In this document: one piece after another, positions 1-64,000 of the stretch
Position numbering within the stretch: position 1 is the stretch's first letter
How the letters are laid out: the number at the start of each line of letters is the position of its first letter
Assembly: GCA_951406725.2 (NCBI GenBank)
Contig: OX597831.1
Location: 9,114,001 to 9,178,000, forward strand
Length of the DNA stretch: 64,000 nt
Direction: 5' to 3'
Origin: Octopus vulgaris
Taxonomy: Eukaryota
Program-made: the position numbers and the translations under genes
Notes under the pieces: model-generated
What the model was told of the DNA's origin: nothing
What the model saw: the letters and a program-made list of their open reading frames with translations, nothing else
Database searches by the model: none

Positions 1-20
1 TTGGGAAACGCACACACATA

Positions 21-185
21 TACGAGGTGGTGCTGAAAAGTTCCTGGCTTTAGGTGAATGAGAATGCAGGGAGAATCAGTTAATTATGCCTTTATTCAAC
101 ATATTCCCAGGTCCCATTCAGACACTTATTACAGCGGTCATTCAGTTTTTCTAAGCCCTATAAAGAACCCTGAAGTTTGGGCGTT
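21..185 (-). mobile_element. Mariner transposon 3' end relic (TIR plus transposase C-terminus)
   Basis: Starts TACGAGGTGGTGCTGAAAAGTTCC, a mariner-type TIR after TA; minus strand reads, with frameshifts, GLEKLNDRCNKCLN..EYVE*, typical of a mariner C-terminus. Confidence 0.6.
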
Positions 186-286
186 CTATCAGACCTCTCG
201 CAATATATACCCATAAAACGAGGTACTTTTCAACTCTCCCTCGTACTGGTGAAAACATGCAGAGAGATGTATACAAACCACACGCA

Positions 287-440
<154 letters not shown>

Positions 441-617
441 CATACATACATATGTGTGTATTTATGTATGCATGTATGTATGTAAGTATGTATGTATGTG
501 TGTGTGTGTATATATATATATATATACAGTTCAAATTTACAGAAAACAAAAGACGATGACAGGTGTAGGAACAATAAACAGGTGTATTAGTTTGACGCTC
601 GGGAAAAATGGAAAAGT

Positions 618-653
618 CTTTGACGTTTCGAGCTTAGGTTCTTCGACAGAAAG
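618..653 (-). ncRNA. Minimal type I hammerhead-like motif, core variant CUGUCGA
   Basis: Minus: CTTT-CTGTCGA-A-GAAC CTAA GCTC-GAAAC-GTC-AAAG; stem I CTTT/AAAG, stem III AC/GT; lies in a ~200-bp repeat (530-740) with relatives at ~7850-7990 and ~56845-56975. Confidence 0.55.
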
Positions 654-786
654 GATTGAGAGGGAAAAATGGAGAGAGAATGAATAAAAACGGAAGAAGG
701 AAAAAATGTGCAGAGTTCAACGGTTCCACATAGCGAGATATATATACACACATGTATATATCTATGTATGTTGTATGAATGTATGC

Positions 787-1107
787 CACTCTGTCGGTTA
801 TGACGACGAGGGTTCCAGTTGATCCTATCAACGGAACAGCCTGTTCGTGAATTTAACGTGCAAGTGGATGAATACTCCACAGGCATATGTACCCTCAACG
901 TAGTCCTCAAGGAAATTGAGTGTGACACTCAATGTGGCATGGCTGACCCTTTGATATACTGGAACAACTCATTTTTGCCAGACGAGTGGACTGGAGCAAC
1001 GTGAAATAAAGTGTCTTGCTCAAGGGTACAACGCGTCGCTGCGAATTGAACACACGACCTTGCGATCGGGAGCCGAACGCCCTAACCATTAAGCCACGCG
1101 CCTTCAC
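787..1107 (-). mobile_element. tRNA-derived SINE with CORE-like segment
   Basis: Minus head GAAGGCGCGTGGCTTAATGGTTAGGGCG..GTGTTCAATTC (A/B boxes), then CCCTTGAGCAAGACACTT; tail shared with 40770-40930. Confidence 0.75.
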
Positions 1108-1900
1108 GTGTATAAATAGATATATATGAAATATAGTGATGTAGCTGATAATGAATGATTGATCATTAATGGAGATCTTTTGAGGATAACTGGCAATTGG
1201 CCAAGCATGAATGTCTCCACTTCCATGCCACAGAAGTTACCCCAATGAAGGACTTTTCACTTGGGCTGATGCTTGTTGGTAAGGTGTAGTGGAAGATCGT
1301 GTTTAGCCATATGTCTTCACAACATATATTTTTTCAATATTGCACTAAAAGACCTGTGACATATAATAGGCAAAACTTAATCAAAGCAGCAGAAACGTTA
1401 AATAAAAGATAAGAACAGACTTTCAGTCTTCTTTGACAGCGAAGTAAACTCTTCTATCAGAGCTGCTGGAATATTTCAAAGAGGAATAATTAAATAAAAT
1501 GAAAATTTTAACTCTCATGATAATTTTAGACGAGAAACTAAATTTAATAACGAATCCAAAAGATGAAAGATCCCCCACGCAAACATGAAAATATATTTTA
1601 TATAAAAGAGCATCTCTGAGAAAATACGAACCCTCACAAATAAATTTTATATCCAATGTGAGAGAAGACAAGGTTAACAGTGAGTGTGATAATGACGATA
1701 TCATTGCTGGGTGTAAGAGTGGTGCTATTGAGAAATATTGTACGATTAGTGTGAAAATGACAACAATTGCAGGTGTTTATAAGCCATTTCAGAAACACAC
1801 AAAAACCGTTAGATTCGCTTCAACATTTAAATTTAATTTTAACAAAATGTTTTCGTCGCTTTGAGATCGCGATTTGTTCAGCACGGTATTTTGTCAATGA

Positions 1901-2300
1901 AGGCAGGGAGCTGGCAGAACCGTTAGCACGCCGGGCGAAATGCTTTGCGGTATTTCGTCTGCGTTACGTTGTGAGTTCAAATTCCGCCGAGGTCCACTTT
2001 GCCTTTCATCCTTTCGGGGTCGATAAATTAAGTACCAGTTATGCACTGGGGTCGATGTAATCGACTTAATCCGTTTGTCTGTCCTTGTTTGTCCCCTCTG
2101 TGTTTAGCCCCTTGTGGGTAATAAAGAAATAGGTATTTCGTCTGCCGCTACGTTCTGAGTTCAAATTCCGCCGAGGTCGACTTTGCCTTTCATCCTTTCG
2201 GGATCGATAAATTAAGTACCAGTTACGCACTGGGGTTGATATAATCGACTTAATCCGTTTGTCTATCTTTGTTTGTCCTCTCTGTGGGTAGTAAAGAAAC
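1901..2300 (+). mobile_element. SINE family A (tRNA head, Meta-domain-like core), internal dimer
   Basis: AGGCAGGGAGCTGGCAGAA..GAGTTCAAATTCC..GCCTTTCATCCTTTCGGGGTCGATAAATTAAGTACCAG; body repeats from ~2132. Confidence 0.85.
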
Positions 2301-2923
2301 AGGTCGCGTAACTTAGCGGTTCAGCAAAAGAGAAGATAGAATTACGTACCAAATTTGAAAAATAATAACTGGGGTCGGTTCGGTCGCCTAAATCCTTCGA
2401 GGTGCTGCCCCAGTATGGCTGCCGTTCGAAGACCGAAACAAGTAAAAATTAAAAGAGAAAACCAGCTGCTCTTCTCTACGACATGTAAGACACGTAGAGA
2501 AGATGGAAGAGGGAAAGTTTTAATGAAGGAAGATAAAACGTAATTAAGTCTCATTATAAACCATTTGGAATATTTCTAATCGGAATAATTAGACAAAACG
2601 TTCTGAGTGCCAACACGAATAACATTGAAATTAGTTGCAGAATTGTGTTCCAGAATGGCAAAAGGAAGAACGGACATGTTTAGAAGACGAATGAAAATGA
2701 ATCTAAGAAAACAAAAGTGTGTGAAAATAATTTCTCCCTCAGAAATCGGATACCTGAACATAAGAGTCGAAATTGCATTTAAACTGACAAGGAAATGCAA
2801 TAATGACTACACCTGAATTTCTTCTAATATTAATTCAAGAGAGAATATTAATACGTAAGCACACAGACACACAGACACAGACACACTAAGACACACACAC
2901 ACACACACTCACAGACACACTAA

Positions 2924-2973
<50 letters not shown>

Positions 2974-3057
2974 CACACTCACACACACACACACTCACAC
3001 ACACACACACACTCACAGACACACTAAGACACACACGCACACACACCAGCAACAACG

Positions 3058-3420
3058 AGGAAGCGCAATGGCCCAGTGGTTAGGGCAGCAGGCTCGCGGT
3101 CGGAGGATCGCGGTTTCGATTTCCAGACCGGGCGTTGTGTGTGTTTATTGAGCGAAAGCACCTAAAGCTCCACGAGGCTCCGGCAGGGGTTGGTGGCGAC
3201 CCCTGTTGTACCCTTTCGCCCCAACTTTCTCTCACTCTTTCTTCCTGTTTCTTGTCCCCGACTTCCTACGCAACCGCTGAGCCTGGATGCGCATTCATCC
3301 ATCCGTCGATGCTCTCGGTGTCGGGGGTTGACCTGCTTTCTCTTCAGCGGGTCTTACGAATAGCAAAGGACCACGTTTCGGACTTCTCCGAATAATGGGA
3401 CGAAGACCGCTTCGCTCAAC
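3058..3420 (+). mobile_element. SINE family B (tRNA head)
   Basis: GCGCAATGGCCCAGTGGTTAGGGCAGC..GGTTTCGATTTCC; same head at 30219, 40153 and 55037. Confidence 0.8.
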
Positions 3421-3709
3421 AGCAACAGCCAGCAACAACAACAACACACCTATACACACGCACAGAGGATTAGTGGGAGAACTGGAGTTTCCACAGTTGC
3501 CCCAGTCTTGCTTTTACTACAATTAACTCTACTTCATGCATTTCGATGTAATTAGTAACTTTTGCCTTCCTTTCCAAACACTCACACTCACACACACACA
3601 TACAAAGATACACATACGTACAAAGATATATAAGATACAATTACATCTGTACATACATATATCCACGCTCACTTATATAATGAGCACACACATATACATT
3701 TACAATCAC

Positions 3710-3745
<36 letters not shown>

Positions 3746-3792
3746 AAACAAGTCAAAAATAGAAAATGCTAAGATAATTTTATAGTGAATCT

Positions 3793-3835
3793 TTCATTAC
3801 CGGTTTCGGTCATTTTGAGACCTTTTCAACTGTAA
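3793..3835 (-). ncRNA. Type I hammerhead, U3-A8 core variant, in PLE tail
   Basis: Minus: TTACAG-TTGAAAA-GGTC TCAAAAT GACC-GAAAC CG GTA-ATGAA; stem III palindrome ACCGGT; stem I imperfect. Confidence 0.6.
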
Positions 3836-4465
3836 CGATTAAATAATTAAATTTAGAAAAATTAGAAGAAAAGTTTTTTTAAAAGAATATTTCTGTAGTA
3901 GTGTTCAGATATAAGTAGCATTCTGCCTTTCTCTGACTCCCTTGTTTGCACTTGTGTGTTCGAGGTCGTTTTGAGTTCTTGGTAGGGTAGGTGAAGAATA
4001 AGGAGGCTGATGTGGAGAGGGGGTGGGGAAATCTGGGAATGCCTTGATGGTCGTGTTTTGAATGGTCAGTGGCTGACAGTAGTCGCAGTTCAATTCAGGA
4101 ATTGTTTATGGAATTTGCGTAGGCGTTATACTGAAAGACATTAGTGACAAGGTTAAGGGGTGGAAGGTGGAGAAGTAGAAGAAGAAGAAGAAGATGACGA
4201 TGTTGATGATAATGATGATGAAGAAGAAGAAGAAGAAGAAGGAGAAGGAGAAGATGATGGTGATGATGGTGGTGATGATGATGACGACGATGATGATGAT
4301 AATGATGATGATGAAGAAGAAGAGGAAGAAGAAGAAGAAAAAAACAGAGAAGGGAGAATATGAATGGGTGAAAGTATAGCTGTGATGGGGCTGATTAGTA
4401 ATGGATTCTATGGAGTGTAATATTTGTGTGTGTATATATTTCTTTTATTCTAAAGTTGAGGTATA

Positions 4466-5152
4466 TTAATTGTTTGTCGTAGACCCGTTAAGAAGTGGCT
4501 TGTATTTTGTAATAAAGAGATTTTCTTTACTTATTCGTTGTCTCGTGGTTGTATCGTCCCTAAATTGGTAGAGGGGGAAAATCCTGAAATTTGGTGTTTT
4601 TTTGTTGGCGCAAGTATCTATGTGTTGGCTAAAAGCTATTTTTCTGTTTTGGGGAATTTTTATCTGGGATCTGTGCAGGGCCATTCGTTTACGCAAACCA
4701 TTTTTTGTTTGGCCTATGTACTGCTCTTGACACCTGGAGCAGGTTAGTGAGTATATTAGGTTCTCCGAAGCACATGTGAAGTTGCTTTTCACTGTAAACC
4801 GTTGTCTCTGTTTGAAGGAGAACTCTGATCCCTCAATTAGATAGTCGCATATCCCGCAATTGGGTCTTCCACATTTTTTTACTGTCGGCTTCTGTGTTGA
4901 AGAGTGAATTCGGGCTTGTGTTAGGAGACTTTTCATGGATCTAGGCTGTCTTTTGCTTTTTATGATCGTGTGTGTTTGGAGGATTGTGTTCATTCTGTGG
5001 TCTTTTTTTAGGAGGGGTATGTTGTGGAGGATGGTGCCGAAGGCTTCGTTATTGAGAGGGTTGTGTGTGGAGATGTATGGTAAGGCTTTTGGTTGTAAGT
5101 TTTTCTTTGATTTGGGATGTCTCAGTTCCTTGATGTTAAGTTGAAGGGCACG
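4466..5152 (-). CDS. PLE thumb/linker plus GIY-YIG endonuclease (partial ORF)
   Basis: Frame is open upstream of the track ATG: ALPYISTHNP..CGRPNCGIC..FTCASENLIYSLTCSRCQEQYIGQT..LRKRMALH..QH..KENLFITKYKPLLN. Confidence 0.9.
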   Translation of the reverse strand, partial: RALQLNIKELRHPKSKKNLQPKALPYISTHNPLNNEAFGTILHNIPLLKKDHRMNTILQTHTIIKSKRQPRSMKSLLTQARIHSSTQKPTVKKCGRPNCGICDYLIEGSEFSFKQRQRFTVKSNFTCASENLIYSLTCSRCQEQYIGQTKNGLRKRMALHRSQIKIPQNRKIAFSQHIDTCANKKTPNFRIFPLYQFRDDTTTRQRISKENLFITKYKPLLNGSTTNN

Positions 5153-5189
<37 letters not shown>

Positions 5190-5196
5190 CAATCAC

Positions 5197-5235
<39 letters not shown>

Positions 5236-5369
5236 TGTCTATCTGTCTATATTTTTTTTCTATTTTTACGATCCATTTTGATCGAAAACCTACCCCCTAT
5301 TTTGTCTATTTCTTTCTTTTTTTCTCCCCCAAAAGAAAAGTTCTACTTTGTAATTTGTCCCCTCTGTGT

Positions 5370-5459
<90 letters not shown>

Positions 5460-5544
5460 CATCTATCTATCTATCTATATATATATATATCTATCTATCT
5501 GTCTGTCTGTCTGTCTGTATCTCTCTCTCTCTCTCTCTCTCCAT

Positions 5545-5621
<77 letters not shown>

Positions 5622-6014
5622 ACATACGGTATAATTATAAACGGAAAATTTTAGCCATTTCTCTGCAGACTGAAAAAATGACGAACAACCTTAATCGATT
5701 TTCTGACATTATTCGATTCTCATCAGAGTCATCCACAACACTTTGACAATCTCCAGAGAAACAGGCAACCAAACTGTTTATATACTCAACAAATGCAGCA
5801 GTTACTCATATTTATGTATATACACACATACACTCACATACACACACAGGCACACACATACACACACACGCATACACACACATATACTGATTTCAAGCTT
5901 TGGCACAAGGCCAGCATGTTTGGAGGATAGGGTAAATCGATCACGTCGATCCCAGGGCTGTACTGGTTCTTATTATATCGATGTCCAAAAGATGAAAGAC
6001 TTAGTCGACCATTA

Positions 6015-6372
6015 CAGAATGCGGTCATGCTGGAGCACCGCCTATAGTCGAACAAATCGAATCCAGGACTTATTCTTTGAAAGCCTAGTTCTTATTCTAT
6101 CGGTCTTTTTTGCCGAACCACTAAGTTACGGGGACGTAAACACACCAGCATCGGTTGTCAAGCGATGGTGGTGGTACAAACACAGACGCACAAACATATA
6201 AATATATATACGACGGGTTCATTTCAGTTTCTGTCTACTAAATCCACTCATAAGGCTTTGGTCGGCCCGAGGCTATTGTTAGATGTCTTCCCAAATTGCC
6301 ACGCAGTGGGACTGAATCCGGAACCATGTGGTTGGTAAGGAAGCTACGTACCACACAGCCACCCCTGCGCCT
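6015..6372 (-). mobile_element. SINE family C (tRNA head)
   Basis: Minus head AGGCGCAGGGGTGGCTGTGTGGTA..GGTTCCGGATTCAGTCCC; partial copies at 7575-7720, 8265-8460, 35330-35950 and 63345-63470. Confidence 0.75.
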
Positions 6373-7051
6373 ATTGTTCATAATTGCTATAATCAATTGA
6401 AGGTGGTCATCAGTGAACGTAAGGTGAGATTTTATATGATTCCTAGGCATCAAAAGACAAACCAATGAGTTCCCTATGCTGCAGGGACAGCGGCTGATAG
6501 TTATGAGGAAGATAACTGGGATGTCGAAACCCTAATAGCAAAGGAATTAGTGGATGGCCTTCTCGTTTAAAAAGGGACGAAAAAACTAGATGAGCAAGAA
6601 ATTAATGTAGAAAGCTAAAACAAAGATTACAGAATAATCGCAGACTGTATCTTCATGTCGGAGGCTATTTAGAATGACAAAAACAGATTTCCCTGGTGTT
6701 TATTTCAAGAAATTCACAATTGACTTAACCCCCCCATCGCCTAGCTGAATAGTAAGATCCTGATATTCCAGAGACCGATCCATTATTGTCAATACTTGGC
6801 CCAATATTTTCAACAGCAGCTCTCTCTCTCTCTCTCCCTCTCTCTCGTATCATCCAGCAGATGTTATCTTAATTACTTATTGAAGAATATAAGATATCGA
6901 CAGGAACCAAAGTGTTAGCCTTCATTCATTATCTTTTTCTTTTGATCCAATTTCTTCTTATAAAAAGTGTTCTTCTTTACGAATTCCATAGCTTCTTACA
7001 CACACACACGCACGCGCATTTCTCTGCCTCAATTCTATCTTTACTTATATC

Positions 7052-7052
<1 letters not shown>

Positions 7053-7096
<44 letters not shown>

Positions 7097-7211
7097 CATT
7101 ATTATTACTATCATCATCATCATCATTATTATTATTATTATTATTATTAATATTATTATTATTAATATTATTATTATTATTATAATTATTATTATTATTA
7201 TTATTATTATT
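7053..7211. repeat. (TTA)n/(TCA)n microsatellite
   Basis: Trinucleotide run giving the poly-I/L/N ORFs. Confidence 0.95.
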
Positions 7212-7924
7212 AACAGTGGATACCATTTTAGCTGTTGTTGGTTGTGGTGATGATGGTGATGGTATCACTTATTTTTATTTTTTTTTACTCGACGGCACCA
7301 GACATCATTTGGAAAGATCGTGAGTGTCTGAAGAAATATTGGATAATGCATTCCAGATATTTTTGCGTCGTGTTTGTTTGGACCCGTTACTTAATGAGAT
7401 GAGAAGTATTTTTCTGTGTGCGAGGAAGAAAAAATATATTTTGAAACAAACATTTTTATGCTGTCAGAAGGTTTTGAAAATGGTTTGGGAATATGGCGTC
7501 TAATAAGTAAATGGCTTTAAAGGAATAACAACATATACCCCCATCACAGATTGAAAAAATGTAGACGGCAAAAGTTTGTGTGCTAACAAGTCTGCTTCAC
7601 AACCACACGGTTTCTGGTTCAGTCTTACTACGTGGTACCTTAAGCAAGTGTTTCTTCTATAGCCCCAGATTGACAAAAAATCCTGCCAATGGAGTTCGTA
7701 GAAAGAAACTGAAGGAAGCCTGAGTATGTATGTATGTATGTATGTATGTATGTATGTATGTATGTATGTATGTATGTATGTATGTATGTATGTGTGTGTG
7801 GGTATATACATGTGTGTGTGTGTATATACATGTGTGTGTGTGTGTGTGTAGCTGAAATTTATAGAAAAACAACAGACGAAGACAGCGAGTGTATTAGCTT
7901 GACGCTCGGAAATATGAAAAAGTG

Positions 7925-7958
7925 TTTTACATTTCGAGTCTAGGCTCTTCAGCAGAAC
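7925..7958 (-). ncRNA. Minimal hammerhead-like motif, core variant CUGCUGA
   Basis: Minus: GTT-CTGCTGA-A-GAGC CTAG ACTC-GAAAT-GTA-AAAC; same repeat family as 618-653. Confidence 0.45.
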
Positions 7959-8703
7959 GAAAAAAGAGAAAATAGATAGAAGAAGAATGAGAAAAAAATT
8001 TTGTAGATTATGTATCTAAGTGTGTGTGTCTTTGTGACTGTGTTTGTATCCCGCTATAGCTTCACAACTACTGCGGATGTGTTTGCGTCCACGTAACATC
8101 ACGGTTCGGCAAAAGATTACGATAGATTAAGAGGCTGGATTAAAAATACTGGCCTCCATTAGTTTCCACTAAAATTCTTCGAGGCGATACTCCAGCATGA
8201 TCACATCCTAGGAACTACGTTAAGGGGTCGCATGTCTGAGCAGTACTCAGCCACTTTTCTTTTATCCTTTTACTCTTTTACTTGTTTTAGTCACTTGATA
8301 CGGCCATGCTGGAGCGCTGCCTTTAGTCGAGCAACTCGATCCCAGTACTATTCTTTGTAAGCCTAGTACTTGTTCTATCGGTCACTTCTGCCGAACCGCT
8401 AAGTTACGGGAACAAACAACATCGGTTGTCAAGCGATGGTGGGGGACAAATAGACACACACACGCATATGTGTGTGTGTGTATCTGAGCATACATATATA
8501 AAGCCGTTAAGTGGATACGTAAGTCGACTCTAGAAAGACAAATTCAGTCCCAGATATCCTAAGTATATATATTTGAATATATCAACAATAAAGGAACGGC
8601 CATAATAGGCCATTCACCCACTAGAAATAACAGCCAAAGCTTCAACCGCAAATAAAAGTTAATTCAGTAAACCAGGAGAAAATTTAAAAACATTTACCCT
8701 GTA

Positions 8704-8810
8704 ATTTCTTATACGGTATACCGTTTCATCTGCTGATTAATGGTAAACTAACCTGATTAAATTAAATCAAGCCAATCTTCCACAGGCTCTCAGATTCATC
8801 AGTAAGAAAT
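8704..8810 (-). ncRNA. Type I hammerhead ribozyme, monomer 1 (canonical core)
   Basis: Minus: ATTTCTTA-CTGATGA-ATCTG(58 nt)CAGAT-GAAACGG TATA CCGTA-TAAGAAAT; 8-bp stem I; GUA cleavage between 8712 and 8711. Confidence 0.92.
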
Positions 8811-9194
8811 AGCCCAAGACGGAACAGATATTTTCACGAGGCATTTCCGACGTTGCCAAGTTAATATCTGACCTAAAATTTTCAAATCGTCGCACTCGCG
8901 CCAAATTTATCGGCAGCAAATAAATATAAGCCGTCGATTCCATTACGGAATTAACCAGAAAATTCATAATTAATCAATATAGGGTGGCAAAAAAATTTTG
9001 TAGAATTCTTTTGCCACCAGCGGCCTAGTAGGAAAAAATTAAAATAGTCATAGACCATTTTTAAGTTCAACATCAACAATAAAGGAACGGCCATAATAGG
9101 CCATTCACCCACTAGAAATAACAGCCAAAGCTTCAACCGCAAATAAGAGTTAATTCAGTAAACCAGGAGAAAATTTAAAAACATTTACCCTGTA

Positions 9195-9301
9195 ATTTCT
9201 TATACGATATACCGTTTCATCTGCTGATTAATGGTAAACTAACCTGATTAAATTAAATCAAGCCAATCTTCCACAGGCTCTCAGATTCACCAGTAAGAAA
9301 T
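9195..9301 (-). ncRNA. Type I hammerhead, monomer 2 (core mutated to CUGGUGA)
   Basis: Same fold; T>C at 9290 gives A6G; stem III ACGGTATATCGT. Confidence 0.8.
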
Positions 9302-9686
9302 AGCCCAAGACGGAACAGATATTTTCACGAGGCATTTCCGACGTTGCCAAGTTAATATCTGACCTAAAATTTTCAAATCGTCGCACTCGCGCCAAATTTA
9401 TCGGCAGCAAATAAATATAAGCCGTCGATTCCATTACGGAATTAACCAGAAAATTCATAATTAATCAATATAGGGTGGCAAAAAAAATTTTGTAGAATTC
9501 TTTTGCCACCAGCGGCCTAGTAGGAAAAAATTAAAATAGTCATAGACCATTTTTAAGTTCAACATCAGCAATAAAGGAACGGCCATAATAGGCCATTCAC
9601 CCACTAGAAATAACAGCCAAAGCTTCAACCGCAAATAAAAGTTAATTCAGTAAACCAGGAGAAAATTTAAAAACATTTACCCTGTA

Positions 9687-9793
9687 ATTTCTTATACGAT
9701 ATACCGTTTCATCTGCTGATTAATGGTAAACTAACCTGATTAAATTAAATCAAGCCAATCTTCCACAGGCTCTCAGATTCATCAGTAAGAAAT
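9687..9793 (-). ncRNA. Type I hammerhead, monomer 3 (canonical core)
   Basis: Same fold; CTGATGA and GAAA intact; stem III carries a G-U pair. Confidence 0.9.
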
Positions 9794-10211
9794 AGCCCAA
9801 GACGGAACAGATATTTTCACGAGGCATTTCCGACGTTGCCAAGTTAATATCTGACCTAAAATTTTCAAATCGTCGCACTCGCGCCAAATTTATCGGCAGC
9901 AAATAAATATAAGCCGTCGATTCCATTACGGAATGTTTTTAAATGTTTTTAAATTTTCTCCTGGTTTACTGAATTAACTTTTATTTGCGGTTGAAGCTTT
10001 GGCTGTTATTTCTAGTGGGTGAATGGCCTATTATGGCCGTTCCTTTATTGTTGATGTTGAACTTAAAAATGGTCTATGACTATTTTAATTTTTCCTACTA
10101 GGCCGCTGGTGGCAAAAGAATTCTACAAAATTTTTTTTGCCACCCTATATTGATTAAATATATTTGAATATACACATACATATATAAATGCGCGCGCGCA
10201 CACACACACAC

Positions 10212-10250
<39 letters not shown>

Positions 10251-10524
10251 ATTTAAGCAAAAGCGTCCTATTGCATGCAGGCACTGAGCATGCACAAATA
10301 CAGGCGCATCAGATACCATACAACATAAATTCTCGACATATTACAAATATCTCTGCCACTGGAAATTGCATCGTAATTATCAAATGGTAGACACTAGATT
10401 CAAGTATCCTCGAAACTTGCAGGATAAGCGGCCATTCATCGCCACGTGTTTCTCGCACAATAGGCGTCATCATATACATACATATATGTATGTATATGTA
10501 TGTGTGTATGCATGCATATGTATA

Positions 10525-10561
<37 letters not shown>

Positions 10562-10844
10562 ATAATAACAATAATCCTTGGATGGAATTTACAACGAAGA
10601 ACATAGTCTGTATTCCTGGGATGATTACAGTGTAGTCCGTAGTATCCATGGGCATTGAGTGAACAGTCTCAAGCGTAACCGCCCGCAACTGTAAGGACAT
10701 CTCGTAACTTGACTGACGAAAGAAGGCCACGAATGACACGTCCTTTTTTTTCCTGTCCCACTAATTGTTGTTTTTCCTGTCCGCATTTATATCTATCTGT
10801 CTATCTGTCCGGATATTTTATTGTCCTCTTTTGCGTTTTTGTTC

Positions 10845-10902
<58 letters not shown>

Positions 10903-10908
<6 letters not shown>

Positions 10909-12558
10909 TTCCTAAAACGATCTTGTGCTGGTCCATTTGTATTAGCTGTTAAGGCGAGGGCATCATCTTTGTAGATGGCGAAATGTACGTTAGGGAATGT
11001 CTTACCGAAGGTATCTAGGAGAAAGAGTCCAATTAGATCACAGATGCCTGCCCCATCATATGAACCCATGCTCACATCGAAAGCGCCCTCCGTGTCGGTG
11101 TTTTTTACCCACTTTGCATTCTCACTGAAAAGTAATGTCTTTCTAGCATGGAAGATTATATCCTTATCATTGGTACTAATTTCTATGAAGTCACTAGCGA
11201 AGATTAGGGCTTTATCTAGCAGTTCTTTAGAGATAGAGGCATAAAAATCAACAATATCGAATTTACATAATATTGAGGTCTCTTTCTTTCTTTTGTTATC
11301 TTACCGTTTTATCAATAAATCACCTCCCGGACGACGTTATCCTCAACTAAGAGCTAATACGACCTTTTTGGGATTATCGCCTAACATCGGTTGAGGACTC
11401 TCACAAACAAAAGAATCTAATATGGACGCATATCACATAGATTATTCTATGAAAAATATACCGATCCCATCAAAGGATTTTTACTCTAAGAAACTTCTGC
11501 AAGAAATTACTGATGTAATTAAGCGTATGAGATGGAAGGCTTTCTTTTTTGACACAGAAGCGAACACCAAGGAAAACATTTTCTATCGGATAAAATCCAA
11601 AAATTCCCTCCTAGGATTAAAGGCTTGGAAGATTTCGAAGCGGACCTGCTGAAGATCATGAGCAAAATAAAGTTTCGTAAGTCTTTTAACAATTTCCAAC
11701 ATAAATTGAAAAAAGATATTGATCATATAAAATGCTCCAAGAAAAAAGCACTTTTTTCGGATAAAACCAAGAACTTATACCTGGTAGATAAGAGCAAATA
11801 CACACAACCCTTACACAACAGCATTACTAATAATTATACTAAGGCTAGGGCACAGACATATAACGAAATTAATAAAGAAGTTAGCGTCATCGCCGCTAAA
11901 CTTAAATTAGATAAAAAAATAGAAACCCTCCCCCAAAAAGAGGCCTTTATTACTATTAAAGATCAAAAAGAAAACTTCCTTTCCAACCCTAAATGTAGGC
12001 TTATCAACCCAGCCAAGTCAGAACTAGGGATTATTAGCAAAGAAATTTTAGATAAAATAAATACGAAAATTAAGACCGATACTAGGCTAGTGCAATGGTC
12101 CAATAGTATAGAAGTCGTAGAGTGGTTTAAAGCTATTAAGAATAAGAAAAAAGCGAGGTTTACACAATTCGATATTGTTGATTTTTATGCCTCTATCTCT
12201 AAAGAACTGCTAGATAAAGCCCTAATCTTCGCTAGTGACTTCATAGAAATTAGTACCAATGATAAGGATATAATCTTCCATGCTAGAAAGACATTACTTT
12301 TCAGTGAGAATGCAAAGTGGGTAAAAAACACCGACACGGAGGGCGCTTTCGATGTGAGCATGGGTTCATATGATGGGGCAGGCATCTGTGATCTAATTGG
12401 ACTCTTTCTCCTAGATACCTTCGGTAAGACATTCCCTAACGTACATTTCGCCATCTACAAAGATGATGCCCTCGCCTTAACAGCTAATACAAATGGACCA
12501 GCACAAGATCGTTTTAGGAAGGATATTATCCAGTTAATGAAACACTTCGGACTTAGTA

Positions 12559-12562
<4 letters not shown>
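10903..12562 (+). mobile_element. Penelope-like element, 3'-truncated, with inverted terminal duplication, in (TA)n
   Basis: 10903-11263 is the reverse complement of 12166-12526; 36-nt tail 12527-12562; (TA)n on both sides. Confidence 0.9.
11422..12562 (+). pseudogene. PLE reverse transcriptase (N-terminus to YKDD), one frameshift near 11610
   Basis: YSMKNIPIPS..KRMRWKAFFF / SDKTKNLY..AFITIKDQKENF..PKCRLINPAKSELG..QFDIVDFYASI..FDVSMGSYDGAGICDLIG..YKDD; Naiad-like by motif. Confidence 0.9.
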
Positions 12563-12602
<40 letters not shown>

Positions 12603-12610
12603 GCACAAAT

Positions 12611-12836
12611 ACTTATTTCTTTATTGCCCACAAGGGGCTAAAGATAGAGGGAATAAACAAGGACAGACCAACTGATTAAGTCGATTACATCGACCCCAGT
12701 GCGTAACTGGTACTTAATTTATCGACCCCGAAAGGATGAAAGGCAAAGTCGACCGCGGCGGAATTTGAACTCAGAACGTAGCGGCAGACGAAATACTGCT
12801 AAGCATTTCGCCCGGCGTGCTAACGTTTCCGCCAGA
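12611..12836 (-). mobile_element. SINE family A
   Basis: Reverse complement of the family A body. Confidence 0.85.
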
Positions 12837-13276
12837 ATTAGCGCTATGTCAGTTTGCTCCGCTACAGATAATATATAGTTCAGAAAATGCTGATCATTTT
12901 AAGATTTTGTTGCACATAGTGTATTCTTTATAGTTTTAACGTCTGCGTTACTTTCGGTACATGTCCAGTGACCTGAAGGCAGAAGTGTATATCCAAGCAA
13001 GAGAAGTTGAATTGTTGAAACCTTTCCATATCTCGTACCATTCGTAGGTGTCTGATATTGAAATATTCTCACACTTTTGTCTCTGGCCTCGCGGCTCCTT
13101 CTCTCCTCGGGTGGTATATAGAAACCAACGCATTACTCATTGTACGGTATCATCCTTCAGCAAAACTACTAGTTCGGGAAAACACAAAACTCTGACAGTC
13201 AACACCTCGAATCAGCTTGTAAACGTGGTGAGCAGGCTGAGCAGTAGAATCACAGATGATAGCTGTCTGGAGGCAA

Positions 13277-13330
<54 letters not shown>

Positions 13331-13457
13331 GCATTCAGGTGTATATATATATATATACATATACACACACAGCTACAGCCTCGGCTTGAAAGTTATAATA
13401 GGATATGTGTACACGCGCAAACATACGTAAAGATATGCATACATATATTCATATATA

Positions 13458-13691
13458 CCTATTTCTTTATTACCCACAAGGGGCTAAACACAGAGAGGAC
13501 AAACAAGGACAGACAAACGAATCAAGTCGATTACATCGACCCCAGTGCGTAACTGGTACTTAATTTATCGACCCCGAAAGGATGAAAGGCAAAGTCGACC
13601 TCGGCGGAATTTGAACTCAGAACGCAACCGCAGGCGAAATACGCCCACGCAGTGCGCCCAGCGTGCTAACGGTTCTGCCAGCTCGCCGCCT
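13458..13691 (-). mobile_element. SINE family A
   Basis: Full-length reverse copy. Confidence 0.85.
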
Positions 13692-13695
13692 TTAT

Positions 13696-13785
<90 letters not shown>

Positions 13786-14223
13786 ATATACACTCACATA
13801 CACATAGAGTATGTTCACACAAAGCGGTGGGGATCAAAATAGTGAAGCGCACTTAGACTTTTAACACTGTCTCGCACCAGCACAAACTCCCTCACCAAGA
13901 TATTGCAACCTTTGGCCCACAAACATATTGTTTTCTATTCCCCAATTGTATCAATGCTATAAAAGCTTCCTCTCCTCCGAAAATAGTTCATTTTACACCA
14001 CCTACACTAAGTCTCTTGTCATCCCTACTGTGTCTTCACCTTCCCCTCCAAGTACAAACCTCTAAACCAAGGAATGGCAACTTTACCTCAACTGGGGACC
14101 GCATCGTACTATTTCCAAATGGGAGAGGGCCACATGATAAAACACATGCGCATGAAATATTACTTGCCCACTTTACACTAAATCTTTTGTAGTTCTTCTT
14201 AATTATATTTGTCTTTGTATGAA

Positions 14224-14454
14224 AAGGCGGCGAGCTGGCAGAACCGTTAGCATGCCAGGCGAAATGCGTAGCCGTATTTCGTCTGCCGTTACGTTCTGAG
14301 TTCAAATTCAACAGAGGTCGACTTTGCCTTTCATCCTTTCGGGGTCGATAAATTAAGTACCAGTTACGCACTGGAGTCGATGTAATCGACTTTATCCGTT
14401 TGTCTGTCTTTGTTTGTACCCTCTATGCTTAGCCCCTTGTGGGTAATAAAGAAA
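14224..14454 (+). mobile_element. SINE family A with TSD
   Basis: Full-length; flanked on both sides by ATATTTGTCTT(T/C)GTATGAAA. Confidence 0.88.
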
Positions 14455-15007
14455 CATATATTTGTCTTCGTATGAAATTAGTAACCTAGGAACTCATCGA
14501 GGGCCACACAATAACATGTCGAGGGTCGCATGTTGCCCATGCATGCTCTGAACACATTCCTTCTTTTACAGATCTTCACCATTCAATGAAATCTTTTCAC
14601 CCACAAATGTTTTTTTTCCGAAAAAGTTAATTTTTCGCCCTGTTCACAAAATCATACACGCCTCAGTTTACTTCGCAGTCAGGAATTTTTCAAAACGTAG
14701 ACGTGGGTTCTGCACATTTAGGAACAACTGTTTAAAGGTTCCACAATAAAATAACCTTGGAAAACATTGAAGTAACGCATCAGGGTTACAATCAATTAAT
14801 GTTAGAAATAATGCGATGACGGGAACATGGAGACATGGAGACCCCTGCAAATATGGTTTTGTAGATATCGTCAGAGAAGCATGGTAGAGCACGACTTTAA
14901 AATCCTTTCAGCACCTCCGAAGCATTTACATTATATTATATCGTGGGTAATAAAGTGATGGCAGGAGAATACGTTAAAGAAAGATTTCAATGATTTTGAG
15001 GAGGACA

Positions 15008-15053
<46 letters not shown>

Positions 15054-15618
15054 CTAAGAATGCTTACTTATTAATGTTCTGTGCTTTGTCTTTCAAATAT
15101 AATGATCAAGTTATCTCCTGTTCCGAGATAATGGACGATCGAGTTATCGTCCCTGTAGTATAACGCAAACAGAAAAATCAATAGGAAAAGTTAGGTTTAA
15201 GAGTCCTTAATTTTCCCTTCTTTATGTCTTACGGGTAAATGGGTGAGTGGATATAAGCGTGGATTGACTCAGAGTTTGGTAGGTATAGTAATGGGTCAAT
15301 CACACTATAAATAAAAATAGCGTGATCGAACCAGAGTCGTCCCGTACATTCTTTGTCCTTCCTGCCGTTCCAATAAGGCTCTTTTCCGCCGTTTGTTCTT
15401 CGCGCTCGTTTGTTCTTCATGCTGTGCCTTGTTAAGGTGGTTTGTTGAAACCTGTCCCTCCCGTGCTGTGTCGAGTTAAGGTTGTTTGTTAAAACTTGTA
15501 CTTCCCGTCGTGCTGTGCCGTGTCAAGGCTCCTTCCCGTCGTGCTATGCCATGCCGAGTAAAGGCAGGTTGTTAAAGCTTGTCCTACCGTTTTAACTCGG
15601 CACGAGGAGGAACCGAGC

Positions 15619-16197
15619 CGAGTCAAGTGCTTGTGATGGTGTGCGCGAGTCAAGTGCTTGTGATGGTGTGCGCGAGTCAAGTGCTTGTGATGGTGTGCGC
15701 GAGTCAAGTGCTTGTGATGGCGTGCGCGAGTCAAGTGCTTGTGATGGTGTGCGCGAGTCAAGTGCTTGTGATGGTGTGCGCGAGTCAAGTGCTTGTGATG
15801 GTGTGCGCGAGTCAAGTGCTTGTGATGGCGTGCGCGAGTCAAGTGCTTGTGATGGTGTGCGCGAGTCAAGTGCTTGTGATGGTGTGCGCGAGTCAAGTGC
15901 TTGTGATGGTGTGCGCGAGTCAAGTGCTTGTGATGGCGTGCGCGAGTCAAGTGCTTGTGATGGTGTGCGCGAGTCAAGTGCTTGTGATGGTGTGCGCGAG
16001 TCAAGTGCTTGTGATGGTGTGCGCGAGTCAAGTACTTGTGATGGTGTGCGCGAGTCAAGTGCTTGTGATGGTGTGCGCGAGTCAAGTGCTTGTGATGGTG
16101 TGCGCGAGTCAAGTGCTTGTGATGGTGTGCGCGAGTCAAGTGCTTGTGATGGTGTGCGCGAGTCAAGTGCTTGTGATGGCGTGCGCGAGTCAAGTGC
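15619..16197. repeat. 27-bp minisatellite, ~21 near-perfect copies
   Basis: Unit GAGTCAAGTGCTTGTGATGG(T/C)GTGCGC, head-to-tail with no spacers. Confidence 0.97.
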
Positions 16198-17026
16198 GAG
16201 TGAAAGTGATTCAGAAAAAAGTTATAATGATAATATTTTTGGACTTTTGTTGTTATCATCACTGCATGGCGAAATCTTAAAAAAAAAACTCTGTGGATCA
16301 ACGGAGACCATCAGATGCGAGACAGCAGCTTCGTGTGTTTTGGAAGGAACACTAAGATTGTTAACTGCTTGAAAATCATCGATATAGTTGTGACACCTGC
16401 TTTTTTCTTACTGTATACCTGTATTCTAACGTTTTTATTTAGACTTTGAACCCGGAACCATGCGGTTGGGAAACTGTCTTCTTACCACCCAGCCACGCCT
16501 TAATAGAAAAAACTATAAAAGATAATCGAATCAGATTATCTTTAGCCTATTTTAACGTTCCTTTGTTGAAATAAATCAAATATACGAAATGGGTTTAATT
16601 CCAAATAGCATAAAATTCTTTGATTAACGAGTTAACGTAATTGGTTGATCGTAATCAAAATTCAGAGCCGCATCGATACACCAAAATTGAAAGTAATTAG
16701 AGCAAAATTAAAGGGGGATGATTTTGTGAATAAAACTAACTAGATCCTGTCCTAATATGTCTGACATTTAAAAGTAGGTGTAAAGTGCAGGACAGGGCTG
16801 GCTGTGATGACTATCTTCAGAACGTTATTTGTGGTGGCTGTGTATGGAGGCTTGTTAACCACAAGACTATCCATAAACAATCTTCTGTGCGGAGGGCTGA
16901 AGAAAAAGGGTTGTTTGACAATTGCTATTTGTCATACATTTGCATATCACCTGTTTTTATGAAAGTAGATATATGTGCTGTCCTTCTGTGTGTAAACCTG
17001 CCTGATACATTCAATGTTGGCTAAAA

Positions 17027-18736
17027 CCTACGCCAGTATATCCCCCATCTTACTTAACAAATCCCTTATATTTGCCCGCAACCTTTCACTCATAGACAGA
17101 GAAAAAATTGACATAATACTATTAGCTAGAAAAACCATAATAGAATTCGACGGTAGACTCTGGACCAGATCCGATACCCCCGACAATTTTGATGTGGCTA
17201 TGGGCTCGAGCGATTCAGCTCAGGTGACTGACTTGGTCGGGGCCTACCTGCTCAAGAAGCTTTTCTCCGAGGTATCGGATCTTCAGGGGGGTCTATACAG
17301 AGACGACGCTCTCTTCATATACCCCACCAACAATAGGAGTAAACTAGAAAGAATTAGGAAAAAGATCAGGCTTTTTTTCAAATCCTTCAATCTTAAACTA
17401 GAATTTATGACCAATACTAAAATAGTAAACTTCTTAGATGTTACGTTAGACTTGAATAAGCACCTTCACCACCCGTATAGGAAACCCGAAGAAACTACCA
17501 AATACATCCATACCTCTTCCAACCATCCACCCTGTATAATTAGCACCACGGTCCAAGCCATCTCAGACAGACTGACAAAACTATCCTCTAATAGAGAAAT
17601 TTTCAATAATCACGCACAACACTACAACCAGGCTCTCTATAGTGCCGGGTATAACCAGAGAATATCATATGTAGACCACCCGGGAGCGTCCGTCTGCCAT
17701 AAAACTCCCAATTATAATCGAACTCAGCACTCAACTCACACTAGCGATAATTCTAATTTAAACTCCAAACAACGTATAGGAAATAGACGAACTAATAGAA
17801 TAGCACACAATAGTAACCCTCCCGACGAGAGCAATATAGATCCTATTAGGAGAAATAGAAGGGATAATAGATTACGCAAATATATATGGTTCAACTTACC
17901 TTACAACTTAGCAGTTAGGGGTAAGTTATGTAAGAGAATATTCTCTATCATTTCCAACAACTTCCCACCCACCCACAAGTATAGAAGCATCTTCTCCAAC
18001 AAAACCATTAGGATTTCCTACTCTACCCTGCCCAACATGAGCTGCCTCATAGCTAAACATAACTATATTAATATTAGAACAGCTAGATCAAGAGCAAACC
18101 ATAGCGACCAACAGAACCCCCCTCATCTAGACAGTAGACAATATAACCAGACTGGCAGCCATACTACCCAAACAGTTAGTAATAACACCCGCCAACACAA
18201 CAGAGGAAATACTACACCCATCAACAACCAGGAGGATATCAACGCCCCCACTCGTATTGCAACACCTCCGCCTGGGATTAGCAGCACACGACCGAATAAT
18301 GCAATGCAATGCAACTGCAGATGTGCATCAGAGTGCCCGCTGCAGGGCGCATGTAGGGCGAAAAACGTAATATATTCATGTGAGGTGAGTACTCAGTTTA
18401 ACACACTCACCTATATTGGTTGTCTCAACCTCCTGGAAATCCAGATACTACAACCACCGGTCCTCGCTGAGACACAGACATAAGGCTAACAGCACCTCCC
18501 TTTCTAAAAGAATTTGGGAATTAAAAGACAAATGTATAGGCTTCAAACTCAGATGGTCCATCATCGGATCAGCTGCACCTTATTTAAATAATAGAGCAGG
18601 ATGCCAACTATGTTGTGTAGAACTCCTGAACATCTTGAAATTCAAAGACAAACACAATCTTATTAACAAAAGGTCAGAGTTCAAACCATCCTGTATACAC
18701 AAACTTATTAATACTTTCAAATACTACAAAGCTTAG
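17027..18736 (+). pseudogene. PLE RT plus GIY-YIG endonuclease, single frameshift near 18425
   Basis: FDVAMGSSDSAQVTDLVG..YRDD..VNFLDVTLDL..PYRKP..YIHTSSNHPP..IWFNLPY..CNCR..CPLQGAC..VIYSC..YIG / SRYYNH..CQLCCVE..LINKRSE..CIH. Confidence 0.93.
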
Positions 18737-18901
18737 GTTTTATACCAACTCCCCCATGCAATTTCCTCCCACCCGGTGCAACCTGTCGGCTCCAGCACAT
18801 CCCGCTTTCCTATATGTGCGTGTATATGCGTATGTGTATGTGTATGTATATGTATGTGCACATATGTGTACGTATATGTACATATATATATATATATATG
18901 C

Positions 18902-18933
<32 letters not shown>

Positions 18934-20574
18934 ATATATGTTTCCCTGCATTTTCCTCCTATATATACAAATTTTGTCTCCCATACATGACTTCTTTTCC
19001 CTAAATATTTCTTCTCCTACACCCATATCCTTCCTATATAGTCTCTTTACTTCCCTATATCTATACCCTTTCACATTTCTAACTCGGATGTTGAACGCAC
19101 ACCGCCAAACTCCACTTCCCACCCTTCCAATTTTCAGTTCCCCCCGCCCGCCCCTACGTGGGCACTTTTAACACACACCTCTAACTTTCAACCACCTTCA
19201 TCTCATGTTAAATTATATTTTTATCTTATTTTATTTTATTTTTATTTTTACTCTTATTCTACTTCCATTTATTCTCATTTTCATTTTCATCCCTTACCTT
19301 AACTCTTATAATTTTTATAATTTTTATATTTCATTTCTAACTATTACATTGTATTTCTTATTTTATACTGTATTTCTTACTTTTATTTCTAATTTTTACC
19401 CTTACCCTCATTCTTACCCCTAACTTATCGCTTTACATCTCTATATATGTTTATTTACTTACCTATAGATCCACTTTTGACTATACGAGCGTCCGTGTAC
19501 GTATGTATACGCATACATACATAAACGCGCGCATATATGTACATGCATATTTTGATATCTTATAGCTATACCCATATGTCTCTGTGTGTGTGTGTAGGTG
19601 TATATGTGCATGCACATACGTACACACAGCCGTGTGTGCGTGCACGCATAGACGTGATTCCTTACATACGCTCTTATATACATCCTTTAATATCTTATAT
19701 CTAGACCTGGAAGCGTGGGCATATGCGTGTGTGTATGTAGGGATGGGCGCGCGTATGTACATGTGAGTGTGTACACGTATAGTGTCCGTGTATACATGCG
19801 GATATTCTGTTGTATGTATGTATGTGTACGCACGTGCGTGTGGGTGTGTGTGTGTTTATATGCATGTTTACACGCGAGTGCGTGTGTATGCTTATAGGCT
19901 TGGAGGCGTATATGTACGCGTGTATATGGGTGTATGTATCCATGTTGGTATGTATGTACTAGAAGTCCAAATAATTCAAGGAACCAGATTAAACGCTCAA
20001 CAGCTCTGATTTACAACGCATTAGGTCCCCAGACGAAACTGTTGATTTACTGACAATTCTACAACTAAATTTTATCAATCTCCTGACCACCATGCTTGGT
20101 CCTTAACCTCTATACATCCCTTATCTTTATATTTTTTTATATTTTGTTACATTTTTATCATGTTTTTTTACTTTTATTTTTATTTCTATTTCTATTTTTA
20201 CTTTATAACCTTATGCCTTTACATTTATTTATATTTCTTTATATTTCTTTATATTCTTTATACCCCCTTTACATCTCCTTATATCTCTTTATATCTTTAT
20301 GCTCTACATTTTTATATTTTTCTATACTTACACTTTTTATACATTTTTTATCCCTCGTCCTGAATTCTCGCCCCTCCATCTTCACGTATATACATGTATT
20401 TATTTATTTACATTACTTCAACATCCATTTTTCCTCATCCTACATTGAGAGAAGAAAGAGATGGACGCTTCAATTCTATGCTGCTGCCGCATTATGTCGT
20501 ACGCGAATGAGAGGATTTGCATCCCCAACCAAGAATTTTTGATGTAACACATATCCTTGCGGAAGCTGTTGTGC

Positions 20575-20652
20575 GCGGCTGAAGAAGGCCACAGACATAC
20601 ATTATGCATTGTTATAAATCTGTCTAATAAAGGCCCGAAACATATGTACCGC
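20575..20652 (+). ncRNA. Type I hammerhead in PLE 3' tail
   Basis: GCGG-CTGAAGA-A-GGCC(41 nt)GGCC-C-GAAAC ATAT GTA-CCGC; palindrome ACATATGT; cleavage after 20648. Confidence 0.8.
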
Positions 20653-21919
20653 TGAATCCTTCGCATCATGTTTTTATTTTGATCAATTTACTCCACCACC
20701 TACACCACCAAACGGTATACACAGGTGCTTATAATTATCAAGTACTCACCCCGAATTTCTATATATATATATGTATATATATACTAAAGTAGTATAAGCA
20801 TGTAAATTGAAACTATACACTGTTAATACACTTGTAATTTATTAATTGAATTAGCTGTAAAGAACGTGTTACGTACACAGTTTGATCTACCCAGTTACTT
20901 AATCCTTTAGTAATTTTGGGTTTATAAGAAGTGTCTTAATGGGGTACTCAGTTGCAACGGTGAGTGCCTATCAATACAGAACATACACAGAGTGCTACTT
21001 AATAAATCTTAAATGAACTTTAATGAAAATTTTATTTTATAAGTTATTGCATTCGTGACTAAAAGTTTGTTCATGTTTTCTAGTTAGCTTTTATAATGAT
21101 AGCTTCACTTGGATGACAACAACGGATTATTATGTTGTATCACAATTTCTAGTCTTAGTGGTTTAGTACCATATATTTCTGTACCATGTCCGTACTTAGT
21201 GTAATGTATCTCTGCCTTATATTCATATTTACTTTACAGTTAAATAGGGAGTGTGTTTAAGTGAGTGTATATACTTGTTTAGACAAGAAAGTCATATACC
21301 ATCATCATCATCATCATCATAGTTTAATGTCTATTTTCCATGCTGGCATGGGTTGGACAGTTTGACAGGCGCTGGGGAGCTGGGGAGCTGTCCAGAAATT
21401 AATGCATTCATATTCAATAAAACCAAGTCAATTATTGTTTTTTTTTATCCACTCTGATCATAAACAGCCATTAACGACAGGGGTGATGTTTGAACAATAA
21501 TTGATATGGCTACAGTGAAACTTCATCATAAGCAATTTTTAACAAAAAAAAAAACAACAACAACAAAGAACAAAAGACAAAAAGCTATTACCAGAATTTA
21601 TCGTAGAGTAATGTAAACATCAGCAAGCATTGTTAGGTTTCGCGGGTTGTTCTGTGTTGAAATAATGCTGTTAGTGTGATATATTTTGGATCAGCAGGAA
21701 TTAGTTTTTTCAATATAGACCATTATAAGAATTGATTATTAACAATAGAAGCAGTGTGAATACGAAAATGTAATCTTTAGATCCAACTCAACAAGGACGC
21801 CATGTTAAAGGAGAGGCGCTCTCAAGGATAATTATGCAGTATTCAGGTGCTTTAACAATGCATCCATGTTATGCTGGATATAATGTTTACCTGTTGGTGT
21901 TGATATTACTTCCGTCGCA

Positions 21920-22378
21920 AGGTGGCGAGTTGGCAGAAACGTTAGCACGCAGGGCGAAATGCTTAGCGGTATTTCGTTTGTCTTTACTTTCTGAGTTCAA
22001 ATTCCGCCGAGGACGACTTTGCTTTTCATCCTTTCGGGGTCGATGAATTAAATGCCAGATGCGTACTGGGGTCGATCTGACCAAGTTCCCTCCCACAACA
22101 TTTTGGGCCTTGTACTTAGAGTAGGAAAGAATATTGCTTCTGTCGCAAGGCGGCGAGCTAGAAGAAGCCTTAAGGACGCCGGGCGAAATACTTAGCATTA
22201 TTTCGTCTGTCGTTACGTTCTGAGTTCAAATTCCGCCGAGGTCGACTTTGTCTTTCATCGTTTCGGAGTCGATAAATTAAGTACCAGTTACGCACTGGGG
22301 TCGATATAATCGACTTAATTCGTTTATCTGTCCTTGTTTGTCCTCTCTATGTTTAGCCCCTGGTAGGTAGTAAAGAAA
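21920..22378 (+). mobile_element. Two adjacent SINE family A copies (21920-22128, 22149-22378)
   Basis: Two heads, each preceded by (T/A)CTTC(C/T)GTCGCA; different tails. Confidence 0.8.
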
Positions 22379-22919
22379 CATATATTATGGCAATGAGGAT
22401 GATGATGATAATAGGTCAGTTGTAGTATTCAGAGAAAATGAAGAATGTGGATAGCTGGACAATGAAGGGCTGTGTTCATTGCGGAGTTTAATAGGTCATC
22501 AATTGTACTAGTTTCGAGGAGTGGCCATCCTGCTGGCCATGCTGTTATTGTTGTCGTTGCTGCTACTGCTGCTGCTGCTGCTATCTATATATACTTTTAA
22601 TTTTGATGTTGAGGATGCTTTAGTTCAGTAACATATCTTTCTAGAGAATTCCCTAGGGGGGGGTGGGAATTTATGACCAGCTTCATCAGTAAGCACTTTG
22701 GACTTATTTTATATATTTTTGTCTTTTGTCCCTGTTTTGAGAAGAAGCGTAACTTCAAGCAACTTTTCACAGATCAATTTTTAGACAGTATTGTCTAACC
22801 CTGGCTTCCATTCTGCTGCGAAGGACAGGCGCTGCGGGATTTTGTCTCGGAGTGTATATTTTACAATTTGAACAAAAACGTATTAAAAATAACTGCTCTC
22901 TCACCACCTCTCTCGCCCT

Positions 22920-23201
<282 letters not shown>

Positions 23202-23676
23202 CATCTATGTAACACATAGATACACACACACTTACACACACTCATATATAATACAGATATGTATATTTTCCTACTGACATATTAGGAATGCGTATGCTAA
23301 CGCTTAAAACAGTTGAAACTTATATACGTCCAGGCGTAAATGCGTATTTCCAATCACAAATCTATTATACGTACATATAAACAAACACATTAACGGACGT
23401 TTACACATACACACAGATACATGTACAAAGATTTTGCCTATACACATACACATATGCATGCACGCGGATATTTCCAATTCAGTGGTCTTTCAAAAATACG
23501 TATATTATTTTCTTAACACTATATTGCTTGGTATTTTAAATTAATATCATTTTAAGTCTTTGGCTACTTTCCAAAATGTGCGCATCAGCTTGAAACTTTA
23601 GACAAGATATAAAAATGATGAGATGACATTTCATTCTGTCTACATGTTTTTCCTCTCTATGTTCGTATGTGTGATA

Positions 23677-23739
<63 letters not shown>

Positions 23740-23741
<2 letters not shown>

Positions 23742-23765
23742 GTGAAATAGAAAGATGAATAATCT

Positions 23766-23810
<45 letters not shown>

Positions 23811-24590
23811 AAGAAATGGAGCTGAACGCAGATTAACAGAAATCGTTTTATTTCATTCTACACGTGTTCAAGGCACAAATTACCAAAATCCGATGGAATA
23901 ATGGGACCATATTGTGTCTTTCTCAGGAAGAAATAGAAATCCGTTGGAAAAACAAAAACAACAGAGGCGGATCAAAACAAATCGAACTATGCTCCTAAGA
24001 GCCCATGGCGAAACTGTTTATCAGTGTATGTTGAGAACCGGTGGCTGATATCAGGCATCGGTCAATCAGTGGGTGAGGGGCGTAGATGTTCTTTGTGACC
24101 GAGAATAAAGTTCTGACTATTTAAGGAATATTGATGTTTTATAAGGGCGAGAAAAACTACAGAGACGTGTGTGTGTATACTGTTCTATATACGTGTGTGT
24201 TGGTAGGGTAGAAAACATTTTGTGTACGTGTGTTTGATCGTTCGGCTGTCAGTGGCTACTGCCGTGATGACCGTTGGGTGGCAGAAAAAAATACATCATG
24301 TTTTATGTGTGTGTGTTCTCATCTAAACCTGCCTTGTCAAGGAAACCCCCGCTGTGAAAACCAAGCCCGTTTGTCTTACAGGAGTAATTCCCCTTGCAGT
24401 GGTTAATCGTAGATATCTAAAGGCTATTTCAGAATTTGTTACCAAGGGTTATGGGTGCCGGTATTATTTATAAACGCTATTTAAAAGCCAGATAAGTAAC
24501 GCCGCCAATGGGGGCATCAAAAGCCGACTGTAAAAGCCGTTTACCATCCGTCTGCAAACAAAATATGGAAGAGTTCGGAGACATATGCAT
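23740..24590 (-). mobile_element. Decayed PLE terminal-repeat family copy (related to 57060-57575) with broken HHR
   Basis: Shares GTGAAATAGAAAGATGAATAATCTTGT and TTGAAGAAATGGAG..TTCTACACGTGTT..CCATATTGTGTCTTTCTCAGGAAG with the 57-kb element; HHR core has deletions; right boundary uncertain. Confidence 0.6.
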
Positions 24591-25527
24591 ATATATATAT
24601 ATATATATGTATATATATTATATATATACATATATATTTATATATATTTATATTTATATATATATGCACACACACACGTATATATATGTGTGTGTGTGTG
24701 TGTGCGACCGTGTGTGTGTACGTATACATACATATATATATGTGTGTGTGTCTGTATGCGTGCATAAAAATGTATGTATTATTACACCATTATATACATG
24801 TGCGTATGCGCATGTGTGGTTGTTGTGTGTGCGTATACATACATGCATATATATATGTGTGTGCACATATATATATGTGTATGTGTTTGTGTATACATAC
24901 ATGTGTATATATATATATATGTATATTTATCTATCTATCTATATATATATATATACACACACATACATATGTGTTATATATATATTTATATCTATATTTA
25001 TACAGGTGTGTGTCTATGCATGCATAAAAATCTGTGTATTATAACAGCATTATATTTATATATGCGCGTGTGTGTATGTGTGCATATATGCGTATAGAAA
25101 CGTCTGTGCGCGCAGTTATATATTTAATCTGTTCCCTTTTGGTTCCTTTTGCTCTCTTCTCGGTCATTGAAACGGACTTGTTTAATGTCCCTTTTTCGAA
25201 TGATTTTCATCTAAGCACAGATTGTACAACCACTTTGAACCGATCGCTTTGCGTAGCTAAATACGTTGTAGATAAAAATGCAGTCATAGAATAATCTCTA
25301 TTTATTTCTTGTACTAATAAAACCTCTTGTATGACCAAATGCACAACATATTCTGATTGATATGGCAGATTAAGCATTGTCCGAGTTGTTGGCCTATAAA
25401 AGCAGTGGAGGGCACTGCTGTGCTATGCTTTCTAGAGTAGGTTAAATTGGTAACGACGGGAATTTCTTCATCAAATTGGAAGATATATATACATATGTAC
25501 ACATACACACACATATAAACACGCATA

Positions 25528-25579
<52 letters not shown>

Positions 25580-26705
25580 CGTATATATACGTCAGGCTCC
25601 TACTTCTGAAATAGTCCTCTTGGTCGGGGGTCTTTAACTTGAAGGAATGTTCCCAAGTCTAGTGTAGTGAGGCTGAATCTGAAACCACGTAAAGCGAACC
25701 TTTTCACCACTAAACCATATAGAACGAAACTTTTCACCATTAATCCACGCCTGCCCCTTTTTTTGAAATCCGTAATCTAAGCCACCGTATTTGCTTATAG
25801 TTTTGGAAAGAAAATATAATTTATATTTTGCAAGTCCCTAAGCACTTTATTGCGCTACTCCAAATTGATGTCTCCTCATTGAGATGTTTCAATAAAGTAT
25901 AATACTTAACTCACATTAGAAATTTAAAATGAAACAGAAAGCTTTATTGATCTTCGAGTTCTGCGGTGATCTGTGAGAATATTATTAGAATTTAAAACCA
26001 TTAAGTGATCGATTAAAGAGAACTAATTAAATCTTAATGAAATAAAGATACGAAGATCAAAGAAGGATGTCTTTACCATTAGAAGAAGTTAAAATAGAAG
26101 GATGTGTGATTGTAATGAATGGAAAAACAATTTAATGCGAAACTTTTGAAGAAATAATTTTGGGGTAACGTTGTCAATGGCGTAAAATATCTTTCGTGGG
26201 GAAATTTAGTAACACAAGGCAGAAAACTGGTGGTAAGTTCTTGCGTCAGTTCCCCCTCTCAATCTCTAGTCGTGGAATATGACCGTCGCATCGTCAGTGT
26301 TCTCTTGGGTACTAATACAAGGTGACCACCAAGCTTGCTGCTGGCACCATCCCTAAAACCATAAAGCCTAACCCTAATACATGGAAAGTAATATTGGTTT
26401 CAAGTGTTGGCACAAGGTCAGCAATTTCGAGCGTGGTCGGGTGGGTAAGACGTTTACATCGACTTTGTGCTCATAGCCCTAGCTGGTGGGGGTGCTTGCC
26501 TCCCCTTCGCAAATATATGGACACAGGAAATGGGTCAAAGCCGACAGGAAGCGTCGATGCTTCCTAGGGCTAAATAGCGGTGTTGTAATTCCCTTTACGG
26601 GACTGTCACGTTATGTTGACTGTATACAACCACTCTATCGCTCCACCACCGCTCATGTCTCTCTGAGACATTTAGAAATTTAATATGTCTAATTTCGATG
26701 ATTAA

Positions 26706-27055
26706 TCTATCGACCCCGAAAGAATGAAAAGTCAAGTTCGGTGGAATTTGAACTCAGAACGTAGCAACAGACGGACTGCCACTGAGCACTTTCCCCGGTT
26801 CACTAACGATTCTGCCAGCCTCCGCTGCTTTACGCACGGAAACTAACATCGCAGGGTGGTGAGTTGGCAGAAACCGGTAACACGCCGGACAAAATGTTTA
26901 GCAGCATTTCGTCCGCTGCTTCGTTCTGCATTCAAATCCCGTCCAGGTCGACCTTGCCTTTCATCGTTTCGGAATCGCTAAAATAGTTATCTCTGAGGTC
27001 GATGCAATAGACTAACTCACTCCCCACAAATTGCTGGCATTGTGCCAAAATTTGC
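26706..27055. mobile_element. Two diverged, divergently oriented SINE family A copies
   Basis: Minus copy 26706-26830, plus copy 26853-27055. Confidence 0.65.
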
Positions 27056-27469
27056 TATCAATTTTACAACCACATCAAATAGAAAGCACATTCAGACGCA
27101 CGACACACACGCACTTGTTTCTGTATCAGATTTATATAAAGAGAGTGTGAGAGCTTTTAAATAGATGTCAAAACAAACGCGTTATCTGGTTTATTTTCCA
27201 TTTACAAGGCATAATGCACGTTTCTAAATTCCTTTCTCCATTGTGTCATAGACAGTCCACACCTAACATAAATTTCGAAACCAAAATATCCGATTCCAAC
27301 ACTCATATCTTCGCACAATATCGCAGAATAAAAATGTTATTGTCTTTAGGAAAAAAAAAACCCACCTATCCTCTAAAACGAAAATAAAAACATTTCTAGA
27401 ACGGCTTTTGTCCAAATACGATGTCATTCACAGCTGATAAGATTAGCGCAAGGAAGCTTATGTTAAATA

Positions 27470-28050
27470 TCTACTTTTCTACTCTTGGCTCAAGGCCCGA
27501 AATTTTGCGGGAGGGGACCAGACGATTATATCGACCCCAGTACTCAACTGGCACTTAATTTATCGACCCCAAAGGGATGAAAGACAAAGTCGACCTCGGC
27601 GGAATTTGAACTGAGAACGCAACGGCAGACGAAATACCTATTTCTTTACTACCCACAAGGAGCCAAACACAGAGAGGACAAACAAGGACAGACCGAGGGA
27701 TTAAGTCGATTATATCTACCCTAGTACTGGTACTTAATTTATCGACCCCAAAGGGATGAAAGGCTAAGTCGACCCCCGCGGGATTTGAACTCACAACGTA
27801 ACGGCAGATGAAATACCTATTTCTTTACTACTCACAAGGGGCTAAACACAGAGAGGACAAACAAGGACAGACAGACGGATTAAGTCGATTACATCGACCC
27901 CAGTGCATAACTGGGACTTAATTTATCGATCCCGAAAGGATGAAAGGCAAAGTCGACCTCGGCGGAATTTGAACTCAGAGCGTAGCGGCAGACAAAATAC
28001 CGCTAAGCTTTTTGCCCGGCGTGCAAACGTTTCTGCCAGCTCGCCGCCTT
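27470..28050 (-). mobile_element. SINE family A trimer
   Basis: One head at ~28050 followed by three body repeats of ~185 bp. Confidence 0.85.
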
Positions 28051-28051
28051 C

Positions 28052-28672
28052 AACGCCTTGGCAAAGTCGAGATATATCACATCCATATTTGAATGGTTGA
28101 GCTGATGTTTTAGTACCCAGTCGAAGTGCTGTAGTAGCTGTGTTAGGCAGCTCCGTCCAGGACGGAAACCATGTTGCGTGTCTGTAAGCAAGTCATTTTC
28201 CCCTGGGAATGAGGTCAGTCTTTTTCTGAAAATGCGTTAATAAGTAGCATCTGATCCATGCTAGCATGGCTAAGTAGACATCTTGCTGGCATGTGAGGTC
28301 AGAGAGATCAGTCTGGAGTTTATAGCATCTACTCTGCTTCCTCCTTTGTGGACCCGACAGATTATTCCTTCTTTTAACATTTGAAGGAAATGTACCGCAT
28401 TCAAGAGAACTCTGGAAAAGCATTTGCAGGGGTTTTGCAAGGGTTTTCTTGCACGTTTTTAACAGAAATGCTGGGAGTCCCATCGGGGCTTGTTGCGGAG
28501 TTTGGATTTATCTCATTAATGACCGACAATAGGGTCTTCTGTAGGGTCAATGTAACTGATGGTCACCTTTTTCTCTTGTAGGTTAGAGGTGTTGAAAAGC
28601 TCATCAGGTCTGCTTCTTTTCATGTTTTCTGGTGGGAAGGTGAAAACACTTCGCAATTGTTTATTGAGTGCT
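28052..28672 (-). pseudogene. CR1/Jockey-group LINE reverse transcriptase fragment
   Basis: [10 protein letters not shown]; FLLKTCKKTLAKPLQMLFQSSLECGTFP; QHGFRPGRSCLTQLL..DVIYLDFAKA; frameshifted. Confidence 0.88.
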
Positions 28673-28726
28673 TGACTTACACACACACACATGCAAGCAT
28701 ACACACACACACACATATATATATAC

Positions 28727-28776
<50 letters not shown>

Positions 28777-28903
28777 ACAACCATATATACATATATATAT
28801 ATATATTTACACACACACACACACATATACATACATATTTATATATACATATACATACTTACATATATGTATATATATATATATACATACATACATACAT
28901 ATT

Positions 28904-28946
<43 letters not shown>

Positions 28947-29461
28947 GTGTGTGTATGTAATTGCTCTACCGATTCACTTTAGTCGTCTAGTTTCCTTCAA
29001 CATTAAAAATTCTCATATTTCAACGAAAGAAAGTAAAGTTATATGTTCCTCGAATTACATACTTAATTGTTTCCCATTAATTAAAAGCACATATTTCCTT
29101 ACTCTAAATTCATTTGAGTTAAATACCGCCCCTCTTTGATGTTCGAATCTTCATCTTCATTATGTTGCAATTAGTTCTCTTTAATTGTTCCATTAATGCT
29201 TTCAACTGTTAATAAATAACATTCTTACAGAACCCCCTTTTGCTCAAACATTGATTTAACTGTCTCATATAAGTTAAGTTAACCCTACAGTTTTAAGAAA
29301 CTTCTTCAAGAAGCTCTTATATATATATAAGCGTATCTAAGAGATACCACCATGCTCTTAGATACTCTTATTTATAATTTTTATAAATATTATAAGCTAT
29401 CAGGTTTGTCTTCCCATGCTTCTCCTTGATTTGATCGCTATTTAAAATAATGATCTTATCC

Positions 29462-29600
<139 letters not shown>

Positions 29601-30218
29601 ATACGAGCAAAACGCCCCCCGTCCAATGGACGGTGCTGCGTTGTCAAACATTTAAACCAAATTATCTCAAAACAACGTTTCGAACCGTCCCATAGGCCTC
29701 CCCTTTGAGAAACACTGATTTAACCTAAATTTGAGACACCAGCAAAAGAAGAAATAAAGATAGACTTTTCTTCTATTCCAAAGAAAATTGATTTTATTCA
29801 CACAAATATGCAACCGAAAATTTTAAAGTACCAACATGGTTTAAACAGTAAGCTTTACAGGAAAGAAACGTGCTTTTAAGCAGTACAAAAACAACAAAAA
29901 TGGGAAGGTGCAGTTATGTACAGGTTGACGGAAGAAAAGCAGGACAAAAACGGCTTTATCGATCGCATTCTCACCTGAAATCGATTTTTGTAATTTTTGC
30001 AAGACTTATACATGCCCTGATAACGTCAGTATCTACATATCAAATTTGAGCGCAATCAGATGGAGTATGCCTGAGATTCGAGAAGACACACAGACAGACA
30101 GAGCGGATTTTATATAGGATATATATATATATATATATGCTTGTGTCTCTGTATGTGCACACACATACACATGAGTATGTGTGTGTATTGTGTGTATATG
30201 TGTGTATATGTATTTATG

Positions 30219-30340
30219 TGGAGGCGCAATGGCCCAGTTGTTAAGGCAGCGGACTCGCGGCCGTAGGATCGTGATTTCTATTCCCAGACCGGGCGTTGTA
30301 AGCGTTTAATTGAGCGAAAACACTTAAAGCTCCACGAGGC
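30219..30340 (+). mobile_element. SINE family B head followed by (CTT)n
   Basis: Matches the 3058 head; (CTT)n at 30340-30407; inverted family B fragment at 30683-30820. Confidence 0.75.
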
Positions 30341-32689
30341 TTCTTCTTCTTCTTCTTCTTCTTCTTCTTCTTCTTCTTGTCCTTCTTCTTCTTCTTGTTC
30401 TTCTTCTAATCAGGACTAACGCCATTAGCCACAAAGAATAATCTCTAATTCGAAGCTACTCTAAGCTACTAAGAATGCTTGTGGCAATTTGAAGATTCAC
30501 CCACCAAACTGGCGGTTGCACGGGTGCGAAAGCTACGCTGTTATCCTCATTCCGTAAACGGTGGCTTTTAACGTGTGGAGAGCTGAACCATCCTGGGGTA
30601 CAGAGGATTCGCAATTTGGACTAGGGTCTGAAAGTTTACCAGACCATAGTGGGTTACACCATGGTTCCTCTGCTTTGTGGCAGAAGCAGGAAGAAAGAGT
30701 GAGAGAAAGTTGTGGTGAAAGAGTACATCGGGGTTTCCCTCCCCCGGAGCCTTGTGGAGCTTAGGTGTTTTTGCTCAATAAACACTCCTCACAATGCCCG
30801 GTCTGAGAATCGAAACCGCATTCAACCAGTATACGAAGTTTAAAAGTGTTTAGTTACGGGGAAATTATTTTTAAAAACTGCCGGTCAAACTGAAAGGATC
30901 CGAACCCTCGTCGTTGTAACCGACAGTGTGATGTAGTAATATGTATTTATATACATCCATGTACATTCTTCCTGACTAGATTTTTATTCGTTTCATAAAT
31001 ACAAAAAAAAAAGAAGAAAGGAATATCATTGTTAGAAATGTGTTATTCTTTTTTTCAGCATTTAATCATGTTGATTTTATTATGATTTATTATTTATGTT
31101 TCCAAATTCGTAAAATCTATATTATGTTTCTCTGTTTCGCATTATCTCCTTCCTGGTTTCTTCATCTGATATCTTCTTTTTCTTTGAGGTTTACTTCGGA
31201 TTTTCGTGAAAACATGTATTTTATTTTATTCTCTATTGAAATCATATTTCATATAATTAAATAATACAAGGTTCACCACGTTTTTTTTTGGGTGTTTTCT
31301 ATATAAAGTATGCAACCGAACTTACTAAAGTATGGAACCTTCCAAGAATATGCGGAGATTATTCTATTTTATCTGAATGCTGTATCTCCTTGATCTTCAA
31401 AGTGGTGAAAATTAAGAATTAATCTCTACGTAGAATAAATAATCAAAATCTAGGAAAAAGATCAATAGCTATAAAACATAATGGTAAAAAAACAACAACC
31501 TGGGTTCAACTACAATATTTAAAGAAATGCCTATAAATCTAACATTTAATAGTAAATAATAAAAAAGACGAATATTACATGTTTAATCAATAATTTTATT
31601 GTAATAAAAGATGTATACCGAAACACAATTGAAATGTTGTATTCTTTGATGGCTCAGAATATCGAAAAGTTACGATAGGACTTGCACTTAGAATCGTTGA
31701 TAATCAAAATCTTAAAGAAATATTCTCTCAGAAAGCAAAATATCACATGAACAAAAGATCTAATTTAAAAGAATAAATCTTCACGCATGAACCAAAATGT
31801 TTTCTCGTGCCAGATATCTATCATATGTCAGAGAAAATTTAAGGAATATTACCTTTAAAAAACAAAACGACGAGGAAAGGTGATATGTATTTATCCATCT
31901 ATCTGTTTGTCTTTATCTGTAGGACTGTCTGTCTGTATCTTTCCATCTGCATCCTCATCTATGAATCGATCGATCTATCAGTCAATCTACATCTATATAT
32001 GTATCTATATTTCTGTTTATAAACACTCACTCCCCCTCTCTCTCTTCCTCTCTCTCTCTCACTCACATACACTCACAGACAAACACACACACACACATGT
32101 ATTAGTCCTGGAGCAGTCATTCTGAAAGTGATGGAGCACTCATTTTCTGTAATCAAAATGTCACTGGAAGAAATAGTTGAAAAGTAGACATTTTACAAAT
32201 GCTTCTTCCTTCCCTTTATTTCTTCAACCTCTTCTTTGAGACTTTCACTCTGGCAACGTACCAGCATGATAATTCTTCTGCTCATTCTGCCAAACTACTG
32301 TAAAAAAGAATTCCTCATCATCACCTTGAGATAAAGACTTTGAATGGGTCTGGACATTGTCCAGAACTGAACCTTCCTGAAATATCTGTGGCAGGTTATT
32401 AAGCCAAATCTGAATTCAATAAATTTTCAAAGTATCAAATCTTTATTTGCAACTGTCCAGGGTGAATGGTACAAATTGCAGTTCACATTATTAAAAGACT
32501 CTGATAAAAGCATAGTTTAAAAAATTATAAAACAAGGTAATTTATGTGGAAGCATCGCTTGTTAAATTTTTGTCTTGAATAGTAAATTTTTAAACATTGC
32601 GTACGAATATTTTCAATATTTTTACGTTCTGATTATTTTTGTTTCATGTATGCAAGACTGATCAGAATTCTACAAGTACTGACTTAAAA

Positions 32690-32901
32690 TTTTGGCACAC
32701 GGCCAGCAATTTTGGAGGAGGGGGTAACTCGATTAAATCAACCCCAGTACTCAACTGAATAATTCTTTAATCGACTCCTAAAGGATGAAAGGCAAAGTCG
32801 CCCGACCTTTTCGCAATTTGATTTCAGAACGTAGCAGCGAACAAATTGCCGCAAAGAAATTTTTCCGCCGTATTTAATGGATTTTGCTAGTTCGCCGCCT
32901 T
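32690..32901 (-). mobile_element. SINE family A, diverged
   Basis: AAAGGATGAAAGGCAAAGTCG..GTTCGCCGCCTT. Confidence 0.7.
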
Positions 32902-33104
32902 CAGTTTTTTTCAAATATTAACATAGGTTTTGAAATATATATTAAGGATGTATATGTATAAAAGGGAACAAAAGAAAAAGACACATAGAAATACACATAT
33001 ATATATATACACGTATATATACTTGTATATATACATGTATATATATGTGTGTGTGTGTGTGTGTACATATATATGTGTGTGTATATATATAATACATGTA
33101 TATA

Positions 33105-33153
<49 letters not shown>

Positions 33154-33347
33154 TCTTTTACTCTCTTACTTGTTTCAGTCAATTGACTGTGGCCATGCTG
33201 GAGCACCGCCTTTAAAATATATTAATTATATTACCACGACTGCCACTGCGAAGTTCCTGGAGTAAATCTACGTGTTACAACAAGTAACCTAATCTGTGCC
33301 GGTGTTTTTCTAATCCTCTATTTATACATACCTATATATATATGCAG

Positions 33348-33388
<41 letters not shown>

Positions 33389-33406
33389 TAGTACATATAT
33401 GTATGT

Positions 33407-33456
<50 letters not shown>

Positions 33457-33535
33457 GTGTGTGTATGTGTGCATGAGCGTATACACAAAGTAAGAGACTG
33501 ATGATAACTTCAAAGCTTCAGTTTGCCCCCCCTTA

Positions 33536-33577
33536 CAGTCTGATGAAGGCCTGCGAGTAGAAACGTCGAAGTCACTG
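33536..33577 (+). ncRNA. Type I hammerhead-like motif, decayed stem II
   Basis: CAGT-CTGATGA-AGGCCTGCGAGTA-GAAAC GTCGAA GTC-ACTG; stem I CAGT/ACTG and core intact, stem II does not close. Confidence 0.55.
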
Positions 33578-33876
33578 ACAACCTTTTCGTTGTAAAATTT
33601 TAATAAGCATGTGCTCTACTAAGAAGTATTGAGTAATTCTTCAGTATAATATTCTTTTCTACTTTAGGTATAAGGCCCGAAATTTTTGGGGAGGGGGCCA
33701 GTCGATTAGATCGCCGCCTGTACACAACTGGTACTTAATTTTATCGCCCCCCCCCCACCTCGAAAGGCAAAGATCCACCTCAGCGGAATTTGAACTCGTA
33801 AAGATAGACGAAATAATGTTTACACACATACACGCACGCATACATATATATTTATACACATATAGACGCGCACACA

Positions 33877-33967
<91 letters not shown>

Positions 33968-34811
33968 ATTGAAGTCATACGAGACAAGTGTTAAAATACA
34001 AATTAGTGTCATTAATAAGTTCAGTCATTGAAGTCTGAAGCTACACTTTGTCACTTCTCCAAGCTTACCCAGAACCCCTCCGAGCTTGCCCAGAAGCCCT
34101 CCAAGTCCTTACGCTATTTAAGTTTTGAATTATTAAAACACACGGGGGTCAATTGTCTTTTGCTTCCGATGTTACAGGTCAGTGAAATGTTTCTCACAAA
34201 TAACTTCTGTTTAATGCTAGTACAAGCAAGCTGTCAACCAATGAGTAATTACCCTGTCTGCGAGTGTAATAAATATCTTAAAAGATATTTCGTTTACTTT
34301 CTTATTCGTGTTTGCATCATGTTTTCTCAACTTTTTATAGACTATATCAAATTTTTGCAATATATTTACACTTAAAAAGTGATATCGTTTGATAGCAGAT
34401 CTGACTTCAAAAGGTCAGATATTAACTCATACCGAAAGAGTAGAAGCATCAGATACTCACCAACTTAATGATATCTGCTCATTCAGTCACCCGAGCATAT
34501 GTCGTTCCAGCTAGAAAAACCTGTCTCTCGACTCCACTCGAACTCCATCTTTTTGCACCCGGTTTTGGTTATTTGTCTCTCTAAGCTTACGTGTTTGCGA
34601 GGGTGTTTTTAATGCACCTCGGCTTTCATGGTACTATGAGTCGAGAATTACGTGTGTTCTGAGCTTTGATAAGATGATACAGGTCAAGCGACTAAGTTTA
34701 ACGCTGCGTTTTGTTTTCTGTTAGCTTTCACTTTGGCTCAGGAGATGAACAGTTGTGTCAAGAAAGGTAATCGTGGCGTTTGTCTTGATGATTCAATATA
34801 GACTGGATGCT

Positions 34812-35000
34812 AAGGCGGAGACTTGGCAGAAACCTTTAGTACGCCGGGCGAAATAATTAGCGGTTCAAATTTTGCCGAGATCGACTTCGCCTTTCATCCT
34901 TTCGGGGGCGATAAATTAAGTACCAGTTGTGTACTGGGGTCGATCTGATCGACTGGCCCCCTTCCCCCAAATTTCGGACTTTGTGCCTAGAGTAGAAAAA
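34812..35000 (+). mobile_element. SINE family A (internal deletion)
   Basis: Head and core present. Confidence 0.75.
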
Positions 35001-35407
35001 AATATAGACCGGATGCTTCGAAACAACTAGATGTTCTACAGTCAAAGTGGGTCCACAAAGGTGTCGATCGATCTGCAAGTAACAACAAACTCTTACTCGC
35101 GTTATATCCAACAATCAGAATAAAGGATCACATCAGAAAATATGGCCCTAGATACGATGCACAATATTTGAAGAAAAAAAAGCACAATTTTCACTGTTAA
35201 AATTCCTATGGCCAGCTATTTCTCGCTCGGGGTAGATCTACCCCTAAAATTCCCCAAACCAGGGTAACACTACTCTGTTTCTGTATTCATCGATTTGTAC
35301 ACAATCGATTATCTATTTGTTCTTAATTGTTTTAGACTGCGGCCATGCTGTTGCACAGCCTTCGAAGATTTGGTCGATCAAACTGACTCCAGTATTTACC
35401 TGTTCGA

Positions 35408-35640
35408 AGGCGGTGAGCTGGCAGAGACGTTAGCACACCCGGCGAAATGCTTTGCGGTATTTTGTCTGCCGCTACGTTCCGAGTTCAAATTCCGCCGAGG
35501 TCGACTATGCCTTTCATCTTTTCGGGGTCGATTAAATAAGTAGCAGTTACGCACTGGGGTCGATATAATCGACTTAATCCGTTTGTCTGTCCTTGTTTTT
35601 TCCTCTCTGTGATTAGCCCCTTGTGGGTAGTAAAGAAATA
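35408..35640 (+). mobile_element. SINE family A nested in a family C SINE
   Basis: AGTATTT(A/G)CCTGTT at 35391-35404 and 35641-35654; host SINE spans ~35330-35950. Confidence 0.82.
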
Positions 35641-36348
35641 AGTATTTGCCTGTTTTAGACTGGAGTTATTTTATCGGCTCTTTAGTGAAACCTCTGAGTT
35701 ACGAGGAGGCAAATAAATCAATTCCTGTTCTCAAGCAGTGTGGGATGTGGGGTGAGAAACACACATACTTATACGCATATACATGCCAGGCCTAGATAGC
35801 GCTTCTGTCAACCAAATTCATTTACAAAGCAATTGTCGGCCTAGGGTTATAATAGAAGACACCAGCCCAAATAGCAACTCTGTAGTACCGAACCAGAAAC
35901 CACATGGGTGCAGAGCGAACATTTTAACCACGCAGCCATACTTGCGCCAGATTGTAATCTTTTTTTTTTTTGCCTGGCAACGGCGAGAAACTGTTTCCTT
36001 TAAACAAAACAAATATGGCAGGGTCTTCTGTTATTTTAGACTTAATTTCTAAATATTCGCCTCCTTTTATTTTTTTCTCTCCATTATTAATTTGCAAACC
36101 GTAGGTTTATCTTTGCTAATTAAGTGACATACATTGCTTTTATTGCTGCATCGAATAGGCTGGGGTGAGGGTTGAGTTCAGAAGGAAGGTTAGAAATTGT
36201 GAGATTAATATTCTGGATTAACAATTACTTTTCAATTTTAGCGGCAATTAAAGTAATGAAGTAATATAAAATGGCAACAAGAACAATTACAAAATAACAA
36301 AAAAACGGTAAGTGTGATTTTTCACATTCGCATTAGGCCACTGCGCTA

Positions 36349-36398
<50 letters not shown>

Positions 36399-36423
36399 TA
36401 CAACAACAACAATAATTATGATA

Positions 36424-36466
<43 letters not shown>

Positions 36467-36531
36467 CAATAATAATAATAACTACAACAACAACAATAAT
36501 CATGATGATGATGATGATGATAATAATAATA

Positions 36532-36720
36532 ATCTTGAGAAGTACATGGAACAAATAGGGGCTGCAAAAAGGGTGGAGCCTTTGCAGAAAGCATCACTGC
36601 TTGGAGCCGCACGAATATTCCTGAAAGGTGCTCGAAAAATTACAGGTTGTACATTAGTTCACTGGTAGTGAACAGCTGACACCGTAGCATATCTCCAGCG
36701 TTAAGAGCTGTGCAAAGGCA

Positions 36721-36721
<1 letters not shown>
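36532..36721 (+). mobile_element. R4/Dong-like non-LTR retrotransposon, short 3' end
   Basis: LEKYMEQIG..LQKASLLGAARI plus 3'UTR, between (TAA)n tracts. Confidence 0.75.
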
Positions 36722-36780
<59 letters not shown>

Positions 36781-36781
36781 A

Positions 36782-37486
36782 TAGACCAACTGTGATAAGT
36801 ACTGAATTGACAACACTACCGATAGTGACAAATGCAGACTGTGTGGAAAGAGGTGTGAAGCGTTATGGCACATCGTTAGCGAATGCCCCAAATTGGCACA
36901 ACGCGAATACAAAAGACATCATGACAATGTGACAAGAATGATTCATTGGGAACTCTGTGGAAATCACGTCCTAGAAAGAGCAAAGACGTAGTATGAGCAA
37001 ACTCCAGGAGTCACTGAAAATGAGAATTGCAAAATCTGGTGGGATGCAATGATCCAGTGCGATCACCTGACCAGACATCGGAAACCGGACATTGTTGTGG
37101 TGAATAAAAAAAGGAAGAACATGTATGATAATCGACATAGCTTGCCCCAGTGACAATAGGATCAATGTGAAAGAAGAAGAAGAAAATAAACAGTTATGAT
37201 GATTCAAAGTGTGAAATACGAAGGCTGTGGCCAATGAAGAGAGTAGACGTGATACCAATAGTAATTGGTGCACGTGTAGTATCAGCACTCAACCACCAAT
37301 ATGACTGAAAAAGATCGGTACAAATGTGAAGGTAGAACACCTACAAAAATCAGCATTGCTTGGAACTGCAAAAATTCTTCGCAAGGTTCTTGAAGTATGG
37401 CTAATAAAACAAGTGCCACCTTAGTCTGCTGGCTGTGGACAGCTGACACTTACCATCATACCCCGCAAAATAAGCTGTGAGTTATC

Positions 37487-37488
<2 letters not shown>
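36782..37488 (+). pseudogene. R4/Dong-like element 3' part: CCHC finger plus restriction-like endonuclease
   Basis: CRLCGK..HIVSECPKLAQREYKRHHDNV..IHWELC..KIWWD..HRKPDIVVV..IIDIACP..LQKSALLGTAKILRKVL; ends in (TAA)n. Confidence 0.88.
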
Positions 37489-37555
<67 letters not shown>

Positions 37556-37593
37556 TAATAATAATGATAATAATAATAATAGTAATAATAATA

Positions 37594-37787
37594 ATAGACC
37601 AAATATAGCAATCATAGATAAGGGAAAGCGAAGTTGCTCACTTATCGACCCCTGATGCCCGTTTGATTCCAGGATCGCAAAGAAAGAAGAAGAAAAACAA
37701 AGAAAATGCTCTCCCTTAAAATTTGAAATAGGAAGAATTTGGAGCATGGGAACAGCAAAGATCCTGCCTATAATAACTGGTGCTCTT
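37594..37787 (+). pseudogene. R4/Dong-like RLE fragment (different subfamily)
   Basis: NRPNIAIIDK..LIDP*CPFDSRIAKKEEEK..LKFEIGRIW..ILPIITGAL. Confidence 0.75.
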
Positions 37788-39157
37788 CTTTTTTGTGGTT
37801 GTACTTTTAATCATTTCCTGATTTAAAACCATCCCTTGTCGAGGGTGCTTTACATAGGATCATCTCTATCGTAAGCTTAACAGTCTCAGGATCTCTCATC
37901 TTCAACTCTGGAGATGGTGTAAAGGTTAATGTGTGATCCTTCTTTCCTTTCACTAAAAACCTTTAAAATGAAAAGCAGCAAAGTCATTTCCAACTTGCTT
38001 CTCCGTGTCATTTCATATCACATTTTTAGTGTATTACATCCATCAAACTCTATCGTGTTTCTCTTTAATCCAAGTGCAAGTTGTTTTCTTACAATCCTTG
38101 TAACTAATTTACTCTTATTTTCCCAGACCTGTATTTTATTCCATATTGTGTATACCAAGATATTTAATAGTCACAGCTTTACCGAATATCTACTCCGTCT
38201 GTGATTGCAGTTGTGTCTTGAGAATTCACAGCTCTGTTTTACTTGAAGCTATGTTTCTAATTATTTTTCTGGTTTATTGTTTCAATGTTACCTCAGAGCT
38301 TTTCTTACACTTTCGTTATTGGTTTTATAAATCAAAGCAAGCACTCTAGGATTATATAGGTGAGGGATGAATGAGTGTGCGTGATAAAAAAGACAAAAAC
38401 GACAAGCAGACGACAGCGGAGAGAAGAGAGTAAAGGAAATTACTTGGAAAACAGATTTTTTAAAAAATATTTTAGGTGAGGTGAGATAAAAGGAATACAC
38501 ATTTCATAAAAATTCTCTCAATAGTCAGATCTCACAGCATTTCAGAATGTTTACACATTAAGTAAAAGATTGATTCATACAAAAAGGAAAAAGAAAAAAA
38601 CCCGACTCCATTGAAATCTGGTCTTTGATGTTCGCTTTTGATTTTCAACCAATCTCTACTTATTTGTAATGTGGGCTCATTACTAATCTTTACAGCTGCT
38701 CTAATTTGACAGCTAGTTACTTCATATCAGATAAACAAGAGACACATGTTGTTTTGACTTACTTGCTATAGATTAGTATAACAAAAAACAAACTTTAAGT
38801 ATCTTAAAGAAACTCTAAAAAACCAGCTTTGTGGTTTCGGTTATTCACGAAACATCCACGATGTTTTTGTTGCGTGGTGTAAAACTAATCAAGGAATTTA
38901 TAACCACAACTGACCATCTTTTTTTTTCTACCAATAACTACATTATACAATGTATCCTTCGCGTTTTATAAATGCAAGATATGTAATCTGCGAGAAAATT
39001 GGCTGCTATTTCGAGCAGCGTGAGCGATACACTTGATGTGCCTTCATTAGTTCCAATAATTTCATTATAAATTAGAAACATTCTTTTGTCGAGTTCTGTT
39101 CATACCCACTTATTGATATTTCCGTTGATATAAGTTATACACTTAATACCACTATGT

Positions 39158-39197
<40 letters not shown>

Positions 39198-40152
39198 GTA
39201 CACATACTTTTATATATATAATATTACATAATTCACATTATTTGTATCAATCTCTTAATAACTAAAACACCAGAAATATATTTTAAATATATGCACGCAT
39301 ACATATGCACATGTACTCATACACACACCTACACATACATACCCACGCACACACCCACCCATATGCATAAATCATTATACGCAATTAATTCATTAAATTA
39401 TTATTTACGATTAATTTTGGCAGCAAAGCTTGAACATGATTTAAGTATATTAATATGTTATAAATATCCAATCTGCTTTCAAATATTGAATTACAGCGAG
39501 TTATGAGCCATTACCTACCACAGAATTATTTTCATCTCGATAACTAGAACCAATTTAATAATTAATTTCGAAAATAAAGAAATTAAGAAAATTAGTGTAA
39601 AAATATTTGCACGTTATGATATCAGCATGGCCAAATGGTGGAAAAGCTCGTTCCGTAATCTCTCAGTCCTGGCTTCCATCCCACTGCCATGGCATCTTGG
39701 GTGAATGTTTTTTTAGCAAGCCTCAGGTTAACTCAGCACTTCTGAATAACATCCAAGAGATGGAAACATGGCGGACGCGTGTCAGCTAAAAGGTTGTAAC
39801 TGTAATTCAGGATTCATTTTGTTAGGGTAACACTTGTCTGTGGGGTCCTCAGCCGTTTATATGCTAATAAAATGTGGAACTAAATACTCATCACCAAAAT
39901 CGATGGAGATCCATAACACAGTACAATGGAAAAGAAGAGGAGATAAAAATGAAGAGAGACTCTTTATGATGGAGATGTGGAATGCATTACTCGCATTTAG
40001 ATTTCAGACCGTTCACCGATGGAAGACTTATACATATATATAAACCCGACACAAAGTCAGGCTCTAAACCTGAAGACCAAAAGTGGTATTCAGCAGAAAC
40101 AACGAAATAATGTTACATACAGTGCAAAAGTATAATGTAATATAACAGCTTG

Positions 40153-40452
40153 TGGAGGCACATAGCCTAGTGGTTAGAGCAACTGATTCGCGGTCGAGGG
40201 ATCGCGAGTTCGAATTTCGGACCGAGCGATGTGTGTATTTATGAGCGAAACACCTAAGCTCCACGCGGCTCCGGCAGAAGGTAATGGCGAACTTCTGCTG
40301 ACTCTTTCGCCACAACTTTCTCTCACTCATTCCTCCTGCATCTGGCAGCTCACCTGCGACGGACCGACGTCCCGTCCAGGTGGGGAACCTATACGCCAAG
40401 GAAACCGGGAAACCGGCCCTTATGAGCCAGGCATGGCTCGTGAAGGAACAAA
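40153..40452 (+). mobile_element. SINE family B with alternative tail
   Basis: GGAGGCACATAGCCTAGTGGTTAGAGC..GAGTTCGAATTTC; tail GGAAACCGGGAAACCGGCCC. Confidence 0.8.
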
Positions 40453-40675
40453 CAATACAACAGTTTATCATAATTGTAAAATATCGGCTAAAAATGATGT
40501 GATTCTTAAAGTGGTGAATGCTTCTTTGTGGAATAATTAAAATTATTTGCGGCTGAACGAAACTACAGGTGTGAAATAAGGTGGAAGGTAAGAGAAAAGG
40601 TGAGAAACGTAATTTACTCCGATATTTCTATATTTTTTGTAGACTTTAAAAAACACTTTGGCATTAAATTAGGCA

Positions 40676-40932
40676 CCGGCAGGGGGTGGTGGCGCACCCT
40701 GTTGTACTCGTTCACCACAACCTTCTCTCACTCTTTCTTCTTGTTTCTGTTGTACCCGTATTTCAAAGGGCCAGCCTTGTCACACTCTGTGTCACGCTGA
40801 ATCTCCCCGAGAATTACGTTAAGGGTACACGTGTCTGTGGAGTACTCAGCCACTTGCACGTCAATTTCACGAGCAGGCTGTTCCATTGATCGGATCAACT
40901 GGTATCCTCGTCGTCGTAACCGACGGAGTGCC
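40676..40932 (+). mobile_element. 5'-truncated SINE (family B body with the tail of 787-1107)
   Basis: CCGGCAGGGGGTGGTGGCG..CTTTCTTC, then GTCACACTCTGTGTCACG..GTCGTAACCGACGGAGTGCC. Confidence 0.7.
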
Positions 40933-43105
40933 GTAGTATATAAATAGATATAATGAAGCAAAATGCATCTTTCTGCATTAAACAGACACAAGACTCGGTT
41001 TTGTACGATCTAAAAATAGTACAAGTTTCTTGAAATGGTATTCTTGATTCGGTAACGATGCTTTCCACCCTCACTGCGACACACACTCATTAAGAACCTC
41101 GTTACAAAAGTACATGTGTCATAATGTTCAAATATTCAGGTCAGCTTATCCGTATCAATCATCGTTCCATTGTCTGCCTGCTTTATTAAAAAAAAACATT
41201 CGACAAACATTTGCTTTGAGGTTCTTAAATTATTGATGGAATATTCCGTTTTAAATATTGATTTGTAAATTCTTGTCATAGGATCACAACATAAAGTTAT
41301 TTGAAGTACTTTGATACCGTCTAATTTACGAGTCAGTAATTTGTTAAAATAACTGCATCTATTGTTCTTCCATTAATTAATGTATAACCATTGGTCTGAT
41401 CCTAAACTACAAATAGTCTTTGTATAATTTATTAAGGACTTTACAGAGATGAATGTCTTGTAGTTTGTTTTCTTTCTTGAGTTTTTCCAAGTTAAAGCTT
41501 TATGTCTTTGTTGAAATACCAAAACCAATTTGTTCTGAAGGAAGAATGCGAAGAAGTTATGTTGTTTGTTTCTGTAAGAAAGTCAAACTAACAAGACTTA
41601 GGAGGAGGAGGAGGAGGTGGAGGTATGTTCACACGAAAAGTTATTCGTGAAGGTGTGACCAAGAAACGGGATATCGATTTTAAAAAGGTTGTTTCTCAAC
41701 GAAGTTTTTTTTTTCCATCTTAACAGATTCGAAAATAAAAGAAAAATATGCAGTTCTAGGAGATCGGGGTTTTAGGGCAACAAGAATCCCTTACATGTAT
41801 ACACGACACCGCTCTCCCTCATTCCTACCAGCCTCAGAAACCCTGTACGCGGATTACGAACCTATTAGTCTTGCATTAAACAACTGTATTAAAATTTCTT
41901 TTGACTAAAACACACATGGACATACACATGGACACACAGACACACAAAAGGAACTTCTTTAGATTTTCCGCCTTCCAAATTCCATACTTAATGTTATTGA
42001 CCAATCACTGACTCACGTTGATGACACCAAGAAAGAGTGGAGTCCGATCGAACCCGGAAGTACGTTGTTGTCAAGCCGACCGCTTCGCCACGCAACCACA
42101 TTTTTTTAGAAAAATGAATCGATTAAAACTTTCAAAATCTGTGGAATTATGCCAGTTTCAAGAATCATTTCTTGTCACGAACACTTTTACCTCTTCCTCT
42201 TCCATTCAGTGGAAAAAGAAACGAGGTCGATATAATAAACTCGAACAAATAGACAACAACACGGTTGTGTTTTGTTTTGTTTGTTTTATTACAGCCATTT
42301 TAGCATTGGCGCCTTTGTTTTCTGAAGAGGGACAAGAGTCACAAATATGAAGCATTTTAACACTTCACTGTATCATAAGTAAATTTTAAACAGTTTTAAA
42401 ATTCACTCCTGCCGAGTCTTTGAATTGCGGGTTTTATATTCGACAACTGAACATCCAATCGATACTCGTTGTCACAGCAGTTTGTTTTAAAACGAAAACA
42501 TAGAGAGAAAATAGGTTGCACAAACCACGAAGTCCCTTGAGCTTAGGCTGGGAATTGGCAGATTTATTATACAACCCGCTGGTGCTGTTCCTTCTGGCTC
42601 TCTACTCTTTGATTTCAAATTTCAGCGAGGTCATCTTCGATTTCCTTATTTCGTGGTCATTTGGCGAATTATTACTGTATTGGAGGAGTTACCTTATGGC
42701 ATTTGCTTCGTTTTTATTTCGTTCTGTGTACAAATTCCACCTGATAGTATTTCGTCGCTAATATTCCAATGCTGGATCTGCTCTGCGTTAAATGCCAATA
42801 CACTTTAGAATGTATAACAGACCGGTTCCGTTTTCATTAAAATTTTATAATGCTGAATTGCTACTTTGCTGCTCGAAGCAATATCAGAACCAAAGAAGCA
42901 GAAAGTGTTTCGTTAGATTTCAGGACTGAGATGAAAATCAAATAATGTGTGATTGCTCAAGCACAGTGACTAATAATTTGATGTATCGTAGAACGTACCT
43001 TCAAAGGAGCCTCTATATGGTCCCTTAACCTCCTAGAAGTAGCAACCAAACTCCTTCATATTATGTACTGGTCTATTAAAAATGGAACCGTGATACATAG
43101 CTCGT

Positions 43106-43169
<64 letters not shown>

Positions 43170-43778
43170 CAGGATATTCGGGGCTGGAACCACTTTTCAT
43201 CATGTCTGCAAGATTAGTGCTCCTTTTTGGGTTAATGAAAACGGTAGCAACTCGTGCTAAAAGCCTTACAGCAGTGTTTCCTCAGCACATCTCATAAGAG
43301 AGAGAGCGTTAGATCCACGAAAACATTCTGAAAATTCCAGGTTAAAGTGTCTTTTGAAATAAACTTTGAGTCATATCGTCTTAATGCTTTATTATCTAAC
43401 ACACTCACCGGTTCGACTTTCACTCATTTATCATTTATATTTTTTCTTCGAAAACTTTCGTTGCCATTTGCTGTTGCAAATGTCAGTGGATGTTATAAAG
43501 ATTAATTTCTTTAAAAAATTATATTATGTCATTTGTAAAACCATAAATTAAATTCTCACTTTTCTTAATTTAATTGCTCTCTACTTTCTTAAAAGCCACA
43601 TTAAAGATAGGGTGAGTAGATATGGGTTCGTAAATATTCATAAAGGTTCCGCTAGTATTTTAGAAGTTGGGTAAAGGTTCAACGATAAAACAAGAATGAG
43701 AGCCACTACCGGAGAAAACATTTACAGAACCATTATAAATACGCCTGTACATAAATGCATTGATAAGAAAATCTATTG

Positions 43779-44665
43779 TGTTGAGTCAAACGCTTTGCAA
43801 TATCTCGGGAACTTATTTGTTTTATTCGCCTGGCATTCAAAGTATAGGCCATCGTGTTGCGCCGCCTGTTCCGCCAGTTCTTGATCCAACGTTGGTACCA
43901 GGTCTTGTCCTTGGAGGCGAAAAACTCTCTCACTGAAGTTTCTACTTCTTGTCGTTGGTGAAGCGTCGCGAGCGAACGAAGTGAGCTATGGATCAGAACA
44001 GTTAATAACCGAGGAGCAATTAATAACCAAAGATCCTAACTATTAATAACCATCTTGGTCTGGACTACACGTTGAATGTAGTATCAGTTCAGTTCCTTCA
44101 AATTCCTGGAGAATATTCCGGGTCGTTCGCGTGGAATGAAGTCTTGCCTTGTCTTGCTGCCGAACAACTCGCTTTCTCTTAACCAATGCCGGCTATTTTC
44201 CCCGCACAATCGCATACAACTGTTCCAGCTGTTCGGAGTCCGTGTTGGCATCGATGGTTCGGCCGTCCCGTGAATTGTCCCCTCATAAGCCCACCAGACG
44301 CAGAACATCACCTCGTGTTTGAAACGCTTATGTTAGGCGACTGGGTCCCGAAGCTGGCCCTTCCTGAGCCACTGTTCATGGACGTTAGGACTGGGGAGAA
44401 ATATCTCCGTCGGATTATTACTCGTTCCAATCCATGGCTCACTTTCTGCTCTCACAACGCTTCATCAACCAAGAAGAGGCGGAGGCTTCAGTGAAGGAGT
44501 TCTTTGTTTCGAAGTTTTATCAGCGTGGAATCAAAGAACTTGGCAGAAATGTGGCTTCAGATAGCGCAACACGATGGCCTCTACTTTGAATGCTAGGCTG
44601 TTTTTGTTGTAACTTGACGAACAAAGCAAATAGGTTACCAAAATATTGCAAAACTTTTGACAATA
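43779..44665 (-). mobile_element. Degraded mariner with inverted duplicate of its 3' end
   Basis: Minus: KVMFCVWWAYEGTIH..QQDKARLH..HSTCSPD..FFASKDKTWYQR; 44520-44665 is a diverged inverted copy of ~43779-43900. Confidence 0.8.
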
Positions 44666-44932
44666 TAAAACAGCTTGAGATAATTATCACAAGCTGTAAA
44701 GTGGCCGAATACAAGCGATTATTATTACAACATGTAAATGGCTACTGAAACTAATTTTTCAGCCAATATAACCACAGAAATAATTACAGACACAGTTTAG
44801 ATGTTCGACACACAATCTTTTATATTTACATAAAACTGGACATTATTGTTATAGACATTTTAAACATAAAAAAGAGTATACATACATATATATACGTCTA
44901 TATATGTATATATATATATATATGTATACACA

Positions 44933-44968
<36 letters not shown>

Positions 44969-45134
44969 CATACATACACACATATACATGCATATATGTG
45001 TATATATATTTCTTTTCCTTTCTTGCATACAATAATTATATTATATACGCACGCACACACACATATATATTTGAATGTATATATATGTATATATAATATA
45101 TATTTGTTTTCCTTTCTGATATATATATATATAC

Positions 45135-45216
<82 letters not shown>

Positions 45217-47054
45217 AGTATATATATATCGAGCATAAAGAAAACCATGATCTTCACACGGCTCCATTGATGGGTTAGGAGTTCTGACACAACTGGAATG
45301 TCTCCTGCAAAGAACTAATTAGAATATATCCGAAGAGGAATTGTCTTTTTGATACTACAAACAGAGAGTCTGCATTTAAGCGTAGAACTAAACAATGGTC
45401 ACGTATCCCATTCCTTTCCTATGGTATTACAATAAATGTAAATAAATCTATGGTGTATATGTCTATGACTGGCTGTTCTTTGTTTCTTCATAACTGAAAT
45501 GATTTCTTCAGCAAAAACAAATAACCACCCTCTAATTTGGTATAAGGCTTGCAGTTTTAAGAAGAGGATTTATATAGGCCCGAGAAGTTGACTGGTACTT
45601 TATTTCATGACGCTGAAAATATGAAAGGCAAAGTCGACTTCAATAGATTTTGAACTGAGAACTTAACGAAGCGCAAAGTAATTTCGCTTAGCATTTTATC
45701 CGGCTTGCTAACGAATCCGAAAACAGAGGATAAAGAGACGAATATCTGTTGAGTGATATGTGTGTGTATATGTCACAGATAGCGGACGTGTGTTTGTGTT
45801 GATTGACCCGACATGATATTCATTATATGTGTGTGTATTCTGTATGTGTATGGGTGTTGACGTCACAGAAGCCATGTATTTTTTTCGTCAAGAAATAACA
45901 AACAAAAATTGTGTTTAATCGTTTAAATAGACGTCCAAATGTCCCAAAAATTTGTACTGCAATGCCGAAGATAAGTATGAAAATAAATATATAAGAAAAC
46001 TTATGATAAAATATACTATTTCTGAGATATATCAGTTACACACAAACATCCCTAGAGTTTTAGTATTATCAAAATGAGGTACTCAATATTTTTCAGCTAG
46101 AGTGTATTTGGGTCTCAAGAGGTGATAAAAACCTAGCAATATGTGTTTTATAGTGAAAACAAAATTTCCCTTCAAATAGCAATTACCAGACGATTTCCTG
46201 TTCGAGTTTAACCGTTTTAAGTCGTAGTGGAAGCGCGGCCTTTGTCGTAAATAAGCATACGAATATTGTATAAATTGAGAAATTGAGAAATTTACTACAT
46301 TTTGTATATACGAGTACATCAGCCTGCGGGAACAATAAAATGGGCCCGCGGGGTCCGACCCCTGTTCTAGAGTGACGAACCCTGAGAAATAATGTGAATT
46401 GCCGACGAGAAATCTACCTGGGTATATTTCTAAAATACATATTAAGGAAACAAACTGAAATATTCAGGAAACACTAAAGATTGGCCAAGACAATAAAATC
46501 CAGAATCTACTACATACAATATTCTTGCCTGTTTTGTATTTTGTAGCAGTGATACAAGATGATGCACTCCCAACTCTCAACCGCTTATCTTGACCTCACT
46601 TTCATGTTGATACTTTAACATAAAAAAATATTTACTACAGAATACTAGATATACTATTCTGTACAATGAGAAAGAGATTGCCTAAAATGAAAAACACTAC
46701 TGCGTAAGATACAGCATTAAATGGAAAACTACAATAATCCTTAGTGTTGACAACTAAAAACACAAGTTTTAGCATGCAAGGGGAATTGATACTGCCGTAA
46801 ATAAAAAGTAGTACAGCGTACAATGAAGAAAATAATACACCTGAAGGAAAATACTGCTGTATGCAATTAAAATAGGACTGACGACAAGGAAAATCACTAT
46901 TGCATACAAAGAAAAAAATTGCTACTGCCTGCAGTGAAGGTAAAAGAAAAGGAATAAAAGTGTATCGAGTTAAAAAGATAAATTCCTGAACAAAATGGAA
47001 AAATCCTATTGAACACAATAACAAGAACGCCTGCGAACTTTGAGAAAATAATCT

Positions 47055-47703
47055 TTTCTACTGGAGGAACAAGGCCTGAAATGTGTGGGGAGGGGACTGG
47101 CTGATCATATGGGACCCAGTGTTTCACTGGTGCTTAATTTATCGACCCCGAAAGGATGAAAAGCGAAGTCGAACTCGGCGGAATTTGAACCCCGGAACTT
47201 AGCGGATTTCGAAATACTGCTAAGCATTTCGCCCGGCGTGCTAACGATTCTTATTTCTTTATTAACCCACAAGGGGCTAAACACAGAGGGGACAAACAAG
47301 GACAGACAAAAATATTAAGTTGATTATATCGGCCCCAGCATGTAACTGGTACTTATTTAATAGACCCCGAAAGGATGAGAGGCAAAATCGACCTCGGCGG
47401 AATTTGAACCCCAGAACTTAGCGGATTTCGAAATACTGCTAAGCATTTCGCCCGGCGTGCTACCGATTCTTATTTCTTTACTACCCACAAGGGGTTAAAC
47501 ACAGAGGGGACAAACAAGGACACACAAACGGATTAAGTCGATTACATCGACTCCAGTGCGTAACTGGTACTTATTTAATCGACCCCGAAAAGATGATAGG
47601 CAAAATCGACCTCGCCGGAATTTGAACCCCAGAACTTAGCGACTTTCGAAATACTGCTAAGCATTTCGCCCGGTGTGCTAACGATTCTGACAACTCGACG
47701 CTT
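47055..47703 (-). mobile_element. SINE family A trimer
   Basis: Three head-to-tail units of ~240 bp (AATACTGCTAAGCATTTCGCCCGG at ~47213, 47433 and 47650, allowing indels), sharing the private variant GAACCCC(A/G)GAACTTAGCG. Confidence 0.85.
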
Positions 47704-47861
47704 TACTATGAGAAAAAATAATACAAATAAACACAATGAATATATTATGGCTCTATAAAGATATCAACCAGTGAATTATTGCTGGAGGTAGTCATCATTT
47801 GATGATATTTTTTCCATCAGTGATTCTTTGCCTCTCATGTATTATTATGTACTATAGTGTC

Positions 47862-48250
<389 letters not shown>

Positions 48251-48831
48251 ATGTGTAAATATGTGTATGTAGTGGGAGAGGAAAAGGAAAAAGAGGGAGA
48301 GGGAGAATATATAGATAGAAGAAGGAGACATGCAAAGACGAAGAACGAAGAATGGGGTTGAGGGTGGGGGTAAAACGTCAGGGAAATGACAATAGACAGA
48401 CAGAGAGGAAGACACGAACTAAGTTGTTGCTTGAGTGCATATTCATGCAGTTGTAAGACATGGTATTTATGGTGTTGATTCAAATACTCATACATTCGAG
48501 AAAGACATTCAAGAAAGATGGTTGCCCTGAAGCGAAGGGAAAATCAGAACAAATGACAAACACGTAAAAGTACACGAGCGACGATGAACGTAACGCATGC
48601 AGGTTGTGTGTGTATTTATGCGTATGTATATATGCATGTATATACATACATACATACATACATGCTTACATGCACATATATAACCTGCACTTTTATATGC
48701 GTGACATTTTCTTTGAATGCCGACGACCAGGAAATTTCAATGTAACTATACGTATTTATGTTTGTGTACACACTATATATAAATATAATATATGCAATAT
48801 ATATAATATATATTATATATATGTATGTGTA

Positions 48832-48897
<66 letters not shown>

Positions 48898-48976
48898 CAC
48901 ATATATATATATATATATATAAAATAAGCAACAAAAATGAATCCGGTAATTCATTTGAATCTAAATTGTTGCTGAA

Positions 48977-49027
<51 letters not shown>

Positions 49028-49033
49028 TCATAT

Positions 49034-49456
49034 ATGTGGTGGTTGCCTACTCCTTATGCGGAGTTTGACCACCTCCTGTACCTACAACTTTGAAGCATAA
49101 TGGCATCTGATGCGGCTGTTAAAACCAGATAACATTTTGAAAAACTCGCACATAGGTTGCATATCCGACTTGGGCCACCAAAAGCTGCAGTTAAGTTCTG
49201 ATCTTTGTGGATCGTAAAATGTCTTTTGAGGCCTCCGTTAGATGTAGCAGATCTTCTGGCATACATTGCATTGAAAGGTGTACACAGACATATAGGCAGA
49301 ATATCTTGGTGGAGGTTCGTTTTCCTTGGGTTCGCAAATGAAATTTAAACCCAGCAAAAGAAAAGCATGGACTGTCACAAAATAAATCGTGCACAGAAAA
49401 AGGTCATTGGCATTCAACTTCTTGGTCGTAACATTCTTCTACAAATTTCTCTTGAG
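49034..49456 (-). mobile_element. LINE 3' end with C2H2 zinc-finger remnants (RTE-like)
   Basis: Minus: CDSPC..GFKFHLR, FQCNVCQKIC..GLKRHFTIH, ICNLC; flanked by (TA)n. Confidence 0.55.
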
Positions 49457-49487
<31 letters not shown>

Positions 49488-49525
49488 AAACCATTAGTTA
49501 ATGGAGAAGCATTTAAATTATACGT

Positions 49526-49623
<98 letters not shown>

Positions 49624-49639
49624 GTGTGTGTGTTTATAC

Positions 49640-52150
49640 TAGCTTCAAAGCCCGTACTATTGTGCCGACTTTTCTGCTGGTTCCTGCGGCTTGCTAACTG
49701 GACCCGTAGCCCAAAACTGAAGACGGTTATATAGCATGACTATAATACTTCAAGAAGGTCTAGATGCCCCGGTGGTGTTTCCTCAGAGGTTAAGAACGAA
49801 TAAGAATTAATTCTGTAATGCAATCATTCTATTGCTCCAGTCCCAAGTTCAATTCCACCTGTTGGCCAATTTGTCCCAAAGTTCTTATCTCGACGTAAGA
49901 TTAAGGAAATGAATGTCGTGTATCTCCCCTTTGATCTCTGACGTCATCTGAAAAATGCCAACCAAGATGGCGTGAATCAGACAAGCTTTAAGTATTTTCG
50001 TCGAATAATGCTTAAGATCCTGATGCTGGACGTTTAAGAACCAAATGAAGGACAAATTTCAATCCAGGGATCATCCTGATTGCAATAGGGTATAATATGT
50101 CTATGTAGAGCAAGTGTAGACCGAGATAGACGGGTCTCAAGCGAACTTCTTTTTAGAAAATCTTTGTTTCGTATTTAAATATCAACGTCTTCAGAATGTA
50201 TATCTAATATTAAGATAAACTTCATTTTAGGCACAATCACAACAACAAGAACTAGAAAATAACTTAGAACGACATCAGCAGTAATAATAGATCTCGAAAT
50301 ATGAATAAACAAACTAACAAAAGCTAATCTACATAAGCGCTGAATATAAATTATAGACGAAAAAAAAAGATATAATTTAAGAGAGACTGTCAAAATATGC
50401 GTGTATTTTAATACATGCAATAAAGGTGCCTGCTGCGCCTCTAGTGGGAGGTAACTTCCTGCTTTCTACGAGAAAATGTATGCATTTATTTATATGTATG
50501 TGATATTTATAACTATAAATATATATATATAATAATTATTAATTGAGGGAATAAAATCCAAACTTACAAGGAAAAAAATTCAATTTAGAAATACTAAATC
50601 AAAATTCACACAATATAATATATATATAAACAATTAGAAAAAACCCCACCTTTTATCCGCAATTTGACAAACGGATGCACTATACCTTGTAGCGTTACAT
50701 TCATTGACAACAAAAGCAGCATATTTAAGAACTGGGATCCCTAGATCTCCCTTCAGAAAGTCCTGTGGGCTGCAGTTTGCCCGTGTCTGCCCCAGCTTCT
50801 TGAAAAGCGGGTGCTTCTGTAAAGTAGGCTCCCAGCTTCTGTATTTTCGTCGAATAATGCTTAAGAATGTGGGTAGACCACATTCCACGAAACAGTAGAT
50901 ACTTTTATGCGGGTGCTGAGGAAAACTCGGATGGTAGACGGTCACAAGCGAACTTGTTTTTAGAAAATCTTTGTTTCGTATTTAAACATCAACGTCTTCA
51001 AAATGTATATCTAATATTAAGATAAACTTCATTTTAGGCACAATCACAACAACAAGAACAAGAAAATAACTAAGAACGGCATCAACAGTAATAATAGATC
51101 TCGAAATATGAATAAACAAACTAACAAAAGCTAATCTACATAAGCGCTGAATATAAATTATAGACGATAAACAAAGATATAATTTAAGAGAGACTGTCAA
51201 AATATGCGTGTATTTTAATACATGCAATAAAGGTGCCTGCTGCGCCTCTAGTGGGAGGTAACTTCCTGCTTTCTACGAGAAAATGTATGCATTTATTTAT
51301 ATGTATGTGATATTTATAAATATAAATATATATATATAATAATTATTAATTGAGGGAATAAAATCCAAACTTACAAGGAAAAAAATTCAATTTAGAAATA
51401 CTAAATCAAAATTCACACAATATAATATATATATAAACAATTAGAAAAAAACCCACCTTTTATCAATTCAAAATGAACAATTAAATTACACCATCTAAAA
51501 AATTACATATAATAGAAATATTAAAATTAAAATAACAATAAAATGTCAATGATTAAGTAAATTGCCAAAAAATAATAAAAACGTATATAATTGGTAGAAT
51601 AACGACACGTGTTTTGTGGCTATATTTAAGAAATGATTATAGTAGTAGTGAAATCACTTCTATATAAATATAGTCACTCATCAGGTTCAAAATAAACTAG
51701 AATGATAAAATAATTAATTAATAAATATACTATATATATGAAAATACTAAATATACATAAGTCAAAACTAAAACAATACTTAAATTATTAAATACTTTAA
51801 AATTAAATGAAATACATAAAGCTAGTACAAGTCATTAAATTGTAATCAAAAAAAGAAATGGTTCAAATATCAGCAAACTCCTTAAATAAGCTAACTATAT
51901 AATAAATATAAATGTGTAGTATCTATAGATTTAACATAACAATCTATAACAAAGTTGACTAAATATCAAATAATATAATACCTAATTAACTTAAAATTTA
52001 ATATTACATATAAATAAGGCACCTAATAATTAAATAATATATTGTCTGACGAAATTAATTCTTAAATTACATTAAATGTAATACGTTAGATCACTTTATA
52101 TTTATTTATATATATATATATTTAAAATTATATATATATATTAAAAAAAA
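49640..52150 (-). mobile_element. Decayed partial-tandem PLE-like element
   Basis: Direct repeat 50135-50657 / 50942-51464 (offset 807); very AT-rich upstream tract containing an HHR; decayed ORF start MFKYETKIF; outer boundaries approximate. Confidence 0.55.
51601..51687 (-). ncRNA. Type I hammerhead with G12A substitution
   Basis: Minus: AAC-CTGATGA-GTGACTATATTTA(..)TAAATATAGCCAC-AAAAC ACGT GTC-GTT; palindrome ACACGTGT. Confidence 0.7.
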
Positions 52151-52362
52151 ATAAATAAAAAAGTTGAATTTTACGTTCAAATTTAAATTTTTGATGAGAC
52201 AAATTTTGTCTTTCATCCTTCTGGAGGTGATGAAATGAAATACCGGTTAAGAAATGGAATGAATTAAACCGATTTCTTCCTCTCCATTTCTCCAAAATTT
52301 TGCCTCAATGTTAGGAACAATAATCATCGATACACGGGGAACTTAATAATATAATCAATGCT

Positions 52363-52555
52363 AAGGCATCGATCTGGCAGAGTCGTTCCACACCGGATAA
52401 ATTGCTTAGCTGCATTTCGTCCGTGCTTACGTTCTGAGTTGAATTTCCGCCGGGGTTGACCTTGCTTTCATCCTCTCTGACTCGGATTACTAGGGTCGAT
52501 GTAATCGACTATTTCCTCTCAGGAAATTGTTCGCCTAGTGCCAAAATTTGACATC
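52363..52555 (+). mobile_element. SINE family A, diverged
   Basis: AAGGC..CTGGCAGAGTCGTT..GTTCTGAGTTGAATTTCC..CTTTCATCC. Confidence 0.65.
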
Positions 52556-52788
52556 AATATTATTCTTATTGTGTGCTTCCATAGTTGCTTTACTTGATTT
52601 ACTTTTAATTCGACAATTATTTATATTCTAGGACTTAAATTACGGATTTTAATATGAAACTAGTATATGACAAAAAATAAAACAGTAGATTGTAAATTTA
52701 GACAATGTCAAAAAATTATACGCGCGATGGTCTTTTTTTTTACTATCGTTGTACGTTCTTTCCGGTAATATTAGGTTTAGTTATTACA

Positions 52789-52866
52789 CATCTCTGACGA
52801 GTTGGCAGCTTGTCTTGCATTATGCAGACAACAATCGCTTTGTGTTAATGAAACGTACGTAGGATG
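52789..52866 (+). ncRNA. Type I hammerhead ribozyme (canonical core), no adjacent ORF
   Basis: CATCT-CTGACGA-GTTGGCA(inner hairpin TTGTCTTGCA/TGCAGACAA)TGTTAAT-GAAAC GTAC GTA-GGATG; cleavage after 52861. Confidence 0.82.
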
Positions 52867-53700
52867 ACGTAATGAAAAACCTCAAATGCAGCCTCTTTTC
52901 TTTTGTTTTCCTTTCTAAATATGCTCTGTGGAACACCTGAACTCGAACTAAACAACACCGGATAAAGGTACCCTACACAAATTCACGTGAATTTCTTAAT
53001 ACTCGTCATTTCTCAAGCAACTTGAATTTGAAATTACAGTCTGCGAATAAATAAATATAAATATTGTATTTTATATATTTAACATCTACAATTTAAATCC
53101 AAATATGTTGAATAAACCTATAGAATCTTTTACACTTACATAGCGATTAATTCTTTACTACTTTAGCGACTATGATGATGATGGAGGCTATGCTTGGTTG
53201 CAGAGTTATTACATGTAGTGAACGGGAGAATGAAACTATTAGCCTTTGACTAAAATTGTATTTTTTCTCTCCTTATCGGTTATTTATCTTGAATTGGCCA
53301 TTTACTGGTCTATTACATTAAATATTTAACATTAACTTAACTGTATTGCTTTTTTCGAGAATGGTTTTTCTGAGTAATTAAATTTTTAAACATTGCCATT
53401 TTCCGACGCAGTTAAACATACAAGCGTGTACATTTCCTTAATGATTCATTAAACACTACTGCAACAACTACGGTAGAGGTCATGCTTCACTGAAAAAGTC
53501 AAGACGATAGAGAAGCAGTTCGACAGTTGTCTGTCCCAGCCTAGCTTGCCAGGAAACCGAAATAACCGTGGCTATCCAGTAATATCGTTTTCTCTCTTTC
53601 ATTGCATATCTATTTTGTCTTAGGGTTATAATGCTTTCTTCCTCCCTCTTTCTCTTTTCTCTCCCTCTCCTTGTTTCTCTTGATACGCACACATATATGT

Positions 53701-53704
<4 letters not shown>

Positions 53705-53778
<74 letters not shown>

Positions 53779-53800
53779 AGAGAGAGAGAGAGAGAGAGAG

Positions 53801-53871
<71 letters not shown>

Positions 53872-53926
53872 CAGATAGATAGATAGATAGAATATAGATA
53901 GACAGACAGACAGGCAGACAGATATT

Positions 53927-53988
<62 letters not shown>

Positions 53989-54009
53989 TAGATAGACAGA
54001 CAGACAGAC

Positions 54010-54061
<52 letters not shown>

Positions 54062-54113
54062 TGATAGACAGGCAGACAGATAGATAGATAGACAGATAGG
54101 TAGACAGACCGAC

Positions 54114-54160
<47 letters not shown>

Positions 54161-54175
54161 TAGATAGATAGATGG
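53705..54175. repeat. Compound (TA)n(GA)n(GACA)n(GATA)n(TA)n microsatellite
   Basis: Direct reading. Confidence 0.96.
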
Positions 54176-54521
54176 ATAAAACTTACTTGTCCTGTTTGTG
54201 TTATCAATTTTGATCCTCCGCAAAATCCCAAATTTTAATTAATTTGCTTTGCGGGAGCAACTGTTTTTATCAAAAACGTATATTGTTGTTAAATGCTCGA
54301 AATACGAGGGTAGATAAACCGCCAACAACTGACGAAGGGTCGTTCTTTATGTTGTTTGTCTTTTTTTCCATTTGTGTCTTTCTTTGCTCGAAAAAAATAG
54401 TTCATATTCCATGTAATCGTACTTCGTATTTTTTGTTGTACACATTTCGTGACGTCCTGTGCCCACATATGCATATTTATATACGTACAAATGTAAGTAT
54501 GTACATATACGTATCTATATA

Positions 54522-54568
<47 letters not shown>

Positions 54569-54679
54569 GGAAGCTTTATGAAAATATATATTAGTATGGC
54601 GCTCATATATATCTTTAACGTTTCGAGCTATATATATGTATATATATGTATATATATATATGAGAAAATAAAAATACAA

Positions 54680-55036
<357 letters not shown>

Positions 55037-55037
<1 letters not shown>

Positions 55038-55320
55038 GAGGCGCAATGGCCCAGTAGTTAGGGCAGCGAACTCGCGGTCGTAGGATCGCGTTGTGAGTAT
55101 TTATTGAGCGAAAACACCTAAAGCTCCACGAGACCCCGGCAGGGGGTGGTGGCAAACCCTGCTGTACTCTTTCGCCACACCTTTCTCTCACTCTTTTTTC
55201 TGTTGGCCTGCTCCCTTAGCCAGCGGGGTGGCGTCATTTGAAGGCTGAAACAATGCGAAGCGCATTGTGACCAGCGATGTGTAGCAACATCTGATAGCCT
55301 GGTCGGTCACGGTGATCAAA
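55037..55320 (+). mobile_element. SINE family B with third tail type
   Basis: Family B head, internal deletion, tail CATTGTGACCAGCGATGTGTAGCAACATCTGATAGCC. Confidence 0.8.
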
Positions 55321-55372
<52 letters not shown>

Positions 55373-56320
55373 CATATAAACTTAGGCATCTGTGTTTGGT
55401 TAAAAAGTTCGCTTCCCGAGCACGTGGTTTCAAGTTCAGCCCCTCTACATCGCAACTTGAAAAAGGAACATCTACGATAGCCAAGAGCCAATCAGGTTCT
55501 CGTAAGTGGAATCGATAGAGGGGTAATTGAAAGAAATCTGTTGTATCTACACACACACACGTATATACACAAGCGTTGTTTTACCTTTTGGCTGGCGACT
55601 CAGGAATATTTAATATCAAAATTGTTTTTTTTTTTTATAGTTTTATTTTACCCGTGCCAATAATTATACAATCTTTATTTATTCATTCTATTACGTTGGT
55701 TTGTTTTCCCTCAATATCAGTCAAATAAAGGTAGGACTATGTCTGGTGTTGTTTACTATAATCTGCTGCAGAAAGAAAACTAATGTTAATCATCGCATAA
55801 AGAAAGCTTCATCATTTTCCTTGCAACTGGTTTATTTCTAGTTAACTTTTCAAAATTCTTTCAACATTATATACATTACATTATATATAATAACTCTAAC
55901 TTCTCCGTTTAAACGGATGTAGTCTTAAATTTGAAGAGCAGTAAATAACCGGTCATGCAGGTACACCGCATTTAATATCTTCGTTATTAGATTTAATTTT
56001 ATCGCAGAAACATTCAAGTTCAGATTCCGTCGAGGTTAATTTGACTTTTCACCGATAAAACTTGTAGCAATAGTAATTTAGTCGACTGCCATCACGCTCT
56101 CATAGGATATAAAATAATAGTTTGGAATTTTGCCAACAGAAAATGAATCAATGCTGAGTGTGAAAACGATGTAGTAAGAGTGAAATTTGTGTTTACATAA
56201 TTCGTGATTTACTTTCATTCTATGAAAAATCTTAATGAAAGCATTTCCTGACAGCATCTATCTTTGAGGCATATAAGAATTTTGGTAGGAGATGTTATCT
56301 TGTATAACTTTCGTTCTTAT

Positions 56321-56378
<58 letters not shown>

Positions 56379-56677
56379 CTAAGATCCACAAGTATACATA
56401 CGTCGTGCATTTTCAAAAGGATCACACCAACTCTTCTCATGCACAAAACTTCCGAATTCTCTCTGTTAAATTCGGAAAAATAAGACCTGCATTTGGAGAA
56501 GTTTTAGAGATGTGAGAACCGACATATATCTTTTTTCTTTCTTCTTTCCCTTTTACGATCCCTTTTGAACGAAAACCGACACCACTTTATCTTTTTTCTT
56601 TCTTTCCCCAACAAAGAAAAGCTCTACTTTGTAATCTGTCGGTCTCTGTGCAGCCCTGTGTGGCTAATAAAGAAACA

Positions 56678-56762
<85 letters not shown>

Positions 56763-56787
56763 GTATGTCTGTCTATTTCTCCCCATC

Positions 56788-56847
<60 letters not shown>

Positions 56848-56851
56848 GTCC

Positions 56852-56887
56852 CTTTCTGTAGAAGAGCGTAGACTCGAAACGTAAAAG
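56852..56887 (+). ncRNA. Minimal hammerhead-like motif, core variant CUGUAGA
   Basis: CTTT-CTGTAGA-A-GAGC GTAG ACTC-GAAAC-GTA-AAAG; family of 618-653. Confidence 0.55.
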
Positions 56888-56969
56888 ACGTTTTCTATTC
56901 CTGAGCGTTATACTAATACATCTGTTTGTTTTGTACACCACCTGTCTTCGTCTTTTGTTTTTTTCGTAA

Positions 56970-57059
<90 letters not shown>

Positions 57060-57210
57060 GTGAAATAGAAAGATGAATAATCTTGTTGCAGATTAATCAA
57101 AAGTTTAACCGATACCTTGGTAGCAAAAATCACAGCAGAAGAAAGCACGGTTGGAGGTACAACCATATGGTGTTGCAACCGTGCGTTGGTGCGGATAATT
57201 GAATTTTAAT

Positions 57211-57575
57211 ATTATTAGTGAATTGAAGAAATGGAGTTGAACGAAGATTGAACAGAAATCCTTTTATTGCATTCTACACGTGTTTCGAAAGCCACAATTT
57301 ACCAAATTCCGATTGAATAAGGAGACCATATTGTGGCTTTCTCTTTTGGCCATGGGCTCTTAGGAGCCTCCTCGTTCGATTTGTTTTGCTGCGCCTCTGT
57401 TCTGTTTTTGTTTTGCCAACGGAATTCCTATTTCTTCCTGAAGAGAAAGACACAATATGGTCTCCTTATTCAATCGGAATTTGGTAAATTGTGGCTTTCG
57501 AAACACGTGTAGAATGCAATAAAAGGATTTCTGTTCAATCTTCGTTCAACTCCATTTCTTCAATTCACTAATAAT
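57211..57575. repeat. 135-bp inverted repeat (57211-57345 / 57441-57575) in a PLE terminal-repeat element
   Basis: Arms differ at one position that I could find; 95-bp spacer; element 57060-57575 is bounded by (TA)n. Confidence 0.92.
57435..57514 (+). ncRNA. Type I hammerhead ribozyme (canonical core)
   Basis: TTC-CTGAAGA-GAAAGACACAAT(..)ATTGTGGCTTTC-GAAAC ACGT GTA-GAA; cleavage after 57511. Confidence 0.85.
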
Positions 57576-58411
57576 TATATATATATATATATATATATAT
57601 ACATCTGTCCGTCAATATATGTGTGTAATGTGAACAAGACTATGTAAGCAGGCCTCGGTTAAACTCTCCGAATATAAAATACTTATATACAAGAATTTGT
57701 ACTGTCACCTTAGAACTAGTGGAATGTCAGACAGACTGACAAAGAAAAGAGATTTCGTATTAAATAGATACACGTAAAATCAATCAATAAGTATCACTCA
57801 CAGGAAATTATTATTTTTCAATTTCTGAGAAAAAGCTAAAAGAAGTGTTACAATTAGTCGACGGCTTACGAAACCTAAGTGATCGACTCAGTGCTAGAGG
57901 TGGGGCTTTAAGAAGCGCGGGTGACTGAAAAAATAAATGAGGTGCGCAGTTCAGGGACTTGTTACCTCTGCTGGTAACAAAGGGTTCCTCTCAGTATGTG
58001 AAAGGAAAACGGTATGATAACGGTCTAGGAATTGCAATTCCGATTATTAGTGAGATGTAGGCCCTGAAAAAAGAAGAGTAGTGAAGTTGGTAATGACATG
58101 GAATGTGTCTCTACTGCTGAATGCACGAAGGGTGGCGTATGATTAGAGAGACGTCTTGAGCAATATACAAGACAATGACAAGGTGAGATTTTGGGTATTT
58201 AGAAACCAGGGTAAATGTAAATCGGTTAAGCTTTATACTAGATGGAAGGTAAAACTCACAGAAAGGGACCACAGAACAGTGAAACCTTTTGTCTAAAAAC
58301 CATCACGGCAAGACAGTAAAGGGGTCAGCGGAAGTAAAGCGTTACATTGCAATCAGGAAGGGTACATTACATATATATGTATATGTGTGTGTGTACAAAT
58401 GTGTGTATATA

Positions 58412-58459
<48 letters not shown>

Positions 58460-59030
58460 TATATATGTATATATATATCAATCTATAAATTTTATATATA
58501 TATATATATATATGTGTGTATGTGTGTATATATAAATTTATATGATACAAGCATCGAATGTAAAGTTCTTATGATAACATGACATTGTAATATTATCACT
58601 TAATCCTTAGGCACGATTAACACAAGTGCAACACGTCGACGATGTAAATATTGCATTTCTTGAAAATATTTTGCTCCAGCATGGCTGTTGTTCTACGACT
58701 GCAACCATTGAACAGAAAATAATATAGTTTGTCCGACATAAAATTTATGTGCATTTTCACTGAAAAGAACAAAAAACAAAACTTGAATCTTCTAGGTGGT
58801 GCTCCAGCGTGTCCGCAAGCAAATGACTGAAATAAGTAAACGAATAAAAGAATATATACATACACATATATATATAATACATCACTTAATTTAATGTATA
58901 TATAGATATTACTTAATTATATACATATATATATATATATATGAGTATGTGTGCGTGCGCGCGTGTGTGTATATATGTATATATAAACATGTATATATAT
59001 ATATATACTGTATATATATATATATATATA

Positions 59031-59263
59031 TATTTCTTTATTGCCCACAAGGGGCTAAACATAGATGGAACAAACAAGGACAGACAAAGGGATTAAGTCG
59101 ATTACATCGACCCCAGGGCGTAACTGGTACTTTATTGATCGACCCCGAAAGGATGAAAGGCAAAGTCGACCTCGACGGAATTTGAACTCAGAACGTAGCG
59201 ACAGACGAAATACTGCTAAGCATTTCGCCCGGCGTGCTAACGATTCTGCTAGCACGCCGCCTT
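59031..59263 (-). mobile_element. SINE family A
   Basis: Full-length reverse copy between (TA)n tracts. Confidence 0.87.
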
Positions 59264-59287
59264 ATATATGTGTGTTTGTGTGTGTAC

Positions 59288-59419
<132 letters not shown>

Positions 59420-60014
59420 GTAATTAAAGATATTTATCTACCAAATGTCATACAAATTACAGAAATAAAATATATGCTTAGTGTATAATAGATTGTGTCT
59501 TCGATTTCATTCCATCTTCTGTCAGTCTTATACCCAATATATATATTGTATGCACTATCGATTATATCTTCGATCCCGTTCCATATTTAAGACAGCGTTT
59601 GTTTAAACAGTTGCATACTTACATTGGCGGTGGAATAAAAAATATAGTTGTATAGATATGTGAACTACTGTTCGTTTATGCAAATATGCATGTCCCTATA
59701 CATAAATGCAATTACACATAGAAAAGACTCTCTCCCCGACCGCCTTCTCTAACTCTTCCTATCTCTGTTTCTTTCTCTCTCTGTTTCTATGTATGTATGT
59801 ATGTATGTATATATATTTGTATGTATGTATGTATATATATGTATTTATGTATACACATATGTACATATATATATACACACATACACTCGCGCTTATATAT
59901 GTAAATGTATATATATATATATATATATATATACATTATTATGTATGTATATTGCATATAAGTATCTATCTATCTACTTATCTATCTATCTAACCTATCT
60001 ACCTACCTATATAC

Positions 60015-60067
<53 letters not shown>

Positions 60068-60882
60068 CATATAAATATATACATATATATATATATTATA
60101 TATATATAAATACATATATATGTATGACGAATGAAGTGTAGGTATGTATACCTTACGGAAATATAAGCATTCCATTTCAAATGCATACATAATATATCCC
60201 GGGGAACACAATTACAGGCACGTGCAATCACACACACACACATACACACACACATAGCCAAATGCACACATACTCCCCCACACCCACACTCCCACACACA
60301 GACACACACATCGTTTGTGTTTATCCTTCTGCCTGTATGCAAACATACAATATCTCGCAAATTCCTATATTTTCATTTCCATATGCACTTTTTTCACGGA
60401 TCAAATTATATTTGATGTGAGACATAGTCATGATTTATTGTATTTAATCTATGAATGATATTTTATCATCTTTTATTTTATCATCCTGAGGCAGAAATGA
60501 TAACCGATCGCCCGCCCCACGCACCCACCGCCCCGCCCCGATAACGACAACAACAACAAATACGTAAGAGATTACAACAGAATGTGTAAAATATTAACTC
60601 TCCTAATAAATCATTTTATTAAAAACGTGTTTTTATGACGCTGTCATATTTCCTTTACTCCTAAATATATATATTTTGTGCATTAATAAATTTTCAGTTC
60701 AGATCTTCCTGCTAGATGTTAACTTTTTCTACACTTTTCAAAAAAATTGTAATGTACTCTGACAGGATGAACAACACTTCGCAAAATTCCAACACGTTAA
60801 CCTAAACCACGTGCATTTTCCAAGGCTTGCTTCTCGCTTTTCTATTCTCCTTTCCTTTTTCTCTTCCTGGATTTTCTTCTAC

Positions 60883-60915
60883 TCTCTGATGAAAGACTTT
60901 GTCCGAAACGTTATG
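60883..60915 (+). ncRNA. Decayed minimal hammerhead-like motif
   Basis: CTGATGA-AAGAC TTT GTCC-GAAAC-GTT; stem I poor; downstream GAGCGTCA resembles the 618 family. Confidence 0.4.
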
Positions 60916-60975
60916 CTATAAAACATTTCTCTTTCATTGAGCGTCAGCCTAATGGCATTAACTGTGAACTGTAAA

Positions 60976-61210
60976 AGGCGGCGAGCTGGCAGAAACGTTA
61001 GCACGCCGGGCGAAATACGTAGCCCTATTTCGTCTGCCGTTACGTTCTGAGTTCAAATTCCACCGAGGTCGATTTTGCCTTTCATCTTTTCGGGGTCAAT
61101 AAATTAAGTACCAGTTACGCACTGGGTTCAATATAATCGACTTAATCCCTTTGTCTGTCCTTGTTTGTCCTCTGTGTTTAGCCTCTTGTGGGTAGTAAAG
61201 AAATAGGTAT
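60976..61210 (+). mobile_element. SINE family A
   Basis: Full-length. Confidence 0.87.
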
Positions 61211-62327
61211 TAACCGTACACATCCCTTGAACTATTGTATTTTTTAAATTTCTTTTTGTATTTGATTTGCATTCTGAACTACTAGTCTACCATAATGGTG
61301 AAACAAGGAAATTACTGGAACGTCGGACGAACTGACTTCTGTTCTTTTCTCTGGCACTCTGCGGCCTGAGTTATTGGGTCTCACACTTGCACCTTTGTTC
61401 GGTTTAACAACACTGCTTGGACCTTGGGTGAATCTAGTAGGGTCCAGCTAGTTGCAAATGTCAATGTCAGGTCCCCAGTTTTATGGCAGCCACCTCGTCT
61501 TACCCCATCCCGAACTCGTCTCTAGGGCCTTCGCTAAACAAACCGTCATGTGCGTTGCCTTTCTCTCCCCCGACTACCTGGCTAAAAGATATAATTATAA
61601 TACATTACCATATTTCTAGTTTACGTCTTCCTGTTTATTTTCGTTCCTTCTGTGTCTTTCACATTTATAATCGTTGATTTCCTGCGGCTCCTGAGGCCAC
61701 GAATAGATTTTCAAACAACAGCGCTTCTGTTATTTTCTCCTTCATTAACTTTCTCTTTAGATTTTTACTTCTTTCGATCAATTGACGGCAACGATGCTGG
61801 GGTCACAACACAGCCTGTTTTGGTTGAATAAATCGACCCCAGCACTTACTGCTAAAATTTAGTACTTATACTAGCTATCTCTTCTGACGAATGGTTAAGC
61901 TACGGAGACATAAACAAACCAACACCGTGGAGAAACATCGTCGTGGGCCTATGATACACAGGGAGCGAAGAGCTCAAGTGATAAATAAGGCGGTGAGCTG
62001 GTAGAGTCGTTAGCACGTCAGACGCAATGTGTTGCGGTATTTCTTTCGGCGTTTCACTTTCTGAGTCAAAATTCTGTCGAGGCTGACATGAACTTTCGTG
62101 CTTTCGAGAGAGGTAGAATAGATACGCGTTCAATACAGGGGACGAGTTAATCAACTTAGACCCTCTCCACAGAAACTGTTGGCCTTCAGCCAATATTAGT
62201 AACAAATATTAAAAGACATCATTGAATTAAGTGTAATCTAATAAAGCCAGGAAACTATATTAAAGAGCGGTTTATTAAGAATGCAAGAAAATCTAATTAC
62301 TTTAGTTTATTTGAGAAAATGTAATTA

Positions 62328-62383
<56 letters not shown>

Positions 62384-62723
62384 ATTACTAATAATAATAA
62401 CAACGCAATAAATAAAAGTAACCTGATCTTTTAATGGGTTACGGTATGTATATGCACGTGTGTGTAAGTGTGTGTGTGTGTATGATGTGATGTATGCTCG
62501 TATGTATGTACGTATATATGTGTGTATATGTGTGTGAATGTATAGATATATATGAGTGTGCCGATGTATACATATGTATATATATGATTGTATATATGTA
62601 TGTACGTGTATATATATATATATACTCATAAATATATATTCCCACACACAAGCACACACATATGTGTATGTATTTGTATGTAATGTATGTACGTGTATGT
62701 AATGTATGTATGTGTATATACAC

Positions 62724-62806
<83 letters not shown>

Positions 62807-63101
62807 AATAAATATATCACATTTAATAGCTGGATTACCCTTCACTAACATTTCAGAAGAATAATCTTGCAATAAAGTTCGTATATTATTAGCAGAACCC
62901 GTGCACATTCCTCGTATATATTCTATAATATTCTATTTCTGTTTGAATGTATGAATTTATAGACATCCTCATAAGTGTGGCATTCTATACTATTAAATAT
63001 TTCGTTTATATCTTCGATTTCCATCCATACTTATGGCAGATTAATGCCGACAACAGGGACTTGATTACGTCTTCGACCTGTGTGGCTAAGAAGCTTTCAC
63101 T

Positions 63102-63334
63102 AAGGCGGCGAGCTGGCAGAAACGTTAGCACGCCGGGCGAAATGCTTAGCGGTATTTCGTCTGCCGCTACGTTCTGAGTTCAAATTCCGCCGAGGTCGAC
63201 TTTGCCTTTCATCCTTTCGGGGTCGATAAATTAAGTACCAGTTACGCACTGGGGTCGATGTAATCTACTTAATCCCTTTGTCTGTCCTTGTTAGTCCCCT
63301 CTATTTTTAGCCCCTTGTGGGCAATAAAGAAATA
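63102..63334 (+). mobile_element. SINE family A, near consensus, with TSD
   Basis: TAAGAAGCTTTCAC on both sides; interrupts a family C SINE head. Confidence 0.9.
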
Positions 63335-63684
63335 AGAAGCTTTCACAATTCGTGGCTTCAGGTTCAGTTCCACTGCGTGCTACCATAGCAAGAGCCTTCT
63401 TCGCTAAATCTCTTTGCTGATCAATACTTGATGGGTGAATTTCGTTGCCGGTAACTGTGACGCCTGTCGTATATATATATTGGAGTTTGGCTATTCCTTC
63501 TAGCGTGCTAGGTATCCTATGATTGATACCTCTTATGTATTTAAATGTACAATGTATTGATATATATATATATATAGTTAATCAAAACATGAAAACAAAA
63601 AGAGAAAACAAGCAACGCGAGGACGTGGAACAAGTATAGTATTATTGGACGGTCAGGAAAGAAGGAAAAAAGGAAAGAAGGAAG

Positions 63685-63719
63685 GTTTAACGTTTCGAGG
63701 GGAGCTCTTCTTCAGAAAC
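63685..63719 (-). ncRNA. Minimal type I hammerhead (canonical core)
   Basis: Minus: GTTT-CTGAAGA-A-GAG CTCCC CTC-GAAAC-GTT-AAAC; inside a ~230-bp element (63575-63803) between (TA)n tracts. Confidence 0.75.
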
Positions 63720-63800
63720 ATAAGAAATGGAAAGATCCAAAGAAGGGAAGACGGAGGAAAAAAATCGCCAACGGTACACACGCGGTCATATTTTGATTTG

Positions 63801-63839
<39 letters not shown>

Positions 63840-63845
<6 letters not shown>

Positions 63846-64000
63846 AAATCCACTACCAGTAAAAGGGAATGGGAAATCATCAACGAGTTACAAAACAATC
63901 ATGACATCACAATCAAAGAAGTAGATAAATGTAGTAGAGTTGTAATTATGGACACAGAACAATACACAAACTCTGTATCTCACCTCTTACAAGATACTAC
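63840..64000 (+). pseudogene. PLE RT N-terminal DKG-motif region, runs off the window
   Basis: Not in the ORF track: KPKSTTSKREWEIINELQNNHDITIKEVDKCSRVVIMDTEQYTNSVSHLLQDT matches the PLE L..N..I.IK.ADKG..VVIMD...Y..L.D pattern. Confidence 0.75.

Follow-up and report, generated by a model that had tools for sequence, protein, structure and literature searches.

A dispersed family of two-armed hammerhead repeats in Octopus vulgaris with a Penelope-like insertion footprint

Positions 8567–10172 of the 64,000-nucleotide stretch of Octopus vulgaris DNA that we analysed (the window) are a real, young insertion of a dispersed, non-coding family of tandem hammerhead repeats, i.e. a non-LTR retrozyme. 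The element is very probably non-autonomous and mobilised by Penelope-like elements (PLEs). A more specific reading, which we consider likely, is that its head-to-head arms with fixed outer ends were written by a PLE protein that primed from both nicked strands, and that the templates included circles. The features of the insertion are collected in Table 1.

Table 1. Positions of the features of the insertion within the window
Feature	Position	Strand	Remarks
Target-site duplication, left copy	8567–8581		15 bp, imperfect TA-rich target; last 1–2 bases overlap the element end
Long arm, tandem array	8581–9934	−	RNA sense on the minus strand
Hammerhead 1	8704–8810	−	CUGAUGA core, perfect palindromic stem III, predicted cut 8712/8711
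Cut-to-cut monomer	8712–9202	−	491 nt
Hammerhead 2	9195–9301	−	CUGGUGA core, predicted cut 9203/9202
Cut-to-cut monomer	9203–9694	−	492 nt
Strong hairpin	9474–9510	−	directly upstream of the putative phase-238 start site; kept in the sister family
Small hairpin	9577–9598	−	directly upstream of the putative phase-131 start site; second copy at 8594–8615
Hammerhead 3	9687–9793	−	CUGAUGA core, G·U pair in stem III, predicted cut 9695/9694
Inner head-to-head junction	9935–9939		5 filler bases that duplicate a short piece of the start of the neighbouring arm
Inverted short arm	9940–10157	+	5′ end 15 nt past the predicted cut site
Target-site duplication, right copy	10158–10172		15 bp

A repeat search of the window returned the long arm as a tandem array with a period of 492, 2.8 copies and 99% matches, in agreement with the original prediction of about 2.75 near-identical 491/492-nt units; the two cut-to-cut units have 3–4 differing sites. 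The predicted lack of a convincing open reading frame was also borne out (the longest ATG ORF in the element has 66 aa), and the array lies, as predicted, inside a 15-bp direct repeat, ATATATTTGAATATA. The array had been taken for the whole content of 8567–10172, however, and the inverted short arm had been overlooked. This arm is a partial monomer copy comprising phases 16 to ∼234–238, in which phases are counted from the first base 3′ of the cut (phase p = 9695 − p; reference unit 9203–9694). Its 'tail' corresponds to phases 132–238 (∼105 nt). The long arm has its outer (3′) end at phase 131 and its inner (5′) end at phase 253 and crosses three cut-site junctions. Both arms consist of simple tandem units, and an LTR structure is absent. 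The GC content of the element is 0.35–0.39, and the fold energy of the monomer is well below that of shuffled sequences (z −6.07; 0/100 shuffles as good). The strong hairpin is repeated at 8982–9018 and 10108–10144. The small hairpin carries a compensatory change in the sister family described below, from GGCC/GGCC to GACC/GGUC. No tRNA gene was detected in the 64-kb window, and phage records contained no match to the element. Parts of the array are covered by contigs from four sequencing runs, whose RNA nature is a guess on our part.

A pattern scan of both strands of the window identified three minus-strand type I hammerheads, one per unit as claimed originally. Each contains GAAAC and GUA and has an 8-bp stem I (AUUUCUUA/UAAGAAAU), a stem II of 68 nt and a stem III that is short. 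The CUGAUGA core that had been ascribed to every unit is present in units 1 and 3, but the middle core (9293–9287) reads CUGGUGA, with the conserved A6 changed, a single case among the scored copies. Judging from the otherwise conserved core, hammerhead 2 is probably impaired. Similarly, the palindromic stem III described for all units is perfect solely in the unit at 8712, whereas a G·U pair occurs in the other two units and in 329/330 scored segments; despite this pair, the monomer RNA is still predicted to self-dimerise. When hammerhead 1 is folded alone (107 nt), its minimum-energy structure is the hammerhead (−30.8 kcal/mol, z −4.3, 0/200 shuffles as good), and for hammerheads 2 and 3 alone there is a small predicted preference for a fold that pairs the core with stem III. 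Alternative pairing of stem III with the core start or stem I is seen at 9195–9301, at 9687–9793 and in the sister family at L073:1382–1478, and it is possible that such pairing forms a conserved off-state of the ribozyme in both sister families. In the whole monomer, also when circular, competing folds are predicted and the probability computed for stem I does not exceed 7%, so cleavage may be slow or need help.

The search with the Rfam model Hammerhead_1 that had been suggested as a check gave no match up to E 10; only Hammerhead_3 was found, below threshold (27.2 bits vs 48.5) and in two of the three units, probably because stem II is long. The type III fold drawn by Rfam was considered and rejected: its stem I is poorly paired and has no counterpart in the sister family, and its site shows no excess of arm ends (2% at phases 379–405). 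A plant-type LTR retrozyme, with a type III hammerhead in LTRs and a 4-bp target duplication, was likewise rejected, as these features do not describe the element.

The family was then characterized across the genome (2.8 Gb, 227 contigs). The monomer search gave at least 261 matches, from 39 scored of 1,002 candidates, and the 150 matches listed are 89–100% identical. Dispersed arrays had been anticipated, and family loci are indeed spread over many contigs. Exact matches numbered 180 for the phase-131|TA junction, 792 for the ribozyme core and 2,578 for the hairpin, compared with 0 in each control. The first 100 hairpin matches form 45 clusters, which extrapolates to ∼1,100–1,200 loci including older subfamilies. 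We mapped 163 loci, leaving out L046, which duplicates L045, and L327, where no match reached 85%. The majority of the family has the core CUGAAGA, all four bases occur at N7, and core positions are intact in all but 5 of 3,516 scored across loci. Locus-fixed alleles are found at 0/11 core sites vs 39/460 sites overall, a difference that is not significant.

A sister family with 2,109 candidates (L073:1473–1963; loci L069–L098) has a monomer of 490–492 nt; its alignment with the window monomer spans the full length, with ∼70% identity in the best-matching half. It retains CUGAUGA, GAAAC and GUA, and its stem I (ACUUUG/CAAAGU), stem II base (AACAA/UUGUU) and stem III differ in sequence with pairing kept. 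The positions of the outer ends and the two-arm anatomy are identical in the two families. On the strength of this covariation, which comes from two lineages and not from a deep alignment, the ribozyme looks functional. In the sister family, many arms also end at phases 1–29. Related repeats that are 72–78% identical to the monomer are present at L125 (oriented 96–1119) and L327:2339–2522 and are possibly further sister families.

Head-to-head arm pairs were found at 126 of the 163 loci, and tail-to-tail pairs at none. Among 58 loci that were not selected on the phase-131 end, 52 end at phase 131, 48 near phase 238 and 42 at both. The outer ends are thus fixed at phase 131 and ∼233–242, which gives a tail of ∼105 nt. 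(TA)n flanks the element on both sides in 96/118 loci, and target duplications of 13–15 bp were observed at the five loci with readable targets, the window copy included. At the inner junctions, the arms mostly overlap by 0–7 nt. Junctions between units are seamless in 361/367 cases, and arms pass up to 10 of them. According to the available text of two accounts, PLE insertions have an inverted 5′-truncated copy, a one-sided tail and a microsatellite target (PMC8557442, PMC3846280). The head-to-head arms, fixed ends and (TA)n target of the octopus family therefore constitute a Penelope-like footprint, and the original view of a non-coding, dispersed hammerhead element mobilised by PLEs gains support from the fixed ends, the tail, the TA targeting and the inverted arm. 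At the sequence level, the family has the attributes of a non-LTR retrozyme: type I hammerheads in two or more successive units, a GC content below 50%, dispersed loci and a target duplication longer than 4 bp, with neither coding capacity nor an LTR.

The inner ends of the arms provide information about the template. Among the 100 junction matches listed, 148 arms get as far as the first junction, and 41 of them end at phases 1–27, a zone picked after inspection of the first 60 loci; the background is 3.3% per equal stretch elsewhere. The two arms of a locus agree (14 stop/stop, 37 pass/pass, 4 mixed; Fisher p 3e-9). Both the excess and the agreement persist for zones of 15–35 nt and in sets of 25 and 21 later-fetched loci, in which first-junction stops number 7/33 and 12/22. 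The complete 100-locus junction set was used because the excess at later junctions in the best-match loci is inflated by selection for full-length matches. In this set, later junctions stop a smaller share of arms than the first does (15/112 vs 41/148, p 0.006), a difference that is absent in the 25 held-out loci (7/33 vs 4/11, p 0.42). Later junctions are nonetheless the strongest stop on the unit, at 13%, compared with at most 8% for the next stretch. The stops at the cut and the agreement between arms indicate an RNA with its 5′ end at the predicted cut, read in the sense orientation, with usually one molecule or class of molecule serving both arms. The piling up of arm ends 3′ of the predicted site suggests that the hammerhead cleaves in vivo. 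Alternative sources of the stops would be a transcription start at the cut position or a very strong pause.

We propose that the minus strand is transcribed and that the hammerhead then cuts the RNA after GUA, as the arm ends would indicate. Some of the monomers would close into circles, which is the least certain step. A PLE endonuclease would nick TA-rich DNA with a stagger of 13–15 nt, in keeping with the observed target and duplication. Reverse transcription would begin at two internal positions of the RNA, phase 131 for one DNA strand and ∼238 for the second, and at both a hairpin lies immediately 5′; these ends are observed, and priming at them is proposed from PMC11167929. On a cut linear monomer, both copies would run off at the cut, and on a circle or an uncut multimer the junction would be passed, up to 10 times. 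The inner ends would finally be joined by microhomology. A bolder version treats the genome as a fossil record of retrozyme replication, in which one RNA, either a cut monomer or a ligated circle, was copied by two PLE reverse transcriptases (RTs) from two nicks, so that the cut monomer would give rise to short palindromic insertions and rolling-circle copying to multi-unit arms. In our judgement, this version could equally well prove right or wrong.

Comparison of units within and between loci bears on the form of the template. Unit divergence is 0.33% within insertions vs 0.65% between them (38 loci), and 26 locus-fixed haplotypes were found among the 54 loci with at least two full units. 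There are 16 private fixed alleles, 11 of which occur in both arms. The uniform haplotypes and seamless junctions favour a circle, and a single monomer that was read repeatedly is also supported by the lower stop rate at later junctions in the 100-locus set and by minor alleles being confined to single units in 151 of 168 cases. Common alleles, on the other hand, are mixed in 13/174 locus cases, which counts against it. The same element and PLE priming could instead operate with no circle, on linear read-through multimers transcribed from multi-unit source loci and partly cut. The excess of stops at later junctions, where a closed circle predicts none, keeps such partly cut linear multimers alive as an explanation. 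In 17 later-junction stops the other arm ran no further, and in 10 cases it did, so that 17/27 junction-stop cases fit linear multimers, and at L039 both arms stop at the junction after two passes. The window copy, with phases 16–238 and 253 onward, could also have been copied from a single uninterrupted linear RNA of four units, fold prediction has the ribozyme mostly misfolded in its context, and uncut RNA was the main substrate of the anole PLE in vitro (PMC11167929). However, linear copying would never make daughters longer than their parents, yet arms of 6–10 passes occur, and the 26 homogeneous haplotypes would need repeated single-unit bottlenecks followed by re-expansion. In addition, none of 85 minor alleles is common to same-rank units of both arms, an observation with low power if most of the single-unit alleles are assembly errors or arose after insertion. 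We therefore consider a purely linear scheme unlikely. All the arm and allele data can be accommodated if cut monomers, circles and partly cleaved oligomers occur together, and both linear and circular RNA forms are reported for other retrozymes in the available text of PMC7229834. A very different proposal, that each insertion initially comprised roughly one unit and was extended into an array afterwards by unequal exchange in DNA, or that the arrays are artefacts of assembly, could draw on the terminal redundancy, which permits such exchange, and on the few alleles common to non-adjacent units of one arm (L155, L066, L189). It is nevertheless highly improbable, since minor alleles are overwhelmingly confined to single units (151 vs 17 in multiple units; n = 168) and the inner ends lie at scattered phases in a structured pattern; collapse or artefact is contradicted by the locus-specific haplotypes, intact target duplications and varied junctions.

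The remaining explanation derives the unit from an autonomous coding PLE, either as its terminal repeat (pLTR) or as a truncated end of it, and regards the arrays as debris. The ends, tail, target and inverted arm are all as in PLE insertions (available text of PMC8557442 and PMC3846280), and retrozymes of Xenopus match PLE pLTRs (10.64898/2026.07.22.740005). The original prediction had named an internal piece of a longer coding PLE as the finding that would overturn it. At the 163 loci, we found no PLE match and no ORF with RT and GIY-YIG domains continuous with an arm; 16 loci have a PLE protein match, 6 of them within 1 kb, and the nearest lies 238 nt outside an outer end. The arms run into further monomers and not into an ORF. 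The genome does contain young PLE families with intact ORFs, namely two Neptune-like (781 aa and 775 aa) and one Hydra-like (1,312 aa). All three insert in (TA)n, with 3′ ends ∼37 nt (Neptune-like, 781 aa), ∼46 nt (Neptune-like, 775 aa) and ∼56 nt (Hydra-like) apart. The Neptune- and Hydra-like labels are presumptive, assigned from motifs compared with the descriptions in PMC8557442 and from general knowledge, and not from a tree. None of the three families has nucleotide similarity to either monomer, the strong matches in this comparison being nested insertions of either monomer or of related repeats, and neither the three families nor ten Neptune-like 3′ regions from retrieved loci contain a homologous pLTR. 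Descent from a coding PLE in the form of recent debris thus has very little to recommend it, and an ancient origin of the unit from a pLTR is possible. Given that neither a partner of similar sequence nor a continuous PLE ORF was found in these families and loci, we infer the enzyme from the footprint.

In the available text of the accounts of metazoan non-LTR retrozymes (PMC7229834, 10.64898/2026.07.22.740005), these elements resemble the octopus family in being dispersed, non-coding tandem units, each with a type I hammerhead and a GC content of ∼35%, in having target duplications longer than 4 bp, in sharing their genomes with autonomous PLEs and in length, which ranges from 51 to 972 bp across 35 genomes, none of them molluscan (10.64898/2026.07.22.740005). 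The octopus monomer was originally described as longer than those of other animals. This holds relative to the 170–400-nt RNAs tested, according to the available text of PMC7229834, but not relative to the 51–972 bp range; its stem II measures 68 nt. The available text of these accounts, in which no cephalopod is named, describes neither paired head-to-head arms nor fixed internal ends, and neither insertion into (TA)n nor arms that stop at the cut (PMC7229834, 10.64898/2026.07.22.740005). Cleavage and circles are demonstrated there for metazoan retrozymes, whereas for the octopus element both are predictions. In Xenopus, 24 of 57 retrozyme families match known repeats, nearly all of them PLEs, so the relationship is not universal (10.64898/2026.07.22.740005); in contrast to the Xenopus retrozymes that match pLTRs, the octopus monomer has no homologous pLTR in the PLE families compared.

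The likeness to coding PLEs is in the insertion itself. Insertions of Neptune, Hydra, Naiad and Penelope/Poseidon, as described in the available text of PMC8557442 and PMC3846280, share head-to-head arms with an inverted 5′-truncated copy, a one-sided tail, a microsatellite target, a short target duplication and a hammerhead near the 3′ end. Their printed tails are 30–40 nt, compared with ∼105 nt in the octopus element, which also differs in having no ORF and in arms that are multimers of one small unit. In the available text of PMC3846280, head-to-head arms are explained by self-priming on an antisense template; the arm stops at the cut site favour a sense template instead. Poseidon of Anolis carolinensis nicks both DNA strands at AT-rich sites and extends them in vitro, and its tail equals the distance between two internal RT start sites downstream of the hammerhead (PMC11167929). 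It resembles the octopus element in the use of both strands and of two internal starts 3′ of the hammerhead and differs in being autonomous. Furthermore, its ribozyme is dispensable in vitro and no reads end at the cut (PMC11167929), whereas octopus genomic arms pile up at the predicted cut.

The class of element is thus already known, and its insertion footprint is the informative part. In the open literature, taken exclusive of Repbase/Dfam and supplements, we found no account of a cephalopod retrozyme or of a two-armed retrozyme insertion, and PMC8967140 mentions neither hammerhead nor retrozyme; a catalogue entry for the family, as a repeat without a name, may exist. In the available text, the re-entry of animal retrozymes into DNA is presented as proposed and not shown (PMC7229834, 10.64898/2026.07.22.740005), and what the hammerhead does for PLEs is described as unclear (PMC8557442). 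The octopus family bears on the origin of PLE head-to-head ends, by antisense self-priming or by double priming on sense RNA, and supplies coordinates for tests: two start sites, a target, a cut site, two product classes and about a thousand young loci. If the fossil-record reading is true, the family would provide direct genomic evidence that, in an animal, hammerheads cleave in vivo and retrotransposition proceeds by a rolling circle, and the inverted ends of PLEs would be explained by double priming on sense RNA.

Several further observations concern individual loci. At L032, L052, L181 and L189, single sites show a mosaic of alleles among the units of the two arms that does not follow rank (e.g. 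6/7 and 5/8 units) and that resembles the outcome of copying a single modified base of the template several times; such cases are few. A-to-I editing fixed into insertions was considered and is unsupported (A>G in 4/16 private fixed vs 12/151 single-unit alleles, p 0.05; strand asymmetry 4:2, p 0.22). The Neptune-like family at L293:2824–6419 is very young and forms tandems with a period of ∼4,271; its 775-aa RT-endonuclease ORF is preceded by a 454-aa open frame that overlaps it. The Hydra-like family at L239:3053–6988 (minus-strand coordinates), also very young, has a long asparagine-rich insert in its 1,312-aa ORF, and its terminal repeat contains a hammerhead-like core of variant sequence, CUGAUGC.

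The window also contains other repeats. A PLE fragment at 10818–12641, which we take to be Naiad-like from its motifs and which has no significant Pfam match, was rejected as part of the element because it lies outside the target duplication. Its RT region occupies 11553–12560 (+), and it is accompanied by an inverted truncated copy at ∼10905–11291 (−); both end in (TA)n inside the RT coding region, ∼36 nt apart. A more distant Naiad-like RT fragment, 39% identical to this one, is located at 17029–17400 (+). A Neptune-like endonuclease fragment at 4487–5152 (−) is 62% identical to the 781-aa family, and its 3′ region, which terminates in (TA)n, has a minimal hammerhead-like motif whose core is a variant. 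At 52794–52861 (+), a hammerhead-like motif unrelated to the monomer (CUGACGA...GAAAC GUAC GUA) has a palindromic stem III and weak stems I and II. Tandem repeats with periods of 179–218 and one 27-nt minisatellite of 21 copies are present at 1949–2286, 27523–28001, 47126–47688 and 15619–16197, and the consensus units of the period 179–218 repeats look mutually related.

Follow-up and report, generated by a model that had tools for sequence, protein, structure and literature searches.

Animal retrozymes were defined, and their mobilisation by Penelope-like elements (PLEs) was proposed, by Cervera and de la Pena (2020, PMC7229834) and Li et al. (2026, bioRxiv 10.64898/2026.07.22.740005), and the accessible portions of both sources give a unit range of 150-450 bp. 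Insertions of PLEs are described in the available parts of PMC8557442 and PMC3846280 as an inverted, 5'-truncated copy arranged head-to-head with a one-sided tail of 30-40 bp; these features are explained there either by resolution through the endonuclease or by an antisense template that primes itself. In vitro, a PLE protein that is predicted to be dimeric cuts both target strands and extends them from two internal RNA sites (PMC11167929, accessible sections); the start site has no strand preference, the hammerhead is dispensable and no RNA reads end at the cut. As outlined in the available part of PMC2837659, L1 twin priming involves a second primer that anneals inside the template, and the two resulting pieces lie on either side of an internal deletion. 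The tandem and inverted insertions and the one-sided tail of PLEs, the role of the hammerhead and the mobilisation of retrozymes are stated to be open questions in the accessible text of PMC8557442, PMC11167929, PMC7229834 and bioRxiv 10.64898/2026.07.22.740005.

The window analysed here is a stretch of 64,000 nucleotides of Octopus vulgaris DNA (GCA_951406725.2, contig OX597831.1, positions 9,114,001 to 9,178,000 of the forward strand). It contains a real, young hammerhead-retrozyme insertion with PLE-type architecture. With the animal non-LTR retrozymes it shares the dispersed, non-coding tandem units of low GC, each with a type I hammerhead, as well as a TSD of more than 4 bp and the lack of LTR, PBS, PPT and poly(A) (ends judged by eye). 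However, the octopus unit is 492 bp long and its stem II region spans ~68 nt. With PLE insertions, as far as the accessible parts of PMC8557442, PMC3846280 and PMC11167929 describe them, it has in common the head-to-head inverted copy, a TSD round the whole, a one-sided extension and partial tandems. Like the Hydra-clade PLEs it targets (TA)n, and it has two internal RT start sites as reported for a PLE in vitro (PMC11167929, accessible sections). Unlike PLEs, the retrozyme has no ORF and neither RT nor GIY-YIG, and is thus non-autonomous; its tail is ~105 nt long instead of 30-40, and both arms may be multi-unit. L1 twin or dual priming (PMC2837659, available part) is similar in that both target strands prime, two inverted pieces lie within one TSD and the inner junction has microhomology, whereas the retrozyme lacks poly(A), uses a fixed second site, has arms with overlapping template sequence and is inverted as a rule.

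No mention of head-to-head arms, of fixed asymmetric ends or of (TA)n targeting was found in the accessible text of the retrozyme literature (PMC7229834; bioRxiv 10.64898/2026.07.22.740005). In that of the PLE literature (PMC8557442, PMC3846280, PMC11167929), three further features did not come up, namely the pairing of two different end classes (55 to 0), the run-off at the ribozyme cut and the coupled behaviour of the arms. The accessible literature yielded no octopus retrozyme, no inverted two-arm retrozyme inserts and no coupled two-site priming. The shape of the insert is already known for PLEs, and its interest lies in the statistics of the family, which suggest that one RNA is primed at two fixed sites.

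Organization of the insert in the window

Features of the insert and of its neighbourhood are listed in Table 1. Unit positions are counted from the first base past the predicted hammerhead cut.

Table 1. Features of the retrozyme insert and the neighbouring element (window coordinates).
Feature	Coordinates	Strand	Description
Left TSD	8567..8581	+	15 bp, ATATATTTGAATATA; last base 8581 is also the first base of arm A
Arm A (direct array)	8581..9934	-	2.75 tandem units, ribozyme sense; outer (3') end at unit 131, inner end at unit 253
Hammerhead copy 1	8704..8810	-	type I, CUGAUGA...GAAA, long stem II; predicted cut after GUA between 8712/8711
Hammerhead copy 2	9195..9301	-	single-copy core change CUGGUGA at 9290; predicted cut before 9202
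Hammerhead copy 3	9687..9793	-	predicted cut between 9695/9694
Head-to-head junction	9932..9951	+	3-nt overlap and templated 10-nt duplication (AATGTTTTTA x2)
Arm B (inverted part)	9940..10157	+	218 bp; unit positions 16 to ~234; ribozyme sense outward
Right TSD	10158..10172	+	15 bp, ATATATTTGAATATA
Neighbouring insert	10903..12566	.	head-to-head fragment of a young Hydra-type PLE between two (TA)n runs

A preliminary description of this DNA had read the insert, in order, as TSD, 218-bp inverted part, direct array and TSD, and every coordinate of that reading was reproduced. The 15-mer ATATATTTGAATATA occurs exactly twice in the whole window, as the two TSDs; among random pairs of 30-nt segments drawn from the window, a word of at least 14 nt was common to both members in 57 of 20000 draws, 21 of these outside microsatellites. 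Because base 8581 is counted in both the TSD and arm A, the TSD is 14-15 bp long. Since the left flank occurs only once in the genome, there is no paralogous empty site. The TSD can be read at all because a G or C lies close outside the 131 end, and the window copy is one of only four loci genome-wide in which this base is no more than 8 nt away.

Arm A is 1354 bp long with a period of 491/492 and ~99% identity between units, and arm B is a reverse match to 9187 -> 8970 of this array. Since the inner end of arm A at 9934 is equivalent to 8951, 18 template nucleotides (8952-8969) are absent from both arms. The tandem doubling of AATGTTTTTA at the junction combines 3 nt of overlap with the direct arm and a short templated re-copy, and no poly(A) is present in the insert. 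The 18-nt separation, the junction duplication and the lack of poly(A) had been described earlier and were all found again. Arm B starts 15 nt past the predicted cut, which confirms the template start proposed before, and it ends at the second fixed site, thereby carrying a 'tail' of ~105 nt that extends past site 131.

The hammerhead motif

Each unit, read on the minus strand, contains stem I (ATTTCTTA/TAAGAAAT), CUGAUGA, a long stem II, GAAA and stem III, with a predicted cut after GUA. The core is intact in two of the three window copies, and known core conservation suggests that copy 2 is probably inactive. The unconstrained MFE structure of the 107-nt motif at 8704-8810 (minus strand) is a type I hammerhead of -30.8 kcal/mol, and this shape was not adopted when the motif was folded with longer flanks. 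In Rfam, the Hammerhead_3 match of the motif is sub-threshold (27.2 vs 48.5 bits), and the window insert has no match at the gathering score. The miRNA and snoRNA matches that appeared in an Rfam scan by E-value were rejected as chance.

A 467-bp sister family, 67% identical, keeps the hammerhead core while its paired stems differ in sequence in a covarying manner. Among the variants of the family described below, none of the locus-wide ones falls on the 12 hammerhead core positions, where 4 of the 94 single-copy variants are located, although these are small numbers. At unit position 406, which corresponds to the variable core position N7 of the hammerhead, all four bases are seen as locus majority alleles.

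The retrozyme family in the genome

The genome searched comprises 2.8 Gb in 227 contigs, and a single 38-mer of the unit has 613 exact matches in it. A search with one unit gave 39 scored loci among 1002 first-look candidates, from which 38 were taken besides the window copy. As the scored loci favour long arrays, a separate unbiased set was drawn, consisting of all loci on contigs C1 and C2 with the exact 38-mer among the first 100 of the 613 matches. This set holds 38 loci, 34 of them new, which brings the total to 72 loci after removal of one duplicate. Left out were L046 as a duplicate of L045, L127 (contig C3) from the unbiased set, and matches below 90% identity. In counting variants, homopolymer sites, columns close to gaps and the terminal 12 nt of the arms were ignored.

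In 55 of the 72 loci, two arms are arranged head-to-head with one outer end at unit 124-134 and the other at 228-242. The outer end lies at exactly unit 131 in 57 ends over the 72 loci, and no locus of the 72 has the same class of end on both sides. The 17 loci that fall outside the two-end rule in automatic classing have one classified end or none, and inspection by eye reveals several short stubs, internal deletions or a foreign second arm among them. A (TA)4 run is present within 14 nt of 121 of the 126 classified ends. Because nearly all other copies lie inside (TA)n, the length of their TSD is unreadable; it was likewise ambiguous in three further loci with interrupted TA runs. No poly(A) was seen at any outer end inspected among the family loci. 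The copies are young, with single-copy variants at 0.12% per base, and the unit lacks coding capacity, its longest stop-free frames being 61 and 68 residues. The unit is also abundant in a DNA run (X5) of a second species (organism B).

Locus L031 (3240-4837) consists of a lone uninverted arm of 3.25 units, from unit 8 to 129, with the haplotype of the window copy and a TSD of 8-11 bp outside any microsatellite. A preference of this haplotype for targets other than (TA)n was ruled out, since L154 and L155 carry its marker inside (TA)n.

Inner ends and coupling of the two arms

That the template begins near the ribozyme cut had been proposed for the window copy, and in the family this is often so. 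In the unbiased set, 29 of 66 inner ends lie at -3 to +27 of the cut, against 4.7 expected from exposure (p = 2e-16). Stopping is concentrated at the first passage of the cut, where 27 of 58 arms of the unbiased set end, in contrast to 2 of 38 at later passages (Fisher, 9e-6); such a drop fits an endless template. The long-array set contains 12 stops at the third or a later cut passage, which is above background.

The two arms of a locus behave together. Of the unbiased loci, 12 have both arms ending at the first cut and 11 have both arms reading past it, with no mixed case (p = 7e-7), in a table that leaves out six loci with an arm ending early. Over the pooled 49 loci the corresponding counts are 12, 35 and 2, and in the two mixed loci, the window copy and L042, only one arm ends at the first cut and its partner continues beyond it. 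Arm lengths are uncorrelated in the 35 loci in which both arms pass (rho -0.06). At site 341 the two arms carry matching alleles in 29 of 29 loci (0.5 expected under independence); the same is true of 32 of 32 loci at site 406 and of 34 of 34 at site 152, and private locus-wide variants extend through both arms. Either arm may be the longer one (25 vs 30 of 55) and mirror inner ends occur at only six of 55 junctions, so neither arm was copied from the other. The fixed asymmetric ends, the target preference, the run-off at the cut, the coupling of arms and the shared alleles are demonstrated at the level of genomic sequence. The coupling could also come from source loci that differ in cleavage efficiency.

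In microhomology-mediated end joining, short overlaps and fillers are the expected pattern at junctions. Overlaps of 1-7 nt are found in 32 of the 55 two-hit junctions, and fillers of at least 14 nt in 10. The target-primed reverse transcription invoked in the preliminary description is supported, with priming from both target strands.

Nature of the template

Variants of the family fall into 94 single-copy, 44 locus-wide and only eight intermediate ones, and all differences between units inside the window copy are confined to single units. This distribution supports the earlier proposal that the array arrived in one event and not by local expansion. For a private variant to be fixed in all copies of a locus, the lineage must at some point have passed through a single unit, and a circle would supply such a bottleneck. 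Intermediate variants in alternate units occur in L065, L066 and L068, and also in L031; together with the later-cut stops of the long-array set, they are fitted better by linear multimers or multimeric circles than by a monomer circle. Circles and linear multimers are probably both in use as templates, and weakly cleaving source loci could mimic circles. A 523-nt contig from a run guessed to be RNA (X10) wraps round the unit and fits a circle, a tandem transcript or DNA alike. In the duplicated locus L045/L046 the arrays differ by ~1 unit, through local change or assembly variation, which suggests that the number of units is able to change in place.

For the window copy, it is possible that the template was a linear RNA of 3.2 units starting from a cut, that a circle was cut between the two RT events, or that one arm stopped by chance. 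The linear 3.2-unit template put forward earlier is geometrically possible for this copy, one of the two mixed loci among 49, and does not hold as a model of the family.

A candidate helper element and related families

The neighbouring insert in Table 1 is located 700 bp to the right of the retrozyme. It ends inside the RT frame at element positions 1535 and 1575, which are 40 nt apart, instead of the family norm of 261/328. Copies of this PLE family are many and 96-98% identical, and the inspected loci (L129-L147; for example L140, G000:C21:8153000-8162900) have a tandem period of 2590 bp with open frames of 717 residues. RWK, DKT and CxCX5C motifs and a C-terminal endonuclease were read by eye in this frame; the search for such proteins scored the best 120 of 9604 protein candidates. 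The Pfam match to GIY-YIG is below cutoff (16.1 bits, E 0.014), and Pfam detected no RT family in the 717-residue frame. With less than 3 kb, one ORF and a (TA)n target, the family agrees with the description of the Hydra clade in the accessible text of PMC8557442. The neighbouring RT had also been considered as Naiad, which the C-terminal position of the endonuclease rules out.

Of the 10 loci in which both ends can be seen, 7 have the paired ends at 261/328, the fragment in the window being one of the three atypical cases, and the one-sided extension of the PLE is 67 nt long. A short-stemmed motif resembling a hammerhead, with CCGAAGA as its core, was identified by eye ~40 and 110 nt upstream of the two end sites. 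No significant similarity was detected between the retrozyme and the resident Hydra-type PLE (best blastn E-value 2.2). It is plausible that this PLE acts as the helper of the retrozyme.

The 467-bp hammerhead family (L086-L110) is older and has 2553 candidates. Its ends are paired (119 with 204-208) in at least 8 of 24 distinct loci, and one of its inserts has the long end on both sides. Further hammerhead families, with stem II regions of ~57-58 nt, are represented by L097 and L103. Elsewhere in the window, positions 57057-57575 comprise a (TA)n run, a long arm with a one-sided extension of ~155 nt, an inverted 135-bp arm and another (TA)n run; the element has no blastn relation to the retrozyme or the PLE and constitutes a third family of the same architecture. 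The window also contains a clean tandem array of 21 copies of a 27-bp unit with 98% matches (15619-16197).

Alternative explanations

In L1-style twin priming on one linear multimer, the second primer would anneal at a chance internal site and two adjacent, non-overlapping pieces would result. The coordinates of the window copy fit this model, the copy is one of two mixed loci of 49, alleles are common to both arms, and the single uninverted arm of L031, which has the same haplotype, is 1598 nt long, near the 1590 nt reconstructed for the window copy. However, the second priming site is not variable but fixed at 228-242. If adjacency were the rule, the inner end of the direct arm should lie beside that site; a distance of no more than 20 nt is seen in 6 of 55 loci, compared with 4.6 by chance, and in 1 of 29 loci of the unbiased set. 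None of the 19 unbiased arm A inner ends outside the cut zone falls at 216-256. The long-array subset has a weak excess of adjacency (5 of 24, p = 0.04), and the other arm ends there equally often (5 of 28). Moreover, in 14 of the 55 inserts neither arm reaches the length of a unit and the two overlap on the template, and in 23 both exceed one unit; the sub-monomeric form is the commonest insert of the unbiased set (14 of 29 two-arm loci). Poly(A) priming is lacking, and a single transcript behind L031 and the window copy was rejected because they have no unit-specific variant in common. The 18-nt adjacency, taken in the preliminary description as the signature of twin priming, is therefore not a trait of the family, and L1-type twin priming, which fails as a family model, appears improbable.

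Dual priming by two separate RNAs, one per target strand and usually from the same expressed source locus, is an equally improbable account. It has already been proposed for L1 (accessible part of PMC2837659), and common alleles in both arms would be expected if most of the RNA came from a single locus. Two chimeric loci, in which the arms belong to different families, speak for it. In L117 (2989-3501), which is flanked by (TA)n runs, a retrozyme arm (131 to 207) lies head-to-head with a PLE arm (164 to 261), and in L053 (4527-5000) the second arm belongs to another hammerhead family while the retrozyme arm ends exactly at the cut. Such a shape can arise from two RNAs, or from a later deletion between neighbouring inserts. 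By itself, dual priming leaves the 55 asymmetric against 0 symmetric inserts unexplained, and the joint stopping and passing of arms (12/11/0) as well, unless the sources differ strongly in cleavage.

A fold-back origin, in which self-priming yields an inverted dimer and the endonuclease then cuts element DNA at fixed sites (PMC3846280, PMC8557442, available parts), would account for the six mirror-symmetric junctions, two of which are at natural hairpin loops (L032, L079), and both end sites are AT-rich, as is the target. The other 49 of the 55 junctions are without mirror symmetry, each arm can hold sequence that is missing from the other, and the inner ends coincide with the ribozyme cut of the sense strand, a pattern not predicted for an antisense template; we regard this origin as very unlikely. 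Later expansion of a short insert by local tandem growth, a model discussed in the accessible text of bioRxiv 10.64898/2026.07.22.740005, or an assembly artefact is more unlikely still. In its favour, the L045/L046 arrays differ in length, eight variants are intermediate and no piece from four runs compared with the left flank plus one unit (8100-9071) bridged the insertion point (all were contigs, and the family is high-copy). Against it, the variants are star-like, the minimal inserts hold only unit 1-238 and so could not give rise to a full unit, 55 independent loci and other families show the same arrangement of ends, and the TSD is non-repetitive.

Proposed mechanism

We consider it likely that the insert is a non-autonomous hammerhead retrozyme with a 492-nt unit that depends on a PLE for mobilisation in trans, the most likely helper being a Hydra-type element with (TA)n as its target. 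According to this proposal, tandem retrozyme copies would be transcribed and the hammerhead would cut the RNA into monomers, while some RNA would remain multimeric or circularise. The PLE endonuclease would nick both strands of an AT-rich target ~14-15 nt apart, and each nick would prime cDNA at its own fixed internal site of one RNA, at unit 131 and unit ~234-238, respectively. Each reverse transcription would then proceed towards the 5' end of the RNA; on a cleaved monomer it would run off at the cut, and on a continuous template it would continue for up to nine units. The 3' ends of the cDNAs may be trimmed and joined via microhomology or short templated filler, and gap filling would leave the order TSD, arm, inverted arm, TSD.

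This mechanism is supported by the 55 asymmetric inserts against none of the same class, the frequency of (TA)n ends, the run-off at the cut and the coupled arms. The paired ends of the PLE family itself and of the 467-bp family, and the join of a retrozyme arm with a PLE arm in L117, support it too, as does the in vitro cleavage and extension of both target strands by a PLE protein (PMC11167929, accessible sections). It is weakened by the window copy and L042, which break the coupling rule; by L117 and L053, whose arms come from different families, with L117 seeming to pair two cut-proximal sites; by the 17 of 72 loci outside the two-end rule in automatic classing; by the one insert of the 467-bp family with the long end twice; by the lack of sequence similarity between retrozyme and PLE; and by the in vitro results in the accessible sections of PMC11167929, where the strands do not differ in start site, the hammerhead is dispensable and no reads end at the cut.

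A more general reading is that PLEs always retrotranspose by a reaction that requires two primers on one RNA molecule, in which each strand primes once at its own fixed site and the hammerhead sets the state of the template in vivo. We give this reading an even chance. If it is true, a cleaved monomer would give a short inverted insert ending at the cut, and a circle would give tandem arrays, with independent length on both arms, in one step. One mechanism would then cover the inverted repeats of PLEs, their one-sided tail and the tandem arrays of retrozymes.

Significance

The retrozyme family offers a genomic record with countable predictions, namely two start sites used once each, run-off at the cut and arms that act together. 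The window copy matters because it is among the very few outside a pure (TA)n run, so that the stagger of the two nicks is readable. A 492-nt RNA, a young and apparently intact PLE frame of 717 residues and a known 15-bp target would make an in vitro test direct. If circles serve as templates of the long arrays, these arrays would be genomic evidence of rolling-circle reverse transcription in an animal.
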